Source: Verrucomicrobiota bacterium (GTDB taxonomy: Bacteria > Verrucomicrobiota > Verrucomicrobiia > Verrucomicrobiales > DEV007). Taken from it: a stretch of 64,000 nt of DNA. A model generated the notes under the pieces. It saw only the letters and a list, made by a program, of their open reading frames with translations. It did not search any database and was not told the origin of the DNA. The stretch spans positions 1 to 64,000 of the forward strand of contig JASFYY010000095.1 of NCBI GenBank assembly GCA_045046875.1, given 5' to 3'. Position numbers and translations under genes: made by a program. Each line of letters opens with the position of its first letter. Position 1 is the first letter of the stretch. This document shows, piece after piece, positions 1 to 64,000 of this stretch.

Positions 1-155
1 AGGGCACCGTCGTTCTGACGAATGAACATAAGCAAATTTTGAGTGATGAGCTCTGGCATTTCCACCAAATCCCTTAGCCTTCGTAGCGCTTCATCATTGC
101 GCTGCAAAAAATCGATCTTCTGAAAACTCAGAGGGTTTTCAGATTCGATTTTCAT
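1..155 (-). CDS. Partial hypothetical protein (runs off the window start)
   Basis: ATG at 155 opens a frame MKIESENPLSFQKIDFLQRNDEALRRLRDLVEC... with no stop before position 1; no recognisable motif. Confidence 0.35.
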   Translation of the reverse strand, partial: MKIESENPLSFQKIDFLQRNDEALRRLRDLVEMPELITQNLLMFIRQNDGA

Positions 156-336
156 AGGTCGAACTCTATTCAGAATAGTCGCAATCTAATAATCAGAGTC
201 GTGAACCACTAAATACTAGAGATATTGTCGTAAATTTGTAAAAACAGCCTGCTTTTATCGAAAATTCCGCCTTGATGGAAATAAAAAAATCTGCGCATTT
301 TTGGATATCTATTAATTGCCGCATCCCTAGAGCATT

Positions 337-1389
337 TCACCTTTCACATTCATCATTCGAACCTTTAAGCTCATTGCCTTCGAGGTGTTTGATTTCGCGG
401 TCGAAATCGGAAATGTATTCCCGATCTTGTTGGGGGCGGAATTTTCCAAATTCGCTTTCGGCATATTCTCTGGCAAGCTTGGCGGTGAATTGCCCGGCAT
501 CCTGCAAAATTTCGCGGTCATCGAATTCGAGAAAGGCATCGAGCCGCTTAGCCCAGTCTTCCATCGTCATGGGGATCTGGCGACGTGCACGATCTTCGGC
601 GAGTTCGAGGTAGGCATTCACAATGCGGCCGAGCGATCCCAACTCCTCTTGACTGAGATAGTTCTTGGCCACGGATACATCAGATTTGATAATCTTGCCG
701 TCCGGAGCGTTTTCCCAAGTGCTTAGACCCATGTGAGGCTTTTCCGCATCGGCTCTGTCCTTAATCAGCTCGGCCGCTGTTTGCCCATGGATGGCGTAAT
801 GTAATTTATTCTGCACTTTGGCGAAAAACTCGCGGGTGGTGGGTGCCTCTTTGTTGTAGTCGAGCGCAGTGGTGTAGATGTCTGTAACCTTTTGATAGAA
901 ACGGCGTTCGCTAAGCCGAATCTCGCGGATCTCTTCGAGCAAACGCTCGAAGTAGTCCTCGTTGAGAAAAGCTCCATTTTCCATCCGTTTGTGGTCGAGC
1001 ACATAGCCCTTGATCGCAAAGTCTCGCAGAATACCCGTGGCCCATTGACGGAACTGAGTGGCGCGGACGGAATTGACCCGGTAACCGACGGAGATAATGG
1101 CATCGAGATTGTAATGGTCGATCTCGCGGGTCACCTCGCGGGAACCCTCGGTTTGAACTATTCGGAATTTCCGAATAGTTGCCTCCTCATCAATTTCACC
1201 TTGGGCAAAGATATTTTTGAGATGCTCGTTGATGGTTGGGACGGTGACATCAAACAGTTGTGCCATGAGCTTCTGGGCAAGCCAAATGGTTTGATCCTCG
1301 TAGCGCACTTCGAGCCCATCCCCGCCGGACTGAGCCGAGAAAATGAGAAATTCGGCGGTGGAGTTACGGATTTGTTTCTTGTCAGCCAT
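337..1389 (-). CDS. rhuM: Virulence RhuM family (putative DNA-binding) protein
   Basis: Family signature IWLAQKLMAQLF...HYNLDAIISVGYRVNSVRATQFRQWAT...FERLLEEIREIRLSERRFYQKVTDIY. Confidence 0.9.
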   Translation of the reverse strand: MADKKQIRNSTAEFLIFSAQSGGDGLEVRYEDQTIWLAQKLMAQLFDVTVPTINEHLKNIFAQGEIDEEATIRKFRIVQTEGSREVTREIDHYNLDAIISVGYRVNSVRATQFRQWATGILRDFAIKGYVLDHKRMENGAFLNEDYFERLLEEIREIRLSERRFYQKVTDIYTTALDYNKEAPTTREFFAKVQNKLHYAIHGQTAAELIKDRADAEKPHMGLSTWENAPDGKIIKSDVSVAKNYLSQEELGSLGRIVNAYLELAEDRARRQIPMTMEDWAKRLDAFLEFDDREILQDAGQFTAKLAREYAESEFGKFRPQQDREYISDFDREIKHLEGNELKGSNDECER

Positions 1390-1480
1390 TCTTATAAGTG
1401 TTCATTAGAACAATACCAAACTTCCACTCAATGGCAAGTTTCATCTAATCCAAATCACACTACACGACAAAAAATATTCC

Positions 1481-1601
1481 AACCACTGATCGCACTGATT
1501 ATCACTGATAAAGAGGAAGAAGTAAGGCGAGAAATATTGTAAATCAGTGTTTCCTAGTGCCCATTTGCCTCCGGCTGTCTTGCTGCGCTGCGGCTGTGGT
1601 T
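1481..1601. repeat. Inverted triple-nonamer repeat element, copy A
   Basis: Left arm AACCACTGAT-CGCACTGAT-TATCACTGAT (1481-1509); degenerate right arm ATCAGTG...CTAGTG...TGTGGTT (1543-1601) with an insertion in the last unit. Confidence 0.7.
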
Positions 1602-1672
1602 AAACTCCCCGATTTTTAAAAATGTCGTGTAATGTGAATCCAAATAGCCCCCTAAACCACAATGCTAGAGTT

Positions 1673-2659
1673 TCATTCCAGCGTATCAAGCACTTGGCGC
1701 GCCAGACGTTCACTGTAGGAGTGGATCTTCCAATGCCCCGGGCACCAACCCTTGAGAAAGCGGTGAAAATCGGTCCAAGCGACAGGAAAGAGCTCGCGCC
1801 ATTCTTCGATCACCGCTTCAGCGGCGATGTCTGAATGTCTTTGTTCCAGGGCTGTTTTTAGAAAACCGAAGTAGCTGTCGAGCAGCTCGCTTTCTTTTCT
1901 TTCACAGGCTTTTTCATCAAGGCAGCTGCCAATGAAATAAGCGACATCTTTCATGCCACAACCGCGTCCGACGTATTGAAAATCCAACGCGGCGACTTGA
2001 GTGGTATCACTTGAGAAACAGAAGTTTGCCAGTTTGGCGTCGCCGTGCACCAGGGTTTGATAACGAGCCTGACTGAGCTTTTGATCAATGGCAATCGCCG
2101 CGGACTTGAGGGCTTCATCCTCGAGCGCTTCGAGTTCTTCGGGGCGTGTGGCTAGATGCCAATAGGTGCCAGTGTCCCACAGTCCGCTTGATTCTGCACC
2201 CATGAAAGTGGCGTGGAATTCAGCTAACCATTTCAGGCAGATGATCATTTGCTCTGAGCTCACTTGATTCAAACGAATGGGATAACCTGCCCCATCGAGA
2301 TCCTCCAGAACGAGCAGCACCGCGTCATCATTGTGGCGGTAGGAAAGAAAGTCAGGGATCCGGCAGGCCTGATCGCAACGACGGCTCCATTGCCGATACC
2401 ATTCGGTTTCGACCTGATAGGAAAAAACTTTGCGTTGGTGGGAAAGATCAGAGGTCCAGCCACGCGGATGCTTTTTTTTCACCGGCATCGAGACGTGCTT
2501 GATAACAACCGTGCTGCGCTCGCTACCAGCTAGAGCAACACGAATAATATGACCATAACCACTCCACAGCTCCTGAATGACGGATTGCAGCTCAAGGCTT
2601 GAAGCACCGGTCGCTTCAAGAATAGCGGATTCAAACTGGGTATCTAAACAAGGCAACAT
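1673..2659 (-). CDS. APH/choline-kinase-like phosphotransferase (ecdysteroid-kinase-like)
   Basis: LVLEDL, Brenner-type HGDAKLANF and DFQYVGRG motifs. Confidence 0.8.
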
Positions 2660-2729
2660 GTCGCAGTGCCTTCACCATGCGGCAGAACCTCCAGAGCGTC
2701 GATGGAAATATGTAGCGAGAGCAAACAAA

Positions 2730-2785
2730 TTCTAACTTCTAACTTCTAACTCCTGAATTCTAATTCCTAATTCTCAATTCTCAAT
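2730..2785 (+). repeat. Heptamer tandem repeat, about 8 units (TTCTAAC-like)
   Basis: ttctaac ttctaac ttctaac tcctgaa ttctaat tcctaat tctcaat tctcaat, overlapping the stop of the ThuA-domain gene. Confidence 0.85.
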
Positions 2786-3656
2786 TCTTCCCATACCCCT
2801 CAGCCGCCGTGCCATCGTCTTTGATATTTTTTGTCACCCACAGCAAACCACGGGTCACCAGATCCAGATATTTATCATCCGCTACCGTTTCCGTATTGTG
2901 ACCAATCGTCGTGCTGAAAATGCGAGTCTTGTTCGGACCGTATTCATTAGTCCATACCACCACTGAAACCGCTTTTTTAGCCTTGGCATTAGGATTGGCT
3001 TTTTTGCCTTTTTTCTTCCGTGGTTTTTGCATCTGGGTGCCTTTGGCAAGAACATGCGCGGTATCAAAAACCTGCACATTGTTGTAGAGCTCCTCATTGA
3101 TCGTCGTCCAATTCACCAAACTTTTGCTGATCGGATGATTTTGGTCTGCGTAAACAATATCAATCGGTGCCTGGGGACCGTGACCGGTGGATTGAATGCC
3201 GAGCATTTCATACCATCCCGCATTGTCAGCCCCCGCCTTCACTGGCTCTTTGTAGTTCCCCCAACGATAACTGTGCATCGCGCAGTGAACATTGACTGCA
3301 GGCGTGCCCTTACGGTGTGCATCAAGAATGCGTTTAACATAAGCCGGATCGGTCACACTCGCCGAGCATTCATCGTGCAGAATCACATCATACTTGTCTG
3401 CCCAGTCGTCTTTCTCATAGGACTTGAAAGTCGCCTTGGTGGAGGTGTCCGGATTGTATTCAATCGTCACCTCGGCATTGATGCGAGACTCAATACCCGC
3501 TTTTAATACCTTGGGTTGGCCAGCATAATCGTGACAACAGCCCCCGGCGATGAGAAGAATCTTAAGCGGTTCAGCGGCCTGCAGCGGGCTTGCATTCACA
3601 AACAGGGTTGATAAAGCCAGGGCGGAGAGGGTTTTTAAAAAAGTATTACGTTTCAT
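2781..3656 (-). CDS. ThuA domain-containing secreted protein
   Basis: GGCCHDY, HCAMHSY, EELY, RIFSTTIGH motifs; start placed at MKRNTFLK (Tat-like signal). Confidence 0.85.
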   Translation of the reverse strand: MKRNTFLKTLSALALSTLFVNASPLQAAEPLKILLIAGGCCHDYAGQPKVLKAGIESRINAEVTIEYNPDTSTKATFKSYEKDDWADKYDVILHDECSASVTDPAYVKRILDAHRKGTPAVNVHCAMHSYRWGNYKEPVKAGADNAGWYEMLGIQSTGHGPQAPIDIVYADQNHPISKSLVNWTTINEELYNNVQVFDTAHVLAKGTQMQKPRKKKGKKANPNAKAKKAVSVVVWTNEYGPNKTRIFSTTIGHNTETVADDKYLDLVTRGLLWVTKNIKDDGTAAEGYGKN

Positions 3657-3799
3657 AGTTGTCTTGGATGAATGCAGAATTAAACACAAGCTGCCCTGAT
3701 ACGCCAATCACAAATCCTCCCTGATCACGTGATGATGTGTTTTAGCACAATGCTAGCAAAGCAAAAATCTTCTACAAACCGCAGCTTGATAATTTATTT

Positions 3800-3940
3800 T
3801 TAACCACGAAAAACACAAAAAGCACGAAAGGGAATCCAAGTGAAAAAAGATAATATTCGGCTTCGTGTCGACTGCTGAAATCGCAATACCAACCCTTTTA
3901 TTATATATATTTTCGTGTCTTCCGTGTTTTTCGTGGTTAA
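3800..3940. repeat. Inverted triple-nonamer repeat element, copy B
   Basis: Left AACCACGAA-AAACACAAA-AAGCACGAAA (3802-3829); right TTTCGTG-TCTTCCGTG-TTTTTCGTGGTT (3911-3938). Confidence 0.8.
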
Positions 3941-4005
3941 GCCTCTTCTGTATAGCGAGGAATGGTTTCATCTGCATTCCTTTGTTTATCTCCTCACTTT
4001 TATTG

Positions 4006-5148
4006 TTATTTCAACGGATTCTCATACCAGACCACATTTTTCGACCCGCGCCCGGCATTGAGTAAATCCATGTCCCCGTCACCATCCATGTCGACGCTGC
4101 GCAGATCATAACTCTCTTGATCATCGTCGATTGTATGAATCTTAAAATTCCCTTTACCATCGTTTTCATACCAGCGCAGCCATTTGCTTTCGTAACCACA
4201 ACTCGCCGCATCCAGATCACCGTCCTGATCAAAATCCATCACCGTCAGGCTGTGTGGCTGCTTGATGTCGGGGTCGATTTCGTGAATTTTCCAGCTAGGA
4301 TTCTCCATCCACAACACCCCGGCGCTGTGCCCGCGTGTTGCCAGCCAATCGACCTTGCCATCCCCGTTCACATCCGCAGGAATAATGTTGGTCGCAGCAA
4401 GTTGATTCTGTGCGAGTATCGTTTTTTTCCACGCTCCCTTAACACCCTTTTTCCCCGGATTAGTCCAGAAAGCAAACCAGTTGCCGTCCTCAAACGGTTT
4501 CCCTTTGGCTCCCACCGCAATCTCTTTCCATCCGTCACCATCGATGTCCCCCGCTCCCATATAATGACTGCCACCGCGCGCGTCACCATCGGCAAAAACA
4601 TGACGATCCCACTGCTTGGCCTTGCGCGGATTTTTCGGAACGCTGAACCAGGCGATCGAATCACCCAATCCTTTTTCCGGTTCGAAGTTATTGATCACCA
4701 GATCCTCTTTGCCATCGTTGTCGATGTCCGAGGTAAGAATGCAATGAATGCCGGTGATGTCAGGATCAATGAGCCGTGGCGTCCAGGCCCCCTTTTGTGC
4801 TTCGTCTTTGCCTGGGTTCTCCAACCAGAAAGGGTGATCACTCGACAGGGTTCCCGCCCAATCCAAATCGCCATCACCATCAACGTCGATCACCGAGCTG
4901 TGAATACAGCCGCCACCTCCACCAGAAAATCGATGCAGGACGATCTCCTTCTTCCAATCCGGCGCGATAAACAAACTCACCCGACCGTTAAAACTCGCGA
5001 TGATGTCCAGGTTCTTATCTCCATTCGCATCCAGCGCCACCGCCGTATTGCAATGCCCCTGCTCCATCACCACATGCTTTTTCCAGCTTTGAGCGTTCGC
5101 CACAGCGCTGAACCCCATCATTAAAGAAACCGTTAAAAAAATTCTCAT
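4006..5148 (-). CDS. FG-GAP/VCBS-repeat beta-propeller secreted protein
   Basis: Seven D-x-D/N-x-D-G-x-x-D repeats, several followed by W-x-E-N; signal peptide MRIFLTVSLMMGFSAVANA. Confidence 0.85.
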   Translation of the reverse strand: MRIFLTVSLMMGFSAVANAQSWKKHVVMEQGHCNTAVALDANGDKNLDIIASFNGRVSLFIAPDWKKEIVLHRFSGGGGGCIHSSVIDVDGDGDLDWAGTLSSDHPFWLENPGKDEAQKGAWTPRLIDPDITGIHCILTSDIDNDGKEDLVINNFEPEKGLGDSIAWFSVPKNPRKAKQWDRHVFADGDARGGSHYMGAGDIDGDGWKEIAVGAKGKPFEDGNWFAFWTNPGKKGVKGAWKKTILAQNQLAATNIIPADVNGDGKVDWLATRGHSAGVLWMENPSWKIHEIDPDIKQPHSLTVMDFDQDGDLDAASCGYESKWLRWYENDGKGNFKIHTIDDDQESYDLRSVDMDGDGDMDLLNAGRGSKNVVWYENPLK

Positions 5149-5225
5149 GCCTGAAACTATTCCGCAATGCGGCAAAGACTCAATAAAAATGAACAGTCAC
5201 ACCCGGAATAGCTCTGCTAAAAAGA

Positions 5226-5287
5226 CGCGATCACGCGATAGCCCCGGGTTTGACAGGCTTGAATCCACCTGAGTAATTGCCAACATG
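5226..5287 (+). promoter_or_regulatory. Duplicated promoter segment, copy 1
   Basis: TTGACA at 5250-5255, CACCTGAGTAATTG, ATG at 5285; near-identical to 19998-20059. Confidence 0.65.
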
Positions 5288-6280
5288 AAAATTGAAATGG
5301 CCACGATGATGACCGCAAGCCTGTTGTTTTTATTCCACCTGCCCGCCCAGGCCACTCCTCCCTTGCATGGCAGCTGGGCCTTTGAATTGCCCGATGGAAA
5401 CCCTGCCTGGTTACAGATCAAAAATGGTTCCGAAGGCAGGCTTTTGTGGAGTGTCGGCAGCGCTCGCCCAGTCAAAAATTTACAAATCAAAGATGCTAAA
5501 ATCAGCTTTGAGCGACCGCTGAAATGGAAACCTTTTGGTAAAGCTGACGATGTGCGCTTGATCACAGAGCCGTTTGAAGGCTTGATCAAAGCAAACGGTG
5601 ACATCGTTCTCAAGGCAAGCCAAAGCCGCCAGGGCCAGGCTGATTCGATCGAACAGCTGACTCTGCCCGGCAAAAAAATGCCGGCTTTCCCGTCACGACC
5701 GGATTTGAGCAAGCTGCGCTTTGGTGATGCCATACCGCTTTTTAACGGCAAGGATCTGAGCGGCTGGGAACTCTCCAATCCTAAAAAGAAAAACGGCTGG
5801 CGCGCTGAGGAAGGAATACTGATCAACGAAACCCCGAAAACCGACTTCGGCGCCTACGGAGAATACGGCAACCTCATCACCAAGGGCAAGTTCGAAGATT
5901 TTCGCCTGACGATTGAATACCAGGTTCCAGCCAAAGGGAACTCCGGCATCTACCTGCGCGGCATGTATGAAGCGCAGGTCGTCGATCGCGACAGTCGGAT
6001 GCAGGGCATCATCGGACCGGGTTCCATTTTTGGTAGAATCACCCCTTCGGGAAATGCAGGCAAAGCCGGCGGCAAATGGAATCTTTATGTGCTCACTCTG
6101 ATCGATCGACATATCACTGTGAAACTCAACGGCAAGACCGTGATCAACAACCAGCCCATTGAAGGCTGCACCGGAGGCGGATTGTCAGCTGATGATACCG
6201 CTCCCGGACCGATACTTCTCCAGGGAGATCACACCAATGTTCGCTACCGGAATATAGTGCTTGAGCCAGTAGTGAAATAA
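5285..6280 (+). CDS. DUF1080 (3-keto-disaccharide hydrolase-like) domain protein, secreted
   Basis: LFNGKDLSGW, GNSGIYLRG-YEAQV, GPILLQGDH-VRYRNI motifs. Confidence 0.9.
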   Translation: MKIEMATMMTASLLFLFHLPAQATPPLHGSWAFELPDGNPAWLQIKNGSEGRLLWSVGSARPVKNLQIKDAKISFERPLKWKPFGKADDVRLITEPFEGLIKANGDIVLKASQSRQGQADSIEQLTLPGKKMPAFPSRPDLSKLRFGDAIPLFNGKDLSGWELSNPKKKNGWRAEEGILINETPKTDFGAYGEYGNLITKGKFEDFRLTIEYQVPAKGNSGIYLRGMYEAQVVDRDSRMQGIIGPGSIFGRITPSGNAGKAGGKWNLYVLTLIDRHITVKLNGKTVINNQPIEGCTGGGLSADDTAPGPILLQGDHTNVRYRNIVLEPVVK

Positions 6281-6293
6281 CAACCCGCTGTGA

Positions 6294-7670
6294 TCACTTC
6301 ACCGGATCACCAAAAGCATCCACCACCACTTTAGCCGAAGCTGAAAAAGGCGGTTTCATTTTCTCTTCGATCACCAGACGCAATTTTTTGCGCGCCGCTT
6401 TGGCATCCGGGGTCAGTTTCTCAAGATCTAATTCCTCTTCGCGAAAACCTTCGCCCGTGATGTCAAACAATCTCCCATCGGAGAACAGTTTGTATTGATG
6501 GTCCAAAGCAAAAATATGACGCGAGAACTTTTCCTTGTCCCAACCTGGACGCGGGTCATACCAGAAAAAACAGGAACTGCGCCTTTTCACTTCCCGGCCC
6601 AGTAATTGTGGGGCAAAACTCATGCCTTCGTGGCTCCAGTTTTCCGCAACCTTCACATCTGCCAGCTCAGCTAGCGTAGGCAGGAAATCGGAGGCATCGA
6701 TCAAATCCGAAACCGTTTGCCCGGGCTGAATCGTATCTTTCCAATAAGCGATCAGAGGAACCCTGATGCCCGTCTGCGCAGGTGTTGCTTTGCCACCACG
6801 AACCGGCTGCCCTCGAAACTGTGAAGTGATACGTTGATCCGTCCCGTTGTCCCCGTAAAATAGCACCAGCGTGTTTTCTCCTAATCCGAGGGTATGGATT
6901 CCGTCCACCAACTCTCCCACCAGTTTATCCATGTAGCTCACCATGTCGGGAAAATAGTCCGTGCTTTCTTCAAGTCGCCGAGCAGGATCCTTCCATTCTT
7001 CGGAATCCGGCGTGGGCACCATCGGCCAATGTGGCAGAGCCATCGGATAATAAATGAACATCGGCTCATTTTTAAACCGTTTCATGAAATCGAGAATAAA
7101 AGCCACCGAGTTATCCGGTCCGTAACGACCATCAAGGTTCTCATAAAGATTCCCGTTTTCAAAAATGGTAGGGTTTCCATAACGGGAACCTTTGTCTTCG
7201 GTATGCCAGGAGTGGAAAAGGGAGTATTCCTCAAAACCGGCGTCCGCAACTTTCATGCCGAGACCGCGGCGGCGATCGGCATTGGGAAAATCCGGCGGGT
7301 CATACGATTGCAACTGCCACTTGCCTGCGATGCAGGTTCGATAGCCGGCACCCTTCATCAGGTGGCCAAAGGTGCGCTCCCTGGGATCAAGGATACCAAA
7401 ACCGACCCAATTGCGATGATTATATTTCCCCGTCATGATCTGCACCCGCGTCGGAGTGCAGAGCGGCTGCGAATAGGCATGGGTGAAACGAATTCCATCA
7501 GTCGCCAACTTGTCGAGATTCGGGGTTTTATAACTTGTGCCCCCATAACACCCCAGCCCCTCGATCCCAATGTCGTCTGCAAGGATGAGAACAATATTGG
7601 GCCTCTCGCTCTGACCGAAGGCCGTGAACGCAGTTAGAAATACAAATAAAAGGTGGAGTATAATTCGCAT
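6294..7670 (-). CDS. Cys-type sulfatase
   Basis: PNIVLILADD, CTPTR-MTGKY, GKWQL, DNG motifs; signal peptide. Confidence 0.92.
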   Translation of the reverse strand: MRIILHLLFVFLTAFTAFGQSERPNIVLILADDIGIEGLGCYGGTSYKTPNLDKLATDGIRFTHAYSQPLCTPTRVQIMTGKYNHRNWVGFGILDPRERTFGHLMKGAGYRTCIAGKWQLQSYDPPDFPNADRRRGLGMKVADAGFEEYSLFHSWHTEDKGSRYGNPTIFENGNLYENLDGRYGPDNSVAFILDFMKRFKNEPMFIYYPMALPHWPMVPTPDSEEWKDPARRLEESTDYFPDMVSYMDKLVGELVDGIHTLGLGENTLVLFYGDNGTDQRITSQFRGQPVRGGKATPAQTGIRVPLIAYWKDTIQPGQTVSDLIDASDFLPTLAELADVKVAENWSHEGMSFAPQLLGREVKRRSSCFFWYDPRPGWDKEKFSRHIFALDHQYKLFSDGRLFDITGEGFREEELDLEKLTPDAKAARKKLRLVIEEKMKPPFSASAKVVVDAFGDPVK

Positions 7671-7679
7671 GGATTTTTA

Positions 7680-9308
7680 CTATTTCAGCCGAGCTCGAAC
7701 AAAGTCAGGCAGACGTTTGTCCTTGGCATTAATGATCATAACATTTTTATCATTTTCCAGCTTAGGCCCCGGAGTGCTGCGTCCGTTTTGAATCTGCCTC
7801 TTGAGCAGCAGAACCATTTCTTCAACCTGCTCTGGCTGGTCTGCCGCTAGATTATTATCCTCATGCGGATCCTCGGTCACGTTGAATAATTGTACAAAAG
7901 GGGCCTTCAGCAAATCTGCTTCTGTCACCCTGCCATCCACTCGTCCCAAAGCAGCCTTCCAAGCGACCCTAGGTGTAGGGTCGTTGCCAGCACCGACTCC
8001 ATTTTCCATATTGGCAGGAATGCCACTGCCCGGACTTACACAAAGCTTCCAATCTCCGTCACGCACCACAAAAGATACGACGGACTTCATGATTAAATTT
8101 TTACGAGTACCCACGGCCTTGGGATTACGCAAAAGATTGGCAAAACTAATGGAGTCCGCCCCTTCCTTGTCTCCCATTTTTTCATCGGCAATCTCCGCAA
8201 AGGTTGCCATCAAATCGTTCATACCAATCAGAGCATCACAGCTTCCTCCCTCTGAAATCACTCCCGGCCATCGGGCAATCAAAGGAACACGCAAACCTCC
8301 CTCGTAAACAGAAAATTTATAACCACGATGAGGCCCATTGGAATAATGCCCTTTCGCTTCGAGCAATTTGATCTGCCCGGGCGTTGCCTTCAGGATATTA
8401 CCTGAGTAAGATGCCGGTCCGTGATCAGAGGTGAACATCACCAAAGTATTCTCATCCAGGCCTTTGGCCTTCAACGCACTCATCACCCGTCCTACTGAGT
8501 GATCAACCTCCATCACAAAATCGCCATACACCCCCAACTTGCTCTTTCCTTGCCACTTGACTCCGGGACTGGTTGGCGTGTGAGGAGCCGTCAGGGCAAG
8601 AAATAAAAAAAAGGGACGGCCCTTTTTCTGCTTGTTAATAAACGACTCCGCCTCGCCATAAAAAGTTTCCAGAACCTCATGATCTTGGAAAGATTTTTCT
8701 GCGGGTCCCACTCGATTGAAAGCGCTCCAGCCTTTCTGCGCAGTGATCTCACCTTGCCAGACATTGTTACGCACAAATGCATAAGGATACATGTCAAGCG
8801 ATCCCGGTAGGATAAAACTTTCATCAAAACCAAACTGCACCGGCCCGTAGATCAGCGGCTTGGTGAAATCGACATTGGTCAAACCCTGAGTCTTGCCATC
8901 AAGCGTTTGCATGATGGTGCCCAAGTGCCATTTCCCCACATATCCCGTTCGGTAACCTGAGCGTCTCAGCAATTTTCCCAGCGTCGATTTTTCCTGATTC
9001 GGACGCGGACCACAAAATCCCCACGGGCCATGATTCACAGTCGCTCCATAACGCCAGTTGTAACGCCCGGTCATAATCGCTCTTCGTGTGGGACCGCAAA
9101 CTGAAGCGTTGACGTGTGCGTCAGTAAATCGAAGTCCACCCGCAGCAAGCGCATCGATATTCGGGGTCTCGATCAGACAACGTTCCTTGCCATAACAATT
9201 CACATCACCAATACCCAGATCATCCGCAAGAATGAAAACAATATTTGGTTTAGGAGCTGCGTGAGTTGCCGAAATCAGTAACAAGGACAAAAAAACGTAA
9301 ATTCTCAT
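7680..9308 (-). CDS. Cys-type arylsulfatase
   Basis: PNIVFILADD, CGPTR-MTGRY, GKWHLG, SDHG, YEGGLRVP motifs. Confidence 0.92.
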   Translation of the reverse strand: MRIYVFLSLLLISATHAAPKPNIVFILADDLGIGDVNCYGKERCLIETPNIDALAAGGLRFTDAHVNASVCGPTRRAIMTGRYNWRYGATVNHGPWGFCGPRPNQEKSTLGKLLRRSGYRTGYVGKWHLGTIMQTLDGKTQGLTNVDFTKPLIYGPVQFGFDESFILPGSLDMYPYAFVRNNVWQGEITAQKGWSAFNRVGPAEKSFQDHEVLETFYGEAESFINKQKKGRPFFLFLALTAPHTPTSPGVKWQGKSKLGVYGDFVMEVDHSVGRVMSALKAKGLDENTLVMFTSDHGPASYSGNILKATPGQIKLLEAKGHYSNGPHRGYKFSVYEGGLRVPLIARWPGVISEGGSCDALIGMNDLMATFAEIADEKMGDKEGADSISFANLLRNPKAVGTRKNLIMKSVVSFVVRDGDWKLCVSPGSGIPANMENGVGAGNDPTPRVAWKAALGRVDGRVTEADLLKAPFVQLFNVTEDPHEDNNLAADQPEQVEEMVLLLKRQIQNGRSTPGPKLENDKNVMIINAKDKRLPDFVRARLK

Positions 9309-9539
9309 AACAAATGATCGAAAGTTTTATTTTTCACCCACTCAACAACAGGCATTGGCTGAATATCTTGCTCCACCATCATAACACAAGTCACGTTATC
9401 ACGGCCAGCTGTGACTCCGATCCCATATATAACGTATATAGGCCATTTGTCGGCAGCAGATCAATGCCTTAATGTATGCAACCTGCCGGTAAAACCCTTG
9501 CCTTGCCCTGGTCGAATTCAACGTAAATCCCCATACCTC

Positions 9540-10865
9540 ATGACCACAATTGATAGAAGGAGCTTACTCCACGGAATGACCGCCAGCCTGGGTGCTGCTT
9601 TAGGTTCTACCTATCTCCCGAATCTCAGCCAGGCGGCCCCAGCTTCGAGCGGCGGCCCCAAGCGCGTGATCTTTTTTCTACAAAACCAGGGTTTCGATCC
9701 AGCGACCTGCATCCCGGCGGGAATGAAAAACAGCGGCTCGCTGGCCAAAGTCAAGCTACCCGAGCCCATCGAAGCGCTGGAACCCTACAAGGAGCGCCTG
9801 CACATCATCAATGGTCTCCACGGCAAACACACCAGTCCCTCACACAGTGCTTTTTTTGGTGCCCTCGGCGGATACCGCGGCAGCGACGGCGTGCCTCCCA
9901 GCGGACCCACGATCGATTACGAACTGAGCAAGATTCTTCCCGACACGCTTCTGCCCCATCTTTGCATCGGCATGGACTCCATGGAGAACATGACGGCCAA
10001 ACCCACGGTCGCAAATCTGTCGGCCAGCGGCGCGGGCCAACCGATCTTCATGCACTCCAACCCGAACCACCTCTACCAGATGCTCTACGGTGGCATCTCC
10101 CAGGGGGACATTCGCAAGCAGCACGAAGCTCGCTCGAGCATGTTCGACCGCATCGAACAATTGGCTGGCGCCAAAGGAGGCACCCTGCCTTCCGCGGACA
10201 AGCTACGCTACAACCAGTACGTGCAAGGGTTCAACGACATCAATGGCCTGCGGCAGCGCCTCGGCAAAGTTTCGGATCACCTGCGGAATTTCGCGCCCAA
10301 GGTGGACGAGCGTTACACCAAACCCGAGTTCGAAACCGACTGGCACGACAATCTCTTGGACCTCGGCATCTCCGCCCTCAAATCAGGCATTACCAGCGTG
10401 CTCACCGTCGGCTCAGGCCGAGGCGAGATTTTTGGTGCCTGGAAGGGGCTCGGCATCGAGAAACAAGGTCACAACCTCGGCCACATGAAGCAGCCGGACA
10501 ATCCAATCTGGATCAAAATCCGCCAGTATAACAGCCGCATGCTGGTGAAGATCATGGAGGAGCTGGAAAGCGTCCCCGAGGGCAGCGGCACGATGATGGA
10601 CAACACCCTGATCGTTTACACCAGTAACAACGGCCAGGCTCAGCACACCAACGGGGCCAACTGGCCGGTGATGCTGCTTGGCAACTGCGGCGGCATTTTC
10701 AAAACTGGTCAGTTCACCCAACTGGACGGCAAGCGCCCGATCAACGCTCTTTACTCAACCATTCTCCATACCACTGGCGTGCAATCCGATCGCTTCAACA
10801 TGAGCAAAAAGATGGCGGCCAAGTTCGACTCCGGCATTGGCCCCATCAAAGAGTTGCTGGCATGA
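9540..10865 (+). CDS. DUF1552 domain protein (Tat-exported)
   Basis: Start [10 protein letters not shown] (twin-arginine); [37 protein letters not shown] motifs. Confidence 0.85.
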
Positions 10866-13456
10866 ATAGGATTTCTCTTGTCCTCACCGTGACGGCTTTT
10901 GCTGTGCTCGGCACGGTGGCTCGTGCCGCTGACGACGCCTACACGCCTGGCGATCCCGTTCGCGGAAACTTCAAAAATTTCGCCCAAGGTTTCCTGGATA
11001 ATAACTGCCTGGAGTGTCACGACGACGACACCACCAAAGGCGATCTCTCACTGCTCGAGCTCGGGCCGGTGGACGAAACCAATGCCGCCATCTGGAAGTC
11101 GATTTGGGCCCAGGTCGCACTAGAGGAAATGCCACCCAAGAAAAAAGCTCAGCCGGAAGTCATCGAGCGCTTGCGTTTCTCCGACTGGGTCGTCGGCGAG
11201 CTGCAGCGCGTGATGAAGAACAAGGGTGGTTTTCAAGCCAACCTCGATCCCCAGAAAGGCAACTTCATCTCCCATGACCTGCTCTTCGGCCCCTTGCCCG
11301 AAGGCATCGAACTTGCGCCGACATCTTCACCGGCGCGCATCTGGCGAGTGACGCCCCAGGAGCACATCACGCGGCTCAACGAACTGATCAATACCGAACC
11401 CGATTTCGACCCGAAAAAACCGGGGGTGCGCACCCACGGCGATGTGGTTCCCACCAATCACGGCGGCGAGCTCAAGCTCTACTTCGGCACCGATCGGATC
11501 ATCCGTTGGGAGGGAGGAACGGTGGCGTATGCTACCGCGGTCAAGAGCGTGCCCGTGGTCCTTTCCTCGGCTCGCAAACACGGTTTTGAAAATTACCCTG
11601 ATTTTTACAGCGTCAATAGCTCCGAGGCGACACAGATTATGGGTATGGCGGAGGACATCCTTGAATACATGGCCTACGGCCCGCTCAGCCTCGTCGGCTT
11701 TCCGGAACAGATCACCGACGACCCGAAAACCTACGACAGAATCAAGCCAAAAGGAGATCTTCGCGGAACGCCCATCGCCATCGTCTACAACACAAAAGTC
11801 GTTCGCCCGCTGACCCCGCTCCACGATCTGATGAAGGATCCCGGCGTCTCGGATGAACGCCTGCTTGCCGCCGTGGACTACCTCTTTGAAGCCCTGACCT
11901 TCCGCCCTCCGTCCAAGGAGGAATCCGACGATTACCTGCAGATCGTCAAGAACTCGATCGAGAAGGTCGGCAAAAAAGACGGCGTCTTCATGGGCCTCTC
12001 GGCGATTTTCCTGGATCGCGATGCTCTCTTCCGAACGGAACTGACCACAGGTTCCAAAGCCGACCAACACGGTCGAGTCATGCTCCAGGACTGGGAGCTG
12101 GGTCTAGCGGTGAATCACGCGCTGCGCTATATCAAACCCGACCAGCAACTCCATCAGGCGATCACCGAAGGCCGCATGCGCACCCGTGAGGACGTGGAAC
12201 GCGAGGTCACCCGCATGCTTGAAGACGACAGCATCCGCAAGCCACGCATCCTACGCTTCTTCCGCGATTTCTTTGATCACGATCTTGGCGGCTACATCTG
12301 CAAGGACAGTAAGGCACTCGGCGAATCCGGCGCCAATACCAGAGGCACTTCCCATTACCGGGCGATGTTCGATGCAACCGCGAGCACGGACCGCCTCATC
12401 GAGCTGATCCTCGAGCAAGACAAGGACGTGTTCAAGCAGCTGCTGACCACCCGGCAGGTCGTGGCTACCAAAAACGACAATATCTATTTCGGCAGAAAAC
12501 ACCTCAAGGAGGAAAAAATCGCTGCGCTGGCCGCCAGAAAAGTGGCCGAGAAAGAGGCCGCCAAGAAGGGGGCCGCTAAACTCGAAGCCCTGGAGGCTAA
12601 GATAGTCGACCTTGAGACCAAGCTGAAAAATCAACCCGGGGACAAGGCGATCAAAAAATCACGGGATCGACAGAAAAAGGCACTGACCGCAGCAAAAAAA
12701 CAAATCGGAATCAAGAAGAAGGAGATACAAAGCCGCAACGTACTGGTCGCCCCAGCCAACCTGACAGGCGAGAATATCTACGCCCGAGTCAGCCGCCGGT
12801 CCTTCGGTAGAGGCTCCATGAAACCCGACCGCATCCTCGCCACGGCCCCCGAGAATCAGCGCCTCGGCATCTTGACGCACCCCAGCTGGTTGGTCTCCCA
12901 CTCCGATGCCATGGACAACCACGCCATCCGGCGCGGTCGCTGGATCCGCGAACGTCTCCTTGGCGGCGGCATCCCCGATGTGCCTATCACCGTGGACGCC
13001 ATGCTTCCCGATGAACCAACTAACACCCTACGTAAGCGGATGCGGGTCACCAGGGAAAAATACTGCTGGACCTGTCATGAGAAAATGGATCCGCTAGGCC
13101 TGCCCTTCGAGATGTTCAACCACGCCGGTATCTTTCGAACCACCGAACTCAACCAAGCCGTGGACACCTCGGGTGAAATCATTGATTCCGGCGACCCTGC
13201 TCTGGACGGTCCGGTGGACAACGCTTTGGATTTGATCCGCAAACTTTCCGAGAGCAATCGTGTCGAGCAGGTTTTCGTCCGCCACGCCTTCCGCTTCTGG
13301 ATGGGCCGCAACGAAACGCTCAACGACGCCCCCGTCCTCCAAGCCGCCCACAAGGCCTATCGTGACAATGGCGGCAGCATGAAAGCCTTGATCACTTCAC
13401 TGATGACTTCCGATGCTTTTCTCTATCGCAAGGTTGAACCGCAAGCAGTAAAGTGA
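10862..13456 (+). CDS. DUF1592/DUF1588/DUF1585-type protein with two c-type heme motifs
   Basis: N-terminal CLECH...EEMPP (planctomycete cytochrome c); [42 protein letters not shown] overlap with DUF1552 gene. Confidence 0.88.
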
Positions 13457-13562
13457 TTTGAGATCTACTCGCCGGTTAAGCTCAAAAACTCTTTCGCAAA
13501 TCTCCGCCCCATCTCCGCTTGAGCGGCGGCATCAGAATGCACCTGGTCACATTTGCCAGCGC

Positions 13563-15518
13563 CTATTTTACAAACTTCCACTGGCGGATCGATTTGTCGG
13601 AACCTTTCGGCGTGTACAGGATGGATTGAATTTCGACGGACGATTCGATGGCGGGTAGATAGAGACGAATGAGTTGAGAGGAACCTTTGATAGGGAGATC
13701 GACGGTGATATCGTTCCACTGCTTGCCCGGAGGAAGGTTAAAGGGCTTGCTCTGGCTTCCATCGGAGGGGAAATTTTTCTGGGCGGCGGTCTTCCAGCTC
13801 ACTTTTCCGGAGCCGCCTTTTGCTGAACGGGCTCGAAGGGTGAGAGTGAGAGGGCCTTTGTGTTTGATCTGGGCAGTGCCAAGGAAGGGATTCTTACCAT
13901 CCTCATTGACACGCAGCGCGCCGCCGATGAGCTCGGTCTTGCACCCCTTTGGCACAAGACCCGCGTCAAGGGCTCGGGCTGCTGCCGCCGCCTGCGGTGT
14001 ATAAGCGGGATTGGGAATGGGTGCGAGGGCGCCGGTATCGATAATGAATTGATCGATAAGAGCGTCAAGATCGGCAACTTTGTCGGGCATTTTTCCGGCA
14101 AGGTTATTGGTCTCGCCGATGTCTTTCTTCAGGTTGTAAAGTTCGCGGACTTCAGGGTAGTTGGGATGGGGTTCGAAACGGCGGATGAGTTTCCAATCGC
14201 CGGAACGCACCGAGACAGCGGGGATAATGTGAGGGAACCAAGTAAATAGTGCTTCGCGTTCAAAGGTGCCGCTTTGTTTAAGGACAGGGAGGAAGGAGAG
14301 GCCGTCGATGATATGCTCACTTGGCGATTCAATCTCGAGGGCGTCGAGAACCGTTGGGTAAATATCAATAGGGCCGACAATGGCGTCGGTGACGGAACCT
14401 GCTTCAATTTTCTTTGGCCAGCGGATGATGAGAGGAACTCGCTGACCGCCTTCGTAGATACGGGCCTTGCCTTCGCGAAGCGGGGCATTGTTGGTAGGAC
14501 CCTGAGGACCGGCCCATCTGCGCCATTCTTTCAAGGCTTTGTATTTCGGGTGACCGGGCTTGATCTTTGCGATCTTGTGATCGTCGATAGCATTGCTGTG
14601 GACATTGCCTCCATTGTCGGAGTAAAAGATGAAAAGAGTGTCGTCAGTGAGATCGAGATCATCAAGAGTATCGAGAACGCGACCAAGACTCTCGTCAACA
14701 CTTTTGAGCATCGAGGCCATGATGGGATTGCGTTGTTTGCCACGTGGATCCGTCTTTTTCGCAAATTCTTTGGTGTATTCTTCTTTGTGCCCCCAGGGCC
14801 CATGGACGCCATACTGCCAGAGATTGAGATAGAAAGGTTCGTCTTTATGCGATTTGATAAACTTGATGGCCTCGTCGGTGAGACGGTCGGTGATGTATTC
14901 GCCGGGAGGGCCGTCGGTAATGTTGCCGACTTTGTTCTTGCCGGTGGGACGGCCTTCGGTGACGACACCGTAAGGAGAGAAATAACTTGGGGGACCGGGA
15001 TCGGGAGCGCAATGCCAGGTAGTTTCGAAACCCTGCTTATCAGGGCGGTGGGGAGCAGTGAGACCAAGGTGCCATTTGCCAAAATGGCCAGTCCGGTATC
15101 CGGCGTCGCGGAGGACCTCGGCGAGGTTAATAATCCCAGGGTCGAGGTAGGTCTTGGAATTGGCGTAGATGAGCGGTCTGTTGGGTGCCGCTTTCTCGGG
15201 ATAGGGAGAGGCATTCTCTTCAGCGGGCGCCTTGTGTCCCGTAGCACTCGTGACACCATGACGAGAGGTGTATTGGCCGGAGAGAATGGAAGCTCGTGCT
15301 GGTGAACAGAGCGGGACGGCGTAGGCGTCAGTGAATAACATGGACTGGGTCGCGAGGCGCTCCATGTTAGGGGTCTCGTAGTATTGGCTGCCGTATGCGG
15401 AACTGTCCATCCACCCCATGTCGTCGACGAGAAAAAGGATGATGTTGGGTTGGTTTTTCGCCCAGCCGAGGTCGAGGGTTACGACCATCAATAACAAAAT
15501 GACGACAAATTTTTTCAT
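13563..15518 (-). CDS. Cys-type sulfatase with extra C-terminal beta-sandwich-like domain
   Basis: PNIILFLVDDMG, CSPAR, GKWHLG, SDNGG, YEGGQRVP; about 140 aa extension after a Pro/Ala linker. Confidence 0.92.
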   Translation of the reverse strand: MKKFVVILLLMVVTLDLGWAKNQPNIILFLVDDMGWMDSSAYGSQYYETPNMERLATQSMLFTDAYAVPLCSPARASILSGQYTSRHGVTSATGHKAPAEENASPYPEKAAPNRPLIYANSKTYLDPGIINLAEVLRDAGYRTGHFGKWHLGLTAPHRPDKQGFETTWHCAPDPGPPSYFSPYGVVTEGRPTGKNKVGNITDGPPGEYITDRLTDEAIKFIKSHKDEPFYLNLWQYGVHGPWGHKEEYTKEFAKKTDPRGKQRNPIMASMLKSVDESLGRVLDTLDDLDLTDDTLFIFYSDNGGNVHSNAIDDHKIAKIKPGHPKYKALKEWRRWAGPQGPTNNAPLREGKARIYEGGQRVPLIIRWPKKIEAGSVTDAIVGPIDIYPTVLDALEIESPSEHIIDGLSFLPVLKQSGTFEREALFTWFPHIIPAVSVRSGDWKLIRRFEPHPNYPEVRELYNLKKDIGETNNLAGKMPDKVADLDALIDQFIIDTGALAPIPNPAYTPQAAAAARALDAGLVPKGCKTELIGGALRVNEDGKNPFLGTAQIKHKGPLTLTLRARSAKGGSGKVSWKTAAQKNFPSDGSQSKPFNLPPGKQWNDITVDLPIKGSSQLIRLYLPAIESSVEIQSILYTPKGSDKSIRQWKFVK

Positions 15519-15613
15519 CAATTATATTAAGTAATGGATGAGGCCACACAAATACGGATATGCGTGAGGCAATTGTTTATCTAACAGTCCGCAAACGGCG
15601 CACTACACCTATC

Positions 15614-16321
15614 CTACCTTCGCCAGATCCTGACCTCGTCCACGTCGACTTTGGCAGGCACCAGCAAGCGGATGAGAGTTTTGCTTTCATGAGCAAATCC
15701 AGGTGAGGCAAACGAAGCGATCAGCTGACCGTTAATCCGGCAACTGACTTTATCTCCTTCGACAGTGGCGTGAACTTGATACCATTTTCCCAACTCCAAT
15801 TTGTGTGTGAAGGTTTTATTCTTCTTAGCCAACTCTACTTTCTGTTCATCCGAGAGTGATTGATTGCTTCTGGCTGCCCGCAATTCATTATTCATCACGC
15901 CCGTCTTCAGATCGCTCAAGCTAACGGCGGAAGGGCTAATCGTGACATTAAACAGATGCCCGGCATGCACGCTCTTTTCTCCCAGGTCCGTAAAATTCAA
16001 CTTGATCGAATCCTTCTCATTCTCAAAACGAAGCTTCAATCCGATAGTGCCGTCTTTGAATGCAAAAGCATGCCTGACGGAGGTGGCATGATTCGCCTCT
16101 GCGTGAGTATAGATATGCATATAACCATCGCGCAGATCGACCTCCTTATGACCCTTTGCCGTTCTTTCACTGCTCGTGGTCCATTCATTGCCAGGTTCAT
16201 CCTTGAGTTCTTGAGATTCCGACCGATCAAAATCGTCGTGGAAAATCAAGGTGCCTAAGTCTTCCTGCGCCAGGACATGAGGTGTCACCATCATCAATGC
16301 AATGATCGCCAGTTTTTTCAT
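15614..16321 (-). CDS. Secreted hypothetical protein, concanavalin-A/DUF1080-like fold
   Basis: Signal peptide MKKLAIIALMM...; DDF-W, GHL, WYQVH, VDEVRIW pattern shared with 19342-19962 and 31388-32158. Confidence 0.65.
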   Translation of the reverse strand: MKKLAIIALMMVTPHVLAQEDLGTLIFHDDFDRSESQELKDEPGNEWTTSSERTAKGHKEVDLRDGYMHIYTHAEANHATSVRHAFAFKDGTIGLKLRFENEKDSIKLNFTDLGEKSVHAGHLFNVTISPSAVSLSDLKTGVMNNELRAARSNQSLSDEQKVELAKKNKTFTHKLELGKWYQVHATVEGDKVSCRINGQLIASFASPGFAHESKTLIRLLVPAKVDVDEVRIWRR

Positions 16322-16331
16322 ATCTGATGAA

Positions 16332-16925
16332 TTATTTATTACTCTTCGCTTTCTTAAGTCCCGGCACCTTGGTGGCATCATAAGTGGAACCTTTGGCGAC
16401 TTGAACAATAGTGACGCGGATCTTGGTAGGGAAAAACTTTGTCAGATCAGGTTGTAAATGAGCATGGGCTTTGCCACCTGCTTTGGCCCGCTTGATGACC
16501 AGCGACATCTGCTTGATTCCCTGCGTCCAGATGATCGAATCATTCTCCCAGAATTCGGTCATCTTCTGATCTTTTTCAAAGATGCCCGTCTTGTTATAAT
16601 TCGGTGAACTCAAACAGCCATAATTGTTATTCTGCCCCTTGTTTGGAATGTAACAAAGGCTCCACATGGTAGGCACATCACCCGCAGGTTTTTCGAGCAC
16701 TTCGATCCGAATATGGGCGGTGCCATTGCGGTAATCAATCGGCGAGGTCCAGTCCTTGGGTGTGTTTTTGCCAAATTGTTCTGCTTTGACGTGAAGATGC
16801 GACTTGGTCGGAACCGCGTCTTTTTCTTCGAAGGTGAACACTTCATCAAACAGCACAAACTGCTCTGCACGAACTGAACCGAGTAGCGAGGAAACAAAAA
16901 ACAAAGCAACGATCAATAACTTCAT
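16332..16925 (-). CDS. Secreted hypothetical protein (intact paralog of 18716-19294)
   Basis: Signal peptide then AEQFVLFD...PKDWTSPIDYRNGT. Confidence 0.75.
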   Translation of the reverse strand: MKLLIVALFFVSSLLGSVRAEQFVLFDEVFTFEEKDAVPTKSHLHVKAEQFGKNTPKDWTSPIDYRNGTAHIRIEVLEKPAGDVPTMWSLCYIPNKGQNNNYGCLSSPNYNKTGIFEKDQKMTEFWENDSIIWTQGIKQMSLVIKRAKAGGKAHAHLQPDLTKFFPTKIRVTIVQVAKGSTYDATKVPGLKKAKSNK

Positions 16926-17028
16926 AACGAAGATAATACTATGGCATCAATTGAAAATATTGCCATACCCTAGATCTAGCCGAGCGCCTTTCTCCTCAAC
17001 CCTTCAACTGTTCAGCTCTTAAATTCAT

Positions 17029-17186
17029 AACCACTGATTTCACCGATAAACACTGATACGGAAGAAAAAAATAAGCCCAGAACAACCATACAAACTAGCG
17101 CCGTGTTATTGTGCTTCTCAATTAAAAAGCGTCGTATAATGCGACTCAACTCTTAAATCAGTGTTCATCAGTGCCTATCAGTGGTT
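17029..17186. repeat. Inverted triple-nonamer repeat element, copy C
   Basis: Left AACCACTGAT-TTCACCGAT-AAACACTGAT (17029-17057); right ATCAGTGTTC-ATCAGTGCCT-ATCAGTGGTT (17157-17186). Confidence 0.85.
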
Positions 17187-17231
17187 CAAACTTTCTTCCC
17201 CCTGAACCCCGCCGCCAGAAAGAGATTTAAA

Positions 17232-17275
17232 TAGAGCCTGTCCCACTGGGGCGGAGCCCCGTGGGACAGGCTCTA
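17232..17275. repeat. Perfect 15-bp inverted repeat hairpin (REP-like or tiny MITE)
   Basis: TAGAGCCTGTCCCAC t GGGGC gga GCCCC GTGGGACAGGCTCTA. Confidence 0.85.
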
Positions 17276-17551
17276 GCTACCCGCAGGGGCTGATGGTCGA
17301 GTGAAAGCGGCTGCCGTCATCATGTGGCGGAGATCACGATGCTAGGAGCAGGTAAGTGGCAAACCGTAACCCTCCGAAGCTGCAGATTTCAAAGATGCCG
17401 CAGACGCACTCCTTGCTGACTGGAACCTTTTGAAGGAATTACGTCTTTTGCCGACGGAGCATCTCAAATCAGATGGACGTAAAAACTCAACTAGACGTCT
17501 AAACGGCCCGATTACTTTCCCCCCTCCCTGCCCTCTTGCCCGTCATAAGCT
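17276..17551 (+). ncRNA. Putative structured ncRNA / non-autonomous IS110-like remnant
   Basis: Nested stems GCGGCT/AGCTGC, AGATGC/GCATCT, AGACG/CGTCT, TCCTT/AAGGA; motif order resembles, from recollection only, non-coding left ends of IS110 elements; no transposase follows. Confidence 0.45.
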
Positions 17552-17602
17552 TGGAGAAGGATATTTGAAAAGTAACAGCCCTGGACTTGCCTCGATCACC
17601 AG

Positions 17603-18529
17603 CTAGAATTGCCACGCAAGAAGCCGGCTTATCTTTTTCCCTTGGCTCATCGGAATCTCGCGCATCTGAGTAACACCGCACTGAGTCATCACATTTTTCA
17701 AGACCCTCAGATTCTCTCCCTTCGAGACCAAACTAGTGAACCACTCTACTTGCGTGGCAAATTTCACACTCTCTCGTATCATCTTTGTGATAAACGCGAC
17801 TTCGCCACCGGGGCACCAGAGTTCCGCCTTCTGTCCACCGAAGTTTAGTGGAGCGGTCCCTTTTGCGACCTTCCCTTTATTTAAGTTTCGGATTTTACGC
17901 TGACTGCCTGCCTGCGCCGCCTCAGGTGAAGTGTGGAACGGCGGATTACACAACGTCAGGTCAAAATGATCGCCCTTATGGATGATGTTTTCGAATATTG
18001 ATCCTGGCTTCTTCTGTTCCACGACTTTCACCAAATTATTCAAACACGGGTTTGATTCGACGATCAAACGAGCCGCCTTCACCGAGACAGGATCGATATC
18101 CGTTGCATCAAACTTCCAGCCATAGCTCTGACTCCCAATAATGGGATAAATACAATTCGCACCCGTGCCAATATCGAGCACTCGAACACCCCTCCCTTTT
18201 GGCACTTCCCCTGAGTTTGATTCAGCCAAAAGGTCTGCAGCATAGTGAATGGTGTCCGCCCGCCCGGGAATCGGCGGGCATAAGTAACCGGCCGGAATCA
18301 CCCAATGTTTCACCTTATAAGTATGAGCCAATATTGCTTGATTCAAGCACAACACTGCTGCCGGATTGCTAAAGTCGATGGTTGGATCACCCGATGGATT
18401 GAGCCTCACATAAGCGCTCAATTCAGGAACGACTTCAACCAGTGCAGGCAAATCATAGCGGCCTTGATGTGGGTTGCGCGGGTGCAACAAGCCGGTCGGC
18501 CGTGTATTTTGTTTAGAGCGAGGCATCAT
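17603..18529 (-). CDS. rlmF: 23S rRNA (adenine1618-N6)-methyltransferase
   Basis: LHPRN-H, YLCPPIPGRAD, LDIGTGANCIYP, CNPPF, NFGGQ-ELWCPGGE motifs. Confidence 0.95.
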   Translation of the reverse strand: MMPRSKQNTRPTGLLHPRNPHQGRYDLPALVEVVPELSAYVRLNPSGDPTIDFSNPAAVLCLNQAILAHTYKVKHWVIPAGYLCPPIPGRADTIHYAADLLAESNSGEVPKGRGVRVLDIGTGANCIYPIIGSQSYGWKFDATDIDPVSVKAARLIVESNPCLNNLVKVVEQKKPGSIFENIIHKGDHFDLTLCNPPFHTSPEAAQAGSQRKIRNLNKGKVAKGTAPLNFGGQKAELWCPGGEVAFITKMIRESVKFATQVEWFTSLVSKGENLRVLKNVMTQCGVTQMREIPMSQGKKISRLLAWQF

Positions 18530-18715
18530 CTGTAGGTTTTAAATTCAAACAAACAACACATCGATCACTGTGCGTATATCCTACGCTAAAAACCGCTAGA
18601 AATTTGCTTCCCCTCCTCCTTACCCTCTTACCCACCATCATTATAGCGATACCTTACCCTGAGATATCAATGCGCCATTCATAGATGTCTAGATAGCCGA
18701 ATAACTATTTACTTC

Positions 18716-19294
18716 TCACTTTTTTAGTTCCGTCACCTTGGAAGCATCATAGGTCGAGCCTTTAGAGACTTGCACCAGAGTGAAACGAATTTTTGTAGGG
18801 AAAAACTTCTTCAGATCTGGCTGACGATGTGCGTGCGCCTTGCCTCCCGCATTTGCCAACTTGATCACCAACGCCATCTGCTTGATTCCCTCAGTCCATA
18901 CAATCGAATCATTTTCCCAGAACTCAGTCATCTTCTCATCCTTCTAAAAAATCCCCGCCTTGTTATAGGTCGGAGAACTTAGGCATCCATAGTTATTTTT
19001 TATTCCTTTGTTCGGAAGGTAACAAATGCTCCACATAGTCGGCAGATCACCCGCGGGTTTTTTTAATACTTCGATGCGAATATGAACCGTGCCATTGCGG
19101 TAGTCGATCGGCGAGGTCCAGTCTTTGGGTGTGCTTTTGCCAAAATTCTCCGCTTTGACAAAAAGATGAGACTTGGTCGGGATCGCATCTTTTTCTTCGA
19201 AGGTGAACTCCTCATCAAACAGCACAAACTGCTCCGCATGAACTGGAGCGTGCAAACTCAAAGATAAAAGCAGGGCGACTAGGTAGATTTTCAT
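18716..19294 (-). pseudogene. Paralog of 16332-16925 interrupted by one in-frame TAG
   Basis: ORFs 18944-19318 and 18716-18931 are in one frame; TAG at 18944-18946 aligns to Glu in GIFEKDQKM of the intact copy. Confidence 0.8.
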
Positions 19295-19341
19295 AATTGC
19301 TTGAGATCGGATATCCAATGCGTCAGAATTTCGGCTGATAT

Positions 19342-19962
19342 TCAGGGTTGGGTTTTGATTCCGCTGATTTTAAGATTGCGAATCTTGACGGACTTGCCGG
19401 CAGCAATCCAGCTACGTGATTTGGGCGTGGCGAGATAGGCGTGTTGAGCGTTCAGTTTATGGCCATCAAGATTGACCGCCATCTGCCCACCCTTCCACTC
19501 AACCCGTAAGTGATGCCATACCCTCGTTTTGGTCGTGACGGCAAGATGCGCTATGCTGTGCGACGGTTTCACTGAATCTTCGGCGATACTCAACCTCTTG
19601 GCGCTGATGATCACTCGTCCGACATGTTTGTTGGAATCACAACCAACGATGAATATGCCCGGACCGTCGAGCAAGAACTCGACTTCGATGACCGCATCCG
19701 AGAGGCCGACCAGATGATGCAGAACGGGGATGTGTTTTTCTGCGGGCAGATCAAGCACTTTGAGGACGCCGTCCTCCACAGTCCATTGCCCCTTGGCTAC
19801 ACGGAAACTTTTATCCAGGGGGGCCTTAAGGTCCGGTGAGGCGAGAAGCGGTAGCTCTTGATCATGCAGCAGAGATTTGGCCGGTCGGCCCAGAGAATCT
19901 GAAGCAAGACCCAGGGGCATCAAAAAAGAGAGCAAAATACAAGTCCGGATCAATGATTTCAT
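19342..19962 (-). CDS. Secreted hypothetical protein, concanavalin-A/DUF1080-like fold
   Basis: Start MKSLIRTCILLSFL; KGQWTVEDGVL, HVGRV, WHHLRVEW, IRNLKI. Confidence 0.65.
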   Translation of the reverse strand: MKSLIRTCILLSFLMPLGLASDSLGRPAKSLLHDQELPLLASPDLKAPLDKSFRVAKGQWTVEDGVLKVLDLPAEKHIPVLHHLVGLSDAVIEVEFLLDGPGIFIVGCDSNKHVGRVIISAKRLSIAEDSVKPSHSIAHLAVTTKTRVWHHLRVEWKGGQMAVNLDGHKLNAQHAYLATPKSRSWIAAGKSVKIRNLKISGIKTQP

Positions 19963-19997
19963 AAAGGTGATAACAACATGCCACTGTTTAGATAGGG

Positions 19998-20059
19998 CGC
20001 AATCATGCGATGCCGCCAGGTTTGACAGAGTGGAATTCACCTGAGTAATTGTCAGCATG
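19998..20059 (+). promoter_or_regulatory. Duplicated promoter segment, copy 2
   Basis: TTGACA at 20022-20027, CACCTGAGTAATTG, ATG at 20057; same 35-nt TTGACA-to-ATG distance as copy 1. Confidence 0.65.
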
Positions 20060-21790
20060 AATCTCAAAGCTTTCCTTGCCCTCTTTTTTTTCACCTCCGC
20101 TACCAGCCTGATGGCGGACGCCGACTCCCCTGTCGTAGCGGACAGCCCGATGCAGGCTATCCCCGGCGATTTCAAACTCGCAGACGGTCCTGCCTGGGAT
20201 GGTTGGTCGCTCACGGTTCCGGATCCATTCAGCGAAATAACCAAGCGCTATATCCCAAGCAAAGACCTGTGGCAGCCCCTGATGAGCGAGCGCCGTCTCA
20301 GTGGTAGCTTTTATAACCAAGGTATCACTTACTTCGTCGATAATGGTAAAGCCTCCATCCTGCGCCGCGAAAAAAACGGCAAGGTCACTGTCATCCATCA
20401 GGAAGATCTCGCCGCTGACAAAACTCGCAAACCCAACGATCTGGTAGTCGATCGCTCGGGCGGCATTTATTTCACCCTCACTCGTGCAGGAGAGATCGTC
20501 TATGTCCCACCTGGCAAAACCGCCATCACTGTGGCCAACGATGCCAAAACCGCTAACGGACTGATCCTCAATCCTGACGAAAGCATTCTCTATGTCTCCG
20601 AAGCCAGTCTCAAACAGGTCATCGCTTATAAGGTCGGCTCCAACGGTAAACTCAGTGGGCGCCGTGTTTTTGCCAAAATGGAAGGCGGTGATCCTAAAGC
20701 AAAAGGCGGCGCTGATGGCATGAGCATCGACCGCGCGGGCAATGTTTACTGCGCCGGCCCGACCGACATTTGGATCTGGGCACCCGATGGCAAACTGCTT
20801 GATAAAATCCATTGCCCTGACAGGCCGGTCAACTGCACCTTCGGGGGATCAGCTCTGCGCGATCTTTACATCACCGGATTCGGTGGACTCCACGTGCAGA
20901 AAATGCGCATCTCAGGAGTGTCGGCCCAACCACCGGCATCCTGGCCTGAAAAAGAGAGCAAATCTAAACCCAGCGTCACCCTACCCAAAGGAGTCACCCC
21001 GCATTACGATCTCACTTACGCTCAATATGACACACGTAAGATGTTAGCCGATATCTTTGTCCCATCCGGTGACGGCCCTCACCCGGCAGTAGTTATCCTG
21101 CATGGCGGCGGCTGGCACAGCGGCGACAAGATGAAATTCCGCGCCATGGGACTCGACCTGGCCCGTCGAGGATATGTCACCATGGCGATTGCCTACCGAC
21201 TCAGCGGCGAAGCCAAATTCCCTGCCAACATTCAAGACTGCCACGCCGCCGTTCGTTACCTGCGCGCCCACGCCACCGATTACAAAGTCGACGCCAAACG
21301 CATCGGCGTGGTCGGCGGTTCAGCCGGAGCCCACCTCGCCGGCCTGCTCGCCACCACACCTGACGTCTCTGCCCTACAGGGAGACGGAGGCAATCCAGGA
21401 GTATCCTCCGCCGTGCAGGCTGCAGTGGTCATGTCCGGCCCGATGGAAATTGCCACTGGCAGTGTCGCCGAACGTTCGCTGATCAAAGACAACCCCAAAC
21501 CCAACGCCGTGTGGCTATTTGGCGGCAGCGTCAAACAGATGCCGGAAGCCTACGCGCTGGCTGATGCTCACCAACACATTGATAAAAACACGCCGCCCAT
21601 TTTGTTCCAATATGGAGGCAAGGAAGACCCAAGCAAAATCGACCCGTCGGTTAAAAAACTCCAACAACTCAGCATACCAGCCAAAGTTCTCTCCAACTAC
21701 AAAGACGGCAAACACGGCTGTTGGAACCGCCACCCCTGGTTCACCCCGATGATGGATGACATCGACGCCTGGTTTCGTGAGCACCTGTAA
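20057..21790 (+). CDS. Fusion of SMP-30/gluconolactonase and alpha/beta-hydrolase (esterase) domains
   Basis: N-half DGPAW, PNDL, ANG, ADGMSID-GNVY, NCTFGG; C-half HGGGW, GGSAG nucleophile elbow, GKHG. Confidence 0.88.
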   Translation: MNLKAFLALFFFTSATSLMADADSPVVADSPMQAIPGDFKLADGPAWDGWSLTVPDPFSEITKRYIPSKDLWQPLMSERRLSGSFYNQGITYFVDNGKASILRREKNGKVTVIHQEDLAADKTRKPNDLVVDRSGGIYFTLTRAGEIVYVPPGKTAITVANDAKTANGLILNPDESILYVSEASLKQVIAYKVGSNGKLSGRRVFAKMEGGDPKAKGGADGMSIDRAGNVYCAGPTDIWIWAPDGKLLDKIHCPDRPVNCTFGGSALRDLYITGFGGLHVQKMRISGVSAQPPASWPEKESKSKPSVTLPKGVTPHYDLTYAQYDTRKMLADIFVPSGDGPHPAVVILHGGGWHSGDKMKFRAMGLDLARRGYVTMAIAYRLSGEAKFPANIQDCHAAVRYLRAHATDYKVDAKRIGVVGGSAGAHLAGLLATTPDVSALQGDGGNPGVSSAVQAAVVMSGPMEIATGSVAERSLIKDNPKPNAVWLFGGSVKQMPEAYALADAHQHIDKNTPPILFQYGGKEDPSKIDPSVKKLQQLSIPAKVLSNYKDGKHGCWNRHPWFTPMMDDIDAWFREHL

Positions 21791-21912
21791 AGATCGCGGA
21801 AAAGGTAACACTTAAAAGATAACTAACGGGCAACAACATCCGTCAAAGTCGCAGCTCGGGTTTTAATTTCAGATCGTTAAATCCACACACCGCTAACAAC
21901 TTAAAGCAGCTA

Positions 21913-22809
21913 ATGAAAAGACGACAAGCCCTCAAACAACTCACGCTCGGAGTGGGAGCCGCAACCCTCCCCATTGGATCATCCACCCTGCGGGCTGACG
22001 ATCAATCCCCCTGGCTCAAACTCGCTGTGCAGCAATACAGCTTTAATCATCAGCTTCGTTCAGGGGAGCTGAAAATCGTCGATTACCCAAAAACAGTGGT
22101 GGATGGCACCGGTATCAAAGCACTTGAGTATTTCAATGGCCACATGGAGGACAAAGCAGGCAAACAACAATTTTTTAAAAATCTCCGCAAGCGAACTGAC
22201 GACCTTGGCGCTGTAAATACCATGATTCTCTGTCGCAGCAAACACCCGCTCGACTCTCCCGACGCGAAAATTCGCGCTGCCGCCATTGAGGTTTATCGCC
22301 CTTGGCTGGAGGCCATGAAAATTCTCGGTGGTCTGTGCATTCGTGTCGATGTTCGAACGAAGGGTGATCCCGGCGAGCAGCAAAAACATGCTGCCGCGGG
22401 ACTGCGGGCACTGAGTGCCATTGCCGAAGACGATTTCGGGCTATCCATCGTGGTTGAGAACCACGGCGGACACTCAAGCACAGGAACCTGGGTCGCTGAT
22501 CTAATGAAGACCGTCGATCGCAAAAACTGCGGCACGCTGCCTGACTTTCAAAATTTCACCGACTACGATCCTTATAAAGGAGTCGAAGAGATGATGCCAT
22601 GGGCCAAGGTGGTTTGTGCCAAATCAAAAGGCTTTGACTCCAGCGGCAATGAGTCCAACGTCGATTATCGCCGCATGTTAAAAATCGTCAAGAACAGCGG
22701 TTTCCACGGTTACATCGGCATTGAATTTGAAGGGCATGAGACCGACCCCATCAAGGGGATCAACCAAACCAAAAATCTGATCAAAAAGGTAATGACCGAG
22801 CTGGGCTGA
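21913..22809 (+). CDS. Sugar phosphate isomerase/epimerase family (AP endonuclease 2 TIM barrel), Tat-exported
   Basis: MKRRQAL signal; [22 protein letters not shown] motifs. Confidence 0.88.
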
Positions 22810-22838
22810 AATTGCTCCAACCATTAGAATATCCAATC

Positions 22839-24473
22839 ATGAAACCCAATAGACTGAAAAACATTTTCTATTCCTTATCCGCATTCGTTCTATTGACGAA
22901 CGCCAGCTACGGCGACTCCCGCCCAAACATCGTTTTTGTCTTTTCCGACGACCACGCCACCCAGGCCATCAGTGCTTATGGAGGCAGACTCGCAAAAGTA
23001 GCCCCGACGCCCAACCTGGATCGCATCGCCGAGCAAGGAATGCGATTTGATCGCTGCATGGTCACCAACTCGATCTGCGGGCCCAGCCGAGCCACGATTT
23101 TGACCGGTAAATACAGTCATAAAAACGGCTTTTACACCAATGAAAACACCGTCTTTGATGGTAGCCAACAAACCTTTCCCAAGCTGCTGCAAAAAGCTGG
23201 TTACCAGACTGCCATTATCGGCAAGTGGCATCTTGGCAGTAATCCCACCGGCTTTGATCACTGGGAAATTCTTCCCGGACAGGGCAGTTATTACAACCCG
23301 GATTTCATCACCAAAGAAGGTAAACACCAGGAAACAGGATACGTCACTAACATCGTAACCGACAAAGCAAAAGCCTGGCTTGAGCAACGCGACAAGGACA
23401 AACCCTTCATTTTGATGGTGCAGCACAAAGCCCCGCACCGGGCATGGGATCCCGCACCGGAATATCTTAGCACTTTCGATGACGTGGAAATCCCTGAGCC
23501 TGAGACCCTTTTTGATGATTATTCCGGTCGTGGCACCGCCGCCCGTGATCAGGACATGACGATCGAAAAAACCATGACTCTGGGCCGGGATCTCAAGGTG
23601 AAAGAAAAAGACGTCACCGGCAGCTTCATGAAAAGAGGTTATGGACGATTGAACCCTGAACAGGCAGCACTGTGGGACGCCGCTTATCAGAAAAAAAACG
23701 ATGCTTTCCTTGCCGCCAAATTAACAGGCAAGGAACTCACCCGTTGGAAATACCAACGATACATGAAGGACTATCTGCGCTGCATCAAATCAGTCGATGA
23801 CAGCGTCGGGGAACTTCAGCAATACCTGACAAAAAACGGGCACTCTGAAAACACCGTTTTCATCTACTCCAGTGACCAGGGTTTTTACCTCGGTGAGCAC
23901 GGTTGGTTCGACAAACGTTTCATGTTCGACGAATCCTACCGCACCCCGCTGCTCGTCTCCTGGCCCGGCAAAATCAAAGCCGGCAGCGTCAACCGGGATC
24001 TGGTTTCAAATCTTGATTTCGCCGAGACTTTTCTCGATCTTGCCGGAGCTGAGATTCCTCAAGACATGCAGGGGGCTAGTCTGGTGCCGATATTCAAAGA
24101 CTCTAAACCCGCCGACTGGAGAAGCAGTCATTATTACCATTATTACGAATACCCCGGTTGGCACATGGTGCAACGACACGAAGGAATCTATGATGGTCGT
24201 TACAAACTCATGCACTATTACGACGTCGATGAATGGGAGCTCTATGACATGAAGTCGGATCCACAGGAAATGAAAAGCGTGTATGGCCATCCCGATTACA
24301 CCGAAATCAGTAAACGCCTGCATCGTGAACTTGATGGCCTGCGCAAACAATTTGATCTACCAGTCATTGAAAAACAGGATCTAAGCAATGTGAATATGCG
24401 TTATCATTCAGAGAGCCTGCGCAAAGCAGGCATCGCCAGAAAAAAATCTGCTGCTGCAAAAAAAGGAAACTAA
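22839..24473 (+). CDS. Cys-type sulfatase (N-acetylglucosamine-6-sulfatase-like)
   Basis: [43 protein letters not shown]. Confidence 0.92.
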
Positions 24474-25561
24474 CGGATAATGATATCCGCCAGATTAGCA
24501 TCCCATTTCAAACTGGCGGATATACTCAACCCTCCATCATCACCAATCTTGAATGCTGTCAGGGTCGCCGCCCGGGTCGCTGATACCATCAAGTAGTCAC
24601 CCTGCGGGGAAAGATGCAAGGCCCAGGGGATTTTATCAGCCTGCGTAAGTCCCAGTAGTTCAACTTGGCCATCAGCCAGAACCTTATAACGGGCGATTTT
24701 ATCAAAATCCCGTGTCAGTCCTCGAATGCCGGCAAAAAGAAAACGCCCATCCGGCGTGATCACCACATCGGAAGCGGTAATACCCTGTTTATCAAACGCG
24801 GGCTCAACTGCTTCACACACCTGAAAAATTTTGAGCTGTCCGGAGCCTGTTCGAGAATACACCGAAACCCCCAAACCTTGTTCATTGCTGAAATAAACGG
24901 TCGGCAAGCTGGGATGATAAATCATGTGCCGGGGACCCGTCCCCGCCGGAGGGCTGGCACTTTTAGGATCAAGAGCTTTTAGCTGCCCGCTGTTTTCATC
25001 AAAAGCATATTGATACAACTCGTTGTTATCTTTCACATAAGGGATATAAACAAAACGATTATCCGGTGATGGCAAAACACAGTGCGCATTTTTCCGCCCC
25101 TCATCCAAACCACTGACATGCGCTTTTAAAACCCCGCTCTGATCGAGTGAATACACATCCACAAATCCATCCCCGTAATTGGCTGTCAGCAGAAATTTAT
25201 TTTTCCGGTCGAGGCTGAGAAAAGCCGCTCCGTGTTTCAACTTGAAAGGGATCACTTTTTCAACAAATCCTTGCTCATTTAAAATTACAGTGGCTCCAGG
25301 AACCTTGCCTTCCTCCCCACCCGAAGCTGACACGTAAAGCATCGGTTTTTCTGGATGTTGAGTCATCGATCCGGCAGGGAATCCCAAATCCGCGGATTCC
25401 ACTTGTTTCAAACTGAGTTTGCCATCCTTCACTTTTGCCTCGGCAATCAACAAGGCCTGGCTTACCCGACTCGGGGCGTAGATTTTAAATTCGGAGTCGG
25501 CAGCCAGGGATGTCATTGAGATGAATAAGCTGCTGCAGAAAACAGTAAAAAGAACCTTCAT
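24470..25561 (-). CDS. Lactonase family 7-bladed beta-propeller (6-phosphogluconolactonase-like)
   Basis: [34 protein letters not shown] motifs. Confidence 0.88.
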
Positions 25562-25673
25562 AATCCATCAATCAACAGCCTGATGCCAGGGAGTCAAACC
25601 ATTCGCTTGCCACCATTGACACAATGAAAGACACATGGCTGCTTTGCATTCCATCTTGCCCACTAAATATTTC

Positions 25674-26624
25674 ATGAAACTCCCCTTCTACCTGACCCTG
25701 TTTTTCATACTGCCCTTCAGCCTGTTTTCAGCCCCGCATCCCGGGCACCGTCTGATGCTTGGTTATGGAGAAGGCCTGATGGAACTGGATAAAAATAACA
25801 ACACCGTCTGGCATTATCAAAATCCCGAGATCGAACTGGTGCACGACGTTTGGAAATTGGACAATGGCAACGTTCTCTTCTCCCACCGCTACGGCGTTCG
25901 TGAAGTCGATGCCGACAAACAAACCATCTGGGATTTCAAAGTGCCCCGGGAAAAAGGCAAACAGGAAATCAACGCCTGCCAACCACTGGAGAACGGCAAG
26001 GTGATGATCCTCGACTGTGGCAACCAGAAAATCCTCGAAGTCGACCGCGACTACAAGGTGACTCTGTCCATCGACCTGCCGGATGGCGGCAAAAACTCCC
26101 ACACCCGTTACATGCAGGCGCGCAAAACAGCTCAAGGCACTTACTTGATTTCCTACCGTGAAAAAGCTAAAATTCTCGAGCTGAACACAAACGGCGACAT
26201 CATTTGGCAATACCAACTGGAAAAAACCGATCGCCCTTTCACTGCCATCCGGCTGGAAAACGGCAATACACTGGTTCCCTGCATCACCTCCAACCGCATC
26301 ATTGAAATCTCCCCTGATAAAAAAATCACCTGGGAACTGAACAGTAAAGATGAGCTCGGATTTCAGATTCTCTATCCGGTCGGCGTGCAAGTGCTCAAAA
26401 ACGGCAACCTGGTCGTGATCAATTCGGACTACCATCACCGCAAGGGATCAAACAACGATGTGCAGGCCTTTGAAATCACTCGTGATAAAAAAGTGCTGTG
26501 GACACTGAAAAAATCGGATCTCGAAAACGACGGCAAAGTCCCGGTAGTTGAACGCGGAACCAAAATGCCTTCCCACCATCTGCTGGGCATTCAAGTCATC
26601 GGCGAAAACCCCTCATTGAAATAA
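25674..26624 (+). CDS. Secreted beta-propeller repeat protein
   Basis: Repeated L-x-NGN-x-L...I-x-E-x-x-x-D/N-x-x-x-x-W blades; signal peptide. Confidence 0.7.
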   Translation: MKLPFYLTLFFILPFSLFSAPHPGHRLMLGYGEGLMELDKNNNTVWHYQNPEIELVHDVWKLDNGNVLFSHRYGVREVDADKQTIWDFKVPREKGKQEINACQPLENGKVMILDCGNQKILEVDRDYKVTLSIDLPDGGKNSHTRYMQARKTAQGTYLISYREKAKILELNTNGDIIWQYQLEKTDRPFTAIRLENGNTLVPCITSNRIIEISPDKKITWELNSKDELGFQILYPVGVQVLKNGNLVVINSDYHHRKGSNNDVQAFEITRDKKVLWTLKKSDLENDGKVPVVERGTKMPSHHLLGIQVIGENPSLK

Positions 26625-26664
26625 ACATTAACCTTTCCAACAAATACCTATACCACCCCAAGCT

Positions 26665-28119
26665 ATGAAAATATCTCTCAAGAACACCACTCAAGCCCTC
26701 TCAAAAACCGACCTACTTGTCATTTTTGCGCGCCAAGGCTCCAAAGCCAAACTGCCTCAAGGAGTGCAAGTCCCACCGCTCGCGCTCAAATCATTCGAGG
26801 GAAAAGAACGCGAGATGCGCCTGACCGATGCCACCGACGGCCCCGCCGCACGCGTCCTGTTGATCGGCTTGGGTGACAGCAAAACCATCGACTGCGAAAC
26901 CTTGCGCCGCTGTGGTGCTCTGGCGACAAAAAAAGCCGAGAAAACCCATTCCGCCTCCGTCGCCATCTATTTTGATCTACCTGTCGGCAAACAGAGTGAA
27001 ACCCTCGGCCAGGCCCTCGCCGAAGGAGCCGTGATGGGAGCCTATCGTCTCACCGATTTTCAAAGCACCGCCAAACCAGCTGCCTTGAAACGCCTGCTCA
27101 TCTACGGCAATAAAGAATTCAAGCTCGGCGCAATACACGGACAAATCATTGCCCAGGCCAACTGCCTGGCTCGTCGGCTCAAGGACACCCCTGGCAATTT
27201 GATGCGCCCACGCGACCTCGTTAGTGAAGCAAAAAAAATCGCAAAAAACAGCTCCTCCCTCAGCGTCAAAATCATCGACGAAAAAGCGATGGCTCGACTC
27301 AAGATGGATGCCCTGCTGTCCGTTTCAAAAGGCTCCTGCGAACCTGCCTACCTGATCCACCTGATCTACAAGCCCAAAAAGAAGAGCTCTCGCAAAATTT
27401 GTCTGGTCGGCAAAGGACTCACCTTTGATGCCGGCGGCATCAGCCTCAAACCCTCCGGCAAGATGGACGAAATGAAATACGACATGTCCGGAGGAGCCGC
27501 TGTTTTAGGTGTTTTCAAAGCACTCGCCGAAATGGACATCGATGCCGAGGTTCACGGACTGGTCCCCACTTCGGAAAACCTGCCTGACGGCAAAGCGGTC
27601 AAACCGGGTGATCTGGTCACCGCCATGAACGGGCTCAGCATCGAGGTTCTCAACACTGACGCCGAAGGACGATTGATTCTCGCCGATGCTCTTTGTTACG
27701 CCAAAGAAAAAATCAAACCTGATGCCATGATCGATCTCGCCACCCTCACCGGCGCGGTGGTGGTCGCTCTTGGTCACGAGATGAGCGGAGTGATGGGCAA
27801 CGATCAGAACGTGATCGACGATCTGATTGCCGCCGGAAAACGCAGCGGCGAACTGGTCTGGCCGCTACCGCTGCACGACGTTCATCAGGAAGAGATGAAA
27901 GGCAAAGTAGGCGACCTGCGTAACATCAGTAGCCCCGGAGCCGGAGCCGGATCCTCCACTGGCGGCGCCTTTTTATCCAACTTCGTCGACGACATCCCCT
28001 GGGCCCATCTCGACATCGCCGGCAGCGCCTGGGGCGCCGCAGACCGGGATTACCAAGGCGGTGCCAAAGGCACCGGCGTCGGCGTGCGCCTGCTCATCGA
28101 TTATCTACAGCAAAGCTAA
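26665..28119 (+). CDS. pepA: Leucyl aminopeptidase (M17)
   Basis: VGKGLTFDAGG, MKYDM, NTDAEGRL, DLATLTGA, WAHLDIAG. Confidence 0.95.
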   Translation: MKISLKNTTQALSKTDLLVIFARQGSKAKLPQGVQVPPLALKSFEGKEREMRLTDATDGPAARVLLIGLGDSKTIDCETLRRCGALATKKAEKTHSASVAIYFDLPVGKQSETLGQALAEGAVMGAYRLTDFQSTAKPAALKRLLIYGNKEFKLGAIHGQIIAQANCLARRLKDTPGNLMRPRDLVSEAKKIAKNSSSLSVKIIDEKAMARLKMDALLSVSKGSCEPAYLIHLIYKPKKKSSRKICLVGKGLTFDAGGISLKPSGKMDEMKYDMSGGAAVLGVFKALAEMDIDAEVHGLVPTSENLPDGKAVKPGDLVTAMNGLSIEVLNTDAEGRLILADALCYAKEKIKPDAMIDLATLTGAVVVALGHEMSGVMGNDQNVIDDLIAAGKRSGELVWPLPLHDVHQEEMKGKVGDLRNISSPGAGAGSSTGGAFLSNFVDDIPWAHLDIAGSAWGAADRDYQGGAKGTGVGVRLLIDYLQQS

Positions 28120-28147
28120 AAAATCCGTAAAAAACAAACCCCGCAAC

Positions 28148-28191
28148 AAAAAAACGTACCGATAGAATGTCCGGCTGGACATTCTATCGGT
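28148..28191. terminator. Intrinsic terminator-like hairpin between convergent genes
   Basis: 15-bp perfect stem ACCGATAGAATGTCC/GGACATTCTATCGGT (28158-28191); A-tract on the left gives a U-tract on the minus strand. Confidence 0.65.
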
Positions 28192-28329
28192 CGTCACCTG
28201 CCCTCAATGACAGAACAATGCGAGGGTTGGCTTGTGCCGACAAAAGATGAGTGATGGTTCGCATATCAAAAGTGCGGGCGCTGTCTCGCAAAGCTCGCCC
28301 CCCCATGCGCGAATCGCATGAAATAAAAA

Positions 28330-28542
28330 TTCAGAACACCAGACACCTTCTGGGAAAATGTTGTTGGAATGAGGTGCTCTAAATTTGAGAGTAAAATTAA
28401 AAGCGATACCCAAACGAGAAAAACGGATTGCCAATCCATTCCACATGCTGATGCTAATGCTAATGCGAAAAATTTCAATAATCTGCGGGCATCAGTTCAG
28501 AGTGATATCAGAATAAGGTCATCCCATGTCTGGTGTTCTGAA
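28330..28542. mobile_element. Small IR-bounded element (MITE/REPIN-like)
   Basis: Perfect 16-bp IR TTCAGAACACCAGACA (28330-28345) / TGTCTGGTGTTCTGAA (28527-28542); first about 95 bp recur inverted at 34844-34932. Confidence 0.55.
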
Positions 28543-28610
28543 CTTATCGAATTAAAAACTTTACAGGTTCTAATAGCCTTTTTTGTTTCCCAACTCAAGC
28601 CTCTTCCCCC

Positions 28611-28640
28611 ATCAGTGCACATCAGTGAAATCAGTGGTTA
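28611..28640. repeat. Triple-nonamer repeat, solo arm D
   Basis: ATCAGTGCAC-ATCAGTGAA-ATCAGTGGTT. Confidence 0.8.
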
Positions 28641-28666
28641 AAAAAATGTCTTGTGGCGTGCTCCCC

Positions 28667-29833
28667 CTACTTTACCGAACCCACTGGATAATCCTTCCAC
28701 AGCCATTCCAACGCGTGAGGCAGGAATTGCGCTTTGGCATTGCCGATGCCGTGACGGGCATCGAGGCAATACAAATACTGATAGTGATAGCCCTTGTCCT
28801 TCAGCACTTTTGCCATACGATTATTGGCCGCCACCCAGTCATGCATGTCATCACGCATGATGTTAGGATTGAGCAAATCACGATCGCCAACGGCCAGGAA
28901 AATCCGCAGCGGCTTCACTTCGCTGTTTGGGATCAATGTTTTATGAAAACCCCAGGCACCATCTGGAAACTTGGGATCAAAAGGCCAGGCTTGGTTCACA
29001 AAGGTGCCTGAGGTGGTCAGCACCCGATGATACAAATCCGGACGAAACCACGCCATGATCAACGCTGCCGAACCACCGGAACTGCTGCCCATGACCGCAC
29101 GTGCGTTCGGGTCTTTACTCAGTTTCACCTTATACTTTTTCTCTACCTGCGGCAATATGTGGGTTTCAATATACTCGGCAAACATGCCTGACATATTATC
29201 ATACTCACGCCCACGCTCATGCCCCTGGGCATCACCTCCTCCATTGGCGATCATGATGGCGACCATCGGTGGGACTCGTTTCTGGGCAATCAAGTTGTCG
29301 AGGATACGTGGCATTCTCATATCCGGCTTTCCTACCACCTTGGAGCCATCGTGTGAGACGATGAAAGGCGCATCGCTGCCTGGTTGATACTGCGCTGGAA
29401 TGTAAACGGTGATGGTTCGTTTGTAGTCGATCTCATGGGTTTCGACAATCAGCGTCTTGGGGTTGTTCGGATCCAGTTCACCAAAAACATCCCGGGCGAT
29501 TCCCGGATTATAAAGCGTGCCGGTCTTCGAATCGATACTGAACTGATGCACCGCCCCCTGCGGAACTCCTTCAACGACCTTGAGCTCGGGAGCCGGAATG
29601 TAATCCGGCCCGATCAGAAAATCACCATCCACGTCAGCAGGTGGATTCACTCCTGGTTTCCCGTCCAGCCGGATGAAGGTCAGTGTTCCCGGTGCATCAA
29701 ACGCACGCGTTGGAGGCGTCGGACGTTTCTGCTTCTTCGGGGCTGGCTTTTTCGAATCCGCACCCAATGCCGGTGTGGACAACACACAGGAAAAGGCAAA
29801 AACAAAAAGCGATGCTGTAATGATATATTTCAT
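28667..29833 (-). CDS. Secreted esterase (enterochelin-esterase-like alpha/beta hydrolase)
   Basis: RTITVYIPAQY, RGREYD, GSSSGG nucleophile elbow, ALEWLW. Confidence 0.85.
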   Translation of the reverse strand: MKYIITASLFVFAFSCVLSTPALGADSKKPAPKKQKRPTPPTRAFDAPGTLTFIRLDGKPGVNPPADVDGDFLIGPDYIPAPELKVVEGVPQGAVHQFSIDSKTGTLYNPGIARDVFGELDPNNPKTLIVETHEIDYKRTITVYIPAQYQPGSDAPFIVSHDGSKVVGKPDMRMPRILDNLIAQKRVPPMVAIMIANGGGDAQGHERGREYDNMSGMFAEYIETHILPQVEKKYKVKLSKDPNARAVMGSSSGGSAALIMAWFRPDLYHRVLTTSGTFVNQAWPFDPKFPDGAWGFHKTLIPNSEVKPLRIFLAVGDRDLLNPNIMRDDMHDWVAANNRMAKVLKDKGYHYQYLYCLDARHGIGNAKAQFLPHALEWLWKDYPVGSVK

Positions 29834-29899
29834 AGTAAATTTTGTTAATTGAGTGTCGAACAGATCGACTAATGTGAAACTATATTTTTTCCAAACCCC

Positions 29900-31300
29900 T
29901 TATTTTCGTTCGCCTCCCTCTTCCCACAATTGCTGCAACAATTTCACCGCCGTATCCACCAGCATCTGGATCCCTTCAAGCGACACAAAATTCACACCTG
30001 CCAGAGTTTCGTATCCCTCGTGCTGAAATCCTTGCGCGGTGGGCTCGTAACCGATCCAATCGTTGGTCAATTCACTCACAATGGTGTGGGGGAAAGGCGA
30101 GCGTTTTTTCATATCGATTCCCCATTCCACAAAAAGTTCCCCGGAATTGGTCGCGATGCCCAAGGGGCCAATCCGCGCAGCGCTTACCGGGACTTTGCGG
30201 GTCCTGGGCATCTTGGCTGCGGTGCGCTTGGCAGAGTCAAACATGTCCGGTCGCCATCCCAAGCGGGCAATAGCTCCTTCTCGTTGTTTGGTCGGATCAC
30301 TCAGCGGCACCTCCACATCGCGTCGCACGCAACCCACGGCTACCGCCCCCTTAATAAGGGTTGCCCCTTTGGCCGCAGCCACCGCGGCCCTCGCAAAAAC
30401 TGCGCCTTGCTCTCGCCAATCGTCATTCAGCTCACCTGTGGGGTTGATATTGCCCGAGCAACCCTGGGTAAATACGCTCACCGCTTCTTCCCCATATTCT
30501 TTGCCAATATGCTCCGCAATCAATCCGGGAAAATCCGCGGACCAGGTTCTGAGACGAGCGCGATCACGGTGATGAGGGTGACAGGTAAAATTCACCAATG
30601 TGCCCAACACTCGTCCATCCAGGGTATCGAAACGAGCTAACCACAACTCAGGGTCGATCGGCCCCTCCGTGCCGAGCACCTGCGGAGTTTGCTCCAGGTC
30701 ATTCAGCTTCTTCAGCCAGGTATTCAACACCAATCCATCAGCCTTACTTATCACTCGCCGGTTATGATGACCTTCGTAAACCAGTGAACGTCCCAGGAAC
30801 ATACGAGCCGCTTGACGTGTTTTGTAAGCCTGCTCGATGCTATCCGCAATAAGCCCCGGCAAAGTTGACAAATAATCCTTGTTCTTCTCTCCCCCCATCG
30901 GAACAAAAGGTGAACTGTGATTGTGAGTTGGACAGATCAATATCGTATTTCCATCAATCCCTGTCCGCTTAGCCGCCTCGGCGATAGCCGCATCAGCCAG
31001 ATCCCGGCGAATTTTGACAAGATCCAAACTCACAATGACGACCGTATTTCCACCACTCAGAGCCACCAGAGTCCTGGCCATCAGCGGATCCTCCATGCCA
31101 ACACTGATCGGAAGACGCGGGCCAGTCATGATAGTTCCAACCGGCGGAGTGATCTCCACCTGACCGAACCCGACTTCCAATACCCCCGGCGGGCCATCGA
31201 CCTCCGCCGCATGCGCAGAAGCTCCGGATAGAACCAACACCACCAGCAAAATCAAAAGGCCTCTCAGCAGATTACCCGTATTTCGATTTCTCATTTTCAT
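29900..31300 (-). CDS. Neutral/alkaline ceramidase-like metallo-amidohydrolase, secreted
   Basis: ITPP, DPL-AR, THNHSSP, NFTCHP, QGCSGNINP, GELFVE-G, GYEPT-GYE. Confidence 0.7.
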   Translation of the reverse strand: MKMRNRNTGNLLRGLLILLVVLVLSGASAHAAEVDGPPGVLEVGFGQVEITPPVGTIMTGPRLPISVGMEDPLMARTLVALSGGNTVVIVSLDLVKIRRDLADAAIAEAAKRTGIDGNTILICPTHNHSSPFVPMGGEKNKDYLSTLPGLIADSIEQAYKTRQAARMFLGRSLVYEGHHNRRVISKADGLVLNTWLKKLNDLEQTPQVLGTEGPIDPELWLARFDTLDGRVLGTLVNFTCHPHHRDRARLRTWSADFPGLIAEHIGKEYGEEAVSVFTQGCSGNINPTGELNDDWREQGAVFARAAVAAAKGATLIKGAVAVGCVRRDVEVPLSDPTKQREGAIARLGWRPDMFDSAKRTAAKMPRTRKVPVSAARIGPLGIATNSGELFVEWGIDMKKRSPFPHTIVSELTNDWIGYEPTAQGFQHEGYETLAGVNFVSLEGIQMLVDTAVKLLQQLWEEGGERK

Positions 31301-31387
31301 CTCTTCGCTATTGAATGGTTTCAACCTTTCCGACGACGCTTAGCTCATCTCAAACAAAGCCCGGTCGGATCAACCAAGCCAATAACA

Positions 31388-32158
31388 TCAGGCTTTCGGT
31401 TTTTTAACTTTAGGTTTTTTTACCTGGACCGGCTCAAAAGCAGGAAAGCCTGTTCTACGTTTTTCCCAGCCTGCTTGTTTTTCCTTTTTTACCGTCCAAA
31501 TGGTCATGTTATCCAATTCAACCTTGCCCTTTCTCGGATCTGCAATTCCAAAGCCATTTCCTCCGCTCTTGGTTTCAGTCTTAAATGAATCCCTCTTGGC
31601 GTAGAGGGTCGGGCCGTCCGCGATCTGAAAAACAAACTCACCGTTCTGCATTTCTGCCAGTGCGTGATACCACTTTCCCGACTCCCAAACGAAATCCTTG
31701 GCTTCGGCCAGTTTCATCACTTCATGATCACTCAACAAGCTGGCGCCATTTTTGCTGAATCGCACCCGGCACACGTGATGGCCAAATTCTATAAACGGCA
31801 CAATCGAATTTTCCTTACCTTCGATAAAGCGGAATGAAAACTCTGCGACAAATTCCGCTGGTGTCACCGGAATGCTGATACGCGCCTCATAACCAAAGTG
31901 ATCTTTTTTCCTGGCCTGGTATTCAGCTGAAGATTGCTGTCCCTGCAATACTCCATCAGCGATTTGCCAGCGGGTTCCCTGGCGAGCCTGCCACACCCCT
32001 TTTTTCAACTCATGCTGCTTGGAAAAATCATCCTGCAATACCGCCTGATCCGGAACCGCCATCAAAGGCTTCAATTTCAAAGGAGGCTCTGCCCTTAGTG
32101 ATTGAGCCGTCAGGACAGTGAAAATGGCTAACAATGAGGCTGTTGATTTTATTTGCAT
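31388..32158 (-). CDS. Secreted hypothetical protein, concanavalin-A/DUF1080-like fold
   Basis: Signal peptide; DDF-W-WQIADGVL-G, GHHVCRV, WYH, LDNMTIW. Confidence 0.65.
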   Translation of the reverse strand: MQIKSTASLLAIFTVLTAQSLRAEPPLKLKPLMAVPDQAVLQDDFSKQHELKKGVWQARQGTRWQIADGVLQGQQSSAEYQARKKDHFGYEARISIPVTPAEFVAEFSFRFIEGKENSIVPFIEFGHHVCRVRFSKNGASLLSDHEVMKLAEAKDFVWESGKWYHALAEMQNGEFVFQIADGPTLYAKRDSFKTETKSGGNGFGIADPRKGKVELDNMTIWTVKKEKQAGWEKRRTGFPAFEPVQVKKPKVKKPKA

Positions 32159-32262
32159 AGGAGTGGAGTTCGTAAAAACAGATTCAGACCCAAGCTAATG
32201 ATTCACCCACTCTTTGCAATGACGTGATCGCGTGCGAGTTCAGACTCTTAAGGCCACGGTTC

Positions 32263-32937
32263 CTATATATACGCCAGAACCTCTTCGCGTTTGTTCAACT
32301 GAAACCGCACCATGGTTGCCGCGCCCTCACCGTCACCGGCTTCCAATAACTTCAGCAACTCGGCATGTGAACGCAGCGCTTCATTGATCACTTCAGGATT
32401 TAAAATGTCGGGGTTCTCCCTCTGTGCCTGAAAACAAAGATTGATCAAACTGAGATCATTCATGATTTTTTCCAACCAGACATTGCGCGAAGCTTTTATC
32501 AGAATCTCGTGAAACTGCTCGTCATGACGCAACCAACGCCCCATCTGTTCCGCACTCGCCTTGCCATCGTTGGTCAGAATTTCCTCTCCCGTCGTCGCCC
32601 ATGAGCGCATGACGATCCACAAATCGGCGAGTTCATAATCAGTGATATGCCTCGCCGCCTGCGCCGCCGCATAAGGTTCAAACAATTCCCTCACGTCATA
32701 TAGCTGGGCCAATTCCTGGCGACCGATTTTCCTCACAAAAGCACCCGCACCCGGCACCTGCTCCACCACCCCTTCACTGCTCAAACGCTTGATCGCCTCA
32801 CGCACCGGAATAAAACTCATGCCCATCTCGCTTGCCAAAGTGCGATTAACCAGGCGATCCCCAGCTTGAAGCTCACCGCTGAACACCTTTTGCCTCAAAT
32901 TCTGGTAAGCTTTTTCACTGAGTGTGGTTTCAGACAT
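32263..32937 (-). CDS. GntR family (FCD-type) transcriptional regulator
   Basis: N-terminal wHTH GDRL-LA-MGMS-PVREA; LYDVRELFE, DEQFH. Confidence 0.92.
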   Translation of the reverse strand: MSETTLSEKAYQNLRQKVFSGELQAGDRLVNRTLASEMGMSFIPVREAIKRLSSEGVVEQVPGAGAFVRKIGRQELAQLYDVRELFEPYAAAQAARHITDYELADLWIVMRSWATTGEEILTNDGKASAEQMGRWLRHDEQFHEILIKASRNVWLEKIMNDLSLINLCFQAQRENPDILNPEVINEALRSHAELLKLLEAGDGEGAATMVRFQLNKREEVLAYI

Positions 32938-32996
32938 GGATGACTAGTGGGACTACAGTTTATTTCCGCTTTACTCAGCAAGAGCTCATGTTATTC

Positions 32997-33105
32997 TATG
33001 TTATAACACTTTAATCCTCCGCTGGCATCATGTCACGCACAAATATCATAAAACCCTCAACCCCTTATTCATCAATGAAAATACGACTCTCTTATGTTAT
33101 AACAT
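32997..33105. promoter_or_regulatory. Two copies of palindrome TATGTTATAACA, putative GntR operators
   Basis: Copies at 32997-33008 (between divergent GntR and sialidase) and 33093-33104 (inside the sialidase 5' end). Confidence 0.6.
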
Positions 33106-34670
33106 GTGCGTTTTCCCTATTGGCACTGATCTGTTCTCCTAGCGTATTCTCCGCTGACAGCTATGAGAAGCTCGATCACAGAACTCCTATATTAAACGAC
33201 GGATCCGAGGCGAATTATCAAAAATTCACCCTGAGCATCGACCAGGCAAAAACCCTGACCGCCATCAGCTTCGATACCACGGGCACAACGGAGCTAGAGG
33301 ATGTGCTTGAGATTGGCGTGAAACACTTGCATCAGGCAGGAAACCGTGAATTTGGCAAAACCCGGCAAATGGGCAAAAATATCAAACTGGCAGGCAAACT
33401 GGCGTTCCCCAAAGGGAAACATGCCTGCCAAGTGCTCATACGAACCAAAAAGGGCGCCAACCTCCTTCATCACGTGGCTTTGCAAATCACCGCCTTTCAC
33501 TTCGCCGACGGCAGCCAGTTAGAAGTTCCACTGCAAGCGAATTACCAAGGGCAATACCTCGCTTACCCCATCCACCGTCAGGGTGAGTTTGACTGCCATA
33601 CTTTCCGCATCCCCGGAATCAATCAGGCCAATAACGGTGATTTGCTGGCCGTTTACGATCTGCGCTACAACAGTCGCAAGGATCTGCAGGAGGACATCGA
33701 CATCGGTTTGTCTGTTTCCAAGGACGGTGGTCAAACCTGGACCGATCCACGACCGATCATGGACATGGGGGAATACGGCGGCAAATCCCAGAAAGAAAAC
33801 GGTTGCTCTGATCCCGGCATACTGGTGGACAAAGCTACCGGAGAGATCTTTGTCGCAGCGGTCTGGACTCATGGCAAACCCAATACCCACCAATGGGTGG
33901 CAAAAGGTTCCGAGCCGGGATACGGCATCCATCAATCGTCTCAATTCATGGTGGTGCGCTCAAAAGATCACGGCCTCACCTGGAGCGAACCGGAGAACTG
34001 GACCAAAAAGCTCAAACAGGAATCCTGGCATCTCTTCGCCCCGGCACCAGGCAATGGCATCACCCTGAAAGACGGCACTCTGGTGATGCCCTCCCAAGGC
34101 CGGGACGCCAAAGGTTTCCCTTTTTCCAACATCACCTGGAGCAATGATCATGGCCTTACCTGGCAGGTATCAGCACCCGCTACCGATGACACTTCCGAAT
34201 GCGCGGTCGCCGAACTATCCGACGGCTCGCTGATGCTCAACGTTCGTGACAATCGCAATCGTAAAGACAAAAGCGACAGCAATGGGCGAGCTGTGAGAGT
34301 CAGCCGGGACCTTGGCAAAAGCTGGGAAAAACACAGCAGCGACCACGGCGCCCTGCCGGAACCCACTTGCATGGCGAGTTTGATCAGCCATGCAAACAAC
34401 CCGGGTCAGCTTTTTTTCTCCAATCCGCGCAATAAAAAAAGCCGCATGGACATGACCATTCAGATGAGCCTGGATGACGGAAAGAACTGGCCGGAAAAAT
34501 ACCACATCCTCTTGGACAGTGGCAGAGGCAACGGCTATTCCAGCTTGGTCATAATCGATGACAAGACCATCGGAATCCTCTACGAATCTTCAGTAGCCGA
34601 CCTGGTATTCCAGAAAATCCTCATCAAAGATTTTACTGACAATGACTGGCAAAAACTGCGGATCGACTGA
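33075..34670 (+). CDS. Sialidase/neuraminidase family (GH33) protein
   Basis: FRIP motif and five Asp-boxes SKDGGQTW, SKDHGLTW, SNDHGLTW, SRDLGKSW, SLDDGKNW; GYS, LYE. Confidence 0.92.
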   Translation: MKIRLSYVITCAFSLLALICSPSVFSADSYEKLDHRTPILNDGSEANYQKFTLSIDQAKTLTAISFDTTGTTELEDVLEIGVKHLHQAGNREFGKTRQMGKNIKLAGKLAFPKGKHACQVLIRTKKGANLLHHVALQITAFHFADGSQLEVPLQANYQGQYLAYPIHRQGEFDCHTFRIPGINQANNGDLLAVYDLRYNSRKDLQEDIDIGLSVSKDGGQTWTDPRPIMDMGEYGGKSQKENGCSDPGILVDKATGEIFVAAVWTHGKPNTHQWVAKGSEPGYGIHQSSQFMVVRSKDHGLTWSEPENWTKKLKQESWHLFAPAPGNGITLKDGTLVMPSQGRDAKGFPFSNITWSNDHGLTWQVSAPATDDTSECAVAELSDGSLMLNVRDNRNRKDKSDSNGRAVRVSRDLGKSWEKHSSDHGALPEPTCMASLISHANNPGQLFFSNPRNKKSRMDMTIQMSLDDGKNWPEKYHILLDSGRGNGYSSLVIIDDKTIGILYESSVADLVFQKILIKDFTDNDWQKLRID

Positions 34671-34843
34671 ATGACAAGGCCCTGCCACCTCCAACCCACG
34701 CAATGCCATTACGTGCCACACATCACACGCTCCACATCGTGACATGGATTGCTCGGCGCGCCGTAGCCCATAGGGCGAAGGCGGGGCAATTTACCTTCGG
34801 ATAATTTCCTCCAGCTGCCTTCCCCGCATTCGCGGGTTCGGCT

Positions 34844-34932
34844 GTTTTTCTCGTTTCGGTATCGCTTTTGCTCTCAAATTTTGCGCACATCATTCCAACA
34901 GCATTTACCCAGAACGTGTCCGGCGTTCTGAA
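34844..34932 (-). repeat. Inverted partial copy of the 28330 element
   Basis: Reverse complement TTCAGAACGCCGGACACGTTCTGGGTAAATGCTGTTGGAATG...AAAAGCGATACCGAAACGAGAAAAAC aligns to 28330-28424 with one 6-nt indel. Confidence 0.8.
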
Positions 34933-34991
34933 ATCACCTCTCCCCCAAACCTCTTCAATAGCGCAATCGCAGCGTTTCATCCACGGCCCTG

Positions 34992-36464
34992 TCACAATAC
35001 CGGACTGGTGAGGCGAAAGGTGTTCTCAAGAAAACGCTGCCAATCCGAACGTTTGGCCCATTCTTCCGCGATCAGAAGATCCGAGTCATCGATGTAAGAT
35101 TGCTGCAATTTTTGCAGATGCTCGCCAAACTCCCGACCATACACAAAAGCCGCTACCTCATAGTTGATCCACAGGGATCGCATATCCAGATTAACGGTGC
35201 CAAACATCGAAATGCGACGGTCGGCAGTGATCGATTTGGTGTGCAACAAACCTTTGCGATAAAGATAGATTTTCACCCCGCAATCCATCAGCTCATCGTA
35301 AAACGACCGACTGGCATAACGTGTGAGCAAAGAATCCACCTTTTCAGGAACGATCATCGAAACTGCCACCCCACGGGCAGCGGCGCCGCGCATCGCCCGC
35401 AACAATGAATCATCGGGAACAAAATAGGGAGTTGTTAAAATCAATTCCTCACGTGCTGCCCCGATCGTTGCCAGCAACATCTGCAACAAACCGTCGTCGG
35501 TTTGCCCCGGCCCCGAAGGCACGATTTGAGCATCGCCGTCTCCTCCTTTGGCCGGAGTAACTCCTATATTAGCCCCAACAGCGATTTCCTCCACACTTTC
35601 CCCCGTCTCCAATGTCCAGTCTCCTATCATGGTCAAAGCCAGAGGAGTGACAATCGCACCCTCGACCCGTACCATGGCATCTACCCACTCCCCCACATTG
35701 GCGTCCTGTTTAAAATAACGCGGATCAACCATGTTCATGCTTCCAGTCCAAGCGATTTCACCATCAATGATGACGATTTTCCGGTGCAGGCGCACATCGT
35801 TGCGACCGAAGATCGTGCGAAAAATCCCTACCGGTAAAGCCGCTTGCAAATAAACCCCCGCTTCACGCAAACGTCCCGGTTGCTCACTTTTTTTCCACCA
35901 GGCCGATGCCCCAAGCTCGTCAATCAGCAAGCGGCACACCACTCCCCGCCTTGCTGCGCGAATCACCGCATCGAGCACCTCATCAGCAAGCCCACCCTCA
36001 TTCCAAATGTAGAACTCCATCAATACGCTGTAACGAGCTGCATCCACATCACCCGCAATCACCTGCAAACTCAACTCAGTCTCGGAAAACAACCTTCCCG
36101 TGCTGCCACTGACCGTGGGCAAACCTACCAAACGCCTCCCCAACTGATCCATCTCCTCTGCTTCCTGCGGATGGCGGTCCCAGTCCACCTCGCTCAGCTT
36201 TTCCTTGCTCAGCACCGCGACCAAATCAGCATAAGATTCACGCAATCGAGCCAATCGTTGTTTCCTTTCAGGTGGAATCCGTTTTTCGCCAACCAAAAGG
36301 TAAGCGATGGATCCCGCAAGAGGAACAGCCGCAATAAAAAACAACCAAGCCAAGGCCACTCCGGTAGCAGGCCGTTGCATGATCACCCGGATACTAAAAC
36401 CCACCACCACAAGCAAATGCAGCAGAATTAACAAGCTGGAGGGATGGGGCAACAGATTCATCAT
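34992..36464 (-). CDS. cls: Cardiolipin synthase
   Basis: Two N-terminal TM helices; two PLD motifs HRKIVIIDG and HTKSITAD; TPYFVP, NLDMRS. Confidence 0.92.
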   Translation of the reverse strand: MMNLLPHPSSLLILLHLLVVVGFSIRVIMQRPATGVALAWLFFIAAVPLAGSIAYLLVGEKRIPPERKQRLARLRESYADLVAVLSKEKLSEVDWDRHPQEAEEMDQLGRRLVGLPTVSGSTGRLFSETELSLQVIAGDVDAARYSVLMEFYIWNEGGLADEVLDAVIRAARRGVVCRLLIDELGASAWWKKSEQPGRLREAGVYLQAALPVGIFRTIFGRNDVRLHRKIVIIDGEIAWTGSMNMVDPRYFKQDANVGEWVDAMVRVEGAIVTPLALTMIGDWTLETGESVEEIAVGANIGVTPAKGGDGDAQIVPSGPGQTDDGLLQMLLATIGAAREELILTTPYFVPDDSLLRAMRGAAARGVAVSMIVPEKVDSLLTRYASRSFYDELMDCGVKIYLYRKGLLHTKSITADRRISMFGTVNLDMRSLWINYEVAAFVYGREFGEHLQKLQQSYIDDSDLLIAEEWAKRSDWQRFLENTFRLTSPVL

Positions 36465-36539
36465 CAATACGAAGAGGTCTAGTAACTAAATTGCCTGATC
36501 TCAAATTATGACACCTCTCACGTGAGACAAACTAAACGG

Positions 36540-36817
36540 CCCTTGGTGCAAGCAAAGCGTTTTTTCCACAGTGACGCTAAATCACAAACTTAGAAACTTG
36601 CATCAGACCTAGCACAAATAATCACTACAAAGGTCCCAAGTATAACGCCGAAGGATCCTATGACATCTATTCCTCACCTGAAGCACCTCAAGGATTCGAA
36701 AAAAATGGCTGGAAAATATCCCGGGGAAAGCTGGTTTATTATTCTATGGACGTATGGCCGCTTAAACCCTGAATCGAAAAATCCTGGCGACCGAGTGAGG
36801 GTGAACTGGTAAAATGA
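36540..36817 (+). pseudogene. Degraded 3' remnant of a DUF1254/DUF1214 gene
   Basis: Correcting three 1-nt frameshifts gives KYNAEGSYDIYSSPEAPQGFEK-WLENIPGK-WFIILWTYG-PLKP*IEKSWRPSEGELVK*, matching the DUF1214 C-terminus. Confidence 0.7.
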
Positions 36818-36852
36818 CTTTCCCACCAAGGTCGAGTTCTATCAGTGACAAA

Positions 36853-36888
36853 GCTCCGGTTTCTGTAAAAGGAACTCGGAGATTTTTT
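36853..36888 (+). terminator. Possible intrinsic terminator
   Basis: CTCCGGTTTC...GGAACTCGGAG imperfect stem followed by ATTTTT. Confidence 0.4.
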
Positions 36889-36923
36889 ATACCGCCAGAT
36901 GAACCGTCATACTTATAAGTTAG

Positions 36924-37508
36924 TCAAATTCCAAGCGAATCAAGCAAACATTTGGCTTGTTTTAACAGCTGATTTGTCGATTTATGGGTCTTGCTGACTT
37001 TATTGATTCCCTGAATAAAGGTAATCAAAAGAGCAGCTACCGTTGCCGGATTCAAGCTCTGGGCAACCTGGCCTTTCTGTCGAGCTTCCAACAACTTATC
37101 TCTGAATACCCTCTCCAACTTCTCAAGTTCGCCCAATATATAAGACTCGAGCTCACCTTCAGCCAATACTTCGCTGCACAGACTGTTTGTCAACAAACAC
37201 CCTTGCGGGACATTCTTGCTACCTACACTTTTAATCATTATACGAAAAAAATCATTTATGGCTTGTGGGATGTCAGGGTTTTTAAAAAGAACTTCCACCC
37301 GTTTTGCTGTCACTTTTTCACTATAATACTTCAAACAACTCTGATACAAACAGCGCTTGCTCTTGAATTTGTTATAAAAAGATCCCTGCCCTATTTGCAT
37401 TTCTTTCAATAACTGGTCCATCGAGGTGTTTTCGAAACCTTGCTGCCAGAACAATCGCATCGCAGCTTCAGTTGCCTCATTAAGATCAAATTCTATTTTC
37501 CGTGACAT
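36924..37508 (-). CDS. TetR/AcrR family transcriptional regulator
   Basis: AMRLFWQQGFENTSMDQL-IGQGSFYNKFKSK HTH; GCLLTNS. Confidence 0.92.
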   Translation of the reverse strand: MSRKIEFDLNEATEAAMRLFWQQGFENTSMDQLLKEMQIGQGSFYNKFKSKRCLYQSCLKYYSEKVTAKRVEVLFKNPDIPQAINDFFRIMIKSVGSKNVPQGCLLTNSLCSEVLAEGELESYILGELEKLERVFRDKLLEARQKGQVAQSLNPATVAALLITFIQGINKVSKTHKSTNQLLKQAKCLLDSLGI

Positions 37509-37535
37509 GACTCTGTAGCGTGATTCAAAAAAGCA

Positions 37536-37633
37536 AACTGTCAAACATTTTGTAATAACTGATACAAAACGTTTGACAGTTCCGACAACCTATCTAATTG
37601 TATTGATCGTTACAGTATATTTCCTGTAACGAT
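37536..37633. promoter_or_regulatory. Mirror-symmetric divergent promoter with putative TetR operators
   Basis: 18/19-bp IR at 37536-37581 with TTGACA on both strands and a TGTA-N8-TACA core; second TGTA-N8-TACA at 37599-37614; 10-bp IR 37606-37615/37624-37633. Confidence 0.65.
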
Positions 37634-37655
37634 GAACGTTAAAATATAAAATATT

Positions 37656-37949
37656 ATGTCACAACTCTACTTAATGGTATCAGGGAATGTAAAAAATCCG
37701 GAACTGCTAGCAGCTTATCAAGAAAAAGCCGGCCCGATTATGAAAAAACATGGTGCTCTCTTACCTGCCGAAAAATTCAGCGTATCTCAGGTTCTAGCAG
37801 GCGATCACCAACCAACGTTTTTCCTACGTATTGCTTTTAATGAAATCAAAGATATCACTTCGGCATTTTCGGATCCTGACTACACGGATATTATTCCTCT
37901 ACGCGATGGAGCTATTGGGGATTTATCCATATTCATCTCGTCAGCTTAA
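37656..37949 (+). CDS. DUF1330 domain protein
   Basis: 97 aa; Y-EKAGPI-KKHGA, I-F, F-DPDY-IIPLR pattern. Confidence 0.8.
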   Translation: MSQLYLMVSGNVKNPELLAAYQEKAGPIMKKHGALLPAEKFSVSQVLAGDHQPTFFLRIAFNEIKDITSAFSDPDYTDIIPLRDGAIGDLSIFISSA

Positions 37950-37995
37950 GGAGCACGAGAAATCAAAAACTCTAAAAAATACACTCCAATAATAA

Positions 37996-38032
37996 TGACG
38001 CCCTCTGGCAGAGGCTATGCCAGAGGGCGTCA
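37996..38032. repeat. Perfect 15-bp hairpin (terminator or REP-like)
   Basis: TGACGCCCTCTGGCA gaggcta TGCCAGAGGGCGTCA; no U-tract. Confidence 0.75.
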
Positions 38033-38221
38033 CCTTAGGCAAATATGCCACCCTTTTCGACATCACTTCACTTCTGACATCTTTGTAATACAGGCACTCC
38101 AAACATAGATGACCGACATGCCCCCTCGGAGAAAAGTGCCCCTGGTTGCTTGAAAAGACTTTGCCTTCATAGATCCTCGACCTTACTTTCGGCGACTTCT
38201 ACAAATCCCCCTGAGTAAACT

Positions 38222-38830
38222 ATGAAAACTGAACTCCTCGTAATCATGTTCATGCAACTCTCTTTCCAGAGCGCTCCATCGGCAGAGGAAAACCGAAGTT
38301 TGCCCTTTGATCGAGCGCGCATCAACCGTTACAGCCTCGATGGATTGCCACGTTCAATTTCGATTCGGCAGGGACAGGACATTTGGCTAGGTTATGATCT
38401 TGAACGGGCGACACTGCAAAAGGTGTGGCGTGCCCCCTCTGGCAAACCGGGATTGAGTGAGGGATTCACAACACGATCGCTTGGAACCACATTATTTGAA
38501 GACAAAACGGATGATGCCTGGAAACTGCAAACTAGAAAGCAGACTTTGCCTTTGAAGATCCGTTATCTCGGCTGCAGTCAGCGTGAAAAGTATTTTGAAT
38601 TATCCTGGGAACTGCAGCACGAATCGCATAAGTTTGTTTTACTCGAACGCATTTCAATTTCGAAGGCGAGCGATGCTATCAAGGCCTCACGCATCCTGCG
38701 GGTGAAAGGTCTGAATTCTGGTGATTCTCTTCTGCTACCAAATTCTGCTGGGGAGGCATGGCACAGCTCCGAGAACAACTCGGCAAGATCTCTCACGGAT
38801 GAACAATGGCACCTAATTTACCTACCTTGA
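38222..38830 (+). CDS. Hypothetical secreted protein
   Basis: 202 aa ORF overlapping the next gene; LDGLPRSI, WLGYDLE motifs. Confidence 0.65.
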   Translation: MKTELLVIMFMQLSFQSAPSAEENRSLPFDRARINRYSLDGLPRSISIRQGQDIWLGYDLERATLQKVWRAPSGKPGLSEGFTTRSLGTTLFEDKTDDAWKLQTRKQTLPLKIRYLGCSQREKYFELSWELQHESHKFVLLERISISKASDAIKASRILRVKGLNSGDSLLLPNSAGEAWHSSENNSARSLTDEQWHLIYLP

Positions 38831-41079
38831 AAAAGACTCTGCTACTCTTTCTTTTCACCACGCTTGCTGCGACCTCTCCCTCGGTCGCAGCACCATCCCC
38901 ATCCGCCCTCTCATCTCGCACGCTGTATCTGCCCGCGAAAGCAATTTTTTCTCCCGGTGCCAATAAGTGGAACGGAGATATTTTAGAAATCACCAGAGGC
39001 CGCGGGGCAAAGCTCGGTTGGTATATTACAGCGCAGCGGGCGGAGGATGTCACTGTGAGTATTGAATACACCAGTGCAGAACCGATCAATCAAGAATACC
39101 AAATCTCCTTCGATGGGCAAAACCGATTCTGGGAAGTTCCTACAACCACTGGAGAAAATTGGAACCGGGTAAAATTGGGCGTCTTTCGTGTGCGACCCGG
39201 CTTGCCGATGTTGGTGTTATTAGTTCCCCCATCAAATAAAAAATACAAAAACCCGATCCGCTTTCGTCGCTTGATCCTGGAAAGTGAAACAACCGAAAAT
39301 CTTGCAGCGGCAAAACCCATCGAGGCTCCGGCACTTCCAGATGCAAGCCCAGGATTTGGCAGCAAGCTGACCTCTCATCATCCAGCTCTCGCTGTCCGTG
39401 ATTTGCATAGAGGAGATTCCGTTTGGCGGGTCACAGGCATGGCGTTGCGCTCCCCAAGTGAACTGCTTTTCACGACTTGGGAAGGCGACCTCGTTTCTCT
39501 ATCCCTCGACGACCTTTCGAAACCAACCGTGTTTCGACGACTCGCACAAGGTCTGTCCGAGCCAATGGGATTAGCGATTTCCGACGGGCGCATCTTCGTG
39601 ACCGAGAAGAACCAGGTCACCGAATTGATAGATGAGGATGGCGACGGCGCATTCGAAACCTACCGCTGCCTTTCACACGACTGGCCGAGCTCGATCGACT
39701 ACCATGAATACCTTTTCGGCGCAGTGATTCGAGACTCGCGCATTTACTTCACCTCCAGTGTTGCGATGGCTATTCGCAACACCCACAACCGGCAAGAAGC
39801 TCTGCGCGGCAGCGGCATCAAGATCCACATCGACACGGGGGCGACGGAGATCATCGCCGGAGGATTGCGAACGCCCAATGGCATCGGCTTCGGTCCGGCA
39901 GACTCTATTTTAATCACCGATAATCAAGGTGAATGGCTTCCCGCGAATAAACTCATCCACCTCCAAGCCAAGGCCTTCTACCAGTTCCGCAGTCGTTCGC
40001 CCTGGCACCCCTATGACCGCCCCGAGGCCACTCCTCCTGCCGTCTGGTTGCCGCAGGGTGAAATCGCGATGTCGCCGACAGAACCTATTTTACTACCAGA
40101 AAGTTGGAAGCCCTACGCTGGGCAAGTTCTATTTGGCGACGCGACATTTGGTGGTCTTCAGCGGGTTTTTCTAGAGCAAATCGACGGCGTTATGCAGGGA
40201 GCGGCGTTTCCTTTTTCGCAGGGTTTCCGCCATCTCTTTAACCGGCTCGAGCTCGCCGATCACGGCGAATTGATCGCGGGCGGAATTGCACGCGGAAAAG
40301 ACAAAAAATTCATCGAGCACGTCAGCGGCCTGACGCAAATCCATTATACGGGTAAAGAAGTGTTCGAACCCCTCGCCGCCCGCCTCCGCTCCAACGGGAT
40401 TGAGATCGAATTCACCCAGCCCCTGGCCAAAAACACGGGTTGGAATCCTGCTGGATACTACGCCACTCAATGGGCTTATCAGGCCACTCAAAACTACGGT
40501 GGTCAAAAGGTTCGCCATCGACGATCGGAAGTTCGATCCGCAACCGTCTCAGCCGATCGCCGCCGCGTATTTCTCGAACTGCCCGATCTAAGCACAAAAG
40601 AAGTTCTGCGCATACGCATGCCTCAGTCATTGACTGCCGCCAATGGCCAATCCCTGTGGGCGGGAGAACTTTGGTACACCGTCAATCGCATCCCGAAAAA
40701 TCTACCCGGCATCATCCGCACGGCTCCGGAAGAGGCATTGACGACCAACGAGCCCTTCTTCCGCTTTTCAGCCGGGGGCGCGGATAGGGCACTGTATCAA
40801 AACTACTGTGCCGCCTGTCACAGTCTCGACGGAAGCAAACGGGTCGGCCCCAGTTTCCATAAATTGGCAGGAACAAAACTGAATGTAATCGACTCGGAGA
40901 CAGGGGAAAAACGCAAAGTCACGGCTGACGCTACCTATCTTCGCCAATCCATCCTCGAACCCGACGCGCTCATCGTCGATGGTTACCAAAATATCATGCC
41001 GCCCTTCGGCGGACTGCTGAGCGAATCCCAAATCAAGGGACTCGTGGAATACATTACCAAAGCCTCAAATCCAAAATGA
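38806..41079 (+). CDS. Beta-propeller (sorbosone-dehydrogenase-like) protein with C-terminal cytochrome c
   Basis: GLSEPMGL, DEDGDG, YHEY-FG, GLRTPNG, TDNQGEW; C-terminal CAACHS-DG-VGPSF-YLRQSI-P-MP; true start may be TTG 38827. Confidence 0.82.
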   Translation: MAPNLPTLKKTLLLFLFTTLAATSPSVAAPSPSALSSRTLYLPAKAIFSPGANKWNGDILEITRGRGAKLGWYITAQRAEDVTVSIEYTSAEPINQEYQISFDGQNRFWEVPTTTGENWNRVKLGVFRVRPGLPMLVLLVPPSNKKYKNPIRFRRLILESETTENLAAAKPIEAPALPDASPGFGSKLTSHHPALAVRDLHRGDSVWRVTGMALRSPSELLFTTWEGDLVSLSLDDLSKPTVFRRLAQGLSEPMGLAISDGRIFVTEKNQVTELIDEDGDGAFETYRCLSHDWPSSIDYHEYLFGAVIRDSRIYFTSSVAMAIRNTHNRQEALRGSGIKIHIDTGATEIIAGGLRTPNGIGFGPADSILITDNQGEWLPANKLIHLQAKAFYQFRSRSPWHPYDRPEATPPAVWLPQGEIAMSPTEPILLPESWKPYAGQVLFGDATFGGLQRVFLEQIDGVMQGAAFPFSQGFRHLFNRLELADHGELIAGGIARGKDKKFIEHVSGLTQIHYTGKEVFEPLAARLRSNGIEIEFTQPLAKNTGWNPAGYYATQWAYQATQNYGGQKVRHRRSEVRSATVSADRRRVFLELPDLSTKEVLRIRMPQSLTAANGQSLWAGELWYTVNRIPKNLPGIIRTAPEEALTTNEPFFRFSAGGADRALYQNYCAACHSLDGSKRVGPSFHKLAGTKLNVIDSETGEKRKVTADATYLRQSILEPDALIVDGYQNIMPPFGGLLSESQIKGLVEYITKASNPK

Positions 41080-41837
41080 AAGCTCTGCAAATCATCATCC
41101 TCCCGTTACTTTTACTGTCTCCTCTCCCTGCTTCAGCGCTGGATTCAGTGGAGCTCAAACAAGGCTTCATCTCGCTCTTCGACGGGAAGACCTTTGACGG
41201 TTGGAAACACAACGGTAACTGGGTGATCAAAGACGGGGTATTTTATCGAAAGGGCAAAGGCGGATCACTCACTTATACGACAGCAACGGTGCCAGACGAT
41301 TTCGAATTGCGCTTCGAATGGAAGGTGTCCAAAGCTTGCAACTCCGGCGTTTATTACCGTCCTGCTCAATACGAATACCAGATTCTGGATAACGTGCACA
41401 GCCCCTATGGCGAAAATCCGCGCCAGGCGGCCGGCTCGCTTTTCTTCTGCATGGCACCGTCGAAAGACGTGACCAAACCTTTCGGCCAATGGAACACCGG
41501 CCAGATAAAGTGTAAAGGAACGGTCATCGAACACTGGCTTAACCACAAACGCATCCTGTCCTTTGATTACTCCGATCCAAAATGGGCCAAACAGGTGGAG
41601 CTCTTGCGGATTCGCGGCGCCCAACTCAATGCACGCGGCGGCCGTCTTTCGTTACAGGACCACGGTGCGGACGTCTGGTTCCGCGAAATCCGCTGGCGTA
41701 AAATCCCCGTTGATGAAAAGCTCATCGCTGACTCAGAGTTTAAACCGCTACCTGTCACGGGAGAAGCCTTAAAAAAGGAACAAGCCCGAGTGAAGCGAAT
41801 GCTGGAGGCGAAAAATAAGAAGACCAAGTCAAAATAA
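41076..41837 (+). CDS. DUF1080 domain protein, secreted
   Basis: LFDGKTFDGW, DFELRFEWK, NSGVYY, EYQILD, LQDHG-VWFR; ATGA overlap with upstream gene. Confidence 0.9.
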   Translation: MKALQIIILPLLLLSPLPASALDSVELKQGFISLFDGKTFDGWKHNGNWVIKDGVFYRKGKGGSLTYTTATVPDDFELRFEWKVSKACNSGVYYRPAQYEYQILDNVHSPYGENPRQAAGSLFFCMAPSKDVTKPFGQWNTGQIKCKGTVIEHWLNHKRILSFDYSDPKWAKQVELLRIRGAQLNARGGRLSLQDHGADVWFREIRWRKIPVDEKLIADSEFKPLPVTGEALKKEQARVKRMLEAKNKKTKSK

Positions 41838-41864
41838 AGCAGCCTGGATTCAGCAAACTTCCCG

Positions 41865-42779
41865 CTATTTCAACAAGGGGCAGGATTCGGGCAAAACAAA
41901 TTTGATCGCGGATGGCACGACTTCAAAACGAATATTTTTTGCGCGATAGGGTTCACCGTCTAGATTAAAAGGTATGATTTTTCCGTCAGAGGCGATCTCT
42001 ACCCAGGGCTCCTGAATAAGCTTGGCAAATTGTCCATCCGGGGAAAGGGTTTTAATTTCGCTTATCACCTGGGCAAGATTTTCCGCAGCGAAATCGGCAA
42101 TCATCATGACATCCAACAAACCATCGTTGATCACCGCCTGTGGGGCGAGGACTTGCCCCCCTCCAGCTTGACGACCATTACAAATAGCACCAACAATCAT
42201 CGCTCCAGGAACGCTCCCTTTTTCTGTCGTTAAAGTTCCCGCATAGGGCGTGAAACCCACCGCTTTCACCAGCCCCGTTAAAGTGTATGCACCACCTCCA
42301 AGGAAATTTTTCAGCTCCACCGGAGTATCAACGGTGATCTCCGCGCCAAAACCTCCCGAGGCCACGTTCATGAAATAACGCTCATTCGCCTTGCCCACAT
42401 CCACCACCACACTTGAACCGCATACCGCGAGAGTGAGAGCCTCGGTCAGATTTACGGGGATTTGACAGGCACGAGCAAAATCATTGGCGGTGCCTAGAGG
42501 GAAAATGCCCACTTCGGGTGATGCTTTCGTTTTGCTCTCATTTGGCAAGTTCATTAAGGCATCCGCGACCTCGTTGATCGTTCCATCGCCCCCACCCGCG
42601 ATAATTCTATCCACCCCTTCAGCAGAGGCTTCGCACAGTAATCTCTGGATATCGCCCGATTCATAAGTGGTCCTCACTTCAAGGTCGGGGTAGTTTTGAC
42701 GAACGGCAGAGATGGCATCTCTCACCTCTTTGAGCCCCGCCTTTTTGCCGTTCAGTAGGATACGTATTTTGCCCTTCAT
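41865..42779 (-). CDS. yegS: YegS/BmrU family lipid kinase
   Basis: LNGK, GGGDGTINEV, PLGTANDFA, NGRQAGGG, NLDGEP. Confidence 0.88.
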   Translation of the reverse strand: MKGKIRILLNGKKAGLKEVRDAISAVRQNYPDLEVRTTYESGDIQRLLCEASAEGVDRIIAGGGDGTINEVADALMNLPNESKTKASPEVGIFPLGTANDFARACQIPVNLTEALTLAVCGSSVVVDVGKANERYFMNVASGGFGAEITVDTPVELKNFLGGGAYTLTGLVKAVGFTPYAGTLTTEKGSVPGAMIVGAICNGRQAGGGQVLAPQAVINDGLLDVMMIADFAAENLAQVISEIKTLSPDGQFAKLIQEPWVEIASDGKIIPFNLDGEPYRAKNIRFEVVPSAIKFVLPESCPLLK

Positions 42780-42863
42780 ATTATGTATTTTTCAATTTTA
42801 ACTCAATCGAGCCAACCTTTTTTTCTAAAATAATAAAAAATGAAAATCGCTATAAGCGCCATC

Positions 42864-42892
42864 AACCCCAACCCCAACCCCAACCCCAACCC
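42864..42892 (-). repeat. (GGGGTT)n tandem repeat, potential G-quadruplex
   Basis: Plus strand (AACCCC)x4 AACCC; five G-tracts on the minus strand. Confidence 0.85.
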
Positions 42893-43032
42893 TAGAGGAT
42901 AAGCGCAGTCTCATGTTACAATATTAATAATTCCTCACATCAAAATTGTAAACGTGAATTCCGTATAACCTCCCCCAACTTGTCAACGCAGTAACCCCTC
43001 TCTCACTAGAGATGAGTCCTGACCTGCCCGCC

Positions 43033-43926
43033 TTACAAATTAAAACGCAGCACCACCGGCAAGTGGTCGGAGCTCGTTGAGCTCTCAATGGAATAACAAT
43101 CCAGCACTTCAACACCTCGGGTGAAGATTCGATCCAAATGCAAAGCCGGATCATACCCCCCAACCCCCTTCAATCCTCGCATCCAAGCAAGTGCCGGCGA
43201 CTTGCCTGGTGCCCGGTTGACCGCCTCATTCAATCCCACCTGCTGCGCTTTTTTTCGCAACAAATCCAGGCGCCGATCACTCCACACGTTAAAGTCCCCA
43301 CAAACAATCGCCGCTCCATCACGCCCCTCAAGCGCATCAAAAATCTGATCAAGCTGCTTTGCATAAGTCTGGATGGTTACAAAATTCAGCCCATGACAAT
43401 TAATAATCTGAAGTTTTTTGCCATCCGCCGAGATCAACTCTGTAAACACGGACACCTTGGGGGAAACAAAACCAAACTCACGCCCTGGCGAGAGCAACTG
43501 CCTTGCCTGAGCATCACCAGCGGCGAAACTCGAATCCCCAACCGTTAACAACCCCGTTGAGCGTTTGGAAAAAGAGTAACGCCAACTCGGACTGTAATGT
43601 CCTGACACCTTCTCACTATGCAGGTCTTTGATCAGCTCATAAGTGCTGGAACGCACCTCCTGCAGGCAAAGAATCACACCCGCTTGATCCGGAACGTCTT
43701 TTAGAATCTGCTGTACTTCTTTTATGAAGCCCTTGTCTTCGGACTTATGCACATTCCAACTCAATAAATAAGACGGCATTTTTTTTACCGACACCCCTCT
43801 CACAACCCCTTTTCGATTCCCTAATGGCTTCACTCCTCTGCTCGACTGGCAGCTCGTAGCGCTCAGCATCAACAGCAGACAAAGTCCCCAGCTAAAACTA
43901 CGCGTTATTAAACACTCACATACCAT
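43033..43926 (-). CDS. Endonuclease/exonuclease/phosphatase family protein (YafD-like), possible lipoprotein
   Basis: SWNVHK, LQEV, NCHGLNF, GDFN, LDRIF, SDH motifs. Confidence 0.85.
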   Translation of the reverse strand: MVCECLITRSFSWGLCLLLMLSATSCQSSRGVKPLGNRKGVVRGVSVKKMPSYLLSWNVHKSEDKGFIKEVQQILKDVPDQAGVILCLQEVRSSTYELIKDLHSEKVSGHYSPSWRYSFSKRSTGLLTVGDSSFAAGDAQARQLLSPGREFGFVSPKVSVFTELISADGKKLQIINCHGLNFVTIQTYAKQLDQIFDALEGRDGAAIVCGDFNVWSDRRLDLLRKKAQQVGLNEAVNRAPGKSPALAWMRGLKGVGGYDPALHLDRIFTRGVEVLDCYSIESSTSSDHLPVVLRFNL

Positions 43927-43993
43927 ACCTCAGTTTTTATTTGAGTTTCAACACCCTGGGCATTGATCTCTAGCCCATCTAAGACGTCTCCTC

Positions 43994-44023
43994 ATCCGTG
44001 TTTATCCGCGCCATCCGCAGTTA
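43994..44023. repeat. Triple-nonamer repeat, solo arm E
   Basis: ATCCGTGTTT-ATCCGCGCC-ATCCGCAGTTA, immediately after the hflX stop. Confidence 0.65.
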
Positions 44024-44030
44024 AATTTTT

Positions 44031-45350
44031 TCACAAAGCACCTTCCAATTCAAACCCTTCAAAATGATGCAACTGCGCCCTCGGCACCATTGCCGTCAAT
44101 AAGATATCGTTGCCCTCGTAATCCTGTTCCAAAATTTTCCCATCCCGATGCAGCAAAGCCATCAAATCCTGCCGGGCCTGGGGAATACGCAATTTCAACC
44201 GTGCCACCCGGTCGTGATTCAAGGCATTGATGCGCAAAACAAAATCCTCCACCCCCTCACCGTTGTGAACCGAAATAAAACACGCCTCCGGGTAAAGCCC
44301 TTTCAGTTCGTGTAAGCGCAGCAAACCTTCTTCCGAGGATTGCAGCAAGTCGATTTTATTAAAAACCAATAGCATCGGTTTATCCCCGGCCCCCAACTCG
44401 CTCAGCACGTCCAACGTGGTTTGATAAAAATCACCGACGTTCTCTGCCGAAGCATCCAACACATGAACCAGAAAATCCGCCAACACCGCCTCTTCCAAAG
44501 TCGCTTTAAAAGCTTCAATTAAACGGTGCGGGAGATTGCGCACAAAACCTACCGTATCCGTAAGCAATAAAGACTGACCATCTGGCAATTCAATTCTCCG
44601 CGTCGTCGGATCCAGAGTGGCAAACAATTTATCCTCGACCAGAATGTCGGAATCCGCCAAACGATTGAGCAAGGATGACTTGCCCGCATTGGTGTAACCC
44701 ACAATCGCTGCGTGCGGCAAGCCCTCGCGAGTTCGCTCCTTGCGCTGCGTCGCCCGTTGGGTGCGCACCGTATTCAATTCCTTTTCAACCATGTTGATCC
44801 GCTTCCTGGCCAAGCGCCGATCCACCTCGATCTGTTTCTCTCCCTCGCCACGCGCCGCAGCCGCGCCGCCCTTGCCCCCACCCGAACCTCCGCCCTGACG
44901 GTCAAGGTGAGTCCACATCCGCGCCAATCTCGGCAACGAATAACGCATCCGCGCCAACTGCACCTGCAAAGCCGCCTCCCGCGTCCGGGCACGCATCGCA
45001 AAAATATCTAAAATCACCTCCTCACGATCGAGCACACACACATCCGCCTCGGTTTCCCAAGTGCGTTGCTGTGAGGGACTCAATTCATTGTCGAAAACAA
45101 CCGCGTCACAGTCGAGCTCCTTTGCCCGTTCCATCAACTCCAGCGCCTTTCCTGAGCCCGTCAGGTAGCGCTTGCTCTGATCCCTGATAAAAACCAAATT
45201 TGATTCGGCAATGCCAATGCCCAGCGTGCGCACCAGCTCACCCAACTCCTCGAGCAAACTTGCCGCCTCGGCTTCATCCTTGCGGTCAAAATAGGCGCCT
45301 ATCAAAAAGGCGCGCTCCACCATTTCCGGTTTTTCACGTATATCAAACAT
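44031..45350 (-). CDS. hflX: GTPase HflX
   Basis: ILDIFA-RA, GEGEKQIEVDRR, GYTNAGKS, LFATLDPT, DTVGF, NKID. Confidence 0.96.
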   Translation of the reverse strand: MFDIREKPEMVERAFLIGAYFDRKDEAEAASLLEELGELVRTLGIGIAESNLVFIRDQSKRYLTGSGKALELMERAKELDCDAVVFDNELSPSQQRTWETEADVCVLDREEVILDIFAMRARTREAALQVQLARMRYSLPRLARMWTHLDRQGGGSGGGKGGAAAARGEGEKQIEVDRRLARKRINMVEKELNTVRTQRATQRKERTREGLPHAAIVGYTNAGKSSLLNRLADSDILVEDKLFATLDPTTRRIELPDGQSLLLTDTVGFVRNLPHRLIEAFKATLEEAVLADFLVHVLDASAENVGDFYQTTLDVLSELGAGDKPMLLVFNKIDLLQSSEEGLLRLHELKGLYPEACFISVHNGEGVEDFVLRINALNHDRVARLKLRIPQARQDLMALLHRDGKILEQDYEGNDILLTAMVPRAQLHHFEGFELEGAL

Positions 45351-45450
45351 ACACCAGCAGACTAGACCGAAGCCCGCCCTTTGCAAAGTCCGGCTTGGAA
45401 GAATTTCTCCACACTTTACCTATCGCCAGTACGCGCTATAATGCGGAATC

Positions 45451-45951
45451 ATGGAATCTTTAAAACCAATCTTCTCTAGCCCCTTCTTCTGGGGTTTCGC
45501 GCTTGGCATGGTCTTTTTAGTGCTCTCCCTGTGGGCGCACTTCAAAACCAAAATTGAACTCAAACGCCTGCGTCGCAACTTGAGCGACAAAGTAGAGATC
45601 GAAGCCCAACACCTCGGCGAGCTGAAAAAGGAGAAAGACCAGCTCAAACAAGAAAACGAAAACCTGCGCATCAAAGTCAAAGGCAGCGGCGAGAATTCCG
45701 CCCAGACCCTCGAACGGGAATTGGAGATCTTCGCCCGTGCGGAAAAAAGCATGTATGTCACCGCACCTGGATTTTCAGCTGCCTGGGAAAACGCCAAACA
45801 CGCTGCTCTGGAAGAAGTTGAGCAGGAAGAACAAGGCAAAAGCATTCCACGCAAATTGTTCCGCAAGTTTTTCTCAGCACCCAACAAAGGTGGCACCGAG
45901 CATCTTCTGTCGACTTCCGAAAGCAATCCGTCCGAGCAAAAAAGTTCCTAA
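45451..45951 (+). CDS. Hypothetical membrane-anchored coiled-coil protein
   Basis: N-terminal hydrophobic helix then LKKEKDQLKQENENLR heptads. Confidence 0.7.
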   Translation: MESLKPIFSSPFFWGFALGMVFLVLSLWAHFKTKIELKRLRRNLSDKVEIEAQHLGELKKEKDQLKQENENLRIKVKGSGENSAQTLERELEIFARAEKSMYVTAPGFSAAWENAKHAALEEVEQEEQGKSIPRKLFRKFFSAPNKGGTEHLLSTSESNPSEQKSS

Positions 45952-45962
45952 CAGACCCAGCG

Positions 45963-46559
45963 ATGACTCTGACATTTCCCCAAGGCGATTTTGAAGCTTA
46001 TATCTTCGACTGCGATGGCACCCTGGTCGATTCCATGCCTTTACACTACCGCGCCTGGTCCGCATCGTTCATCCACCACGATGCTCCCTTCGAGTTTTCA
46101 GAAAAACGTTTTTACGCCTCTGCAGGTGTGCCTGATCGCGAAACGGTAGCCTCCCTCAATGCCCAACATGGCTGTGAGCTCGATGCTGACTCGATCCACG
46201 ACCACAAACTGGAATACTTCTTCCAGCACATGCACGAACTAGAAGCCGTCCATGCTGTCGCAGATGTGCTACGATCCATCCACGGCAAGCTTCCCGTCTC
46301 CGTCGCTTCGGGTAGCGATATCACCCTGGTTGAGCCCTCTCTGAAAATAGTCGACTTAGATCACTTTTTCGAAATCATCGTCACCCCAGCCGATGTTGAA
46401 CGAGGGAAACCCGCCCCTGACATGTTTTTACTGGCAGCAGAAAAAATGGGCATCGCCCCGGAAAAATGTCTGGTCTTCGAAGATGGCCAGGCCGGCATCG
46501 ACGCCGCCAACGCCGCCGGCATGCAAAGCGTATTCGTCCCCAGCGGCCCCGCGCATTGA
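45963..46559 (+). CDS. HAD-family phosphatase (YqaB/beta-PGM-like)
   Basis: FDCDGTLVDS, GKPAPD, FEDG-GI-AA-AGM. Confidence 0.9.
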   Translation: MTLTFPQGDFEAYIFDCDGTLVDSMPLHYRAWSASFIHHDAPFEFSEKRFYASAGVPDRETVASLNAQHGCELDADSIHDHKLEYFFQHMHELEAVHAVADVLRSIHGKLPVSVASGSDITLVEPSLKIVDLDHFFEIIVTPADVERGKPAPDMFLLAAEKMGIAPEKCLVFEDGQAGIDAANAAGMQSVFVPSGPAH

Positions 46560-46560
46560 T

Positions 46561-47784
46561 TCAAGGCAAACGCAACACCTCCACCTGCGCGCCCGCCTCC
46601 AGCACTTCCCCTGCATCCACTCGCAGCAACGCATCCGCACGGCTCAGGCCAAATATCGCATGCGAAGCCTGCATGCCCACCGGAGCAAACACCCCATCCT
46701 CTTCACTCAAATTTCCACGTAAGTAGTGCGGGCGGCCGCCCTTGCTGTAATCAATTTTCTCTCCCAAACGACAGCTAACTTTTGGCAAAGGCAAAGCCTC
46801 CACTCTGTCATCTACATAACCGGCCCTCTTACGCAAAGCCGCCGCCACAAATAACAAAAAGGTCGTATAAGCCGCCACCGGATTGCCCGGTAAACCAAAT
46901 ATCTGGGTATCCCCGCGACGACCAAACAAAAATGGCTTGCCCGGTTTGATCCTCACCCGCCAGAAATCCGTCTCAACGCCCAGATCCGTCAGCCCCTGTT
47001 TGACCAAATCATGCTCGCCCACCGAAACGCCACCGGCAATCAAGACCACATCATTTTCATCCAACGCACTGCGCAAGGTCTGCTCGAGAATTTCCTCATC
47101 ATCGCGGGCATGAAGCAGTTGAGCCTCACAACCCAATGTGCTTTTGACCAAAGCCGCCAACATCGGCGCATTGCTGTTATAAATATGCCCCTCACTTAAA
47201 TCCGCGCCCGGCTCGATCAATTCATCCCCCGTCGTCACCACCGCCACCCGTGGCAAGGCATGAACCGACACCTCCGCCAGCCCTTGTGATGCCAACAAGC
47301 CGATCCTCCCTGGTGTGATTTCCTCTCCAATCGCAACAATTTTCTGCCCAATACACACATCCGCCCCGCGGCGGCGAATGAATTCCCCCACCTCATCCAC
47401 CGCTTCGACCACCTCAATCTGTCGCCTGCCATCTTGCCCTTCGATCACCGTCACGTCCTCCTGCATGATGACCGCATCCGCCCCCTTGGGCATCGGAGCT
47501 CCAGTAAAAATCCGCAATACCTCCCCTTCCGCCACGTTCAAGCCCTGATCCGCCCCCGCCGCCTGCTCTCCAGTCACCAACAATCGCAAACCCGCCTCTT
47601 TTGCATCTTGATAACGAAGCGCATAACCATCCATCGCCGAATTATCAAAACCCGGTAAATCCACCTGGGCAAAAACATCCGCTGCGGCCCGCCGCCCCAA
47701 GGCCTCAGATAAAACACAATACTCTGCCCCCATCACTGGAGTCACTTGCAAAATTTTTTCCCGCGCTTCGCTTTCTTCAATCAT
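46561..47784 (-). CDS. moeA: Molybdopterin molybdotransferase
   Basis: FDNSAMDGYA, RIFTGAP-P-GADAV-QE, TGDEL, GGVSVG, KPGKP, LPGNP. Confidence 0.93.
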   Translation of the reverse strand: MIEESEAREKILQVTPVMGAEYCVLSEALGRRAAADVFAQVDLPGFDNSAMDGYALRYQDAKEAGLRLLVTGEQAAGADQGLNVAEGEVLRIFTGAPMPKGADAVIMQEDVTVIEGQDGRRQIEVVEAVDEVGEFIRRRGADVCIGQKIVAIGEEITPGRIGLLASQGLAEVSVHALPRVAVVTTGDELIEPGADLSEGHIYNSNAPMLAALVKSTLGCEAQLLHARDDEEILEQTLRSALDENDVVLIAGGVSVGEHDLVKQGLTDLGVETDFWRVRIKPGKPFLFGRRGDTQIFGLPGNPVAAYTTFLLFVAAALRKRAGYVDDRVEALPLPKVSCRLGEKIDYSKGGRPHYLRGNLSEEDGVFAPVGMQASHAIFGLSRADALLRVDAGEVLEAGAQVEVLRLP

Positions 47785-47804
47785 TCTTCAACCACCTGAA
47801 TTAT

Positions 47805-48323
47805 TTATTCCAATACCTGTTTTTTCTCCCCACCCGGAGTCTTCACCGTAGTGACATCTCCTTTTTTGTTCATCAATCCATGCAAAATCACCGAATCATC
47901 ACGGTTCGGTGAACCTTTGACAATGTCGGCCACCACAAAGGCGCCTTTGCGCTCTGAGCTGACCTTGAGTTTCGCTGAAGGTCTACCGTTTGCATCATAA
48001 GTCATCCAAGTCGTGCCCGCCGCCACCATCGATCGACCACCCGACACCGACTTCACCAATACAAAACGCCCGCGGTCGTTCACCAGATGCACCACCCCCA
48101 CCACCCGATTACCCGGCACATTCTCATCAGCAGCCGAATCCGCTTTTTCCTCAGCCTCCTTCGCTTCCTTTTCAGCTTTATCTTTCCCACCAAACAACTG
48201 GGGAATCCTGGGCATTTTAAGCGCTGATAACTTCCCCCCCTTCAACCGACAGCTGGAAAAAAAGCACGTCGTCAACAAGACCCATACCAGCCAGTTGCAA
48301 CAACGATACCCATCTCTCTTCAT
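47805..48323 (-). CDS. Hypothetical lipoprotein
   Basis: Lipobox-like FFSSC after a hydrophobic stretch; VGVVHLVN-RFVL domain. Confidence 0.6.
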   Translation of the reverse strand: MKRDGYRCCNWLVWVLLTTCFFSSCRLKGGKLSALKMPRIPQLFGGKDKAEKEAKEAEEKADSAADENVPGNRVVGVVHLVNDRGRFVLVKSVSGGRSMVAAGTTWMTYDANGRPSAKLKVSSERKGAFVVADIVKGSPNRDDSVILHGLMNKKGDVTTVKTPGGEKKQVLE

Positions 48324-48888
48324 CCGCCAAAATAGCCCGCCACCGCCAAATCGCAAGCCCCATCAGGCATCACCCAGACAAGAAGCAACGCCCGCCCAGC
48401 TACACAAGATTAAAAACCGCTTTGGGTCTGACCCTTAACTATACTGCGATATATCAGGCCTTATTCTACTGCCAAAAGATCATTCTGATGGCATCAGCCT
48501 GGCCCCTGCCCTGAAAGGAAAAGATCAACCGCGTCAGAAAGCACTTATTTTCCCAACAACATCGAACTCTACGACTTAGCGAATAATCCATATGAAAAAA
48601 ATCTCGCTTAGCAACGCCCTGCCGAAGCAGCAAAATTAAAAATTGAATTAGCCGCACAGATGCGTGAGGAAGACGAGGGATCGAAACGTTTATTTTTCAA
48701 AAACAAGCTCGGATTAAATGACGTGGAGCCAAACGGCGATGACTCATCTCCAGCGCTGCGATTGTTTCAATTTCTGAACAAACGGCGGCGAAGGCGGGAT
48801 CAACTCCAGTTGCGCCTACGCAAACGGTATTCATCATCCACAACCCGACAGCCATTGCTGTGCCTACGGTTGTTACCCCCAACCTTCG

Positions 48889-48901
48889 CAACTCGTTGAT
48901 A
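48889..48901 (-). promoter_or_regulatory. IHF-consensus site next to the tRNA 3' end
   Basis: Minus strand TATCAACGAGTTG fits WATCAANNNNTTR exactly, 6 nt past the CCA. Confidence 0.45.
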
Positions 48902-48907
48902 ATAAAA

Positions 48908-48998
48908 TGGCGGTGAGGGTGGGATTCGAACCCACGGTACCCTTTTGGGGTACGCATCTTTAGCAAAGATGTACTTTCGGCCACTCAGTCACCTCACC
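48908..48998 (-). tRNA. tRNA-Ser (anticodon GCT)
   Basis: GGTGAGG acceptor stem, anticodon arm CATCT-TTGCTAA-AGATG, long variable arm GTACCC/GGGTAC, GGTTCGAATCC T-arm, encoded CCA. Confidence 0.97.
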
Positions 48999-49194
48999 AA
49001 AATTTTGCTGAACCGGAACTCCGGCCTATGAGCTCCACGGCGGAAAGAAACACGCCTTGACCCTTTCGTCAAGCATTTCACATGATTCCATCACATTTGT
49101 TTTCCACAGCTTGGCAGGCTTGGCTTGATAAGCGGTTGCCTAGTCATTCTCTCCCCCTCTTAAATGAAAATCCCACCACTGAACAACTCAACAT

Positions 49195-50556
49195 CTATTC
49201 CCCATCCAAAAACTCTTCGGTCAATTCGATCACCTCTGGATTTGCCAGAATACCGACATGATCTGAATAAAAAGACTTAAACCGCACCGCCACGCTCATC
49301 ACTGGAGCAAAAGTCTGACTCTCCACACTGACCGTGCCATCGTTCTCCTCCGGCAAGATCATCGACTTGGTATTTTTGGTGCCATACATCAGTAGGTGAC
49401 TCACCTGCCCTTTCAAATCACGCGAATATAAGTCCTTCTGGAAATCACTGCCTGAAGCCATGTCCCGCCAGGAAGGAACCACCTCAGGAGCATGTTTGAC
49501 CCCCATCGCCGCCGCTTCATGGCCTCCCCATGGTGTAGAAATTGTCACTATCTTAGTTATGTAACTATTTCCATCATCCAACACATTTTTTACTACAAAT
49601 GACCGAGCAACCATGCCTCCCATACTGTGGGCCACCACGTGCAACTGCTTGAAATTATAAAAATCATGCAAAGACTCCACTCCCCGGTTCAAAGCCCCAC
49701 CCATCTCATCCAATCGGCGTCCGGTAGGATAATAATAAAACCACGGCTGGTATTTTTTTCGATCGATCTTGGCGAAAAAAGTCTTCCAATCCTGAGGTGA
49801 GCCCGCGGCTCCATAAACGAACAACACAGGTATACGGCTAGGGTCATATTCCTCCAAAAAATAAACCCCAATCCCAGAATCCACTGGAAAATCCACCGGT
49901 TGCCACAGACCCTGCTCTCCGCGTTCGGATGAAAAGCGGGGATCACTCAAATCAGCAATATCACCCAAAGCCACTGGAATATTCAAGCGAGATATGATTT
50001 CCTGCCGTGTTCTTCCTGCCGCAAAACGCTTAACATCGGAAATCAGCCGTTTGGGAATAATGGTCGATTTGCTCAATTGACCCACCACCCGCGCTTTTTT
50101 TTCTATTTCATCAAATTCTACCGGCACCGGATTTCCGCTTCCATCCGAGTGAATCCAAGCAGGCTCCCCTTTATCATACAAATCATTCCCATTACTATCC
50201 CCATAAGCCATCACATACTGGTTCTCGGAGCCTCTCACAAAAAAACCAAAGGTTCCCACCGGGTTTTTGACTTTGGTGAAATCGCCGGAAAAAACCTCGC
50301 CCGATTTTTCATCCCATTCGACCACCATCCCTCGAAGATTTTTCACCCCTTTGGCATTCGAAAGTTTAACGCTCAAAATGAAACTCTCATCCATGAAATC
50401 GAGGTTTCTACCCAGAATTTTAAAATTTGCGCAACTTGAAACCTGCAGCAAAAGCGCCACCCCGATCAAAAGCCCCACACCAGATAAAGCGCTCCAGCTT
50501 ACGCCGTAACCCGATTCTTTTCCCCTCTGCTGCTTAGAAGCTTTTTGAATGCTCAT
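49195..50556 (-). CDS. Alpha/beta-hydrolase (lipase-like) lipoprotein
   Basis: VSSC lipobox; PVLFVYG, VAHSMGG, ISTPWGG, NDGTV, DHVGIL. Confidence 0.82.
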   Translation of the reverse strand: MSIQKASKQQRGKESGYGVSWSALSGVGLLIGVALLLQVSSCANFKILGRNLDFMDESFILSVKLSNAKGVKNLRGMVVEWDEKSGEVFSGDFTKVKNPVGTFGFFVRGSENQYVMAYGDSNGNDLYDKGEPAWIHSDGSGNPVPVEFDEIEKKARVVGQLSKSTIIPKRLISDVKRFAAGRTRQEIISRLNIPVALGDIADLSDPRFSSERGEQGLWQPVDFPVDSGIGVYFLEEYDPSRIPVLFVYGAAGSPQDWKTFFAKIDRKKYQPWFYYYPTGRRLDEMGGALNRGVESLHDFYNFKQLHVVAHSMGGMVARSFVVKNVLDDGNSYITKIVTISTPWGGHEAAAMGVKHAPEVVPSWRDMASGSDFQKDLYSRDLKGQVSHLLMYGTKNTKSMILPEENDGTVSVESQTFAPVMSVAVRFKSFYSDHVGILANPEVIELTEEFLDGE

Positions 50557-50712
50557 GCTTGCTACCTATCCAAATTCCCCCGCTTGTGCAAGGATTGAAT
50601 AGCTCAAAGTTCACGACGATTAAAAACCATCGAACAAGTTTCCAGCAGAAAAAAGCAATTTCCGCTCAATCGTTGAAATTGACCTCTACCGCGCGCTGCC
50701 CTAGTCTCAAAG

Positions 50713-51696
50713 ATGACCGAACCCGATAGCGCCACCTCTGACAGTCCCCGTCAGAAACAAACGCCCTACCGTGACGCCCGCTCAACTTACTCACAAGTTC
50801 TCCTGATACTCTACGTGCTTGCTTGGCCTGTCGTCATCCTGACGGCTCCGTTGTTCTGGCTATACAGCCCCCTGGCGGGCATCCTCTACGCCCTCACCCT
50901 CGGCCTTCATATTAATACCCAACTCGGCCTTTTTTATCATGAGTTGTGGCACAACGGCTTTTTCAAAAGCCCCCGACGCAATCGTTCTTTCTTTTGGCTC
51001 ATCTCCTTCTACCTCATCTCTAGCCCCCAATTTTACGGCATCGCCCATGCCACTCACCACAAGGAAGTGCACACCTTCGATGACTTGGAATTCTGGCCAG
51101 CCAAAAAAGTCCGCAGCAAGTTGCGCGCCCGCATAGCCCTTGTTTTTGAATTATTTTTCGGCATCATCGCCTGGCAAGTGCGGGTCGCTCCCGCAATTTA
51201 CCAACACAAAAACTACAGCCGCCGAACCAGTGTGCTCTTCACCGGTGGCTGGATCATCATGTTCGCCGGACTGATGTCTGTTTCCCATCTGCTCTACGGT
51301 GAGTTTTTCTGGTACGCCGCCCTCGCCTACGGATTACACCTACTGCTCTTCGCCATTGCGCTACGCTTGTTACAATTTCTCGAACATCTGGGCATCACGG
51401 CTCCTGACCTCGATTACACAACCCGCGCCAATCTCACCCGCAATACCCGACGCCAGGGACTGCTCAACCAGATTTGGCACAAACTCACCCTCAACGAAAC
51501 CGCTGAGCACACTCTCCACCACCTCCGCGCAGGCATTCCCTACCGCAGGTACATGCCCCTGCCGCCTCCTCCCCCCTCAGCTCCCGTGCGCCCCGTTTCC
51601 GTAGTCGACCTACCGCGCATCATCTGGAGCTATTGGCAGAATCCCCTGCGCGAGATCAGCTCCACATCACCCGATCTCGATGAAATCCCTCGCTGA
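50713..51696 (+). CDS. Membrane fatty acid desaturase family protein
   Basis: His boxes HELWH, HATHH, HTLHH plus TM segments. Confidence 0.85.
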   Translation: MTEPDSATSDSPRQKQTPYRDARSTYSQVLLILYVLAWPVVILTAPLFWLYSPLAGILYALTLGLHINTQLGLFYHELWHNGFFKSPRRNRSFFWLISFYLISSPQFYGIAHATHHKEVHTFDDLEFWPAKKVRSKLRARIALVFELFFGIIAWQVRVAPAIYQHKNYSRRTSVLFTGGWIIMFAGLMSVSHLLYGEFFWYAALAYGLHLLLFAIALRLLQFLEHLGITAPDLDYTTRANLTRNTRRQGLLNQIWHKLTLNETAEHTLHHLRAGIPYRRYMPLPPPPPSAPVRPVSVVDLPRIIWSYWQNPLREISSTSPDLDEIPR

Positions 51697-51736
51697 TTCC
51701 ATCGGCTTGATTGATGCCCCAATCAAAACGGGAACT

Positions 51737-53170
51737 CTAACCAGTAAACAAATACCAGAACTGGGCCACAAAAAAACAAATCACCAATCCCATCACCACC
51801 GGAAGCAAAGCAGCAACCGTCGTCCACTTCAGACTACCGGTTTCTTTGTAAATAGTAAAAATGGTTGTGGAACAAGGGTTGTGAACCAAGCTGAACAACA
51901 TCAAATTTATCGCCGTCAACAGAGTCCAACCTCCTGCCGCAAAGACCTTCAGATAAGCCTCGTCGTCGGTCAGCTCAAACATCACTCCGCTGCCTTCTCC
52001 CACCCCTGATATTTTTGCGCTGAGAATGGTCAGCATCAAAATGGTGGGGATGACAATTTCGTTCGCCGGTATGGCAATGATATACGCCAATAGAATGACC
52101 CCGTTCAAGCCGATCAACAGAGCAAAAGGGTTCATCCCATTGATCAAATGCTCGGCAATGCTCAAGTCACCCAGCGTCACATTTGCCAACAACCAGATGG
52201 CAGCGCCCGCCGGAACCGCAAACACAACCGCACGCCACAGCACCAACAAGGTCCGGTCTATAATCGAAGTATAAAGGGTCTTCCAAAATCTCGGCGGGCG
52301 ATAAGGCGGCAACTCCAGACTGAATGTCGAAGGCTGCCCACGAAGAACGGTGCGTGACAGGCCCCAGGAAGTGACAAAAGTTAAAAAGACTCCAATCAAG
52401 GTGATCCCCACCACCGCAGCAGCCGAAACCAAACCCGCAATCGCCGGAGGTGCCATGGCTCCGATAAATAACGAAGCAATCAAAATCTGGGTAGGCCAAC
52501 GCCCGTTGCACAGCGCAAAATTATTAGTGATAATGGCGATCAAGCGTTCCCGCGGACTGTCGATCACCCGGGTGGCAATGATGCCGGCAGCGTTGCAACC
52601 GTAACCCATACTCATCGACAGTGCCTGCTTGCCATGCGCACCCGCCTTACGAAACATGTTGTCCAAATTAAAAGCCACCCGGGGCAAATATCCAAAGTCT
52701 TCCAACAAAGTGAATAACGGGAAAAATATCGCCATCGGCGGCAGCATCACCGCGACCACCCAGGCGGCAGCCAGATACACACCATCAATCAACAAGCCGT
52801 CCAACCACCACGGCATATGCATGCCCGCCGCCACCCCTTTCAAAAACGGATGCCCCATATCAATCAACAAACTAGCCAACATAGCGGAAGGCACGTTCGC
52901 CCCGGCAATCGTCAGCCAGAAAACCACTGCCAAAATCAACAACATCACTGGAAAACCCGTCCAGCGGCTGGTCAGCAATCGATCCAAATTACGCTCCCAG
53001 TCAAATCGCGTGTGTTCGCCCTCACGAGTCACCACCCGATCCGCGATACGGGTAGCATCCGCGTATATGGATTCCATTAAAGTTTCGTGCAGATTTCCAC
53101 CCACTTCCCAGCGCAAGGCGTTAGCACTTTCCAGGATCTCATCCACATTGTTGTGATTTTCCTCATCCAT
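51737..53170 (-). CDS. feoB: FeoB membrane (gate) domain protein, C-terminal half of a split FeoB
   Basis: LEDFGYLPRVAF, GKQAL-GYGCNA, ELPPYRPP, PANE, PCSTT. Confidence 0.88.
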   Translation of the reverse strand: MDEENHNNVDEILESANALRWEVGGNLHETLMESIYADATRIADRVVTREGEHTRFDWERNLDRLLTSRWTGFPVMLLILAVVFWLTIAGANVPSAMLASLLIDMGHPFLKGVAAGMHMPWWLDGLLIDGVYLAAAWVVAVMLPPMAIFFPLFTLLEDFGYLPRVAFNLDNMFRKAGAHGKQALSMSMGYGCNAAGIIATRVIDSPRERLIAIITNNFALCNGRWPTQILIASLFIGAMAPPAIAGLVSAAAVVGITLIGVFLTFVTSWGLSRTVLRGQPSTFSLELPPYRPPRFWKTLYTSIIDRTLLVLWRAVVFAVPAGAAIWLLANVTLGDLSIAEHLINGMNPFALLIGLNGVILLAYIIAIPANEIVIPTILMLTILSAKISGVGEGSGVMFELTDDEAYLKVFAAGGWTLLTAINLMLFSLVHNPCSTTIFTIYKETGSLKWTTVAALLPVVMGLVICFFVAQFWYLFTG

Positions 53171-53229
53171 GTCTCAAAAATTTCTTATTCTACAAACTCA
53201 AAATCTGCCCCGGCCAATCCCGGCAATCA

Positions 53230-54048
53230 TCACATCGCAGCCATCAGGTTTTGATTTTTGTCCTCGCGATCCAAATCTTCCAACTCACCGTCACGCAACG
53301 CTTCAATAATCCGCTGATCCCCTTCCATTATCCGCAAAGCCACCCAACGAGGATTTGGCAATCGAGGAAATTGTTGCTCGATCTTTTCAATCAATTGGTT
53401 CAGCGCACGATTGAGCTTCGTCGATCCACTCTTGATCCGATAAGGCCGGCACACCGTTTGACCACTTGCCACCTCATTGATCGCCTGTAACAATTGCTCT
53501 ATCCCTTCCCCCGAACGCGCTGAAGTCGCCACCACGGGTATGCCCAACTCTTTAGCCAACAAGCGCTCATCAACCGTTACATGATGCCTGCTCGCCTCAT
53601 CCACCAGATTCAAACACAACACCGCGCGATCAGTGATCTCCAACACCTGCAAAGCCAGATTCAAATTGCGTTCCAGGCGACTGGCATCCACCACTATCAC
53701 GGTGACGTCCGGACGGCCAAATAAAATAAAATTGCGCGCCACCTCCTCGTCGGTGCTGGTGGACAAAAGCGAATACGTCCCCGGCAGATCAATCATCTTG
53801 TAACGCTTATCTCCGTATTGATAGCCCCCCTCAGCGCGGGTCACCGTTTTGCCGGGCCAATTACCCGTATGCTGCCGCAAACCCGTCAGGGCATTAAAAA
53901 CCGTACTCTTGCCCGTATTGGGATTGCCCGCCAAAGCGACCACATAATCAAAGTTGTCCATTTTGATCCCCATCCGGATCAAATTACCCGCATGATGAGA
54001 TGGACAAGTATCGCAAGGACTGGCGCTCTCGTTTTTTTCGTTTTTCAT
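53230..54048 (-). CDS. feoB: FeoB small GTPase domain protein, N-terminal half of a split FeoB
   Basis: GNPNTGKS, GNWPGKTV, DLPGTYS, VDA-LERNL, NLVD. Confidence 0.9.
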   Translation of the reverse strand: MKNEKNESASPCDTCPSHHAGNLIRMGIKMDNFDYVVALAGNPNTGKSTVFNALTGLRQHTGNWPGKTVTRAEGGYQYGDKRYKMIDLPGTYSLLSTSTDEEVARNFILFGRPDVTVIVVDASRLERNLNLALQVLEITDRAVLCLNLVDEASRHHVTVDERLLAKELGIPVVATSARSGEGIEQLLQAINEVASGQTVCRPYRIKSGSTKLNRALNQLIEKIEQQFPRLPNPRWVALRIMEGDQRIIEALRDGELEDLDREDKNQNLMAAM

Positions 54049-55058
54049 TTTTCCACTAAAATCAAATCCGCCTGACTTTTCCTCAACGCAATGATAGCGC
54101 CCCTTATTTCATACGCAGTAGGATCACCTGCCGCACTGCTCATTTCTGCTTTTATACGAGTGCCTGATATGACACCCAGATCCATCAAACGACGACGCTG
54201 CACTCCGCGACAGGCCCTGGATATAGAGACCACCGAAGCGCTTTCCCCCGGAGCCAGCTGCGATAGTTTTGGGTAACTCGATTCTTCAGATTTTTTTTCT
54301 GCCAAAGCCAATACGGTCACATTAACCGCAAATACCGGAGCCAAGGATTGCTCCTCCCCATCCAAAGCAAAACGAACCCTCACCGGACTGCAATCGAGGA
54401 TGTGGATGTGTTTGCCCACATCAAATCCCTGAGCCACTAATTGAGCAAAAATTTCCTCTGGTTCATCTTCGATATGAATGACTTCAGCCGTTTGCCCTTT
54501 TTGCAAATCAGTCATCGGCATTCCCAGCGAAGGAGGCAATTCCCCGCGCGCCGTAGGAATCGGATCCCCATGGGGGTCATATAGCGGATTGCCAAGCTGG
54601 GCCGCCAGGACATTGGCTTCACCAAAGGTCATTTTATGCTCCTGTTGTTCAGCCTCCGCATGCCATTCCGGAGCCGGCACCCCGGTTTCGTCAGCCAGGT
54701 ATCGCTCCCACACCCGGTGAATCCGAATAATACGCAAGGCATACGAGCGCCCTTCATCCGTCAATTGCAGCGTATTGCCCTGCGATTTCACCAAGTCCAG
54801 AGCTTCGAGCCGCGTCAATAATTCAATCGCACGCCCCGCACTGATAGAGAGCCCGCCGGAAAGGCTCTGCAAAGTACAAGGCAACTGTTTGTATTCCCCA
54901 TCATACAAATATTTCAAAGCGTTCTCGATCAAAGCCCGCCCGGTGTTTTGCCAGGCACGTCGCCATTGCCATAGATAGCCCTTATGAGGACGAAAAAACA
55001 AATACAAAGCCAACAATAAAGCGAACCCTATCAGCAAGGTTGTCAAAGGGGATAACAT
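54045..55058 (-). CDS. Membrane-anchored DtxR/MntR-like protein fused to two FeoA domains
   Basis: N-terminal TM helix; LT-EG-IIR-HR-WE-YL, AEQQEH, DPHGDPIP; two SH3-like repeats ending RRLMDLG-GDPTAY-IRG-IALR. Confidence 0.85.
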   Translation of the reverse strand: MLSPLTTLLIGFALLLALYLFFRPHKGYLWQWRRAWQNTGRALIENALKYLYDGEYKQLPCTLQSLSGGLSISAGRAIELLTRLEALDLVKSQGNTLQLTDEGRSYALRIIRIHRVWERYLADETGVPAPEWHAEAEQQEHKMTFGEANVLAAQLGNPLYDPHGDPIPTARGELPPSLGMPMTDLQKGQTAEVIHIEDEPEEIFAQLVAQGFDVGKHIHILDCSPVRVRFALDGEEQSLAPVFAVNVTVLALAEKKSEESSYPKLSQLAPGESASVVSISRACRGVQRRRLMDLGVISGTRIKAEMSSAAGDPTAYEIRGAIIALRKSQADLILVEK

Positions 55059-55083
55059 ATCAGCCTACCCCCCTGCTGTAATT

Positions 55084-55156
55084 AATTTTGTTCACGAATA
55101 CAAATTAGGCTGACCTAACATACTTATGCAAGAGAAATTTTTAGCCGAAGACCGAA
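55084..55156. promoter_or_regulatory. DtxR/MntR-type operator(s) in the divergent promoter
   Basis: TTAGG-CTGA-CCTAA palindrome at 55105-55118; adjacent TTTGT...ACAAA imperfect palindrome at 55084-55106. Confidence 0.65.
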
Positions 55157-55168
55157 ACATGCGCTAGA

Positions 55169-55699
55169 ATGACAACCATCTTGGACCCTATGAGCCCATC
55201 AAAACCTACAGCCAGCGGAAAAAAATCGCCTTCATCCAAATCCACAAAATCTACAGGATCATCGAAACCGGCTCGCAATCAAACGCGTGCGGTTGAAGAT
55301 TATTTGGAGCAAATTTACAATCTGATTGAAGACAAAGGTTACGCCCGGGTGATCGACATTGCTCAAAACCTGGGCCTCGCCCAGGCCAGCGTCACCAACA
55401 TGATCCAGCGCCTCGACAGTGAAGGATACATCATTTACGAAAAATACCGCGGCCTCACCCTCACTGACAGTGGACGCAAAGTCGGCGAAGCCATCACCCG
55501 CCGCCACCAACTGCTGACCCGCCTGTTGCGCCACTTTAATCTGGACGAAGACACCATCTACGAAGACGTCGAAGGCATGGAGCATCACATCAGCCGCCCC
55601 ACCCTCGAAGTCATCAGCGCCCTCTGCGAAGAACTCGAAAGCAGTCCGGCACTGCTCAAACGACTAAAAAAACGCATCAAAGAGCACGGGAAAGGGTGA
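55169..55699 (+). CDS. mntR: MntR/DtxR family metal-dependent regulator
   Basis: EDYLEQIY, ARV-DIA-L-ASVT-M-RL, YEKYRG-LT, DVEGMEHH. Confidence 0.88.
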   Translation: MTTILDPMSPSKPTASGKKSPSSKSTKSTGSSKPARNQTRAVEDYLEQIYNLIEDKGYARVIDIAQNLGLAQASVTNMIQRLDSEGYIIYEKYRGLTLTDSGRKVGEAITRRHQLLTRLLRHFNLDEDTIYEDVEGMEHHISRPTLEVISALCEELESSPALLKRLKKRIKEHGKG

Positions 55700-55702
55700 G
55701 TT

Positions 55703-56053
55703 TCACTCTACTTCATCTGTTGATTGACCCGCACCCGTCACCCACTGCACGGCATCTTTCCAGCATTGCGGATCATAGTCCACATAGCTCTGGTGCCCCA
55801 GCCCCTCAAACTTGTAAAATTTCTTAGTCGTCGGAATAACATCAAACACCCGCCGAGCTTCACCGACACGAGCTCGCACATCTTCAGTTCCATGAAGAAA
55901 TACAGCCGGACAAGCTACTGCCTTAGCATAGGTGACCGGGTTGTGAGAAAAAGCATCAAAGCCAAATTGCTGCCCGCTCCAAAATAATAGTAAGTGGGCA
56001 CTTGGAAACGAAGGCACACCCATCGCTTCGAAACGATGCTCCACTGTGTGCAA
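55703..56053 (-). pseudogene. C-terminal fragment of an alpha/beta hydrolase
   Basis: Has P-FLHG-ED and F-GLGH but no nucleophile elbow; upstream gene stop lies 11 nt away, so no room for the N-terminus. Confidence 0.6.
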
Positions 56054-56064
56054 GGTTTACGAGC

Positions 56065-57924
56065 TCAATTTAATGTAACCGTTTGAGCTTCACCCCCCAC
56101 TTTGGCATCTTCTGATACAAGCGTGTCCGGCGTATTTTTTCCAACTTTAATGATGAAGGTCTTTCCCTTCGGCGCCCCCGGAGCAAAGGTCTTTCCCCTG
56201 GCTCGAACCGTGTAGAGAATTTCCTTGGACTCGGCATCGATGAGTTGAACCACCGGATTTTCAACATCAAATGTCAGTTCCCCAAGCTTGCCCCATGACG
56301 GCGGGCTGTAGTTATCAAACTGAGAGATCGTCCGTGGCCAGCCTGTATATTGTTTGGCCGACGGGTCGGTGACATCCACATTGCGCGGCCAACATTCCAT
56401 GGTGATCTCACGGGTTTTGGTATTAAGGCGCACGATACCAAAACCTGCCGCACGGGTGTTGAGAACATTGCCTGCGGGCTGTTTCTCAGGATTAGCCGCA
56501 GCGTAGTTGGTCACTTTGTTGTTGAACCCGTCGAAAAGATCCCCAGTGTAATCGGGAGCACCGGGCTCGCGATTAAGGCCGGGTTCCAGAGGCTCCCACC
56601 AACGCAGATAGAGGTTGGCGATGGAAGGCAAGCAGAACGACCAGATGGCATCACGGTGCTCGTCGATGCCATGATGGAAAATAGTAGCGAGATGTTGGTC
56701 TCCGGCGAAATGGAAAGCGAAGCCTTTTCGCAGCCCCTCTAAGGCATGGTTTCGTCCAGTTTGCGGCCAACCGTTGGAATCCATGTCAGCATGGAGCCGA
56801 CCGTTCGCGTTGCCGTGAATGTGAGCACCTCCACAAAAAATGGTCGCTGAAAGAGCTACCTTCATATTGGCATGCCTCCAATCTTGGGACCAGTTGTCAA
56901 TAAACTTCAGCTGTCGTTCACCGAGCAAAACAGCACCATCCACATCAACGCTGGCCGGGTCATACTCAGGGTTACGAATATGGTCCGGGCGAGGCCCCTG
57001 CTTGGGCACCCGCCCAGCGGGGCCTGTTTTAAATTTACGGTCTTCGAGAATCGCAAAATCAACATTCCCCCAATTAAGGTTAGTAAAATACACCCCAATC
57101 CCCTGACCGATTTTGTGAGGATCAACGGGGTCAGGCAAATGACTGGTCTGAGCCCGTTCGACTTCCTGAATGTAACTACCAGGTTGAATATAGCCCCCGT
57201 CGGCAGCACCCGGAAGAGTGGATACCTTTCCGCTTTCGCCCCATAGATTAGGCTGCCCGGCATCGTGATCATCGGGCAGACAAATAGTCGGCCGATCTTT
57301 TATAATCTCACCAAAATCCCGACCGAACTTGAGCCAGGCGGCATAGTGTTTGTGGTGGTCATATACCTGATCTCCGGAAAAGAAAAGAACATCGGCATCG
57401 ACCCTCTTGACATTATCGATCAGATCCTGACGAGAGATATCCCCACCATGTGCCGGTTGGATCGAATTCCCCGTATAACCAGCAACAATGATTTCATCCT
57501 TGTCGATCGGATTCTTGCGAATCATTCCTTCGTAAAAAGCCTCCGTGCCGTGGGCAACACGATATTTCTGCGCCTTGGAGTCGTCCCAATTTTCAACGCG
57601 GAAAGGAGCCGTCCAACCCTGTTCAATCACGCTTACCTTAGCGACTTCGACCCATTTGCCATCCTGCTCGATTTCCAGACGCACCTCTTTGCTTGCTCCC
57701 TTTGGGATAGGATAAAGCTGAGCGGTCAGTTTGAGGGTTTTATCATGAACGGTATAAAGCGCAAAACAGATGATATCCTTTTTTTCTACTTTTGGAATCA
57801 CCAGGACAGCACGAGGTTTTCTTTTCTTTTTTTTGTTCTGCTGAGCGTCGGCCACACCAACAAAAACAAGCGCGGCACAACAAAAAGTGAGAAATGATTG
57901 AAGCTTCATCAAGATGCCTATCAT
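56065..57924 (-). CDS. PhoD-like metallophosphoesterase, secreted
   Basis: GDQVY, PDDHD, LEDR, GDQH metal-binding motifs; signal peptide. Confidence 0.75.
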   Translation of the reverse strand: MIGILMKLQSFLTFCCAALVFVGVADAQQNKKKKRKPRAVLVIPKVEKKDIICFALYTVHDKTLKLTAQLYPIPKGASKEVRLEIEQDGKWVEVAKVSVIEQGWTAPFRVENWDDSKAQKYRVAHGTEAFYEGMIRKNPIDKDEIIVAGYTGNSIQPAHGGDISRQDLIDNVKRVDADVLFFSGDQVYDHHKHYAAWLKFGRDFGEIIKDRPTICLPDDHDAGQPNLWGESGKVSTLPGAADGGYIQPGSYIQEVERAQTSHLPDPVDPHKIGQGIGVYFTNLNWGNVDFAILEDRKFKTGPAGRVPKQGPRPDHIRNPEYDPASVDVDGAVLLGERQLKFIDNWSQDWRHANMKVALSATIFCGGAHIHGNANGRLHADMDSNGWPQTGRNHALEGLRKGFAFHFAGDQHLATIFHHGIDEHRDAIWSFCLPSIANLYLRWWEPLEPGLNREPGAPDYTGDLFDGFNNKVTNYAAANPEKQPAGNVLNTRAAGFGIVRLNTKTREITMECWPRNVDVTDPSAKQYTGWPRTISQFDNYSPPSWGKLGELTFDVENPVVQLIDAESKEILYTVRARGKTFAPGAPKGKTFIIKVGKNTPDTLVSEDAKVGGEAQTVTLN

Positions 57925-57943
57925 TTCATTATCAGCCTGTCAG

Positions 57944-58861
57944 CTAAAGTTTTCGTTCAGGGGGTGGCGGATTCGCGGTATCTGACGACTTTGATGCAAG
58001 CTGGAGACCTTCGTTTACTTGTGGTTTGCGCCAAAGAAAAAAAAGATACAGAGGGATCATGAAATGCGGAGCACGAAGAATGACTTCGTGAATGTAATGA
58101 TCAGCACCCCAGTAGTTCAAGCTCATCGACATCCCCGCAACGGGTCTGGCAAGGGCCGCCAGAAACCCCCAAACGGCCGCATAGAGCATGCAAGGGCGAC
58201 GCCATAAGGGTATAAAAATACCAATGCAGACAACAAAATCGAGAGTCCCAACGACATGAAGAAAAATCCGAACCGTATCATGCTCCACCTGAAGGATCAC
58301 AGATGTCATGCCATAAAAAATCGCAGGCGTCGGCCAATGATAACCAAAAGCATATAAACCATGGCCGGCAAAGGTCATGATCAATGCCGCCATAGCGGTC
58401 CTCACCGTAACCCGGTGGCGGACTCCAAAAACAAGTGCCATCACCAGGATGATAGGAATGAGCATCTGCCCGCCATGCTCGATGAACATGGGGAATTGAC
58501 TCTGAATAGCGAGATATTTGGCATAAGCCAAAACCATGAGCAAAACACTGCCACCGATAAGAGCCGCCATCTGCAAATGTGATTTATGACGAACCGTGAG
58601 ACTCAAAATGCTACAAGCCAGGTAGAGCCATGCTATTCGGTGGATCCACTTCTGAATCAAACCATCATTCGCCCCCGTGCCGACAAATTCCTCCCAACTG
58701 ATCCCGAATCGTTCGACCCATGCATAAGTAGTATCCTGCCAGAGAAGAATGCCATAGGGTCCCTGCCAGTAGAAGTGCACCCAAGTCCAGCCAGCGAAGC
58801 AAAAAAATGCTCCCAGACGGAGACAGAGCAGCAGAATTCGATCAAGCTTCGTTTGAGTCAT
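57944..58861 (-). CDS. Hypothetical polytopic membrane protein
   Basis: About 7 hydrophobic segments; EHGGQ, TFAGHGLYA, RAPH motifs. Confidence 0.7.
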   Translation of the reverse strand: MTQTKLDRILLLCLRLGAFFCFAGWTWVHFYWQGPYGILLWQDTTYAWVERFGISWEEFVGTGANDGLIQKWIHRIAWLYLACSILSLTVRHKSHLQMAALIGGSVLLMVLAYAKYLAIQSQFPMFIEHGGQMLIPIILVMALVFGVRHRVTVRTAMAALIMTFAGHGLYAFGYHWPTPAIFYGMTSVILQVEHDTVRIFLHVVGTLDFVVCIGIFIPLWRRPCMLYAAVWGFLAALARPVAGMSMSLNYWGADHYIHEVILRAPHFMIPLYLFFLWRKPQVNEGLQLASKSSDTANPPPPERKL

Positions 58862-59099
58862 AGTGAATCGGTGAGGCAGCTACCGCCTACGGCACCACCT
58901 CCCTCTACCATAGCGAAAATCTCGCCCGATCCACTGATTTCTGCGCCGCAATCATGCCCATTGAGAGCAATAAAACAGACAAGGCTAAATAAAATGATGA
59001 CGATGAAAAAGTGTTCGTGGCTTCATCGCTATATCAAAAACTAAGCTATAGAATATTACTGATGTGAACAGAAAAATTTAAAAAACTTGAGTGATATTC

Positions 59100-60146
59100 T
59101 CAAAGTCGGGCAAAATCAAAATAAAATGGTCGTTTCACCTTTGGCGGGTCGCCAAAAAATCCGACGAGAAAATGGCCTGCCGTTACTTGCTTGGAACTCA
59201 ACCCATCCAAAGCCGCCGTCAAAGGGTCCTCAATATCCAAGCCCAGCCCATACAAGCCTCTTGTCTCCAGCACTCCTGCCAACAAGGCTTTGAATATTTT
59301 TGGATCCCTATTTTTACACAACAAGGTCGTCAATGCTTTTGATGAAATACACTCGCCAATCGCGGGTAAACGTGGCCTCCCTCCCAACTCCGCCCACACA
59401 TTATAAAAAGGACGCGCAAGGCGCACCCCTCGACCATAACCTGTGATTCGGGTACGGTTAATTGAACTTGTATCCCAAATTCCAAGCATGCCAATCAACT
59501 CCCCCCCTTGCTCGGCCAACCTGAAGTCTACTCCCCCCATGGCAGCGATATCCACCCAGGGAGTAAAACTGGCACTACCAGCCTCCCTTTCCAACAAACT
59601 TTGCATGGCCACCCGGTCTTCAATCCCAGCACTTCTTACTTTAATCGCCTCAGTCGTCCCGTTCACCTTCTGTGACTGAAGGAACCAGGATCTATAAATC
59701 CCACAAGGATGATACACCGGCAAACCTGCCCGCCCGCTCGTTAGATACTTACTCCCTTCCCGATTATCCTCAAGCACCAAGGTTTGAGCCCATTCCCCTT
59801 CGTCAAATACCTGTTGTTTTAAGGTTTTAAAACCGCGCGCAAGCAGCATTCCCTTCCGATACTCCTGCCTAATTCTCAGATCAGATAAATAACGAATTTT
59901 TTTCACCTCTCCATCAACAAATACCGAACGCTTCCCCGCAGAAAAAACTCCCACAGCTCGGCCTGAACCTTTCTCAAAGGCAGCCCACACTTCCGGCTCA
60001 TCAGCCTGCAAATAACAGCTAGCAAAAAAATCATCCCCTCGCTCCTGACATATCTGAATGCCTTGCCCCATCGGGGTCTCGCGCATTAACGCGCACAATG
60101 CCTGCGAATCGGACAACTCTGCTTTTCTGTAAACTAACTCTCCCAT
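59100..60146 (-). CDS. GNAT-fold acyltransferase-like protein
   Basis: YRKAE-D-AL N-terminus, YLSDLRIRQEYRKG-LA motif-A-like segment, second VRSA-D repeat; overlaps GH3 gene by 13 nt. Confidence 0.65.
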   Translation of the reverse strand: MGELVYRKAELSDSQALCALMRETPMGQGIQICQERGDDFFASCYLQADEPEVWAAFEKGSGRAVGVFSAGKRSVFVDGEVKKIRYLSDLRIRQEYRKGMLLARGFKTLKQQVFDEGEWAQTLVLEDNREGSKYLTSGRAGLPVYHPCGIYRSWFLQSQKVNGTTEAIKVRSAGIEDRVAMQSLLEREAGSASFTPWVDIAAMGGVDFRLAEQGGELIGMLGIWDTSSINRTRITGYGRGVRLARPFYNVWAELGGRPRLPAIGECISSKALTTLLCKNRDPKIFKALLAGVLETRGLYGLGLDIEDPLTAALDGLSSKQVTAGHFLVGFFGDPPKVKRPFYFDFARL

Positions 60147-61489
60147 AATGCTGAAAGCTCTCCTCGCTCTATAACCGGCAGCTTCACATCTCCCTCTCTC
60201 GAAAACCGTTTATTCGCCAAATAACGTGCCGCTTCTGATGCCCAGCCTCTTGGCAAAGATCTGAGTAAACATCTATCAAGCTGCGCTGTGTCCAAAGCCT
60301 TGGAAAAGTGTAAATTTCTTCTCAGTTCGGCAAGTACGTCCGCCCCCCTGTCTGTGACCCATATTTCATACGCTCGTTGATCTTCCCTCACCCTGATAAA
60401 ACCCGAAACCCCGGCTTTCCTAAAGGCTTCTACCACATGCTCCCCATCCAGTTTTTCTCCAACCAAATCCGAACAATCTCCTCTCCTACCAACAAAACCC
60501 ACCCTACCTCCATCTCCCGCTTCAATGATATCTCCCGTCCTATAGCGGTATAAACCCGCCCCTGTTGTCAACACTACCTCATACCGCCGCCCCTGTTTCA
60601 CCTCCAAACTTACATCCCCCGTTTCACAATCAATGAACTCATGGAAATGCACCCCTCTAGCGATCCTCGCCGCCGACCCATCAGGAATACTTGTAACTCC
60701 CTCTGTAGCCAACAAACCTTTCGGCTCAAACACCACGCCCTCTCCCAATCGCTCGAGCACCTGCGCTTTCCACATCGCAGCCTGAGCATCCGCCCAACAA
60801 CTGAGCACCCGCAATTCCGGCCAGATTTCCCGCCACGTCGCCCGCGTATCCAGTGCTTCATCAAGCTTTAAAAAAAAGACCGGACTCCATACCGAAATCG
60901 AGCGCAAATTTGATGTTGTTAATAAAACTTTTGCCGTCTGCTCAAAAAAATCACTCTCCCCAAATTCAGGAGCCACCAGCCACTTAGCCAAACCATAACT
61001 CACCTCATCCGGGAAATACGCCCCATCATTCGTAAAGCCCAAAGGCAAACCCGACGAAGTCTTCTCACCCTTGCCCAATCTTGGTGACAACGACCAATAC
61101 GCCGCACCCTCAAAAACTTCAGGATAGCGCTGTTGCCATCCTTTCATCCAAATTGACAGGGCGCAGGCCAATTCACCTCGAAACTTCGGGGTTACAGGAA
61201 TCACCTTCACCGCACTCGAAGTCCCTGATGTGAGTTCAAACCCAACAGGCTCTTCTTTAGTAAGCACTGCAACCTCCCCATTAATCGCCCGCTCAACCCA
61301 GGGTTCTATATCCATGTAACTCTGCAAAGGCACCTTGTTCGCAAAGTCTTCATAACTTGTGATATCAGCAAAACCATACTCTCGTCCAAAAGCCGACCCA
61401 ACGTTGGACTGTATATAGCGGCTCAGCAAATCACATGATCTCGTTTCATACCCTCCCAACGATTCAAGTAACGTTTGACCCTCATGCAT
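60134..61489 (-). CDS. GH3 auxin-responsive-promoter family (acyl acid-amido synthetase-like) protein
   Basis: F-VPLQSY, TSGTS-K-IP, GLLATEG, YEVVLTT-GLYRYRTGD, FVGR, GEKL. Confidence 0.88.
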   Translation of the reverse strand: MHEGQTLLESLGGYETRSCDLLSRYIQSNVGSAFGREYGFADITSYEDFANKVPLQSYMDIEPWVERAINGEVAVLTKEEPVGFELTSGTSSAVKVIPVTPKFRGELACALSIWMKGWQQRYPEVFEGAAYWSLSPRLGKGEKTSSGLPLGFTNDGAYFPDEVSYGLAKWLVAPEFGESDFFEQTAKVLLTTSNLRSISVWSPVFFLKLDEALDTRATWREIWPELRVLSCWADAQAAMWKAQVLERLGEGVVFEPKGLLATEGVTSIPDGSAARIARGVHFHEFIDCETGDVSLEVKQGRRYEVVLTTGAGLYRYRTGDIIEAGDGGRVGFVGRRGDCSDLVGEKLDGEHVVEAFRKAGVSGFIRVREDQRAYEIWVTDRGADVLAELRRNLHFSKALDTAQLDRCLLRSLPRGWASEAARYLANKRFSREGDVKLPVIERGELSALWES

Positions 61490-62213
61490 TGATACACACC
61501 CTGTTTAAACCTAACTCAAATCCATTCAAAGCTACACGTTTCAAATTATCCGTATCCATCTCCGTCAAACAAACCAACTCATCCCCAGCTGCAAAACCAG
61601 GATTCTTTTCGATAAAATAACGAACCATTGTTTTCTCTCTACGTTGCCAGGTTGCCTCCACCAGTTCAGGTTTCAGTTGCCCCAATGATTCCGTGAAATG
61701 AATGACTCCCCTATCCTTAAACCAGGCATTGCCAAATAAATGCCGCGACGCCGTGTCCACGACCTCTGACAACACAATTTCCTGATTTTTAGGATGCGGA
61801 AAAAATCGCTTGGCGAACAATGGCAAAAAAAGAAAAGTCCGATGCCCTTTTGATATCAGCATCCAAAACAGTCTCCTCCCACTGCTTGCCCTCCACTCCC
61901 CCGCTCTCTCACAAAACGCCCTCACCAATTCGTTACTTCCCCAATAAGCCGGGTCAATAATGGTATCTCCTGAAAACAGAACATCTCCCGATGAAATCCA
62001 TAGCCCCTTTGGGTTGAACGCCAAGGTAGTAAATCCTTGCAACTCCCCACTGTCATCCAGCAACAAAATCACTTCATCTTTCCAAGACAAATCTTCTGCA
62101 AAAACCTCGTGGCTCACATGATCATACGCTGCTGAGAAAAGCTTGAACATTCGCTCTTGCAGGATGGCAGACAAGTGCCTCACCGGGATGATTTTTGACT
62201 TTAAAACGTTCAT
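61482..62213 (-). CDS. GNAT-like hypothetical protein
   Basis: F-EDL-K, LQGFTT, FSGDTIIDPAYWG, WMLISKGHRT, NPGF-GDEL-CL; overlaps neighbours by 8 and 4 nt. Confidence 0.65.
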   Translation of the reverse strand: MNVLKSKIIPVRHLSAILQERMFKLFSAAYDHVSHEVFAEDLSWKDEVILLLDDSGELQGFTTLAFNPKGLWISSGDVLFSGDTIIDPAYWGSNELVRAFCERAGEWRASSGRRLFWMLISKGHRTFLFLPLFAKRFFPHPKNQEIVLSEVVDTASRHLFGNAWFKDRGVIHFTESLGQLKPELVEATWQRREKTMVRYFIEKNPGFAAGDELVCLTEMDTDNLKRVALNGFELGLNRVCINA

Positions 62214-62779
62214 CTGATCGCGGACATTAACAAATAAAAAAAGCCTATTGCCTGAGGAAACAAGATGCCCGCCGTGGAGTAATTGATCGACCTGTAGCCG
62301 TCACCTCCAGGCACAAAATACACCCCTTTCCCTGGCCCTCCGGTAGCCTTCACAAACCACCTCACGAACAGCAACTCACTGATTAAAGAAACGATTGTCA
62401 GCGTACCCCACACCTTCAAACCAGGAACAGCAAAACCATACATCACGACCAACACCAATCCGATGTGAAACAAATCGTGCAAGACCCCATAGGCAACCCG
62501 CCAGCGTCTCGTCAAACACAGAGGGATTTCCACCAGAACTCGCAGCCCCATGGAAACAGCCAATACCACAAACGCCGTGCCCTCCCTTAATAAAACCAGG
62601 GGTAAAACTACCCAAAGCATCAACACATACGCAAACCAAGCCGCTTTGATCGGCGATATTTTACCTCCCCTTCGTTCACCGTGATTTTGAAATGCCCACA
62701 CCCCACACGCAAAAACAACCGTCCCTACCATCAGGAACAAGGCTTCACCGCGTGTAAGCATTTCGACCGCTTCTTTCAT
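62210..62779 (-). CDS. Hypothetical membrane protein
   Basis: About 6 hydrophobic segments; QN-GG-IS-K, YGVLHD; 4-nt overlaps on both sides. Confidence 0.7.
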   Translation of the reverse strand: MKEAVEMLTRGEALFLMVGTVVFACGVWAFQNHGERRGGKISPIKAAWFAYVLMLWVVLPLVLLREGTAFVVLAVSMGLRVLVEIPLCLTRRWRVAYGVLHDLFHIGLVLVVMYGFAVPGLKVWGTLTIVSLISELLFVRWFVKATGGPGKGVYFVPGGDGYRSINYSTAGILFPQAIGFFYLLMSAIR

Positions 62780-63774
62780 ACTTTTATTTTTTTTATTGTC
62801 GGCGGCTCGTTTTCTAGAGATTCCCCATCAAGCAAACGGCGGATCCCCTTGGCAATTGCGTCCGTCTCATAATAAAGGAATCCAGCCCCCTCCGTCCTTG
62901 AGATATCCTCTGTCTGTTCGCGTATGACACTTACATCTTGATTCAAAATATAGTGTGCAATCGGTTCAAAAAGCGCCCTGATCAATGCTCCCAAAGGCTC
63001 AAAACGGTAAGCCATGTAGGTGTAAATCTGCGTTTCCGTTTCGGAGATCGGAGTGCACTGGCTCATCACAATGTATTGACGGCTTTCAGTCATACGGTAA
63101 TCAACCCGGGTAAGATAAGGCAGCTGAAAATGATCGGTATGAATCACCTTCTCGCCGCTCGGCACCAGAATACGACCAATAAGGGAATCCATCCGTTGCT
63201 CGTTAATGAACTCCGCCTGAATCCAGTCCTCCCCCGACGTGATTTCTACCTCCACCTCTTTTGATTCCTTACCGCGAAACAATCCTCTGTGCACGTGAGC
63301 CGTATGAGGCACATCCAAAAAATTCTCGACGCAGTGAAAAGCATTACCCTCAAAATATCGCTCCATTGACCAATGATGCCAACCCTGCTCATCAAATTTG
63401 GGGAAATCGATTGGCTCATCAAGCGCTTCGCCACTGCCCATCCAAATCCAGATAAAACCCTGTTTTTCTATCACCGCATAAGCTTTCACCTGAAACTGTT
63501 GATACGTCTCACACGATTCACACGAAGAGGGAATGTCCGCACAATGCCCATCCGCAGCCCATGCCCAGCCGTGATAAGAACAGCGCAAACCATCCTCCGT
63601 CACTTCCCCCCGTGACAATGCCATATTGCGATGCAAACACCGGTCCCGCAGACAGCCCGCATTTCCTTCCTTATCCCGAAAAATCACCACTGAATCCCCC
63701 ACGATCATTCTCGCTAGCGGCTGCTTTTTCAACTGCTTTGATCGGCAGGCGATATACCAGTGATCCTTCAACAC
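62776..63774 (-). CDS. Rieske non-heme iron oxygenase alpha subunit (VanA/KshA-like)
   Basis: Rieske CLH...CSYH; mononuclear Fe site ENFLDVPHTAHVH and NQD; GTG start with AAGGAGG RBS. Confidence 0.92.
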   Translation of the reverse strand: MLKDHWYIACRSKQLKKQPLARMIVGDSVVIFRDKEGNAGCLRDRCLHRNMALSRGEVTEDGLRCSYHGWAWAADGHCADIPSSCESCETYQQFQVKAYAVIEKQGFIWIWMGSGEALDEPIDFPKFDEQGWHHWSMERYFEGNAFHCVENFLDVPHTAHVHRGLFRGKESKEVEVEITSGEDWIQAEFINEQRMDSLIGRILVPSGEKVIHTDHFQLPYLTRVDYRMTESRQYIVMSQCTPISETETQIYTYMAYRFEPLGALIRALFEPIAHYILNQDVSVIREQTEDISRTEGAGFLYYETDAIAKGIRRLLDGESLENEPPTIKKIKV

Positions 63775-63822
63775 GGCGAAACCTCCTTCCCCTTTTCCTG
63801 TCGTTTTCTGATTCTCATTTCA

Positions 63823-64000
63823 TCACCGTATTTTCGAAACCTCCTGCTCAATCCTGATATATTTCCCCGTCTCAAAATGCCCTTTCGACTTGCTGCCATC
63901 CGGCCACTGCACCCGCACCTCTACCTCATCCACATCATCTGTCGCAAACAATAATCTACGCCCCTGTTGCGCCGAAAACCCAGAAACATTGTTCACCCAC
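63823..64000 (-). CDS. 3' end of a CRTAC1-family / ASPIC-UnbV domain protein (partial; absent from ORF track)
   Basis: Frame from 63999 reads WVNNVSGFSAQQGRRLLFATDDVDEVEVRVQWPDGSKSKGHFETGKYIRIEQEVSKIR*; GF-AQ..R-L-F...V-V-WP-G is the ASPIC/UnbV pattern. Confidence 0.7.
   Translation of the reverse strand, partial: WVNNVSGFSAQQGRRLLFATDDVDEVEVRVQWPDGSKSKGHFETGKYIRIEQEVSKIR

Follow-up and report, generated by a model that had tools for sequence, protein, structure and literature searches.

The nine-gene island and its limits

On contig JASFYY010000095.1 (C95), an island of nine co-oriented genes spanned 10,266 bp (C95:58977-69242). The window, i.e., the whole stretch of DNA analysed (64,000 nucleotides, C95:1-64000), held positions 58977..64000 of it. 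As the preliminary description had supposed, the window edge cut the gene cluster; the rest of gene D and three further minus-strand genes (C, B and A) lay beyond it, and the island continued to C95:69242. The nine genes were:

C95:68486-68959, minus strand: A, hydrophobic small membrane protein (157 aa), no family
C95:67438-68514, minus strand: B, desaturase (FA_desaturase, three His boxes)
C95:66583-67428, minus strand: C, desaturase, DesA/delta-9-like (FA_desaturase, three His boxes)
C95:63823-66486, minus strand: D, E5-E4-type fusion (887 aa; NQR2_RnfD, FG-GAP, UnbV_ASPIC), its 3' end inside the window at 63823..64000
62776-63774, minus strand: E, Rieske oxygenase of the VanA type (332 aa; Rieske and VanA_C)
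62210-62779, minus strand: F, membrane protein of an unnamed family (189 aa)
61482-62213, minus strand: G, single GNAT fold (243 aa; weak Acetyltransf_1, structure model)
60134-61489, minus strand: H, GH3-family adenylating enzyme, predicted amide synthetase (451 aa; GH3 and GH3_M)
59100-60146, minus strand: I, tandem GNAT with N-myristoyltransferase (NMT)/Eis fold (348 aa; structure model)

The five complete minus-strand ORFs in the window (59100-63774) overlapped by 4, 4, 8 and 13 nt, as reported before, and the stop of D was located 48 nt upstream of the start of the Rieske gene (E). An ASPIC/UnbV gene had been described at that position; the UnbV_ASPIC domain was present, but the gene proved to be the 887-aa E5-E4-type fusion. 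Likewise, the genes of the proposed operon were real but formed part of a nine-gene unit that includes two desaturases. The preliminary description had proposed independence of NRPS and PKS and had seen no reductase or carrier protein; genes of these four kinds were not found in the full nine-gene island. Genes for ferredoxin, uptake, ring cleavage and regulation were likewise missing from the island.

In a congener (G305), the island site was occupied by 94 bp and the flanks matched at 98.5% and 98.8%. Runs X1 and X2 contained a contig joint that skips exactly these 10,266 bp. The nine genes are thus a discrete island, with limits that match the nine genes exactly. The GC3 of all nine genes was under the median for long ORFs, and that of seven was under the lower quartile. 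Close variants of the whole island, with all 30 bins covered, were present in 4/4 public runs from three studies, one run possibly being the source sample of the window. Among the repeats listed, none marked the island ends, and no RNA holder was listed. Counts of promoters (13 vs 13.8) and terminators (14 vs 13.4) were no different from those in shuffles. Since the island measures 10 kb and its limits are known to the base, expression of the whole island is feasible.

The GH3 and GNAT proteins

Protein H matched the Pfam families GH3 (E 8e-30; PF03321, 104.5 bits vs a curated cut-off of 23.6) and GH3_M (E 1e-10), and plant GH3 structures matched it at E 1e-12. All three nucleotide-binding motifs of the set in PMC12493201 were found (TSGTSSAVK; LATEG, divergent from YGSSE; GLYRYRTGD), and K436 was invariant. 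These features point to a GH3-family enzyme with predicted amide synthetase activity. The preliminary description had considered bacterial GH3 proteins largely uncharacterised; one that is characterised, OlsH of Singulisphaera acidiphila, forms N-acyl ornithine from ATP and a fatty acid (PMC12493201). OlsH-OlsI resembles the island in that a bacterial GH3 carrying all three nucleotide-binding motifs shares its operon with an acyltransferase, and it offers a model of ATP-dependent fatty-acyl amide formation for H. OlsH supports amide chemistry of GH3 proteins, though H is not OlsH: its equivalog score was 37.7 against a cut-off of 620 bits, and no OlsI-type alpha/beta-hydrolase family occurred among the nine genes. 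In contrast to OlsH-OlsI, the island has two GNATs as partners of H, further includes oxidases and the E5-E4 fusion, and is patchy in occurrence.

Protein G matched Pfam weakly (Acetyltransf_1, E 0.02). Its structure model (pLDDT 94.7) retrieved GNAT-fold acyltransferases in the Foldseek and VIA rows listed, with VIA Z scores of 12.6 for LasI (rmsd 3.1, 165 aligned), a tied 12.3 for NatD, 11.7-11.9 for histone acetyltransferases and 10.9 for FeeM. LasI and FeeM represent the AHL synthase/FeeM subfamily, which the tie left without a clear lead. Residues D83 and K122 and the C-terminal E212 and C215 were conserved in 121/121 homologs. In six of the 12 longer matches, G was fused N-terminally to GH3, and these fusions were mutually just 27-49% identical; G is likely a partner of H, judging from these sequences.

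Protein I had no Pfam family. According to its structure model (pLDDT 91), Foldseek and VIA, it consists of two GNAT domains in one chain. The best Foldseek match was human NMT1 (E 2e-12), and the VIA Z score was 20.1 for both MAB_4324 and yeast NMT (rmsd 4.2, 296 aligned to the latter). However, identity to the NMT and Eis proteins was 8-16%, and other tandem GNATs tied for first place. The chain ended four residues past an E/D/N in 29/29 homologs, and this end aligned with those of NMT and Eis. NMT and Eis use a buried C-terminal carboxylate as catalytic base. From the structure model, I is predicted to be an amine N-acyltransferase. The structure models of G and I thus agreed with the GNAT folds proposed earlier for the two flanking proteins; sequence searches of the PDB with profiles of G, I and F gave nothing significant. 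Proteins with GH3 or GNAT folds take a wide range of acids and amines as substrates, which counts against the product class proposed below.

The E5-E4 fusion and accessory genes

Protein D consists of an RnfD-like E5 domain, an extra transmembrane helix, an E4-type FG-GAP propeller and UnbV. Structures of RnfD matched its N-terminus (E 3.6e-9), and the D profile matched E4 (E 6e-57) as well as E5 (E 7e-30) of the C-1027 cluster. D is homologous to enediyne E5 and E4. The motifs H-x3-W, [YF]KGM and AxDFG were common to D and 3/3 E4 proteins, and the first two were absent from 7/7 other FG-GAP proteins. The kinship with E4 rests on these motifs and the E5 partner, because three generic FG-GAP paralogs (157-212 bits) outscored C-1027 E4 (149 bits) on the D profile. 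In 119 of the best 120 D matches, with identity of at least 46%, both domains were present, and the E5-E4 fusion is common outside enediyne clusters.

The membrane domain of D is homologous to RnfD/NqrB. RnfD Asn124 and Asp248, which flank riboflavin (PMC9588780), aligned with N118 and D218 of D, conserved in 35/35 homologs. At the position of the covalent FMN threonine (Thr153), the homologs had Ala (27/35) or Ser (8/35) and never Thr (0/35); a known Nqr/Rnf-like subunit has also lost this threonine and retains an apparent flavin site (PMC10979944). Unlike RnfD/NqrB, D is fused to a propeller and not to an NAD-binding domain, and no other Rnf subunit occurred in the island. About 11 transmembrane helices and an extracytoplasmic propeller were predicted. 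Flavin binding and periplasmic topology are predictions from an HMM alignment and a hydropathy/charge profile. The propeller of D homologs contained invariant His, Lys, Asp and Trp. Relative to E4, D has extra invariant H628 and H718, neither of which is kept in E4. A four-His iron site like that of carotenoid oxygenases is only an idea.

The enediyne PKS cassette E3/E4/E5/E/E10 (C-1027 locus L108; PMC5181780, PMC10760148) differs from the island, where D joins E5 and E4 into one chain in the opposite order and travels with G-H-I. Two E3 (DUF1702) queries gave no tblastn match in the genome carrying the island (G000, 95% complete) and 96 related loci, in which positive controls matched. An enediyne type I PKS was not found beside the E4/E5 homologs, with one KS-sized match (L069) among the 96 loci, and partial matches on other contigs of G000 reached at most 176 bits vs 740 for the control. 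With E4 and E5 homologs present and E3 and the enediyne PKS not found, the island was not assigned to the enediyne cassette.

Protein E matched Rieske (E 5e-21) and VanA_C (E 3e-15), and its CxH..CxxH and DxxHxxxxH motifs for a [2Fe-2S] cluster and mononuclear iron were intact. Protein F had no Pfam or PDB match. Its family comprised 385 representatives, with conserved R80 and W93 (both 139/139), E84 (137/139) and H101 (133/139). Among the matches listed, 1/150 (P0335) had F fused to a full D, and F is likely a partner of D. F-D is read as a probable membrane module for redox tailoring and not as an exporter. Over 78 loci, the accessory genes were of a lipid type: desaturase (25), fatty-acid hydroxylase (14), SnoaL (12), MATE (10), P450 (9), AurF (7) and PAP2 (6). 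A homolog of desaturase C was found at just 1/78 loci. The profile of gene A matched 19 loci, but small membrane proteins were mixed in, and A was not counted as conserved.

Distribution and proposed pathway

Around D homologs with at least 5 kb on either side (24 metagenome loci), E and H were found at 20 loci each, G and I at 19 each and F at seven; the association of D with island genes exceeds chance. D was alone, at the locus level, in 3/13 dereplicated metagenome loci. Across 401 genomes of the order, G was carried by 16/16 D-positive genomes, a count that overstates the case because related genomes are not independent, and seven genomes had G only. Where D stood alone, G and H were each found elsewhere in the genome in 4/4 cases. 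Genomes G402 and G412 contained E-F-G-H-I as one block. Three loci had G, H and I side by side but no D: Burkholderia arboris (L097), Citrobacter (L098) and Acinetobacter (L110); in the last, efflux genes adjoined and no oxidase match was nearby. This pattern suggests that G-H-I is a conserved core to which D, E and F are add-ons, and that D depends on the GH3-GNAT core. One genome (G501) had D, E, F, G and I, with no H found genome-wide, though the locus looks broken. A D search across the class at E 1e-100 yielded 0/300 other genomes, the order-wide D profile search 15/400 other genomes and a single-protein search of genome contigs with H one locus. Gene order, which the preliminary description had named as a test, was conserved in unrelated genomes, and no characterised pathway in the literature searched matched the cluster.

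We consider it somewhat more probable than the contrary that the island directs the synthesis, without PKS or NRPS, of a fatty-acyl amide of the amino-lipid type that is both desaturated and oxidised, by a pathway built on the G-H-I core with add-ons. In such a pathway, I would transfer a long-chain acyl group of the host from CoA or ACP onto an amine, with its buried C-terminal carboxylate as the base. H would use ATP to adenylate a carboxylate, and H and its partner G would together build a second amide; in place of a carrier protein, the invariant Cys215 of G may hold the acyl group for a short time. B, C and E would introduce double bonds or hydroxyl groups into the chain, drawing electrons from host ferredoxins. 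The RnfD-like domain of D would hold a non-covalent flavin and exchange electrons with an active site in the periplasmic propeller, which would perform the last tailoring step. Our confidence applies to the product class and the layout of core and add-ons; the order of steps (I, then H/G, then B/C/E, then D) is a guess and rather doubtful.

The preliminary description had assigned the membrane and UnbV proteins to export or display. The same amide pathway with F-D as an export, anchoring or display unit without chemistry would fit the transmembrane helices and predicted extracytoplasmic propeller of D, the lack of another exporter in the island, the Acinetobacter G-H-I cluster, which has a tripartite efflux pump and no D, and the replaced FMN threonine. 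We regard this as the weaker reading, and an unlikely one, because D is a fusion of the E5-E4 type in which flavin-site residues and putative active-site residues are conserved: the invariant propeller residues and kept riboflavin pair fit an enzyme, and the loss of the threonine is compatible with an apparent flavin site in the Nqr/Rnf-like subunit mentioned above. Moreover, other exporters occurred at D loci (MATE 10/78, MFS 5/78, MMPL 3/78). Quite improbable is a role of D as the missing reductase, passing membrane electrons to the Rieske oxygenase and desaturases. The island lacks a reductase or ferredoxin, E accompanies D at 20/24 well-flanked loci, the riboflavin of RnfD is on the cytoplasmic side (PMC9588780) and DUF1702 adjoins E4/E5 in C-1027 and Serratia; however, Rieske-containing G-H clusters occurred without a nearby D (L097) or without D found genome-wide (G309), and, by prediction, the conserved propeller points away from E.

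It is similarly improbable that the island modifies an existing envelope component (a membrane lipid, glycan or protein amine) instead of making a free compound. In favour are the three membrane proteins (A, D and F), the two membrane desaturases (B and C), the resemblance of I to protein/peptide N-acyltransferases, and the occurrence of PAP2 and an LPG-synthase-type gene at some loci. Against this, exporters are frequent and tailoring genes (radical SAM, AurF, P450) are exchanged while the core stays fixed, which resembles secondary metabolism, and presence was patchy, G not being found in the four congeners searched. Rieske oxygenases of the VanA type commonly serve in catabolism, and in plants GH3 proteins use conjugation to inactivate hormones. 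Together with an amidase and a LuxR gene upstream of the Acinetobacter cluster, this general background would fit a catabolic or detoxifying island acting by oxidation and conjugation on an external aromatic or lipid acid; such a function is highly improbable, as no uptake, ring-cleavage or regulator gene is present and enediyne E4/E5 are members of a biosynthetic cassette (PMC5181780).

Returning to the fatty-acyl amide pathway, a widespread predicted amide-forming enzyme set, so far undescribed in the literature searched, pairs with a fused copy of two enediyne-cassette proteins. The searches, which covered the top-ranked results where these were many and mainly openly accessible main texts, gave no description of the cluster, though supplements such as those of the OlsH and enediyne papers may list clusters of this kind; within the same limited scope, no paper joined enediyne, RnfD and electron transfer, or at least four of the five terms GH3, radical SAM, desaturase, natural product and acyl adenylate. 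Shared possession of the G-H-I core marks out a large family of clusters whose tailoring genes are interchangeable, with members in named cultured bacteria. The pavettamine cluster, judged from passages of its description, is unrelated.

Desaturase-based polyyne and alkyne clusters (JamABC, caryoynencin) combine several membrane desaturases with a fatty acyl-AMP ligase and an ACP. The island shares with them the fatty-acid tailoring, with several membrane desaturases and an adenylating enzyme, but has a GH3 and two GNATs and no fatty acyl-AMP ligase or ACP; one ACP query gave nothing in the 96 loci, and no thioesterase family was among the Pfam families of the nine genes. In a speculative and unlikely extension, D would be the E5-E4 half of the enediyne core machinery, freed from PKS and E3 and joined to a GH3 amide pathway, with membrane desaturases or AurF-type diiron enzymes replacing E3 and alkynes or halogens being added to the fatty-acyl chain. 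If true, polyyne or haloalkyne amino-lipids would form a widespread class that has so far gone unseen, and D would be a single-chain model for the roles of E4 and E5. E3, E4 and E5 have been termed 'unique enediyne biosynthesis proteins' (PMC10760148) and 'genes of unknown function' (PMC9992847), and D provides a one-chain, PKS-free system for testing the ideas of E5 as a flavoprotein and of E4 as an enzyme.

Extent and origin of the gene island

The gene cluster was real, sharply bounded and widely conserved. Its five open reading frames, with overlaps of 4, 4, 8 and 13 nt and a 48-nt upstream gap, were all confirmed in the sequence. The upstream ASPIC/UnbV gene proposed in the preliminary description also proved real and corresponded to gene D, which continued past the window edge to position 66486 of contig C95 (75,510 bp, of which the window is bases 1–64000; host genome, 5.59 Mb). 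With the genes labelled A to I in reading order, the first four were:

68486–68959, minus strand: A, small hydrophobic membrane protein (157 aa)
67438–68514, minus strand: B, desaturase
66583–67428, minus strand: C, desaturase
63823–66486, minus strand: D, RnfD-like/FG-GAP fusion (887 aa), mostly beyond the window edge

These were followed by E (Rieske oxygenase), F (membrane protein), G (single GNAT), H (GH3 enzyme) and I (tandem GNAT). The preliminary description saw neither a reductase nor a carrier protein, and neither was found when the sequence past 64000 was read, the island (to 69242) holding genes A–I. The island, in which no further gene could be called, contained no exporter or regulator genes. 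The nearest named homologs were from Verrucomicrobiales, and a description of the cluster was not found in the literature searched.

In the close congener G305, the two island-flanking genes adjoined each other (proteins 97% and 99% identical), and its DNA aligned to the contig up to position 58976 (98.5%) and again from 69243 (98.8%), with 94 other bases in between. Contigs from the public sequencing runs X1 and X2 omitted an identical 10,266 bp, with joint sides of just 41 and 45 letters. GC3 values of the nine island genes ranged from 0.41 to 0.56, the median of 2,101 long ORFs being 0.58. Five congeners were searched for H, and four for D and G, without a match. The island was likely gained in the host genome; alternatively, it may have been lost from G305.

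Outside the island, an additional membrane desaturase was encoded at 50713–51696, and a 305-aa membrane protein without a Pfam family at 57944–58861, adjoining a PhoD-like gene; as a query, the 305-aa protein had matches in two of five congeners. Based on translations, we take 51737–55699 to encode a split FeoB (GTPase ORF, 53230–54048; membrane ORF, 51737–53170), a DtxR/FeoA-type fusion (54045–55058) and a second DtxR-type regulator (55169–55699).

Conserved core and variable accessory genes

Scanning with the D alignment confirmed 423 stretches, the best 80 of which gave 77 metagenome loci; locus L002 brought the set to 78. Across these loci, many of them on short contigs, the neighbours of D were E (43), G (37), H (37), I (36) and F (17). 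Restricting the set to loci flanked by 5 kb on each side left 24; E and H were each present in 20 of them, G and I in 19 and F in 7. Dereplication at 70% identity reduced these to 13 (E 9, H 9, G 8, I 8, F 5), with D alone in three. D was detected in 16 of 401 genomes of the order, all of them among the 23 with G; just two and six candidates were scored per genome for these counts, and related genomes are not independent. Five D genomes were searched further. In four, D stood alone at its locus; all of these carried G and H elsewhere, and G402 and G412 had an E-F-G-H-I block away from D. In the fifth, G501, G and I adjoined D, H was not found in the genome, and D and B appeared broken.

Accessory genes at the 78 D loci included desaturases (25), fatty-acid hydroxylase (14), SnoaL (12), MATE (10), P450 (9), AurF (7), PAP2 (6) and B12 radical SAM (4). 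G-H-I also occurred at loci lacking a nearby D: in Burkholderia arboris alongside Rieske and desaturase genes, on the mobilizable Citrobacter portucalensis plasmid NZ_CP134684 (L098:14196–26291) together with five radical SAM genes as well as PAP2, SnoaL and a desaturase gene, and in Acinetobacter baumannii NZ_CP064203 (L110:9102–16781) with an efflux pump as the sole accessory. In the latter, HlyD, MFS and outer-membrane efflux genes were interspersed among G-H-I, preceded by a LuxR gene and an amidase; this set is the minimal form of the core. Azospirillum brasilense Sp7 encoded a G homolog (L111:9656–10804) with no H or I match within 10 kb; this homolog was present in eight Azospirillum records. 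Since G-H-I recurs without D and the accessory genes vary, G-H-I forms the core, to which D, E, F and the oxidases add optional tailoring.

Core proteins H, I and G

H scored above the GH3 cut-off; the three nucleotide-binding motifs were present, and its C-terminal Lys was invariant. It was approximately 70 residues shorter than most homologs; H was equally short in L002, L005 and L059, and there is therefore no gene break. OlsH forms N-acyl ornithine from ATP, a fatty acid and ornithine (PMC12493201). H was ruled out as OlsH (37.7 versus 620 on the OlsH model). The island resembles a GH3 amino-lipid pathway but is distinct from OlsH-OlsI.

The preliminary assignment of I and G to GNAT folds was borne out by structure models. 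I was modelled as a tandem GNAT; human NMT1 ranked first in Foldseek, and in VIA both MAB_4324 and yeast NMT had Z 20.1. The NMT and Eis C-termini lined up with residue 348 of the model, and all 29 homologs ended four residues past Glu (26), Asp (2) or Asn (1). This would fit a mechanism of the NMT/Eis type, in which the C-terminal carboxylate is catalytic and the acceptor is an amine. G was modelled as a single GNAT, with LasI on top (Z 12.6), tied with NatD and histone acetyltransferases. Residues D83, K122, E212 and C215 were invariant in 121/121 G sequences. Twelve longer matches comprised six G-GH3 fusions, four cupin fusions, one VanA_C and one Lnb. In P0243, P0244, P0245 and P0247, G was fused to a Cupin/JmjC domain, a further oxidase option for the core.

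Protein D, the predicted pathway and enediyne cassettes

RnfD and FG-GAP domains occurred together in 119 of the best 120 D homologs, and the D profile matched RnfD structures (E 3.6e-9). In Clostridium tetanomorphum RnfD, riboflavin is flanked by Asn124 and Asp248, and FMN is bound to Thr153 (PMC9588780). In a profile alignment to RnfD, the equivalents of the flanking residues in D were N118 and D218 (kept in 35/35), and position 138, equivalent to Thr153, was Ala in 27 and Ser in 8 (n = 35). Another RnfD-like subunit also lacks this Thr and has an apparent non-covalent flavin site (PMC10979944). A rough estimate from hydropathy and charge suggests that D has ten RnfD-like helices and an eleventh that would place the propeller outside the cytoplasm. 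In P0335, F was fused to a full D.

On balance, we slightly favour a predicted pathway in which I would N-acylate an amine using a fatty acyl donor supplied by the host, G-H would form an additional amide via an acyl-adenylate, B, C and E would oxidise the chain, and F-D would perform a final redox step at the membrane's outer face. That F-D is instead an exporter or anchor seems unlikely. A role of D as the reductase for E, weakened by Rieske clusters without D, is a little less probable, as is, to the same degree, modification of the envelope; catabolism is improbable.

The D profile also matched two C-1027 proteins, one annotated as CRTAC1 (E 6e-57) and one RnfD-like (E 7e-30). Both sit between DUF1702 and the PKS and are therefore E4 and E5 of the enediyne cassette, the gene order being that given in PMC5181780. 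The motifs H-x3-W, [YF]KGM and AxDFG in the D propeller were common to 3/3 E4 proteins, and the first two occurred in 0/7 other FG-GAP proteins; three of these seven outscored C-1027 E4 on the D profile. Searches of 96 related loci and the host genome turned up neither E3 (DUF1702) nor an enediyne PKS, and positive controls matched. Two other contigs of this genome contained partial type I PKS matches, and a PKS may be supplied in trans from elsewhere in it. The island shares E5-E4 with enediyne cassettes but is not itself an enediyne cluster. The enediyne cassette reportedly gives rise to iodinated polyynes. On the Serratia proteamaculans plasmid NZ_MT039191 (L109:1457–16326), E3/E4/E5 homologs (DUF1702, VCBS, RnfD-like) were accompanied by a discrete ACP, two ketosynthases, a glycosyltransferase and a histidine methyltransferase in place of an enediyne type I PKS. 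An apparently full enediyne-type cassette was present in a rhizobium, on pSymA of Sinorhizobium meliloti T073 (L112:8250–18369), with E3, E4, E5, a 1911-aa PKS and a short ORF resembling a thioesterase.
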